A DNA stretch of 29,893 nt from Cyanobacteria bacterium P01_A01_bin.123 (GTDB lineage: Bacteria; Cyanobacteriota; Cyanobacteriia; Phormidesmidales; Phormidesmidaceae): the NCBI GenBank assembly GCA_039815185.1, contig JBCBZT010000073.1:1-29893 (forward strand), read 5' to 3'. The notes under the pieces were generated by a model. The model saw nothing but the letters and a program-made list of their open reading frames with translations. It did not search any database and was not told the DNA's origin. Both the position numbers and the translations under genes were made by a program. Positions 1 through 29,893 of the stretch are shown here, piece by piece (positions within the stretch are counted from its first letter, which is position 1; each line of letters begins with the position of its first letter).

Positions 1-139
1 GAGACCTGTGGATGAAAGCCCAGGGCTATAGTTGACAACTCAGGTTAGAGTTTGCTCCGTGATGCTGAACCGCCCTGTGCGGACCCGCTTGCAGGGTGGT
101 GTGGGAGGGGGGATTCGTGAGGATTCTCCCTATCCCGAT
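1..139 (+). mobile_element. 3' end of a group II intron, class C/IIC-like (end of D4, D5, D6, 3' splice site); 5' part lies outside the window
   Basis: D5 at 69-100 is ACCGCCCTGTGCGGACCCGCTTGCAGGGTGGT: 69-78 pairs with 91-100, CGC triad at 71-73, 2-nt bulge at 89-90, short upper stem. D6 at ~103-136 has a GTGA (GNRA) tetraloop and bulged A132, and the intron ends ...CCCTATCCCGAT at 139. This is the canonical IIC 3' architecture. Confidence 0.92.
3..35 (+). CDS. C-terminal end of the intron-encoded reverse transcriptase/maturase (partial, DLWMKAQGYS*)
   Basis: Frame 3 is open to TGA at 33-35, ~33 nt before D5. The tail resembles, from memory, C-termini of endonuclease-less class C IEPs. Only 10 codons are visible. 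Confidence 0.6.
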   Translation, partial: DLWMKAQGYS

Positions 140-1370
140 TGAGCGGATTACTGCCCGCGTGAGTGATACAGCTAACCCGATGCTTGCAGAACCCCCGTTA
201 CTAGAAGAGATTCAGCAGATTGCAGCTAGCCAAAATACGACTTTGGTGCAGTATTCTTGGGTTGACGGTCGGCCAGATGTAGACGAAAGTCTCGCCCCTC
301 AGCTTTATATCTGGGTGGTAAAACCCACTGGAGAAATCACCCTGAGACAAGGGGATCTGACGCTTTTAGATCGGCCCCTGGTAGACCTGGTGACGCTAAG
401 CCGTGAGTCTATCGGTGCCCGAGGTCGTGCTATCGGTGTCATAGCTGCTAATCCATTCAGTGAACCTAACGTTCCTAGCGCCTCCGAAAATCTCCAGCAA
501 CTCCATCGGTTGTTGATTGACCCCATTGCCGATTTGCTGCCCACCGACCCAGCAGCGCGGGTCACGATTATCCCCCATCAGGCCCTGTTTCTGGTTCCCT
601 TTCCAGCACTACAAGCGTCTGATGGTAGCTATTTGATTGATCGCCACACCCTCCTCAGTGGGCCATCAATTCAAGTCTTGGGCCTAACCGATAATTTACG
701 TCAGGCCAGCAGTCGAGCCCCCGATCGACAAGACGGGTCTGCCTTAGTGGTGGGTAATCCCACCATGCCCGTCTTACCTGCCCCAGCGGGAGAATCCGCC
801 CCGGTGCTCGCGGATCTTCCCGGTGCAGAACGAGAAGCTAGGGCGATCGCAGCCTTACTTAACACCACGGCTCTCATTGGTGACCAAGCCACCGAACCTG
901 CCGTTGTCGAAAAAATGCAGCAGGCCCACACCATTCACCTCGCCACCCACGGATTGCTCGACTGGGGCGATCCCCAAGCCCTCTACCAACAAGACTTTCC
1001 AGGTGCTGTGGCCCTAGCACCCACCCAAGACAGTGATGGCTTGCTGACTGCCGCCGAAATTTTAGACCTCGATCTTGAAGCTGATCTGGTCATTCTCAGT
1101 GCCTGCGACACCGGGCAAGGCCGCATCACTGGAGACGGGGTGATCGGCCTATCTCGGTCTTTGATGGTAGCCGGGGTACCGAGCGTAGTCGTATCCCTCT
1201 GGGCAGTCCCCGATGCACCCACCGCCAGCCTGATGACAGAATTTTATCGCCAGCTCGATCAAGGCCAAGACAAAGCCCAAGCCCTACGGCAAGCCATGCT
1301 TGCCACCCGCGCTCAGCACCCTAACCCACTAGACTGGGCTGCGTTTACATTGATTGGTGAAGCGGATTAG
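140..1370 (+). CDS. 3' exon of an intron-interrupted TPR-CHAT (caspase/HetF-like) protease; CHAT domain intact
   Basis: Motifs HLATHG, ILSACDTG, VSLWAVPD and WAAFTLIG are present, with close similarity to the C-terminal part of 3286..6426. The ORF-track start at 96 is a GTG inside intron D5, so it is probably not the true start. Confidence 0.88.
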
Positions 1371-1404
1371 GCTAAGAGGCGTGAGAGCGTAAAACTCATA
1401 AACC

Positions 1405-2148
1405 ATGACACCCTCTTTAGACATTCGCACTTCAACGGTTCAGGTTCACAGTGGTGCGGTTCAGATCCCGGCGTATTTAGCTGAACCCGTTGGGAAAGGC
1501 CCCTTTCCAGTGGTGGTGGTGATTCAGGAGATTTTTGGGGTGAATGTCCATATTCGTGAGGTAACGGCGCGCTTGGCGCGGCAGGGGTATGTGGCGATCG
1601 CGCCTGCAATTTATCACCGTCAGGTGGCTAATTTTGAAGTGGGCTATGGGCCAGAAGATGTGGCATTGGGACGCAAATATAAGGTTGAGACTCAGGCCGA
1701 TGAGTTGTTAAGTGATGTCCAGGGCTGCATTACCTATACCCAGGCAATGGCAAATACCAAAACTGGCGGGGTGGGCTGTATCGGGTTTTGCTTTGGGGGA
1801 CATGTGGCCTATTTGGCGGCAACGATACCGGGTGTGAAGGCAACGGCATCGTTTTATGGTGCGGGCATTACGACACTGAAGCCGGGGGGCGGTGACCCGA
1901 CGATTACTCTGACGCCTCAAATTACCGGCGTGCTGTATGGCTTTTTTGGCCAGGAAGATGCGCTGATTCCCAATCAGCAGGTAGATGAGATTGAGGCAGC
2001 GTTGAAAACCCATCAGATTACCCACCGGATTTTCCGTTACGCCGGGGCGGGGCACGGCTTTTTCTGCGATCGCCGGGAAAGCTATCAACCGGAGGCCGCA
2101 GCGGATGCATGGGAGCATGTCAAGCAGTTGTTTGTTGAAAATCTATAA
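1405..2148 (+). CDS. Dienelactone hydrolase family protein
   Basis: QEIFG motif, nucleophile GFCFGG, and catalytic His in AGHGFFCD. Confidence 0.93.
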   Translation: MTPSLDIRTSTVQVHSGAVQIPAYLAEPVGKGPFPVVVVIQEIFGVNVHIREVTARLARQGYVAIAPAIYHRQVANFEVGYGPEDVALGRKYKVETQADELLSDVQGCITYTQAMANTKTGGVGCIGFCFGGHVAYLAATIPGVKATASFYGAGITTLKPGGGDPTITLTPQITGVLYGFFGQEDALIPNQQVDEIEAALKTHQITHRIFRYAGAGHGFFCDRRESYQPEAAADAWEHVKQLFVENL

Positions 2149-2250
2149 CCCCAAAGGATTCAAAGTCTCGATAGAATGGAGAGCCCGGCGTTTTTAAACC
2201 CAGTGCCAGCGTATTATCCTTTTTTTCAGCCTGAAGCCACGGAGGCGACT

Positions 2251-3135
2251 TTGACCTTTTCCGCAGAAGATTTTGCTAAAGCCCTAGAGCAACACGATTA
2301 CCAATTCCAGAAGGGCAGCGTCGTCTCAGGCAAGGTGTTTAGCCATGGCTCTGATGGCGTCTATGTCGATATCGGCGGCAAAGCGGCGGCCTTTTTGCCC
2401 CTGAATGAGGTGGCGCTCAAGCAGTTTGACCCGGCCGATTTGCCCGAGATCTTGCCGCTAGACTCAGAGCGCCAGTTTCTCATCACCCGCGATCAAGATG
2501 AAGAAGGCCAGGTAGTCCTCTCCATCCGTCAACTGGAACTCAAAACGCTGTGGGAAGAGCTGAAAGACCAGCAGGACAATAACGAAACTCTGACGGTCAA
2601 AGTGACGGGGAACAATAAAGGCGGCGTGGTAGTAGATGTCCATGGGTTGCGGGGCTTTGTACCGCGATCGCATCTCTCCCCAGTCCCCGAAGACCTTGCG
2701 AGCCTAATTGGATCGACACTGACGGTTGCCTTTTTGGATGTGCGGCCAGATGACAAAAAGTTAGTGTTATCCCAGCGGATTGCTGCCCGCACGACTACGA
2801 TGAGTCGGTTAGAGCAAGGGCAGCTAATCGAAGGCACTGTGGTTAACATCAAGCCTTTCGGTATTTTCGTGGAGTTCGATGGCGTCACTGGCTTGCTGCA
2901 CATCAAACAAATCAGCAAAAACTATGTGGATTCGCTGCCAAATCTGATTCACATTGGCGATTCGATCAAAGCCGTTATCGTCAGTCTTGATGATGTGCAG
3001 CGCCGGATTTCTCTCTCGACTAAGGTACTAGAAAAGCATCCCGGTGAGATTTTGCATGATTTTGCCAAGGTGATGGCGGAGGCAGAGGAGCGATCGGCGG
3101 CGGTGGGTGACTTATTAGCTGAGAGCGATCTATAG
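2251..3135 (+). CDS. rps1b: S1 RNA-binding domain protein (cyanobacterial ribosomal protein S1 homolog B)
   Basis: Three S1 domains (GVYVDIGGK, GLRGFVPRSHL, GVTGLLHIKQIS). The likely start is TTG at 2251, 5 nt after GGAGG (2241-2245), giving MTFSAEDFAKALEQHDY. The ORF track extends to 2176. Confidence 0.88.
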   Translation: MTFSAEDFAKALEQHDYQFQKGSVVSGKVFSHGSDGVYVDIGGKAAAFLPLNEVALKQFDPADLPEILPLDSERQFLITRDQDEEGQVVLSIRQLELKTLWEELKDQQDNNETLTVKVTGNNKGGVVVDVHGLRGFVPRSHLSPVPEDLASLIGSTLTVAFLDVRPDDKKLVLSQRIAARTTTMSRLEQGQLIEGTVVNIKPFGIFVEFDGVTGLLHIKQISKNYVDSLPNLIHIGDSIKAVIVSLDDVQRRISLSTKVLEKHPGEILHDFAKVMAEAEERSAAVGDLLAESDL

Positions 3136-3140
3136 GATAA

Positions 3141-3197
3141 GTCGAAGATCCTCGTAGCAATTGGGCTGCATTTGCCTTGATTGGGGCAATGGAATGA
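3141..3197 (+). pseudogene. Isolated 3'-terminal remnant of a CHAT gene (VEDPRSNWAAFALIGAME*)
   Basis: Translates to the CHAT C-terminal motif with a stop at the same position as WAAFTLIGEAD* (ends 1370) and RNWAAFTLIGAAD* (ends 6426). It is preceded by an in-frame TAA at 3138-3140. Confidence 0.8.
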
Positions 3198-3285
3198 CGT
3201 TTATCGCGATCTGAAACAGGCCCGGAATTTTGGTCTCTGAGCGCGAATAAAGAATACGGGAGACACTACTGCGAGGTTAGGTCGT

Positions 3286-6200
3286 ATGCAAGGGCGCGGG
3301 TGGCGGTTTCTAGTCGCCGGACTGGCCATACTGAGCGGAATGCCGTTGATGGCGTCATCCAATACGCCGCAAACTCCAGCGGATACGGTGCTGATTGAGG
3401 TTGAAGGGACGCTGACAGTCGGGGATGAAATCCTGAGCGATGGTAGTCTCTACGATGTTTATGCCTTTGAAGGGGAAGCCGGACAGGTTTTTACCATTCA
3501 AATGACCAGCAGTGCCTTCGATACTTATCTGATTTGGGTCGATAGTGGTGGGCAAACGCTGGGTGAAAACGACGACACTAGCCTGGATGATACTAATTCG
3601 ACGCTGACGTTGGTATTGCCTGAGACCGGGCAATATCGTGTGTTTGCCAATGCCTTCGCCAATACTGGCCGGGGCAATTATCAGTTGACCATTACATCAG
3701 TTAGCGATCGCGATGCGCTGGGGCTAGAAGCCTTTCGCATCTTTGAACTGGGTTTAGACTTGCGTAGTGCTGGGCAAATTGAAGCGGCATTGCAGGCTTG
3801 GCAGCAATCTCTGGCCCTTTACCAAATCCTAGAAGCCCCTCAGGGTATTGCTTATTCACTCAGTAACTTGGGCGTGGCGTATGGAGCCTTGGGGCAAAAT
3901 CAACAGGCAATCGTCTACTATAGCCAAGCCTTAGAGATTGTTCGGGAGCTAGGCGATCGCCCTAATGAGCTTATTGCTTTAAGCAACCTGGGGCTGGCCC
4001 ATAGTGCCTTGGGTGACTATCAGCAGGCCATTGACTTCCATCGGCAACAGTTAGCCATTGCTCGCGACAATAGCGTTCGCGATGCATTTCCAGCAGAAAG
4101 TCGCCGCAGTGAAGCCGATGCCCTCAATAGTTTGGGGTTGGCCTACGATGCCCTCGGGCAGTATCCAGAAGCCATTGATCATCATCAGCAGGCATTAGCA
4201 ATTGAACGCGAGCTCGACAATCGTCAGGGAGAAGCCGGGTCGCTCAACAATTTGGGGCTGACCTACAGTTCCTTAGGGCAATACCCAGAGGCAATTGAGG
4301 TTTATCAGCAGTCGTTAGCGATTAAACAGGCCATTGGCGATCGTCAGGGTGAAGCCAGCACGTTGGGCAATTTGGGCAACGCGTACGATGCCTTGGGGCA
4401 GTTTCAACGGGCGATTGAGTTTCATCAGCAATCTCTGGCAATCGATCGAGAAGTAGGCGATCGCCAGGGAGAGGCCAATTCCTTGGGCAATTTGGGCATT
4501 ACCTACAACGCGATTGGGCAATATCAACGGGCGATTGAGTTTCATCAGCAGTCATTGGCAATCGACCGAGAAATCGGCAGCCGCCAAGGAGAATCTGACT
4601 CCCTCGGGAATTTAGGCAATGTGTATTACGCCTTGGGTGACTATCAGCAGGCCATTGAATTTTACCAGCAGTTTTTAGCGCTAGCAGGTGAATTAGGCGA
4701 TCGCGGCGGGGAAGCCACGGCCCTGGGCAACCTGGGTATTGTTTATGAAGTGCTGGGTGAATACGCCCAGGCGATTGAGTTTCATCAGCAAAACCTAGCC
4801 ATTAGCCGAGAACTGGGAAGCCGTCTGGGAGAAGCCGATGCCCTCAGCAATCTGGGGTTGGTCTACAACGCCCTGGGGCAACACCAGCAGGCGATTGAAT
4901 TGCATCAACAGGCGATCGCCATCGATCGAGAAGTGGGCGATCGCCAGGGGGAAGCCATTTCCCTTAACAATTTGGGATTGACTTTTCTCAGAACGAATCA
5001 ACTGGCCGAGGCGGAAACAGCGTTGACGCAGTCGATTACAACCTACGAGGCGCTACGGGCGGATCTATCTGATATCCAACTGATCTCCCTAGCCGATACC
5101 CAAACAACCGCTTATGAGCTGCTAATGCAGACTTTAACCGCCCAGGGAAATCCCAGTGCAGCCCTGGCTATCAGTGAACGGGGGCGTGCCCAAGCTTTTG
5201 CCCTGCAACTAGCCCTACGTCAGGATGACAGCAGTACTGAAGCCCCGACAACCTTTCCGACTCTTGCCGAGATCCAGACCATTGCTCGCCGCCAAAATGC
5301 TACTCTGGTCGAATATGCGCTGATTGACCAGCAAGATCTTTACATCTGGGTCGTCCAGCCTTCCGGCGAGGTTACTTTTCGTGCGTTAGAGCTAGATGGC
5401 TTGAATGGTTTCCAAGGCGCGATCGCAACCCTTGACACCCCGATCTACCGTGGCGGCTCCCCATCTGCTCTCGATGTACTGGTGACCGACTCACGGCGGG
5501 GCATTAGCGTAGTTGAAGAAACAGGCAGCAATAATAGCTCCGAATACCTCAAAGACTTGCATCAGCTTTTGATCGATCCGATTGCAGACCTGTTGCCCAC
5601 CGATCCCGAGGCCAATGTAGTATTCGTTCCTCAGGGCAGCTTGTTTCTAGTGCCCTTTGCCGCTTTGCAAGATGCCAACGGCACATACCTGATCGAAAAG
5701 CATACGGTTTTAACTGCCCCCTCAATTCAGGTCTTGGGCTTAGCTGCCAGGGAGGAGCAAGTCGCAACCAGAGGCCAGCCATTGGCAGACGCCTTGATTG
5801 TGGGGAATCCTGTCATGCCTGAAGTTTGGATTCCAGCAGAAAATGGCCTCCAAGAAATTCAGCTTGCGCCTTTACCCGGAACCGAAATGGAAGCATTAGC
5901 CATTGGCGGCTTTCTAAATACATCGCCATTGATTGGCACCCAGGCGACCGAAGCCCAGGTTAAGCAGCAAATGCCTGAGGTTCAACTGATCCACCTAGCA
6001 ACCCATGGTCTGCTTGAATATGGCGACCCGCAATCTTCTGGCATATTCGACGTGCCTGGGGCGATCGCCCTGACACCTGGTGATGGCGAAGACGGCCTGC
6101 TCACCGCCAGCGAAATTTTGGAGATGGATTTACAGGCCCAACTGGCGATTCTTAGCGCCTGTGATACGGGCCTCGGGCGGATTACCGGAGATGGGGTAGT

Positions 6201-6426
6201 TGGCCTGTCTCGTTCCTTGATTACGGCTGGGGTTCCAAGCGTCATCGTTTCCCTCTGGGCCGTGCCTGATGCACCTACGGCAGCGCTAATGACGGAATTT
6301 TACAATCAGCTCCAGGCAGGGCAGCCCAAAGCCCAAGCGCTACGACAGGCAATGTTAATAACGTTGGAGAATCATCCAGAACCCCGCAACTGGGCTGCGT
6401 TTACCCTAATTGGAGCAGCAGATTGA
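3286..6426 (+). CDS. Probably exported PPC + TPR-array + CHAT caspase-like protease
   Basis: Basic/hydrophobic N-terminus; PPC domain (YDVYAFEGEAGQ...FDTYL...ENDD...LPETGQYRV); about 11 TPRs of ~40 aa; ERGRAQAF; HLATHG and ILSACDTG dyad. Confidence 0.93.
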   Translation: MQGRGWRFLVAGLAILSGMPLMASSNTPQTPADTVLIEVEGTLTVGDEILSDGSLYDVYAFEGEAGQVFTIQMTSSAFDTYLIWVDSGGQTLGENDDTSLDDTNSTLTLVLPETGQYRVFANAFANTGRGNYQLTITSVSDRDALGLEAFRIFELGLDLRSAGQIEAALQAWQQSLALYQILEAPQGIAYSLSNLGVAYGALGQNQQAIVYYSQALEIVRELGDRPNELIALSNLGLAHSALGDYQQAIDFHRQQLAIARDNSVRDAFPAESRRSEADALNSLGLAYDALGQYPEAIDHHQQALAIERELDNRQGEAGSLNNLGLTYSSLGQYPEAIEVYQQSLAIKQAIGDRQGEASTLGNLGNAYDALGQFQRAIEFHQQSLAIDREVGDRQGEANSLGNLGITYNAIGQYQRAIEFHQQSLAIDREIGSRQGESDSLGNLGNVYYALGDYQQAIEFYQQFLALAGELGDRGGEATALGNLGIVYEVLGEYAQAIEFHQQNLAISRELGSRLGEADALSNLGLVYNALGQHQQAIELHQQAIAIDREVGDRQGEAISLNNLGLTFLRTNQLAEAETALTQSITTYEALRADLSDIQLISLADTQTTAYELLMQTLTAQGNPSAALAISERGRAQAFALQLALRQDDSSTEAPTTFPTLAEIQTIARRQNATLVEYALIDQQDLYIWVVQPSGEVTFRALELDGLNGFQGAIATLDTPIYRGGSPSALDVLVTDSRRGISVVEETGSNNSSEYLKDLHQLLIDPIADLLPTDPEANVVFVPQGSLFLVPFAALQDANGTYLIEKHTVLTAPSIQVLGLAAREEQVATRGQPLADALIVGNPVMPEVWIPAENGLQEIQLAPLPGTEMEALAIGGFLNTSPLIGTQATEAQVKQQMPEVQLIHLATHGLLEYGDPQSSGIFDVPGAIALTPGDGEDGLLTASEILEMDLQAQLAILSACDTGLGRITGDGVVGLSRSLITAGVPSVIVSLWAVPDAPTAALMTEFYNQLQAGQPKAQALRQAMLITLENHPEPRNWAAFTLIGAAD
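4100..5000 (+). repeat. 120-bp-period tandem coding repeats (40-aa TPR units)
   Basis: An identical 27-mer occurs at 4404-4430 and 4524-4550. 4441-4469 and 4921-4949 match at 28/29 nt. The GDRQGEA..LGNLG..Y motif recurs every 120 nt. Confidence 0.9.
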
Positions 6427-6608
6427 AGTGCTGCCGGGGTTGCGGCTTCCTTTCCCTACTTTTTTCACTCTCAGCAACCCCTGATTAATCAGGTGTTAGT
6501 TCAAAATAGTGATAGACGAAACAACTCACAACGCCCATAATTTGTTTCGAGCAACAATGGGAGCGGTTCTTTCATCACAACATCCGGACTCAATGAGGAC
6601 GAGCAGCC

Positions 6609-7214
6609 ATGACTGCAACCCCATCAACCCTAACTAAATCTGCATCGTTACCCCGATACCGATGGACGACCCAGCAGTATCACGCCGCTGTTAGAGCAGG
6701 ATTTTTGGGTGATGGACGGCTTGAACTATTAGATGGAGATATCGTTACTGTGCCCGTCCCCGATCCGATCCATGAAGCCGCCATCAGACGGTTACTGAGA
6801 TATCTAATCTCGGTGTTGGGGCAAAGGGCACACCTTGAGAAGGTCATGCCGATAGCACTTTCTGAAAACTCAGAACCCATCCCTGATATTGCCGTGGTGA
6901 AGCTGTCAGAGAATGACTACGCGACATCGCACCCCACTCCACAAGAGACTTACCTCCTGATCGAAATTGCCAACAGCAACCCCGAACGCGATATCAAAGC
7001 TAAACGGTTGATCTACGCTCAAGCTGGTATCCTCGAATACTGGGTATTTGACTTGGACGCCCGTGAGATGAGGGTCTTCCGAGCACCTAAAGGTGAAGCG
7101 GGTACGGCAGACTACGGCATTGATACAGTGTGGAATACAGATACGGTCAGTCTTTTAGCTTTCCCCGACATTGAACTGTCAGCCACGACACTCAAGCAGC
7201 TAGCTTTCAATTGA
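6609..7214 (+). CDS. Uma2 family (DUF820) putative PD-(D/E)XK endonuclease
   Basis: RLELLDGDIV, PIPDIAVV, LLIEIA, KRLIYAQAGILEYWVFD. Confidence 0.92.
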   Translation: MTATPSTLTKSASLPRYRWTTQQYHAAVRAGFLGDGRLELLDGDIVTVPVPDPIHEAAIRRLLRYLISVLGQRAHLEKVMPIALSENSEPIPDIAVVKLSENDYATSHPTPQETYLLIEIANSNPERDIKAKRLIYAQAGILEYWVFDLDAREMRVFRAPKGEAGTADYGIDTVWNTDTVSLLAFPDIELSATTLKQLAFN

Positions 7215-7308
7215 GATTGAGTCGTAACTGGCGACTGCGTCGTTGCCCCACCTAAGAGCGCAACGGAACACGCTTACTTCACGCCTTCGATTTTGTTGTT
7301 CTCGGGGA

Positions 7309-10300
7309 TTACAAGCCATTGCCGATCAACACAAACGGTGCCCAGTAATAGGGATGGCTTAGCGCATTGCTAGCTTCTGTGGCGTTTCTGCCGTCTTCCA
7401 GGCGAATGGCGATGCCTGCCCGTTCACCGCTGAGGACAGTTTCGTCACCGTTAATCAGTGCGGTTTGTGCCCATTGCAGGGCTTCTGCTTTGCCCATGCC
7501 TCGATCTAGCGCTGTGTAAAACGCGTTCATTAGCACCTGTGTACCGCCATCGCTCACTTTCCACAAAGAGGCAACCACGGCCCGTGCCCCGGCCCTTTGA
7601 AACTGATAGCCCAAGCCCAAGATTTCTTCACCATTGCCAAATGCGCCGCCTAGCCCCGTTTCACAGGCGCTGAGTACCACCAAATCCACATTGCTCAAAT
7701 TCCAGTCTTTGATATCGGCAAGGGTGGGGGTGTCGCCATTGCCAAACACGATGAATGACGATTCTGGCTCTCCTGGCACGAAGGCGGCATGGGTAGCGAA
7801 GTGGACAATGCTGTGATCGTTCATTTGAGGTCGCACAGCCGCGAGGCTAAACTGCTCGTCAATCAAGGGGGTTGCCATGGGAACCGTGGAGGCCAGTAAT
7901 TCCACCTCTCGGCCCGCAAAGGGCAAGCCTGGAAAGTTTTGAGTCTCGCCGTCTACTTCAATGGCGTAGTTCACTGTGTTATCAGCAAAGGCGGCGGCCA
8001 AAACGTCAACGGCGGCAGTGGGTTGAGTCTCTAAATCTTGTAGCGAGCGGGCCGTAATGTTGTTGACCTGGTAGCGCTGAATCAGCCATTGGTCGCCATC
8101 GTGCAGGGCTGCTAGGGGAACATAGCGCAGTTGACCATCAGGGGCATAGATGATTGTGTCTACACCAGCCTGTTGCAAATCCGCTTCAAGGGGGCGGATT
8201 AACCAGTCATAGAGAATTTGGGCGGGAGTTTCGGCGTTACGACTGGGGGAACGCAGGGCTTGGCGAAAATCTGAGATGGCGCGGTTGAGGTCTGAGCGGT
8301 CAATTTCAACGGTTCGACGTAGGGGGGGTGAGTTGGGGGTGGTGATCACCAGTTCGAGGCGATCTTCCAAAATCAAGGGATAGAGGATGGCGGCGTTGAG
8401 TTGTCCCAGATCGTCTTGGAGGGCAGATAAATCTTCTAAATTGAGGTTTTGTCGCTGGGCGGTGCGGCTGAGTTGATCCAGCAACCCTTGAATATCCTCA
8501 CTGTCGAGGAAGGCGTTGAATTGGGCATTGATCTCTTGCTGTAGCATGACAAGCTGATCAATTCGCTGGGTTTGTTCCGGCGATCGCTGGGTGGCTTCAA
8601 TTTGACGCAGTTGGGCCAGTTCTTGGCCGATTTCGATGGCGGTGTTTTGCAGTTCGTCGTAGCGTTCTAGAATGACCTGTTCGGGACGCAGGATTGTGAA
8701 TGTACTCTCACCGCCACGAACTCCGCGCAGATAGTTGTTGAGTTCTTGCACTTTTAACAAGTCGAGCACTTGCTGGGCTTCTAAGATCCGATCTTGCTGG
8801 AGCAGGAGGTCAGCCAGGGTACGGTAGTCGGCTTCAAAGGTTTCGACAAAGGTGAGTTGCACATCTAAAGGGAGTTCGCGAGTGTTGCCACGAATAGACT
8901 CGCGAACTTCGACCGAATGCTTGAGAAAAACAATCGCCAGTTCTGGCTTATCAAGATTGAGTAGGGCCTGCCCGATTTTCCCCAGGACTTCCCCTTCGCC
9001 TAAGGGCACCTCAATTTCCTGAAATAGAACTAAGGCCGTATAGTAGGATTCGATCGCTTGCTCATAATCTGCTAAGCCCGCATGGGCATCACCAATATTG
9101 AGCAGGGAACGGGCAATGCCAAAGCGATCGCGCAAGGGTTGTTTGAGTTCAATCGATTGCTGATTTAACGTGATTGATTGTTGATATTGGCCGATCTTGA
9201 GATGAGCCAAACCTAGATATTCTAAGGCGTTTGCTTGCCTGACAATATTATTGCCCTGTCGAAATATCTCTAGCGCTTCAGATAACGGGGCGATCGCCTG
9301 TTGCGGATTATCCAGATAGATTTGAGAGATGCCAAGATTACCCAGCATGGTGGCTTCTAAATCATCATCTTCGAGATTGATCGCCAGATCTAAACCTTGA
9401 TTAAATAGTTCAGCTCCCTTAGCAGATTGGCCGAGCAACGTGTATGCAGAGCCTAACGCCTCTAAGGAGTAGATCTGCTCTTCAAGATCTTCTAGTTCTT
9501 CGTAGAGTTCTAAGGAGCTAGAGAGGGAAGAGACCGCTTGCTGATAATCGCCCAACCATGTGTAAATCACCCCCAACCCCCTTAGCGTGAAGGCTTCTCC
9601 TGAGGTATTGCCACTGCGTTCAAAGATTTCAAGCGCATCCTGAAATGGATTTTCTGCCTCACGAAAATCATTATTAAAATAGCTTTCAATACCGCCAATT
9701 AACGGTTGAATAATTTCAATTTGCTCAGCAATCAATCCAGCCGTACCTTGCATAACTTCTATATCAGCTGTGTATTGATCTATATCTGGCAATTGTGTTC
9801 GTACTTCGCTGTCTAGACCTTCAAAATCTTGCTGCAATATTTGTAAATCTTGCCCGACTGCATTGATACTTACGAGCAAAGGAGAAACTTGGGATTGAGC
9901 GGATTGCCACAATCCAACAGCACCTTCAAAATCTCCAAAATTATAGCGCTGCTGTCCGGCAGTAAAAGTCTGTTCAACCTGTTCAATACCAATAGTGAGA
10001 TCCGTTAGATTTGCTGCAATCGGAATCAAAGTCTGAATGATCAGTAGAAGGTCTGTCGCCTGTTGAAAATCAACTGATCTCCCAAGGGTAGCTAAGCTTT
10101 CATCTTCACTAAGAGCTTGCAGATCGCTTTCGAGTGAACGGAGCGTGAGCAGTGATGCATCAAGTCTCTCTCCTGAGGATTCAAATTTTGTCAGCGCAGA
10201 CTGATACTGCTCCCCATTGAAATCATCAATCCCTGATTGAAACAGTTCAGTAATTTGATTGACTTCTAATGCCCAAGATACAAAATCATTGAAAAATAAT

Positions 10301-10818
10301 GTCACGCCGTCAAGTCGATTGAGACCTGATTCTAAATCGCTAATTCTCCTTAAAGTTATTTCAATTTGGTTAGCTTCAATGTCATCACTTGATTCAACTT
10401 GGAGCCGCAATTGGTGGATTTCGTCAATCAGGCTTCTAATGATTCCATTAGCCGATTGAAATGTTTGTGCAGAGCGTTCATACTGATCGTCTTGAAATAA
10501 TCTAACCCCTTCGAGTAGTGGTTCTTCGATGGCTCTGATGCGGGCTGCCAAATTGAGGAGTTGAGTCTGAATCGCTTCAGGCGGCTCATTGTCTGTGACT
10601 TCAGCATTCGTGATTTCGTCAGCCTCAACGGCTTGGACAACTAACTGATAATGCCCTGCATCTCCAGCATTGGCTTGTTTGATCTGTGGCGCTGGGCTCA
10701 ACATCTCCTGATCGTTAATATCAAGGCGATTCGATTTCGCAGGGCTAGGCAATGCTGATGGGATAACCGATAGCGCTAACGCTGAGATTAATAGACTGAA
10801 AAACCGGAGAGTAGTCAT
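7309..10818 (-). CDS. Probably exported TPR-CHAT protease with an N-terminal long-helix repeat region
   Basis: Signal-like N-terminus MTTLRFFSLLISALALSVIPSA; about 7 TPRs; EAQQVLDLLKVQEL; HFATHA and VVLSACETG dyad; HPYYWAPFVLIGNGL C-terminus. Confidence 0.92.
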   Translation of the reverse strand: MTTLRFFSLLISALALSVIPSALPSPAKSNRLDINDQEMLSPAPQIKQANAGDAGHYQLVVQAVEADEITNAEVTDNEPPEAIQTQLLNLAARIRAIEEPLLEGVRLFQDDQYERSAQTFQSANGIIRSLIDEIHQLRLQVESSDDIEANQIEITLRRISDLESGLNRLDGVTLFFNDFVSWALEVNQITELFQSGIDDFNGEQYQSALTKFESSGERLDASLLTLRSLESDLQALSEDESLATLGRSVDFQQATDLLLIIQTLIPIAANLTDLTIGIEQVEQTFTAGQQRYNFGDFEGAVGLWQSAQSQVSPLLVSINAVGQDLQILQQDFEGLDSEVRTQLPDIDQYTADIEVMQGTAGLIAEQIEIIQPLIGGIESYFNNDFREAENPFQDALEIFERSGNTSGEAFTLRGLGVIYTWLGDYQQAVSSLSSSLELYEELEDLEEQIYSLEALGSAYTLLGQSAKGAELFNQGLDLAINLEDDDLEATMLGNLGISQIYLDNPQQAIAPLSEALEIFRQGNNIVRQANALEYLGLAHLKIGQYQQSITLNQQSIELKQPLRDRFGIARSLLNIGDAHAGLADYEQAIESYYTALVLFQEIEVPLGEGEVLGKIGQALLNLDKPELAIVFLKHSVEVRESIRGNTRELPLDVQLTFVETFEADYRTLADLLLQQDRILEAQQVLDLLKVQELNNYLRGVRGGESTFTILRPEQVILERYDELQNTAIEIGQELAQLRQIEATQRSPEQTQRIDQLVMLQQEINAQFNAFLDSEDIQGLLDQLSRTAQRQNLNLEDLSALQDDLGQLNAAILYPLILEDRLELVITTPNSPPLRRTVEIDRSDLNRAISDFRQALRSPSRNAETPAQILYDWLIRPLEADLQQAGVDTIIYAPDGQLRYVPLAALHDGDQWLIQRYQVNNITARSLQDLETQPTAAVDVLAAAFADNTVNYAIEVDGETQNFPGLPFAGREVELLASTVPMATPLIDEQFSLAAVRPQMNDHSIVHFATHAAFVPGEPESSFIVFGNGDTPTLADIKDWNLSNVDLVVLSACETGLGGAFGNGEEILGLGYQFQRAGARAVVASLWKVSDGGTQVLMNAFYTALDRGMGKAEALQWAQTALINGDETVLSGERAGIAIRLEDGRNATEASNALSHPYYWAPFVLIGNGL

Positions 10819-10925
10819 AAGACGGGGCTAAGTAAACATTTTGAATTCGACATCTTTATTCTGCTATCAAGGTAAATCATAGGAAGCCCCGTTGGTTTTA
10901 GCACCGAATTTCCCTTAAGGACGCC

Positions 10926-12029
10926 TTATTCCCCTTGAATGAAGTCTGCATAGTTAAAGTCTTCGGATAGGTTTTTAGATGTTTTACACTTCCCCAGTGC
11001 TTCGTGGTAATAATGCAGTGCGATTGCGTGATGACCTAACCCTTCATGTAAGCGTCCCAACCGATTCAAAATCATTGCGGTTCCATAGCTTGTTTCATCA
11101 TGCTGTAACTTTTCTAGTGCCTCTAGATAGTAATTGATCGCTAAATCCTTGTGATTAGTGTGTTCGCATACTCTGGCAATTTGTCCCAGCAAGATACTCT
11201 CTTCTCGTACCACATTGACTTGTTGGCCAAACTCACGACAAGCTTCCAACGCAGCCTGATAGCATCCCAGCGCAAACAGAAATTCCTGCCGATGAACATA
11301 GACTTGCCCCATACAGGCTAAGGTCATTGATTCACCAAGTAAGTCTTTTAGGCTGTTTCGCAAGCTCAAGGCTTGCTCAAAGTGGTGCAGCGCTTGGCCA
11401 TGACGTTGGAGACGATAGCAGGTGATACCCAGGTTGTGTAGTGCTGCTGCTCGATAGGTGCGATCGCCAGATTCTTCAAACATTTCTACGGCTGCCTGGC
11501 TGTAAGTGTGGCTGCGTTCGTAATTTTGGAGCTTGCGATAGATCAATCCCAGGCCGTTCAAACAAAGCCCCATTTGGGTAACGCGTTGTTGCTGGGTAGC
11601 CTGGTACAAGGCTCGCTCGTAATAAGTCAGGGCTTGCTCATAGTTGGCCGTTACATGGTAATGATTGGCAATGCCCAACAGCGCTTCCGGGGTAGAAGGC
11701 GACTCAAAATCTTCAATCTCGGCTGGGGTTGTGATTTGGGCTTCAGCCGCTTGTTGGAGTTCACAGTCTTGGTAGATAAACCCGATTCCGTTCAAAGCCA
11801 TTTCCATCTTTGCGCCGTCATTGATTTGCTGGGCACCCATCAATAACTTTTGAAACGTTTCCAGGGCTAACTCAATTTGACCTTTATCAAACTGATGCCA
11901 GCCTAAGGTGTAGAGGGTAGATCCATCGTCAACCAGAGTCGTCCGGGGCGCGATCGCTTTATGAATCAAAGCCACCAGAAGGTGTAGCGGAGTGGTGATG
12001 GTGAAGCAAGCGATGAATGTGGGGGCCAT
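10926..12029 (-). CDS. TPR-only protein
   Basis: Multiple ~40-aa TPRs (ALNGIGFIY, CLNGLGLIY, ALHNLGITCY, ILNRLGRLH). AGGAG lies upstream of the ATG. No catalytic domain is recognisable. Confidence 0.85.
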   Translation of the reverse strand: MAPTFIACFTITTPLHLLVALIHKAIAPRTTLVDDGSTLYTLGWHQFDKGQIELALETFQKLLMGAQQINDGAKMEMALNGIGFIYQDCELQQAAEAQITTPAEIEDFESPSTPEALLGIANHYHVTANYEQALTYYERALYQATQQQRVTQMGLCLNGLGLIYRKLQNYERSHTYSQAAVEMFEESGDRTYRAAALHNLGITCYRLQRHGQALHHFEQALSLRNSLKDLLGESMTLACMGQVYVHRQEFLFALGCYQAALEACREFGQQVNVVREESILLGQIARVCEHTNHKDLAINYYLEALEKLQHDETSYGTAMILNRLGRLHEGLGHHAIALHYYHEALGKCKTSKNLSEDFNYADFIQGE

Positions 12030-12185
12030 GGTGGAAATCTCCTGGATTCAGACTATGTCGTTCACTAAAGCGATCTCTTTCTCACCCGCCAGAACTTATT
12101 CACTTTTTTAGAAAAATCGCTGTAGAGTCGATTAAGTAGATTTTCCCCGTCTGTAACTGCGACGTGACGACGGCATTGACAACCC

Positions 12186-12845
12186 ATGATTGCTTACACC
12201 CCCGAAAAACAGGTTTACCACGACAACTGGTTTGCCCAGTTGTTTATTTGGTTATTTAGCCGCAAGATTGCCAATGCCCTCGGCAAACGGACTTGGCCCA
12301 AGGGGTATGACGGATTTGTAACGCTCTCGAAGCAGATCATGCAGGGACGCAACGCCCAAGAACAGCAGGCTCTCGTCGCCGTCGTTCTCAAATCATTGGT
12401 GCCTGCCCCTGTGCTTTGGTTAATTCGCACGCTGTTCAGCCCTACCCAACTCGTGTGCGAACTCAATGCCTGGTTTGCCACCGTGTTGTTTGAATGGCTG
12501 GTTGGCCCCTGCGAAGTCACCGACGTCGAAGTCACCGACGCAGAGGGCACAGTGACGGTGCAAAAAAGCGGCGTCCACATCAAAAAATGTCGTTATCTAG
12601 AACAAAGCCACTGCGTTGGGTTGTGTATCAATATGTGTAAGCTACCAACCCAAAACTTTTTCACTCAGGATTTCGGCATTCCCCTCACCATGACCCCCAA
12701 CTTCGAAGACTACAGTTGCGAAATGGTTTTTGGGCAAACCCCACCCCCCTTAGAAACCGAAGCGATCTATCACCAACCCTGCTTGATTGACGACTGCACC
12801 ACGGCGACGGCAACGGCTGTCCCCTGTCCGAAGGTGAGGCAATAA
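12186..12845 (+). CDS. DUF4033 protein, DWARF27-like beta-carotene isomerase homolog
   Basis: F.WLVGPC and KCRYLEQSHCVGLCINMCKLPTQ.FF...FG.PLTM.PNFED.SC motifs of the D27 family. Confidence 0.88.
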   Translation: MIAYTPEKQVYHDNWFAQLFIWLFSRKIANALGKRTWPKGYDGFVTLSKQIMQGRNAQEQQALVAVVLKSLVPAPVLWLIRTLFSPTQLVCELNAWFATVLFEWLVGPCEVTDVEVTDAEGTVTVQKSGVHIKKCRYLEQSHCVGLCINMCKLPTQNFFTQDFGIPLTMTPNFEDYSCEMVFGQTPPPLETEAIYHQPCLIDDCTTATATAVPCPKVRQ

Positions 12846-13562
12846 CTACCGTTCTACTTGTACCGTCAGTACCTCATAATCTTCAGCTGCAAAAACGTCT
12901 TCAGCATAGGGATACATGCAGCGATCGCGATCAATCATGCCCGGATGGATGCCTAGAAATTGCTCATCCACGAAATGGGAAGTACGACAGATAACCGCTG
13001 AGTGGTCGCTAAAGAGTAGATAAGCTTCTCGCGACTGGGCATGTTCTTGACGTGAAATCCAGGCCAAATTAGTTGCGTCGGGATGCTTGGGGTGAGCTGT
13101 CACTAGCACTTCATAGTCGTGTTTGTAGAGCTCAATGGGGGGATCGGCTTCAAAAACAGCGATATTGCAGTAGCCATTGACGACCTTACCGGGGCGATTA
13201 ATGCCTAGGTGAACGGCACGACACAGCACAAGTGGATGACCATCGCCTTCTTGTCCAACGATAAATGCTTCCGGTGGCATCGCTTGGGTTGCCTGTAGAG
13301 CCACCCATTGATGATCGGTAATGGTATAGCGCAGGTGAGTTTGGGCTGAGACTAACTGTGCCACTTGCTGCAAGTTAGATTCAACCGGCGCTAAATTCTC
13401 GGTGGGAGCAGGCTTGGGCTGAACCTCCCTGTTGAGATAAAAAGCATCGACCATGGGATCAAATAGGGCGGCAAAAAAGCCAATGCCTGCAATCGTGATC
13501 AACCAGTGACATAGGCGACCCAATGTATAGGGATTTAGAGACTTTTCAGGAATTTTAGCCAT
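12846..13562 (-). CDS. Membrane-anchored DM9-repeat (DUF3421) lectin-like protein
   Basis: Two DM9 units (W...GQEGDGHPLVLCRA...PGKV...C...YEVL and W...ICR...HPG...C.YPY...YEVL) and an N-terminal hydrophobic helix. The likely start is the ATG at 13562; the ORF track extends to 13622. Confidence 0.8.
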   Translation of the reverse strand: MAKIPEKSLNPYTLGRLCHWLITIAGIGFFAALFDPMVDAFYLNREVQPKPAPTENLAPVESNLQQVAQLVSAQTHLRYTITDHQWVALQATQAMPPEAFIVGQEGDGHPLVLCRAVHLGINRPGKVVNGYCNIAVFEADPPIELYKHDYEVLVTAHPKHPDATNLAWISRQEHAQSREAYLLFSDHSAVICRTSHFVDEQFLGIHPGMIDRDRCMYPYAEDVFAAEDYEVLTVQVER

Positions 13563-13625
13563 CGCGAAATGCCTTCTAATGGGGGTATTAACACCAAACT
13601 GAGCCACAAAACAACAGGACAAATG

Positions 13626-13639
13626 GGTACATTTGTACC
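13626..13639. promoter_or_regulatory. Cyanobacterial LexA box GGTACATTTGTACC
   Basis: Exact match to the RGTAC-N3-DGTWCB consensus, near-palindromic, 64-77 nt upstream of the likely DM9 gene start. Confidence 0.7.
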
Positions 13640-13744
13640 TTGTATTTCTATGGTACAGGTAAACTACTCTTGGTCAAGGGCACCTTGATGACCTTAGACC
13701 GTTGACTTAAACGTGAGACATCACCTCAAAGTTAGCCATGACCC

Positions 13745-14710
13745 TCATCTCAAAATCGGGGGAGGCTCACAAGCGATCGCGATCGATTTCTCTAGCCTGG
13801 GGTGCAGAAAGCGGAGATGACAGGCGTGCAGGTAATAGCCGATGTCTCCTGGGACAGGCAGCTTCGTGCCACCCGCCGGGGGAGTCAAGCGAGGAATACC
13901 ACCCACGGTGTACAGCGGATCGCCAATTAAGGGATACCCTGCGGCTGCTAAATGAATCCGAATTTGGTGGGGGCGTCCGGTGCGAATCGTGACTTCCACT
14001 AGGGTCTGTTGGGGCGATCGCGCCAAAACTTGCCCCTCACTATATGCGGGCAATCCCGCTGGTGTTGAGCCATAGACATACCCCAGTAGCGGATGGGGCA
14101 GTTTACCGATGGGTGTGGTGAGCGTGAAGCGATCGCCTAAATCCCGGGCACCAATTGATGGCCCCACCAACGCCCGATAGGTTTTCTGTAATGTTCGTTC
14201 CGAGATCGATGGCGCTACACTAGATTGCCGCATCTGTTGACTCAGGTGGGCCTTTGCTAGGGGCGATCGCGCCAATAACAACACCCCAGAAGTGCCCCGC
14301 CCCAGACGATGGATAGGCACCGGAGTGTCTGTAGGGTAATGCTGTTTTAGCTGATGCAGCAGGGTATGCTGCAAAAAGCCGCCCCCGGGTAACACAGGCA
14401 ACCCAGCCGGTTTGGAGACTGCCAGCACATCTGAGTCTTCATAGAGGATCTCAAAATCTAGGGGTACCTCTGGTTCCGACCAGGGGAGGCGATGATAAGC
14501 CAGGTGTTGTCCCCGCTTCAAGGGCGTGTCTGGGTTAATGACTTGCCCCTCTAACAAAATCTGCCCCGCTAAAATTCTGGCGTGCCATTCTGCGCGACTG
14601 GAATGGCCATAGCGATCGCTGTAGTAATTCAATACAGACTGCCCCGCTGCCGTTGGGGGCACCCGTTCTCGATAGATCCAGCCTTGATTCTGGCCTTGCT
14701 GGCAACTCAT
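13745..14710 (-). CDS. RluA family RNA pseudouridine synthase
   Basis: KPAGLPV, HRLGRGTSG, TGRPHQIRIH, GYPLIGDPLY. Confidence 0.9.
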   Translation of the reverse strand: MSCQQGQNQGWIYRERVPPTAAGQSVLNYYSDRYGHSSRAEWHARILAGQILLEGQVINPDTPLKRGQHLAYHRLPWSEPEVPLDFEILYEDSDVLAVSKPAGLPVLPGGGFLQHTLLHQLKQHYPTDTPVPIHRLGRGTSGVLLLARSPLAKAHLSQQMRQSSVAPSISERTLQKTYRALVGPSIGARDLGDRFTLTTPIGKLPHPLLGYVYGSTPAGLPAYSEGQVLARSPQQTLVEVTIRTGRPHQIRIHLAAAGYPLIGDPLYTVGGIPRLTPPAGGTKLPVPGDIGYYLHACHLRFLHPRLEKSIAIACEPPPILR

Positions 14711-14924
14711 AAATCACACCCGATTTGAAACCTTGGGCCTTCGCTTGAGGAAAACCCACAGCTCTGGATGTGAAAGAGAGACTGGTTGCACTTTGTTGCA
14801 TCCATGGGCGATCGCGTTTCTATCGGGGAATTACTAAATTAAATCGTGGCTTGCCCCGATTTGTGGGGTTCCCAAACCTCTAAACTCCGTCCAAATCTAT
14901 TTGTTGTCAATTCTCCTGTAAATT

Positions 14925-15512
14925 GTGATGCAATATCCCCTTGAGCTAACGTTTAAGTTTTGGTCTTTGGCACCCCAAATGTCTGTCAAAGACGCGAACG
15001 AAAACACACTATTCTATATTCGTCAAAAGCTATTCAAACTCAAAGAAGCCATTGGTATTTTTGCCGATGCCCAACGGTCGCAACTACTCTATGAAATCAA
15101 GGCTGATCGGATTATCGATTTCTCTGCCCGTTATCACTTTTTAGATGCTCAACGGGGCGATATTGGCTCAGTCAAGCGCCATGGCCTCCGTTCCATCTGG
15201 CGGGCTCGCTACGACATCTACGATGGTAATGATGTCGTTTTCACCATCCATGAAGAAAATCCCTGGATCAAGTTAATGGACAGTGTGTTTGCTGAAATCC
15301 CTATTGTAGGGCTGTTCACTGGCTATGTGTTTAACCCAGCTTTTCTAGTACAGCGCCCTGATGAAAGTATCGTGATGCGTCTTTCTAAGCGCCCTACTTT
15401 TATGTCGAGAATTTTTAATATTAAACAAATCGATCATCTCACTGAAAGAGAAGAAACCCAAGTATTACTCAGCCTGATGATGATGCTCTTGCTAGAGCGC
15501 AATCGGGGATAG
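14925..15512 (+). CDS. LURP-one/scramblase (Tubby C-terminal-like) family protein
   Basis: RQKLFKLKEAI..F, IKADRIIDFSARY and IHEENPW pattern typical of this conserved bacterial family. Confidence 0.65.
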   Translation: MMQYPLELTFKFWSLAPQMSVKDANENTLFYIRQKLFKLKEAIGIFADAQRSQLLYEIKADRIIDFSARYHFLDAQRGDIGSVKRHGLRSIWRARYDIYDGNDVVFTIHEENPWIKLMDSVFAEIPIVGLFTGYVFNPAFLVQRPDESIVMRLSKRPTFMSRIFNIKQIDHLTEREETQVLLSLMMMLLLERNRG

Positions 15513-15531
15513 TGCGATTTGGGGTTGATGA

Positions 15532-15568
15532 GACGAAAGGGACGCGAGTTGTTGCGTCCCTTTTGTTT
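15532..15568. terminator. Probable bidirectional intrinsic terminator
   Basis: Stem AAAGGGACGCGA / TTGCGTCCCTTT with a 4-nt loop and T-rich flank, located between two convergent genes. Confidence 0.85.
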
Positions 15569-15595
15569 GAGTGGTAATTAACTAATGAACTAGGC

Positions 15596-16231
15596 TTACT
15601 TGTTGGGTTGAGGCGTCATGCGCAGATAAGGCTTGATTTCGGTGACGCCTTTTGGGAACTTCTGCTTCGCTTCCTCGGTAGGAATGGCAGGAGACACCAC
15701 CACATCTTCACCTTCTTGCCAATCTACAGGTGTGGCGACACTGTAGTTGTCGGTCAGCTGCAGCGAATCAATTACCCGCAAAATCTCATGGAAGTTGCGA
15801 CCCGTGCTAGGCGGATAGGTGATGGTTAACCGCAGCTTTTTGTTAGGGTCAATCACAAACACCGTACGCACGGTGACTTTAGCATTGGCATTGGGATGAA
15901 TCATGCCGTACAGGTCAGAGACCTTTTTATCTTCGTCGGCAATGATGGGATAGTTAACCGTCGTACTTTGGGTTTCGTTGATATCACTAATCCAACCCTG
16001 GTGAGACTCAGTGCCGTCAACGCTGAGTGCAATCACCTTCGCACCCCGCTTTTCAAACTCGGGCTTGAGTTTAGCCACGTTCCCCAGCTCGGTGGTGCAC
16101 ACGGGGGTATAGTCTGCTGGGTGAGAAAATAACACAACCCAGCTATCGCCTGCCCAATCGTAAAAGTTGATTTCACCCTCGGAGGTTTGTTGGGTGAAGT
16201 TAGGTACCGTATCTCCTAATTGAAGCACCAT
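15596..16231 (-). CDS. 1-Cys peroxiredoxin (Prx6 family)
   Basis: FSHPADYTPVCTTELG active site and GRNFHEILRVIDSLQLT. The likely start is the ATG at 16231. Confidence 0.95.
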   Translation of the reverse strand: MVLQLGDTVPNFTQQTSEGEINFYDWAGDSWVVLFSHPADYTPVCTTELGNVAKLKPEFEKRGAKVIALSVDGTESHQGWISDINETQSTTVNYPIIADEDKKVSDLYGMIHPNANAKVTVRTVFVIDPNKKLRLTITYPPSTGRNFHEILRVIDSLQLTDNYSVATPVDWQEGEDVVVSPAIPTEEAKQKFPKGVTEIKPYLRMTPQPNK

Positions 16232-16306
16232 AACCAAGTTTCCTGTGATCTAATATGAGGTCTACAACACGTCAGCAGAAATATCTGCCACACTATGCAT
16301 CATGAC

Positions 16307-16335
16307 ATAAACCCCGGTATCCCGATCGGAGATTA
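16307..16335. promoter_or_regulatory. Imperfect palindromic operator upstream of the peroxiredoxin gene (Rrf2-type candidate)
   Basis: ATAAACCCCGGTATCCCGATCGGAGATTA has the dyad CCGnT-N6-AnCGG with AT-rich flanks, just upstream of a -10-like TGTCATGAT on the minus strand. Confidence 0.45.
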
Positions 16336-16587
16336 GATGTTTCTTCAACATTAGGTATCACTGTGCTCAGAATAGCTCTCAATCCGCAGCGTTGAAACAA
16401 ATGGGGAAGGAAGCCGTGTTTCGGGTTTTCTCCAGAAAAACTTTACATGATGAGGCTTTTTTCATGGTGCGCTAATATATCTGCATTGCCCAATCAGGTT
16501 ACTGACATAGACCTTTGGGTTTTATAGTTTGAGGAACCTTTGGGCTCCAAAATCTGTCTAAGTGCACGTTCGTTTTGATCAGTATCC

Positions 16588-17304
16588 GTGGCCTCTTCTC
16601 TTCCCCCCGACCGGCCCAATTCAACGCTTTCGGTTTCTGCTGAGCGTCGCCGTGCGGATCATGGTCCCTTGCTGATTACGGCGCTAATGATGCTGGGCGT
16701 TTCCTGGATAATCACTCAATGGATGCCAGATCAAGGCTACGATTCATCGTCCTTTCAATCCGGCTGGGCGACTAAACCGGCTCCTTTAGAGATGCAGGGC
16801 GGCGATCCTCATATTCGGGCGTTGATGCGCACGATCTCAGCGAGTGAATCGAACACCGCTGAGCCCTATCATGTCATTTATGGGGGGCAACATGTGAAAG
16901 ATTTGAGTCAGCATCCTGAGATTTGTGTTGATATTGCCTCGGGCCCCAATGCCGGCAATTGTTCCACCGCCGCAGGACGCTATCAGTTTTTAGATAAAAC
17001 CTGGCTCGATAAGGCTAAACGTTACCACCCCAAGCCGCCATCTTGGATTGGCTTTTGGCAAGAGTACAGCTTTGAACCCGAGTTTCAAGATCAGGTAGTT
17101 TATCGCTGGTTAGCTGATGATAATGCCTGGGGCGGTATCGATATTGCAGAGCTATTGAGCCAGGGAGAAGTTGACCATGTATTTGAGATGCTCTCAGGCA
17201 CTTGGACGAGCTTAGGCTACGGCATTGAAGATAATGTAGTGACGCCACAGTTAGCTAGGATCTATCAAGAAATGCTGCAAGAAGAGCTAGCCACCCAGGG
17301 ATGA
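16588..17304 (+). CDS. Membrane-anchored lambda-lysozyme-like muramidase/lytic transglycosylase (GH104-like)
   Basis: RALMRTISASES (catalytic Glu), STAAGRYQFL..TW, F.P..QD and W.SL motifs, with an N-terminal TM helix. Confidence 0.85.
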   Translation: MASSLPPDRPNSTLSVSAERRRADHGPLLITALMMLGVSWIITQWMPDQGYDSSSFQSGWATKPAPLEMQGGDPHIRALMRTISASESNTAEPYHVIYGGQHVKDLSQHPEICVDIASGPNAGNCSTAAGRYQFLDKTWLDKAKRYHPKPPSWIGFWQEYSFEPEFQDQVVYRWLADDNAWGGIDIAELLSQGEVDHVFEMLSGTWTSLGYGIEDNVVTPQLARIYQEMLQEELATQG

Positions 17305-17374
17305 TTGCCTTGAAAACAAGACTAATGCTAATGCAATTTCATCACTCATAAAAGATCATAAGGTCAGCAAGAAG

Positions 17375-18052
17375 ATGATTTCGCATGAATATCAGTGCAT
17401 TTTTGTCCATATCCCAAAATGTGCAGGAACGAGTATTGAAAATGCACTAGGGCACTTTAAAGGCCATACTGGCAGGGGCGGTCAAGATCATCGAAGTATT
17501 AGGCTGATTGAACAGCCTCTAGTCAACTCAAATCTTTTTTCATCTCCGGAAAATCTTTCTGAAGTTATAGAAAGAATACGTCATCAATATCGTTCTGGTA
17601 TGAATCCGCGAAACAAGCTGACTGTTACGAAGGAACAATACAAATGCTACTATAAATTCACTTTTATTCGAAACCCTTGGTCACGAGCCTACTCGTGGTA
17701 CAAGAACGTGATACGAGATGATATTCATAAAAAGAATGATCGGGTTACTCAACATCTTTCATTGAATGAGTTTCTTAAGCGATATTCAGGGAAAGGTATG
17801 TTGAGACCACAGACCTATTGGCTCAAGGATTTTAGTGGTTCGATTCCTCTAGATTATATTGGTCGGTTTGAAAGTCTGGTCGAAGATTTTCAAAAAGTGT
17901 GTCGATCGATGCATATTCCACAGCTTGAGCTTGCCCATGAAATTAAAGGTACGGGCGAAGATTATCGTCAATACTATGATCATGAGTCTATCAACCTGGT
18001 TATGGAAGTCTATCAGGAAGAGATAGAACTGTTCGGCTACTCGTTTGACTGA
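17375..18052 (+). CDS. Sulfotransferase family 2 protein
   Basis: PAPS-binding FVHIPKCAGTSI and FIRNPWSRAYSWY motifs, and DYIGRFESL. The DNA is visibly AT-rich. Confidence 0.88.
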   Translation: MISHEYQCIFVHIPKCAGTSIENALGHFKGHTGRGGQDHRSIRLIEQPLVNSNLFSSPENLSEVIERIRHQYRSGMNPRNKLTVTKEQYKCYYKFTFIRNPWSRAYSWYKNVIRDDIHKKNDRVTQHLSLNEFLKRYSGKGMLRPQTYWLKDFSGSIPLDYIGRFESLVEDFQKVCRSMHIPQLELAHEIKGTGEDYRQYYDHESINLVMEVYQEEIELFGYSFD

Positions 18053-18069
18053 TCAATTGAATCCTTGAT

Positions 18070-18771
18070 TTATTCTTTCTGAAAAATAACGGATAGATTG
18101 TTGGCGGGCATAGGGATGGTTTGCTGATGGCGTAATTGCTGCGATCGCGCCAGATCCACCACGACTTCTAACTGACGAATCCCCCAGCGTTCATCCCGCG
18201 CTTTTAAGCTTTGATCGAAGGCTAAATTGCTCGGCGCAGTGGGTGCAGTTTGCTGAAAGAAAGGGCCATAGAGGTAGAGAATGCCGCCAGATGGCAACAG
18301 CCGAGCGGCTCCGGCCATCAGTCCTTCACAGGCTGTCCATGGGGCAATGTGAATCATGTTGATATTGACGATGGCTGCAATCATGCTGCGGTCAAAATCA
18401 CTTTGCTGCAACGGTTCTGGCAGTGGATCTTGCTCAATTGACCAGGGGTTAGCGCTGGCGTCTAAATTAACGGGTGGATAGCAGTTGTTTTCAGGACAAG
18501 CTGTTTGCCATGCGACAATGCTGTCACGCGCCAATGGGTTGGGGTCAGAGGGGAGCCAATTCAGATAAGGCATCAGAGGGGCAAAGAAAACGCTGTGCTC
18601 CCCTGTACCGCTGGAAATTTCCAGCACCGTTTTACCTTGGAACCGTTCGGTCGGTAAAACCTGCTGCAGCACAGCCAAAATGGACTCTCGATTACGCTGG
18701 GTCGCTGGCGCATATTGGCGGGCATCTTCAGAAGTCATAGGCACAGGAGATGAGGTTCGGATACCTGGCAT
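18070..18771 (-). CDS. DUF938 class I SAM-dependent methyltransferase
   Basis: APATQRNRESIL, VLEISSGTGEH, NMIHIAPW, YGPF, SNLAFDQSL, MPANNL. The true start may be 18738. Confidence 0.9.
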   Translation of the reverse strand: MPGIRTSSPVPMTSEDARQYAPATQRNRESILAVLQQVLPTERFQGKTVLEISSGTGEHSVFFAPLMPYLNWLPSDPNPLARDSIVAWQTACPENNCYPPVNLDASANPWSIEQDPLPEPLQQSDFDRSMIAAIVNINMIHIAPWTACEGLMAGAARLLPSGGILYLYGPFFQQTAPTAPSNLAFDQSLKARDERWGIRQLEVVVDLARSQQLRHQQTIPMPANNLSVIFQKE

Positions 18772-18863
18772 AGTATGACACCGGAGAGCCTACTATGATG
18801 AATCTAGATTTAGTTGTAAAACTCCCCATTGCCCAATACTCAACCACAGGAGGATGGCCCAGA

Positions 18864-19208
18864 ATGCAAAGCACCTATGATTCTGACAAGCGCAAATTTT
18901 TGTCGGCATTGAGCCATGGTTCGATATTTCTGAGTGCCTTGATTGTCTCAGCTGGTATACCCTTGGCCATCTGGTTTATCTCAGACGATTCGGTAGTTAA
19001 AGACAGTGCCCAGGAGGCTCTCAACTTTCACCTCAACGTCTGGGCCTATGGGATCGTGTTTGGGTTGTTGACGCTGCTACTGATTGGTTATCCCCTGTTA
19101 GGTATTTTGTTCGTTGTGCAGATTTTGATGCCGATCTTGGCTATTATCAAAGCTCTGCGTAATCCTGAGGAAGCTTATCGTTATCCCTTCATCTTCCGAG
19201 TGCTCTAA
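18864..19208 (+). CDS. DUF4870 small membrane protein
   Basis: LSALSHG, AQEALNFHL and YRYPFIFR motifs. AGGAGG at 18848-18853 precedes the ATG at 18864. Confidence 0.85.
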   Translation: MQSTYDSDKRKFLSALSHGSIFLSALIVSAGIPLAIWFISDDSVVKDSAQEALNFHLNVWAYGIVFGLLTLLLIGYPLLGILFVVQILMPILAIIKALRNPEEAYRYPFIFRVL

Positions 19209-19245
19209 GGGAACGCTTCATATTTAACTTAATTGCTTCAATTAA

Positions 19246-19287
19246 ACTCAGTAAGTGTCCAAACAGGTTCTTGCTGAGTATTTTTTT
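19246..19287 (+). terminator. Possible intrinsic terminator after the DUF4870 gene
   Basis: 10-bp stem ACTCAGTAAG/CTTGCTGAGT with a 14-nt loop, followed by ATTTTTTT. Confidence 0.55.
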
Positions 19288-19317
19288 GATCTTCTAACAA
19301 ACGTCTATCCCCACCCC

Positions 19318-19453
19318 ATGGCTAACCGCACCCAGTTCGCTATTGGCACGTTTAATCTGTACAACTTAAACCGCCCTGGTTTACCGATTTACGCTGATGC
19401 TGACGGCTGGGATACAGCAGCCTACGAACGTAAGTTGGTGTGGATCCACAATA
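19318..19453 (+). pseudogene. N-terminal remnant of an endonuclease/exonuclease/phosphatase (EEP) family gene
   Basis: MANRTQFAIGTFNLYNLNRPGLPIY...GWDTAAYERKLVW shows the EEP first strand (TFNLYNL). Similarity ends where the convergent gene's stop begins (19454). Confidence 0.65.
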
Positions 19454-20158
19454 CTATTCTGAGAATCGCCGCCACTGGCCAGGTGGTGGTGTTAAAAACT
19501 CATAGCTTCCTGCCGCCGTCCCTGCTGCCGCCGTCAACACAATATCAAACGATAAAGACACCCGCAGCTCCTCTGCGTGGTTCATCGTTACCCCATGGCG
19601 CTGTTTGGCTGGGAAAATGATCAGCCGCCCTTCCGTTGGCAGATAGAGGGCTTGATCTTGATTTAGGTCGTTCCAACTGGTGATGATATTCGTATTTTCG
19701 CTCCCCAAGCCAGGGCTTACCTCATTCATCCGGGCATCATCAATGAAAGTCAAACAGCCTGACTGATCCGTCCCCGACTCTGGCACCGCCACGTAATACA
19801 CGGCGCTAATGTGGGCCGTATTGTGACAGTGCAGCCCCACTTCCTGTTGGTGTCGCGAGATCACGGGCCAAGCCCGCTGAATATACAGTTCAACCTGGCT
19901 GAGATCGAAGCCTAACGCCTGCAGGTAAATGACGGTATGGGCCTCGACTTGTCCGACAATCCAGTCAAAGCGCGGATCCGTATGGATTTGCTCGACGCCA
20001 TGAAGATCCCCTGTCCAGGCCATTTCTGGAAAATTACGGCGTTTGCCCACGGCCTGTTCAAGCTGGAGGACAGCTGTTAGCATTGCCGCCTTGTGTTGAG
20101 GGGCCTCTGGTAAATCCTTGTAATAGACGGCCAGGGGAAACCAGGTATTAATAGGCAT
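19454..20158 (-). CDS. Putative 2OG-Fe(II) oxygenase (TIGR02466-like)
   Basis: HCHNTAHISAVYYV, IIFPAKQRHGV and RVSLSFDI give an HxH...H triad plus the RxS motif. Confidence 0.85.
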   Translation of the reverse strand: MPINTWFPLAVYYKDLPEAPQHKAAMLTAVLQLEQAVGKRRNFPEMAWTGDLHGVEQIHTDPRFDWIVGQVEAHTVIYLQALGFDLSQVELYIQRAWPVISRHQQEVGLHCHNTAHISAVYYVAVPESGTDQSGCLTFIDDARMNEVSPGLGSENTNIITSWNDLNQDQALYLPTEGRLIIFPAKQRHGVTMNHAEELRVSLSFDIVLTAAAGTAAGSYEFLTPPPGQWRRFSE

Positions 20159-20371
20159 TGGGTCGCAGCGCTGAAAATTGCCCTTGGATTGTATAGGGAA
20201 AGATAGATGACGAACTACGGAGGGTTTTCCTGATTTCCGTTGGATCTGACTGAACTTTGAATTAATCGCTCATCGTAATTTTCAGCCAGACTGCCCCCGG
20301 TCTTATCCTTGCCCCCGGAAAACGGCTGGCTTGCTTAGCTCAAAATTCACTATCAATCTTAAGGGGACATC

Positions 20372-22807
20372 GTGACACAGCATCGTTGGCGAAACTGGAC
20401 AGAATATGCCCTTCTGCTGGGCTCTGGGGCAGGGACAGCGGCTTCAGTCGTGACTCAGCAATTACTCTTTGCATCTGCACCGTTGACCGTGTTGGTGGCG
20501 ATGGGGATGCTCAACCGCCGTCGCTTAGAACAGCAAGTAGACCAGGCGACAGAGGGCCAGATTGGAGAAAATCAGCGGCTATTAGATGATGTCAGCGTGC
20601 TGCAAGAGCGGGTCGCGGGTATGCCAACACCAGAATCGCTAACGGATTTCCAGCGATCAGTGATGGCCCACAGCGATCGCGCGATTTTGCGCTTCTCCCG
20701 GGAGATTGATAAAAGCCGCCAACACCTTGAACAGCGGATGCAAGCCATTGAAGCGCCAGATTTGAGCCAGTTTTACGAGGACATGGGGGGCCTACAGGCT
20801 CAGTACAACGATTTGTGCAGTTCGCTAAACACGCTGACCAACCAAGTCCAGCGACTCTCTAAAGTTCCCCGCATGGAAGCGGCTGAGGGCTCTATTTCCC
20901 ATCTCAAAACTGAAATGATGCAGATGCGCGTGTCCTTGGAAAATTTGGGTGCTGATACCAAAACTAATTTGTCTACTTTGCAAAATAGTGTCAGCCACTT
21001 TGAACGGCGGCTGCGTCAGGCACAACCCCAGAGTGATCCCGGGTTGATTAAAGAAGAGGTGCATGAACTGATTAAGACAGTCTCAGATTTAGTGCCCCGA
21101 CGGGATTTTATGGTCTTGAGCGATCGGTTGCAGGCGTTTAGTCAGCAGCAAGCAAGTTTGAAGGAAGCGCTGCAAAATTTGCAATCTGCAGCGATGGGGC
21201 AACCCACGACTAAAATATTGACGCCCCAGACTGCATCGCCCCAGGTGGAGATAGCCGCCCAGACCCAACAAAACTTTCAGCGCCAAATTGATCGGCTTAA
21301 CAATGACCTGATTGCTTTGGAGTTGCGCTTAAATCAGGGAGAGAGCCCCCATCAACTGCAGAGCACCGTTCAACAATCGGTCACTGATTATGTCAGTCGC
21401 CTGCAAGCGCAAATTGATTACTTGGCCCAGGTCAATCAAGCCCTAAGCGGGCAACAACAAGAAATCCAGCAGCTGTTGCAGCAATTGTCGGGGATGCCTG
21501 CGGAAGGCTCACTCCAGGGTGCGTTGCCAGAGCCGTCCCGACAAAATCCTTTAGCAGATCAAATTACCTCGCTCAACTTCCGGATTGAGTTGACTGAAGC
21601 TCAGCTGGATAAAGTGCAGCAGCAGTTGACCCAGGTAGACCCCCAATCCAGTGTCCAATCTACACGTCAACCCACAAACCAGTGGATTGTTGATTTTCAA
21701 GTGGGATCCAATGTAAGGGGTCAGGCGGCCTCAGGCAGTCGGCGATCGCTGGAACATGCCATAGCCCAAACCCAAGAGCGTTTAATTGTAGTTTGGCCTT
21801 GGGCCGAATCTTGTGAGCTAGATGAATTGATGGTGAACCAGTTTCGTCAGCTGCTTGTGCGGGAAGGGGTGTTAGAAATTGGCTGGTGTCATGTTGGCGA
21901 TCGCCGGGAAGGTCGCCTCCTGGCTGCCATTAGCCAACGCTGGAAAATCGAATCGACCCAAAAGCAGTTGCTTAAACAGGCTCTAAATCAGCTGCTACCG
22001 CTCAAACAAGAGTTTCCCGATCAGTTTAAGTTCAAAATTTTGGGCACTGATGAAAACTTTTTAGTGTGCGATCGCCGCTTTGCCGTCCTCGGCGTTGAAC
22101 CGATGCAAACGGTTAACAGCGTATTTCCGCGTTTGGGTTTAAAGCTCCACACCGACGATCGTAATGTTGTGCAGCAACTCACCCAACGGTTTGACGCCCC
22201 CACCCTAGACTCGCAGGATGTCTGTGCTTACTTTAACCGGGGCATTACCCGCTATGACCTGGGCGATCTCAAAGGGGCACTGCTCGACTTTAATCAAGTG
22301 ATTCAGCTCGACCCACAAGACGGGGTGGCCTATACCAACTGTGGGGTCATCTATGCTCAATTAGGACAGATTGAACAGGCGATCGCGTCCTTTTCCCAAG
22401 CCATTCACCATGAGCCTTGTAGTTTTGCCGCTTACTGTAACCGGGGATATTTCCATCTAGAGCAGGGCAACTACTTTGCCGCCATTGACGATTTTGACCA
22501 GGCAATTCAGTGCCAGCCTTCCTCTCCCATTCCCTATTTTTATCGGGGGAGTGCTCGTCAAAAACAGGGGGCACTCCGGGACGCGATCGCAGACTACAGC
22601 GCTGCCATCGAGCGCAATCGGCAAAACATTGCTCTTCCCTATTGCTATCGCAGCGCCGCTTATCAAAAGCAGGCCGCGATCGACGATGCGATCGCCGATT
22701 TAGAAGTCGCCACCCAATACTTAGAAGCCCAAAATGACCCTAAAAACCTGGCGTTGCTACGGCGTACCCTGGAAAAGCTTTACCGTACCCATACGGCTGT
22801 GGTTTAG
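20372..22807 (+). CDS. Membrane-anchored coiled-coil protein with a degenerate PLD-like domain and C-terminal TPRs
   Basis: Two N-terminal hydrophobic segments, a long Q/L-rich coiled coil, RLIVVWPW...EIGW...GTDENFLVCD..FAVLG, then about five 34-aa TPRs. Confidence 0.8.
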   Translation: MTQHRWRNWTEYALLLGSGAGTAASVVTQQLLFASAPLTVLVAMGMLNRRRLEQQVDQATEGQIGENQRLLDDVSVLQERVAGMPTPESLTDFQRSVMAHSDRAILRFSREIDKSRQHLEQRMQAIEAPDLSQFYEDMGGLQAQYNDLCSSLNTLTNQVQRLSKVPRMEAAEGSISHLKTEMMQMRVSLENLGADTKTNLSTLQNSVSHFERRLRQAQPQSDPGLIKEEVHELIKTVSDLVPRRDFMVLSDRLQAFSQQQASLKEALQNLQSAAMGQPTTKILTPQTASPQVEIAAQTQQNFQRQIDRLNNDLIALELRLNQGESPHQLQSTVQQSVTDYVSRLQAQIDYLAQVNQALSGQQQEIQQLLQQLSGMPAEGSLQGALPEPSRQNPLADQITSLNFRIELTEAQLDKVQQQLTQVDPQSSVQSTRQPTNQWIVDFQVGSNVRGQAASGSRRSLEHAIAQTQERLIVVWPWAESCELDELMVNQFRQLLVREGVLEIGWCHVGDRREGRLLAAISQRWKIESTQKQLLKQALNQLLPLKQEFPDQFKFKILGTDENFLVCDRRFAVLGVEPMQTVNSVFPRLGLKLHTDDRNVVQQLTQRFDAPTLDSQDVCAYFNRGITRYDLGDLKGALLDFNQVIQLDPQDGVAYTNCGVIYAQLGQIEQAIASFSQAIHHEPCSFAAYCNRGYFHLEQGNYFAAIDDFDQAIQCQPSSPIPYFYRGSARQKQGALRDAIADYSAAIERNRQNIALPYCYRSAAYQKQAAIDDAIADLEVATQYLEAQNDPKNLALLRRTLEKLYRTHTAVV

Positions 22808-22813
22808 AACAGT

Positions 22814-23989
22814 TTATTGGCCAAACCGAATCTTAAGATAGTCATCCTCCATCTTGGCGCCTGCTGGTTTCAGGGCAGCCAAAGCTTGAGGTAGCACCAA
22901 GTTACGACGGTGGTTGCCAATCCGGATATTTAATTCGTCAGCGGTTTTGCTGAGCTCGATTTTATCTTTTGCAATCCCTGGCAGGTAAACTTCCAGACTA
23001 TATTGCTCGGCATCTTGCACCACACGCAGGGTGGTTTCCTTGTAGTACACCTGGGCTGGATCTTCCTCCCCATATAGAGTTGTCTTCAGGCGCTCTAGGG
23101 CTTCAAGGCCGCACATCTCTTCAGAATAGAGGGGCACTTCCTTCACCGGCAGCGGGTGGAAGTTCTCATGAATTTCTTGGCGATACTGCTCTTGGTTTTC
23201 CTTCCACCGCTGAAAGAAAGGATCGGTCACCGAGTCTGGAATAATCCGGTTAGCGACCACCAGATCGGTGCCGACATTGTACAAACTTAGATAGGCATGG
23301 GCACGCAGGGATTCTTTGATCACCATGCGCTCAGGGTTCGTTACCAAGCGCACCGAGGTGACGGTGGGATCAGTCAACACTTTTTCCAGTGCTTCAAGCT
23401 GTTCGTAAAACTCGTAGGGGGCATCCATCACTTCTTTATTGGGTAGCGAAAACCCCGCCACTGGACGAAATAGCGGTTCCACAATGGGGCGCAACACTGC
23501 TGAAACGGTCTGCAAAGGCTTATAAAACCGCCGCATGTACCAGCCAGCTACTTCAGGTAAGCTCAAGAGCCTGAGTGCGGTTCCTGTCGGGGCGGAGTCG
23601 ATGATCAATACATCGAATTCGTTCTCATCGTAGTGGCGTTTCATCCGCACCAGACTGAAGATTTCATCCATCCCAGGCAAAATTGCCAGTTCTTCAGCTT
23701 CGACCCCTTCTAAACCCCGAGCCTGCAATACTTGAGTAATGTAACGTTTCACGGCGCCCCAATTCCCTTCTAGCTCCATCAAGGCATCCAGTTCAGCGCC
23801 CCAAAGATTGGGCTTCACCTGGCAGGGGGCGTGGGACAGTTCTTGGTCAAAGCTATCGGCCAAAGAGTGAGCTGGATCAGTGCTGAGCACGAGTGTTTTA
23901 TAGCCCAGTTCTGCACAGCGCAATCCGGTAGCTGCCGCTACGGAAGTCTTGCCAACGCCACCCTTTCCAGTCATCAAAATTACGCGCAT
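22814..23989 (-). CDS. ArsA/Get3 (TRC40) family ATPase with C-terminal HSP20-like domain
   Basis: [31 protein letters not shown], and an alpha-crystallin-like tail. Confidence 0.92.
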
Positions 23990-24146
23990 GGGAAGTTTTG
24001 CCCTGTCTCAGAAAATCTCAGAAAAATCAAACCTTGTGCACATCCAGATTCCCAATTTTCCCTGAGCTAGAAACTCAAGTTCTCAAATCGGATGTGGTTT
24101 ACACGCCTTTACTGTATCGAGTTTCTCAATGATTCGGGTAGCTCGC

Positions 24147-24560
24147 TTAAAATGCACAGGAGGTTGGCAGAGGCGGTTGGGTTGCAATTTCGGGTGCCAG
24201 GGGCACAGAAAACTCTACGGTTTGGAAGCCCTCGTTAACGTTGCCTTGCAAGGCGATCGCGCCATAGCCTGGCCGATCAGTCTGGTCGCCTGCAAAATGG
24301 CCGCGGACAATCACCACTTCAGTTGGGTCAATCGGAACCGGGCCACCAGAGCGGGTAAAGGGTTGTTCATTCACATGACTGTGGGCCAAAATGCGGCGAT
24401 AGCGTAGTTCGCCCGTTGAGGTGATTACCTCCCACCAGTCGGCATAGGCATCGCAGCCTGTATCATCACTGCGTAACGTCACAGAGAAAATATAGCGACC
24501 GGGTTGCCCACTGACTTCGACGGTCGTGACGGCGACGGCATCTGTTGTATTGGATATCAT
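24147..24560 (-). CDS. Conserved hypothetical protein (DTGC..YADWWEV...RRILAHSHV.EQPFTRSGGP family); N-terminus anomalous
   Basis: Distinctive conserved-looking motif. The reading frame stays open upstream to 24668 without an ATG/GTG/TTG. Confidence 0.7.
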   Translation of the reverse strand: MISNTTDAVAVTTVEVSGQPGRYIFSVTLRSDDTGCDAYADWWEVITSTGELRYRRILAHSHVNEQPFTRSGGPVPIDPTEVVIVRGHFAGDQTDRPGYGAIALQGNVNEGFQTVEFSVPLAPEIATQPPLPTSCAF

Positions 24561-24658
24561 GGCTGGCTCAGGGATGGAAACTGGGGCACTTTCACGGTCA
24601 TTGGTAGTTGTTGTCGGGGCCGAACTATCTGTTACCGCGGTATCCGCACTGTCACGCC

Positions 24659-25975
24659 TTACTCCCCCTCAACCGATTCGGTTCGGGGTAGCGTGATAGC
24701 GCTAAATGTGTAAGCTTGACCGTTGTGAGTGATAACTGGCAACACTGTTGACGCGGGCTCTTCAGGGTCAATGGTTAAGGCCTCAGGCTTGGCGGCGTTG
24801 GCAACAGGGGGTTGCGGACTAACTGGCACTTGGGTAATGGGAAACAAGACCTGGGCCACCTGAGTCTGATTTTGTAATTCCTCGGTTGAAGACACCAACC
24901 CACTTAGACCATTGACCAAATTGCGAATATTGTCGCGAAAGGTTGGGTCTCCCGTGAGTTCATCGATGTCTGCCATGATCTTTTGGGCACTTTGAAACAC
25001 ATCTCGGGCAGACGCTAAGGTTTGCTGCAACATGATCAAATTCTCGGGGGTGTTGAAGGCATCGGTAATCTCGCGAATATTTTCCGAAGCGATCGCAGCA
25101 TTGGCCGAGAGAATTTCCAAATTGCTTAAAAACTCACCGTCTTGGATAGCTGGCGTCACGGTGTCCAGAATCGTGCGCAAGCGCGCGCTGCTAACGCTGA
25201 GGTTGTCCAGGGTGGTTGTGATGTTGGTTCGATTGGCCGCCAGTAAAACCCTGGCCTCTGCTGCCGTCAACTCAATCTCTTGGGCGGCACCCCCTGCAGA
25301 AACAGCAGCATCCGTGGCTGCGGCTAGGGTGCGTTGGGCTCCAGCAGAGAGGGGAGCAATTTCCTGCCGCAGATCCTGGGTCAGGACGGTCAACTCTGCA
25401 CTCAGGTCAATAAAGTTCTCGGTAATTTGGCTAGTATTGTTGGCGATCGCTTTAATGTCTTCAATCAACTCTGGATCAGAGAGGGCCTTGGAGATTTGGT
25501 CAGCGGATCGAATCAATGTGTCATAGCTAATGCCTTCACGACCGGGTAAGAAATCTCCATCGCAAGCAATCAGCGTGGCGTCACAGTCTTCACCATAAGG
25601 ACTCAACCCCACTGCGCTATCGGGAATTGTGGCTTGGGGGACGATGGTAATGATGGTTTCGCCAATCAGACCAGACTGGTTGGTTTCGACCACCGACTCC
25701 TTCGGGATGACAAATCCAGGTTGGGTAATCTCGATCGTGACATCGACAACATTCGTCTTGGCTTCGATGCTGACAATGCGACCAATGGCGACCCCACGAT
25801 AGTTCACCGCAGTGCCTACCTGTAAGCCTGCCGTGGTCTCAAGGGAAGATTGGAGGGTGTAGCTGCGGCTGCCGGGATTCAACCCCCTAAGCCAGATCAC
25901 TAATATGCCAAACAGACCCACCCCGATCAAAATCAGCAAACCAACTGAACCTTCTCGCAGCGTTCGTGTTCGCAT
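24659..25975 (-). CDS. mlaD: MlaD/MCE family protein (Ycf22/TGD2-like)
   Basis: REGSVGLLIL TM segment, GLQVGTAVNYRGVAIG, NQSGLIGE, and a long helical tail. Confidence 0.92.
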   Translation of the reverse strand: MRTRTLREGSVGLLILIGVGLFGILVIWLRGLNPGSRSYTLQSSLETTAGLQVGTAVNYRGVAIGRIVSIEAKTNVVDVTIEITQPGFVIPKESVVETNQSGLIGETIITIVPQATIPDSAVGLSPYGEDCDATLIACDGDFLPGREGISYDTLIRSADQISKALSDPELIEDIKAIANNTSQITENFIDLSAELTVLTQDLRQEIAPLSAGAQRTLAAATDAAVSAGGAAQEIELTAAEARVLLAANRTNITTTLDNLSVSSARLRTILDTVTPAIQDGEFLSNLEILSANAAIASENIREITDAFNTPENLIMLQQTLASARDVFQSAQKIMADIDELTGDPTFRDNIRNLVNGLSGLVSSTEELQNQTQVAQVLFPITQVPVSPQPPVANAAKPEALTIDPEEPASTVLPVITHNGQAYTFSAITLPRTESVEGE

Positions 25976-25997
25976 CTCAACTCCTCACTCCATAAAC

Positions 25998-26822
25998 CTA
26001 GCCAACAACGTGAATAGGGCCTTTAACTGCACCACTAAAGAACTGCCGCATCAATGGGTTATCTGTACCGTCAATTTGATCCACACTGCCGTTCCACTGG
26101 ATTTTACCCTGATGTAGAAAAAGTACCCGATCGGCAGTTCGGCGGATAGTGCTGTCCTGATGGGTCACCATAATGTAGGAACCACAACCATCCCGACGTT
26201 GGATGTCTCGAATCAAATCCTCAATCACGGTCGAAGCAATCGGATCAAGCCCTGCCGTAGGTTCATCGTAAAGCAGTAAATCGGGGTGGTCGCGTGGACT
26301 GTCAGGGTTAGCGATGACTGCTCGGGCAAAGCTCACCCGTTTGCGCATGCCCCCCGAGAGTTGAGCCGGATAGCGATCGCTAATGCCAGGTAAACCGACC
26401 ATATCTAAGGCGTGCTCAACCAGTTGATGAATCGTGCGTCGTGGCAAACGAGAATGTTGATACAGCGAGAAACCAACATTTTCTTCAACCGTCAATGAGT
26501 CAAACAGAGCGGCTTGTTGAAACACCATACCGGTGCGTAACGGTGACGGGGTATCGTCAATCAGGCCGCTTCGGGGGACGCCTGACATATATATTTCCCC
26601 TGAATCAGGCGATAGCAGTCCGGCGATGATGCGTAAAATCGTCGACTTGCCAGTGCCAGAGGGGCCAATAATCGCGATGGCTTCCCCTCGATAAATGGTA
26701 AGGTTAAGCCCGTCCAAGACTCGACTGGCCCCAAAGGTTTTGGAAATATTTTTGAGCTCGACTAACGGCTCGTCGTTGCAATCTTGCTGTAATTCTGTTG
26801 TTAACTCAGACATCCCTGGCAA
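25998..26822 (-). CDS. mlaF: MlaF/TGD3-like ABC transporter ATP-binding protein
   Basis: GPSGTGKS, FQQAALFDSLTV, LSGGMRKRVSFARA, YDEPTAGLDPIAS; lies directly upstream of mlaD. The start may be 26813. Confidence 0.92.
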   Translation of the reverse strand: MPGMSELTTELQQDCNDEPLVELKNISKTFGASRVLDGLNLTIYRGEAIAIIGPSGTGKSTILRIIAGLLSPDSGEIYMSGVPRSGLIDDTPSPLRTGMVFQQAALFDSLTVEENVGFSLYQHSRLPRRTIHQLVEHALDMVGLPGISDRYPAQLSGGMRKRVSFARAVIANPDSPRDHPDLLLYDEPTAGLDPIASTVIEDLIRDIQRRDGCGSYIMVTHQDSTIRRTADRVLFLHQGKIQWNGSVDQIDGTDNPLMRQFFSGAVKGPIHVVG

Positions 26823-27148
26823 TGTAATGATAGAGGTCGATATGGGGCGAAGGTCGAAATCATGCTCTACTCCATGGGGGATCTGAGACAGCTGGGTTGT
26901 ACCTTGGGTTTAGTCTATCTGACAGGTTGCCTCCTGGGAGCATCCCCTGACTTTAAGCTGGCGTTTGATTTTCATTGTTTTCGGGGCGAATGGGGTTAGC
27001 CTAACTCCGCACTGGATTGTCCGGGCTTCTAGCCAACGGCTTTTGTATTATTCTGTGTTTTCGCCGATCGATTATTCAACTTAGGATTACGATAACAATC
27101 CCTAGCATCGTTAACCATCATAATCTTTAACCTTTTTTAAGTTGAAAA

Positions 27149-28519
27149 ATGCCCCTGGTTTCTTTGCAAAAACGCTTACGCCGTAGCCTGCGATCGCTCC
27201 AACAAGAGAGCATCTATTTGACGACGCCTCACATTAGCCGCTGGTTTAAGTGGTTAATTCCGGGCCTATTTGTCAAGCGATGGTTGTTTCTGAGTACCGT
27301 GGGTGTCTTGATGGTTTCCGTGGGGGCTGCCATTTGGCTCAAACTGACCCCTGTGTTTTATACGGTTCAGTTTGTTGGATCGACCCTGAGATTTATTTCT
27401 ACGGTCGTGCCAAGCTACATCAGTGGGCCGCTGGGGATTGCCCTGGGGATTTTATTAATTTGGTGGGGGCAAACCCGTACCCTGGGCGCGATCACTGAAG
27501 TATTGATGCCGGGTAGCGAAGACGAACTGGTGGATGTCTTGATGCAGCGGCGACGACTCTATCGTGGTCCTAAGATCGTTGTGCTAGGTGGTGGTACCGG
27601 GCTCTCAACCCTCCTCCGGGGGCTAAAGCACTATAGCGCTAACATTACCGCCATCGTGACGGTAGCAGACGATGGTGGTTCATCTGGACGGTTACGTCGT
27701 GAGATGGGGATACTGCCCCCCGGAGATATCCGTAACTGTTTAGCAGCCCTAGCTAGTGAAGAGAAATTGCTCACAGAACTGTTTCAATATCGATTTAGTT
27801 CAGGCAATGGGTTAACGGGGCACAGCTTTGGCAACTTATTTTTGTCGGCCCTGACCGACATTGCAGGTGACTTAGAAATGGCGATCGCAGCCAGTTCTAA
27901 AGTTCTTGCTGTACGGGGCGAAGTGCTGCCTGCGACCCTCAGCGACGTGCGCCTATGGGCAGAACTGAGCGATGGCCGGCAGATTGAAGGGGAATCGAAT
28001 ATCACCGCTGCCAAAGGCCGGATTGTGAAGATTGGCTGCACCCCTGCCGATCCGCCAGCCTTGCCCAAAGCACTCAAGGCGATTCAAGAAGCCGATCAAA
28101 TCATTATTGGCCCAGGCAGTCTGTACACCAGCATTATTCCGAATTTATTGGTACCGGAAATAGCCGACGCAATTGCCCACCGCCGTGTCCCTAGCGTTTA
28201 CGTGTGCAATATCATGACTGAACCGGGGGAGACTCAAGAATTTAAAGTGTCAGACCATATCCGGGCGATTGATGAGGCTTGTGGGCGTCCCCTATTTGAT
28301 GCTGTGCTAGTGCAAAAGCGGTTGCCTTCACCCCAGGCCATAGCCCACTATGCCAAAGAAGGCGCAATTCCGGTAGACCTCGATCGTGACACCGTAATTG
28401 CATCAGGACGTCGCATCGTGATTGCAAATGTAATGAAAGAAGACGAGAAGACCAGGGCTATCCGCCACGACCCCGGTCGATTGGCGCGGGTGTTACTGCG
28501 ATGGTACACAAAGCACTAA
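27149..28519 (+). CDS. yvcK: YvcK/UPF0052 (CofD-like) protein with N-terminal membrane extension
   Basis: [55 protein letters not shown]. Confidence 0.93.
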
Positions 28520-28659
28520 GCCACGCCAATTTGACTTGAATAAGCCCCAGAGCCCAGATAAAAGGGGTTTTTGAGCTGATCGTTTAGGGAAATTGGGGAG
28601 CTCAGATTCAGATAGGGACGAGGTTTGAGGGCCAGAATATTGGCAAGAAGGCATGATGC

Positions 28660-28914
28660 TTAAGCGCGATCGCTGATGGTATCCAGCTTACGAGTGATCC
28701 AACCCATTAGACCACTCAGAATTGCCCCAGCCATCAAAATGCCAATGGCAGGCATAAATAGCGGATCCCAAAAGCGATACCAAACATTTAAGCCAAGGTT
28801 GATGTTGAAACTATGGCCTATCAGTGCGATCGCAAACCAGGCAAAACTTATCAACACGAAAAAGAAATTCCACATTAAAACCGTGTTGAGTCCTTTAATC
28901 ACCGTTTCCTTCAT
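28660..28914 (-). CDS. Small two-helix membrane protein, hypothetical
   Basis: Two hydrophobic helices with a W..FWDPLFMPAIGILMAGA pattern. Confidence 0.7.
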   Translation of the reverse strand: MKETVIKGLNTVLMWNFFFVLISFAWFAIALIGHSFNINLGLNVWYRFWDPLFMPAIGILMAGAILSGLMGWITRKLDTISDRA

Positions 28915-28990
28915 AGGTCAATCAATTAAAAAAATATGGCCGACCTCATTCTAGGACAGCCATACTGTAGAAGTAACGGATCGTTTCAGC

Positions 28991-29179
28991 TTATCCAAGG
29001 GTATTCATTTCAGTCGTAGGTAACTCAAGATTATCTGGATCAACGTAGTGACAAACGGCATCGTCAATGCAGATTAACGCCCAACCAGACTCTTCAATGC
29101 CGACCAGATGATAGTCTGCCTCCTGAACGAAAAATCCTTTGTGATTGCGGGTTTCAGGCTTCACTTCTACAGTATGCAT
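28991..29179 (-). CDS. Small acidic hypothetical protein
   Basis: Plausible ATG at 29179 (MHTVEVKP...), co-oriented with the downstream gene, with a beta-rich-looking sequence. Confidence 0.55.
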   Translation of the reverse strand: MHTVEVKPETRNHKGFFVQEADYHLVGIEESGWALICIDDAVCHYVDPDNLELPTTEMNTLG

Positions 29180-29662
29180 AGTCACAACTTTTAACTCCAA
29201 ACCAAAGAACTATAAGGAATAAACCACATCCAATTTCAAAACCTTGAATTTTTAGTTTGAGGAAACGTTTGAGCTTGTAGCTCAGAGAGAATTGAGGATC
29301 TAGATGTGGGCAAGACTTATCTCAAAGTGGAAAAGGATGTTTCAAAAGAAGAACTTATCCTTTTCTTTACTAAAGCTTATCATTCTCCTTATCGATCCCT
29401 TATTAAGTTATCTGACTGTTTCAAGCAAAGACGATGGCGCAATTCAACCGGGATTAAAACCTTTATAAAAAACCAAAGCCCAAACCTACCAGGGATCTTA
29501 TCCGTTGATCTCGAATGGGTTTGGGTGACTATTTGGCGCTCTAATAGCTTAAAGCTTTGTAATTTCCCTCGGATGAAAAAAATACTTACCTTTAACAGTT
29601 CAGGTGCTAAACCATGTCTGATTTGAGAACTTGAGTCTCTAGCTTAAGAAAGACCATAGATC

Positions 29663-29778
29663 GGGAGCATCCCGAATGTGAAAAAACATTAGATTGCTAG
29701 GGAGCCATTGAGATAAGTACAGCGAAGAGAAAGCATAGCATTGACATTGTCAGCTTTCCACTGAGCCCCCGAGATTTT
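29663..29778 (-). mobile_element. Right-end remnant of an ISKra4-like insertion sequence (transposase C-terminus plus putative terminal IR)
   Basis: KISGAQWKADNVNAMLSLRCTYLNGSLAI* resembles cyanobacterial ISKra4-family transposase C-termini. GGGAGCATCCCGAATGTGAAAAAA at 29663-29686 directly follows the stop, where an IR is expected. Confidence 0.7.
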
Positions 29779-29893
29779 CTCGATGAAGAAGTCGCGGCTG
29801 TGCGGGTCCAGTTCGATACAAATGAAGGTCCAATCGTTCGCGTTGGGCAGCACCGCTCGGTAGTCCTGGTTGTCCACTTCCACCTCCGTTTGC

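What the first reader, a model, noticed from the sequence alone, without database searches (positions are those of the whole stretch)
1..200. Class C group II intron apparently inserted inside a caspase-like TPR-CHAT gene, possibly splicing-gated
Seen: complete D5/D6 and a 3' splice site at 139. The next bases, T-GAG-CGG-ATT-ACT-GCC-CGC, continue in frame (phase 2) as xERITAR..., which aligns with the position just after ERGRAQAF in the paralog at 3286..6426. The downstream CHAT domain has no stops and keeps its His/Cys dyad. Established: IIC introns normally target sites next to stem-loops (terminators, or integron attC sites with a TTGT/T target), not coding sequence. Inference: the 5' exon should end ...AF-V, i.e. 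TTT GT|T GAG, which reproduces the TTGT/T target of IIC-attC introns. Full-length protease would then need splicing, separating the TPR sensor from the protease unless the intron is removed. The unspliced RNA could also yield a sensor-less CHAT from the in-frame ATG at 180.
Basis: partly seen in the sequence, partly recalled or inferred. Interest (0 to 1): 0.8.

Follow-up and report, generated by a model that had tools for sequence, protein, structure and literature searches.

The report
Stray IIC-attC intron interrupts TPR-CHAT gene
A mobile self-splicing intron that normally lands in integron recombination sites has recently jumped, off target, into the middle of one of a cyanobacterium's many protease genes; close relatives lack the insertion, so it looks like a fresh gene disruption rather than an evolved splicing switch.

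Summary
Window 1-139 is the 3' end of a group II intron, identical at 8 contig ends. The predicted 5' exon lies on contig C103: 540 TPR codons ending in TTGT. Joined to window 140-1370 it gives a stop-free 950-aa TPR-CHAT, colinear with an intact orthologue. The intron belongs to the IIC-attC lineage by targets and by a proxy IEP tree; its own ORF is unassembled.

A splicing gate is not supported. An independent run carries the same gene without the intron. Two sister copies sit antisense in genes, where they cannot be spliced out. A third of all TTGT/T sites lie in sense ORFs, so one sense hit in three is expected by chance. The site has no hairpin, which another IIC intron needs for protein-free exon ligation. 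The genome has about 25 CHAT loci, and one run shows a deletion allele.

Best reading: a recent off-target retrotransposition that lowers or removes expression. Splicing is untested because no RNA holder was listed. It is a modest exception to a 2006 statement that IIC introns avoid ORFs; two more sense-in-gene cases turned up elsewhere. The scan earlier noted a similar in-frame insertion by another intron class (e1-1113882).

The parts
1..139 (+). 3' end of a group IIC-attC intron. The intron body lies beyond the contig start and is not in the assembly; its 5' 135 nt are on G000:C103, 135 to 1, minus strand.
   Evidence: Identical at 8 contig ends; Rfam; 5' end on C103
3..35 (+). Last 10 codons and stop of the intron-encoded RT/maturase
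   Evidence: Frame 3 translation; same tail on the 445-aa IEP of the close G005 copy L052, which is TIGR04416 with RVT_1 and GIIM only
69..100 (+). Domain 5, with CGC at 71-73 (read as the catalytic triad from recall) and a two-base bulge
   Evidence: D5/D6 identical in G005
102..139 (+). Domain 6 with bulged A132, and the 3' splice site after AT at 138-139
   Evidence: all 8 copies diverge after position 139-141
140..140 (+). IBS3 (T), first base of the 3' exon; it completes the split Val codon
   Evidence: All 8 3' exons and the C129 copy begin with T
140..1370 (+). 3' exon: residues 541-950 of a TPR-CHAT protease. The 5' exon (540 codons, TPRs, N-terminal hydrophobic stretch at residues 15-33) is G000:C103, 1757 to 136, minus strand.
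   Evidence: empty allele in run X6
180..182 (+). Internal in-frame ATG; polymorphic (ATC in X6, Ile in G001), with no Shine-Dalgarno-like run seen upstream by eye
948..950 (+). His of the HLATHG motif (putative catalytic His; role recalled from CHAT/caspase families)
1104..1106 (+). Cys of the LSACDT motif (putative catalytic Cys; role recalled)
841..850 (+). 10-bp direct repeat holding the HIP1 octamer (name recalled), shared with the 5' exon; right end of a 1,020-nt in-frame exon deletion seen in one contig of run X2
3286..6426 (+). Intact paralogous TPR-CHAT gene (1046 aa), one of about 25 CHAT loci in the genome
7309..10818 (-). Second intact TPR-CHAT paralogue in the window (1169 aa)

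Best explanation
An active, endonuclease-less IIC-attC retro-intron has recently multiplied in this strain. It mostly reverse-splices into attC bottom strands, using a 4-base EBS1/IBS1 pairing (ACAA with TTGT), one IBS3 base (T) and the attC stem. Its sequence demand is so small that some copies land off target. One landed in the sense strand of a 950-aa TPR-CHAT gene at a TTGT/T site that weakly mimics the right arm of attC but has no stem. Shown: boundaries, target, reading frame, empty allele, sister insertions. Inferred: transcripts that keep the intron stop 36 codons into it (a 576-aa TPR-only product); some may be spliced with maturase help, but ligation is probably poor without a 5' stem-loop, and introns lower host mRNA even when spliced. 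The net effect is a knock-down or knock-out of a redundant gene that the strain tolerates. It is not a regulatory device.
For: 8 identical 3' ends and near-identical 5' ends (5 of 7 with no difference in 135 nt) mean a very recent spread; contig depth in X1 is 308 on the intron against 36 on the exon. All 8 5' exons end in TTGT. Four have attC-type long stems (background fraction 0.002-0.015), C47 is borderline (0.063) and C21 keeps only the right arm. The genome has a full integron integrase (TIGR02249, 476 bits, cut-off 265). The proxy IEP groups with class 1 integron introns, 100/99. Empty allele: a 20,044-nt contig in run X6 (another study) lies on 139-1392 with 54 differences, and its loose end is the C103 exon end; X5 breaks at the same base (letters not shown). 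The orthologue in G001 is intact, with the same divergent neighbour. Off-target sisters: antisense in a 526-aa amine oxidase gene (C106/C11) and antisense in a small repeat-protein frame (C121). 6,484 of 18,890 TTGT/T sites lie in sense ORFs of 150 aa or more, so 1 sense hit in 3 is expected. No hairpin: as RNA the last 40 exon bases fold worse than all 200 shuffles; long-range pairing is 0.10, below the background median. B.h.I1 without its stem-loop gave no ligated exons in vitro (PMC1702495, section 12 read). B.h.I1 spliced at 25% in E. coli and lowered reporter mRNA (PMC6003770, section 7 read). About 25 CHAT loci. A deletion allele removing the site appears in X2.
Against: Neither exon carries a stop or frameshift, which fits a gene still in use as well as a very young insertion. 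The no-hairpin result was obtained without protein; the same paper says maturase-assisted and in vivo splicing of B.h.I1 is accurate and that some splicing occurs without the stem-loop (PMC1702495 passages). From recall only, not read (not held): work on GsI-IIC may show the hairpin matters less for protein-assisted splicing than for integration. The last 30 exon bases fold in the best 4.7% of TTGT/T sites as DNA (not corrected for 80% G+C), and the site ranks in the top 4.6% on an attC right-arm matrix, so it is not a wholly random target. EBS1 of this particular copy was not seen; it is taken from the C21 and C123 copies. Three off-target events are too few for a statistical test.
Confidence: 0.75

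Rival explanations
1. Near-silent insertion: the maturase, supplied in cis or by about 8 sister copies, splices the intron accurately and often enough that the full-length TPR-CHAT is still made. The insertion is tolerated for that reason and is unregulated.
For: Boundaries, D5, D6 and the bulged A are intact; the family is active; both exons are intact; IBS1 and IBS3 match EBS1 of sister copies; maturase-assisted IIC splicing is reported as accurate (PMC1702495 passages).
Against: No 5'-exon stem-loop; loss of ligation without it in vitro; low in vivo efficiency and mRNA loss for B.h.I1; antisense sisters show that plain disruptions are tolerated in this strain.
Confidence: 0.13
2. Selected splicing gate: the cell uses intron retention or removal to choose between a full TPR-CHAT and separate TPR and CHAT pieces, perhaps with a free protease made from ATG 180.
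For: The site falls between the TPR region and the CHAT-containing module. Condition-dependent splicing has a precedent in Ll.LtrB (PMC7293003, abstract seen).
Against: Strain-specific and very young. No second case at this motif: 4 of 4 metagenome pattern hits were not introns, none of 78 scored cyanobacterial junctions showed a CHAT frame by eye, and 0 of 13 paralogues with the motif have TTGT/T at that codon. ATG 180 is not conserved and is not tied to the insertion. No sigma-70-like promoter was found in the proxy intron (weak test).
Confidence: 0.04
3. The two exons are no longer neighbours, or the copy is incomplete: recombination between identical intron copies, or a truncated insertion, has separated or broken the gene, so nothing can be spliced.
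For: The assembly does not bridge C103 and C127; there are 8 3' ends but only 7 contig-end 5' ends, and no partner was found for C121; no listed contig in X1 spans the junction.
Against: Both boundaries are exact and reconstitute the empty site seen in X6; the missing middle is what a collapsed repeat gives; the other ends pair up plausibly, 5 attC-type 5' ends with 5 TA-starting 3' ends.
Confidence: 0.08

Closest known systems
Group IIC-attC introns (S.ma.I2 and the introns of class 1 integrons; PMC3001079 part 1 of 6 and passages read, PMC7923331 passages read)
   Same: TTGT/T target, GTACG 5' end as in the two integron introns fetched, short D5, no endonuclease domain in the proxy IEP, most copies in attC bottom strands, same IEP clade.
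   Different: This copy sits in the sense strand of a protein-coding gene, with no attC stem and no R box. The described members lie antisense in cassette arrays or, by PMC7923331, after putative terminators.
Terminator-targeting IIC introns (B.h.I1; PMC1702495 abstract, section 12 and passages read)
   Same: Class C architecture with a 4-base IBS1 and one IBS3 base.
   Different: No terminator stem-loop before the site. The two plasmid introns seen here after terminator-like hairpins fall outside the attC clade. [quoted passage not shown]
Gene-interrupting bacterial introns such as Ll.LtrB in the ltrB relaxase gene (PMC6003770 abstract and section 7, PMC7293003 abstract) and sense-strand conditional targetron disruptions (PMC3898094 passages)
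   Same: Sense insertion in a CDS; host protein depends on splicing; the intron is expected to lower host mRNA.
   Different: Those are IIA/IIB introns with long cognate homing sites. Here the site is ectopic, polymorphic and not shared with paralogues or relatives.
Cyanobacterial TPR-CHAT caspase-like proteases (Pfam PF12770 with TPR families)
   Same: TPR array followed by CHAT with His and Cys motifs; 52% and 76% identity of the two exons to the G001 orthologue.
   Different: Interrupted by the intron in this strain. No solved structure matched by sequence, so substrate and control are unknown.

Membership tests
Group II intron | D5 and D6 with bulged A and AY 3' end | tested here: met
   Rfam RF00029 over gathering; fold z -4.2
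Group II intron | GUGYG-type 5' end | tested here: met
   GTACG variant at all 8 5' ends, the same as in two class 1 integron introns
Group II intron | Intact RT/maturase ORF in this copy | not testable with these tools
   Intron body absent from the assembly; only the last 10 codons seen; proxy L052 is intact
Group II intron | Splicing of this copy in vivo | not testable with these tools
   No RNA holder listed
Class C (IIC) | IEP without endonuclease domain, in class C | tested here: met
   On the proxy only: RVT_1 and GIIM, no HNH family reported; tree. The proxy is 90% identical over the 5' 281 nt of the C21 copy and 94% over the window's 139 nt.
Class C (IIC) | Short EBS1/IBS1 pairing | tested here: met
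   ACAA in the loop of a stem-loop at intron position about 215 in the C21 and C123 copies pairs with TTGT; not seen in the C103 copy itself; absence of EBS2 not tested
IIC-attC lineage | TTGT/T target consensus | tested here: met
   8 of 8 5' exons, 8 of 8 contig-end 3' exons
IIC-attC lineage | IEP in the clade of integron-associated introns | tested here: met
   Proxy in a 10-row clade with L196 and L197, 100/99, 16 rows; the outgroup branch is long, so the root is unsure
IIC-attC lineage | Family members inserted in attC bottom strands | tested here: met
   4 of 8 own 5' exons clearly, 2 more partly; 61 of 78 cyanobacterial junctions above the background 90th percentile for a long stem; IntI present
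IIC-attC lineage | This copy inserted in an attC or other stem-loop | tested here: not met
   This concerns the site, not the lineage of the element.
TPR-CHAT protease | TPR repeats, CHAT domain, His and Cys motifs | tested here: met
Splicing-regulated host gene | Insertion conserved across strains | tested here: not met
   Empty allele in X6, probably X5; intact orthologue in G001
Splicing-regulated host gene | Condition-dependent exon ligation | not testable with these tools
   No RNA data

The most novel reading that the evidence does not exclude
IIC-attC introns can integrate into, and be accurately spliced out of, ordinary coding mRNA with no 5' stem-loop once the maturase is present. Because attC-borne copies face against cassette transcription, this sense copy in a host gene would then be the transcribed source copy that fed the strain's burst of about 8 identical insertions, while making a caspase-like protease depend on splicing. 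The strain without the insertion (X6) shows the intron at roughly the depth of a single locus (10.9 against 12.8), which fits but does not show direction.
Probability: 0.15. Interest if true: 0.6.

Novelty: new member of a known kind. Interest (0 to 1): 0.3.

Why it matters
It is a documented natural exception to the rule that class C introns stay out of ORFs. It comes with its own control, an intron-less allele about 96% identical. That pair can test whether a IIC intron ligates exons in vivo without a 5' stem-loop, and whether sense insertions act as source copies for bursts. As host biology it most likely matters little: one of about 25 CHAT loci disrupted in one strain.

Tried and rejected
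No RNA holder was listed for window 140-3200; this says nothing about expression. The intron body was sought in the assembly: the 3 RVT_1 hits are other elements, and the best (C8) is a different, stop-containing intron. A metagenome scan for the same host motif followed by a class C 5' end gave 4 matches, none followed by intron sequence. A hairpin at the site was tested as DNA and RNA and rejected, apart from a weak, G+C-driven 30-base fold. The first tree used a mis-framed outgroup and was rebuilt; the attC clade had 100/99 in both. In one search, 15 of 30 loci gave no full IEP under my filter and were left out. No 5' partner was found for the C121 end. Pfam on the cyanobacterial sense frames L260, L265 and L277 found nothing. 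No PDB chain matched the 3' exon. The promoter scan of the proxy intron found none. The GsI-IIC paper (PMC6082379) was not held; Quiroga 2008 and 2009 and Leon and Roy 2009 were seen only as reference-list entries, so non-attC or in-gene targets described there or in their supplements may already cover this case. Ten library searches listed no title on a IIC-attC intron inside a coding sequence or a CHAT gene; most listed papers were not opened.

Full report
Observation. The window begins at base 1 of contig C127. Bases 68-139 match Rfam Intron_gpII above its gathering score. D5 and D6 fold better than all 200 shuffles, with a bulged A at 132 and an AT end at 138-139. Frame 3 gives the last ten residues of an intron-encoded protein and a stop at 33-35. 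From T140 a frame stays open to 1370 and holds a CHAT domain with its His and Cys motifs. The same intron end is 100% identical, over the 95-139 bases held, at 8 contig ends, so the assembly broke at a collapsed repeat and the intron body is missing.

The 5' exon. A motif search found 8 intron 5' ends: 7 at contig ends and one internal copy on C129. All 8 follow TTGT. On C103 the upstream frame is open for 550 codons, 540 from the first ATG, and is TPR-rich. The other seven give 4-39 codons in that phase. Joined in a script, C103 exon and window 140-1370 give 950 residues without a stop. They align without a gap at the junction to an intact 994-aa orthologue in G001 (same genus), at 52% and 76% identity, and G001 has the same divergent neighbour as C103. 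Read-through of unspliced RNA would end 36 codons into the intron, at 576 aa.

What the intron is. The closest complete copy (G005, L052; 1,940 nt; 90% and 94% identical at the two ends) encodes a 445-aa RT/maturase with RVT_1 and GIIM and no other Pfam family. In a 16-row tree it groups with two class 1 integron introns at 100/99, apart from two introns that follow terminator-like hairpins. This test is on a proxy. A stem-loop near intron position 215 exposes ACAA, the partner of TTGT, in the C21 and C123 copies. TTGT/T on the attC bottom strand is the described target of IIC-attC introns (PMC7923331, passages; PMC3001079, part 1 and passages). In this genome four 5' exons form attC-type long stems, one is borderline and one keeps only the right arm. 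Five of the eight 3' exons start with TA, as an attC core would, and a full integron integrase is present. In relatives, 45 of 401 genomes carry the 5' motif, this one included. Of 79 junctions retrieved, 54 end in TTGT and 14 in GTGT; 78 had enough flank to score, and 61 of these exceed the background 90th percentile for a long stem.

The site is off target. The CHAT site has long-range pairing of 0.10 against a background median of 0.22. As RNA its last 40 bases fold worse than all 200 shuffles. In its favour as a mimic, the last 30 bases fold in the best 4.7% of TTGT/T sites as DNA, uncorrected for 80% G+C, and it ranks 861 of 18,846 on a matrix of attC right arms. Two sister copies are also off target, both antisense to a gene: one splits a 526-aa flavin amine oxidase frame across C106 and C11, the other ends a 123-codon frame on C121 whose other half was not found. 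Antisense insertions cannot be spliced out (PMC3898094, passages). Of 18,890 TTGT/T sites, 6,484 lie in sense ORFs of at least 150 aa and 7,359 in antisense ones, 153 counted in both. One sense and two antisense hits is what unselected landing would give, though three events allow no test.

The insertion is young and polymorphic. Four of 13 listed runs were laid on window 1-1500. In X6, from a study other than the possible source, a 20,044-nt contig lies on 139-1392 with 54 differences, and its loose end before 139 is the end of the C103 exon with one synonymous change. That is the empty TTGT/T allele, and it confirms the exon pairing independently. X6 also holds the intron end, with 2 differences, in a separate contig. 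In X5 a 664-nt contig stops matching at 139 and runs on for 437 bases; the letters were not shown, so an empty allele there is inferred. In X1 contig depth is 308 on the intron and 36 on the exon, in line with about 8 copies, though the tool warns that depth is no copy number. In X2 one contig (depth 9.35, against 2.9 for the skipped part) joins the 5' exon directly to window 841 across a 10-base direct repeat. This removes 1,020 exon bases in frame, residues about 435-774, including the insertion site and the first part of the CHAT domain. It is a single contig in one run, but it suggests the locus is dispensable. The genome has about 25 CHAT loci; none of 13 paralogues with the same motif has TTGT/T at that codon.

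Is it recurrent? Eight of the 121 had a sense frame of 95 codons or more. I gave two of these to Pfam, and both interrupt a recognisable gene in sense: a short-chain dehydrogenase (L193) and a type I restriction specificity subunit (L101, junction TCGT). Four of the other six looked attC-like by eye and two were not classified. So sense-in-gene landing is a rare but repeated outcome for this lineage. No second CHAT case was found: the 4 metagenome pattern hits were not introns, and no CHAT frame was seen among the 78 cyanobacterial junctions (Pfam on three of the longest sense frames was blank).

How it most likely works. Shown: exact boundaries, target, frame, empty allele, sister insertions. 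Inferred: the RNP reverse-spliced into single-stranded DNA at a weak attC mimic, as endonuclease-less introns use replication forks (PMC4424553, passages). Full-length protease now needs splicing. For B.h.I1, loss of the 5' stem-loop abolished exon ligation in protein-free reactions (PMC1702495, section 12), and in E. coli it spliced at 25% and lowered reporter mRNA (PMC6003770, section 7). Against this, the first paper reports accurate maturase-assisted and in vivo splicing, and some splicing without the stem-loop. I put knock-down or knock-out at 0.75, near-silent splicing at 0.13, a broken or rearranged locus at 0.08 and a selected gate at 0.04. The ATG at 180 does not help the gate idea: it is ATC in X6, Ile in G001, and unchanged in the probably empty X5 allele. 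A product from it would lack the N-terminal hydrophobic stretch at residues 15-33. No RNA data were available.

Novelty. The element is an ordinary member of the IIC-attC lineage, and introns inside bacterial genes are well known in other classes. The unusual point is the site. [quoted passage not shown] Ten library searches listed no title on such a case, but the main IIC-attC target papers were not readable here. The value is a natural inserted/empty allele pair for testing hairpin-free IIC splicing and the source-copy idea. Interest 0.3.

Noticed in passing
G000:C129, 8501 to 7811, minus strand (L005): A complete 691-nt ORF-less IIC-attC intron in an attC site; 5 differences from the C103 copy in the first 135 nt but a different D5/D6. 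Copies of about 690-760 nt are common in the surveys (L062, L067, L075, L096, L106, L126), suggesting spread in trans.
   Followed up: partly
Run X2, contig on window 841-1372: In-frame 1,020-nt exon deletion between 10-bp repeats that contain the HIP1 octamer (name recalled); a possible case of repeat-mediated deletion in a natural population.
   Followed up: partly
G000:C106 end / C11 start (L007, L006): Sister intron copy inserted antisense in a 526-aa flavin amine oxidase gene, an unsplicable knock-out.
   Followed up: yes
G000:C121 end (L008): Sister copy antisense in a small repeat-rich protein frame with a paralogue on C82; no matching intron 5' end in the assembly.
   Followed up: partly
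G000:C36 697-1659 (L283); C14 1101-1611; C5 3406-3567: A complete integron integrase on C36, and integrase fragments within 1-3.5 kb of intron ends on C14 and C5.
   Followed up: partly
G000:C8 1-2300 (L001) and C126 end: A second, unrelated group II intron whose ORF has internal stops and, by eye, a C-terminal HNH-like part; read as CL-type from recall.
   Followed up: no
L193 and L101: IIC-attC-type introns inserted in sense inside a short-chain dehydrogenase gene (Thiopseudomonas MAG) and a type I restriction specificity gene (Halochromatium glycolicum).
   Followed up: partly
L052, L075, L100, L138, L149: Junctions shifted by one base (5' exon ends in G, 3' exon starts TT) within the attC core; in L052 the EBS1 loop differs as well.
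   Followed up: no
L063, L069 (G058); L067 (G027); L064 (G005): Related introns antisense in transposase-like frames (by eye), one between short repeated palindrome-like elements, and one whose ORF is replaced by a transposase-like frame.
   Followed up: no
window 3286-12029: Two further intact TPR-CHAT genes and a TPR gene cluster next to the interrupted one.
   Followed up: no
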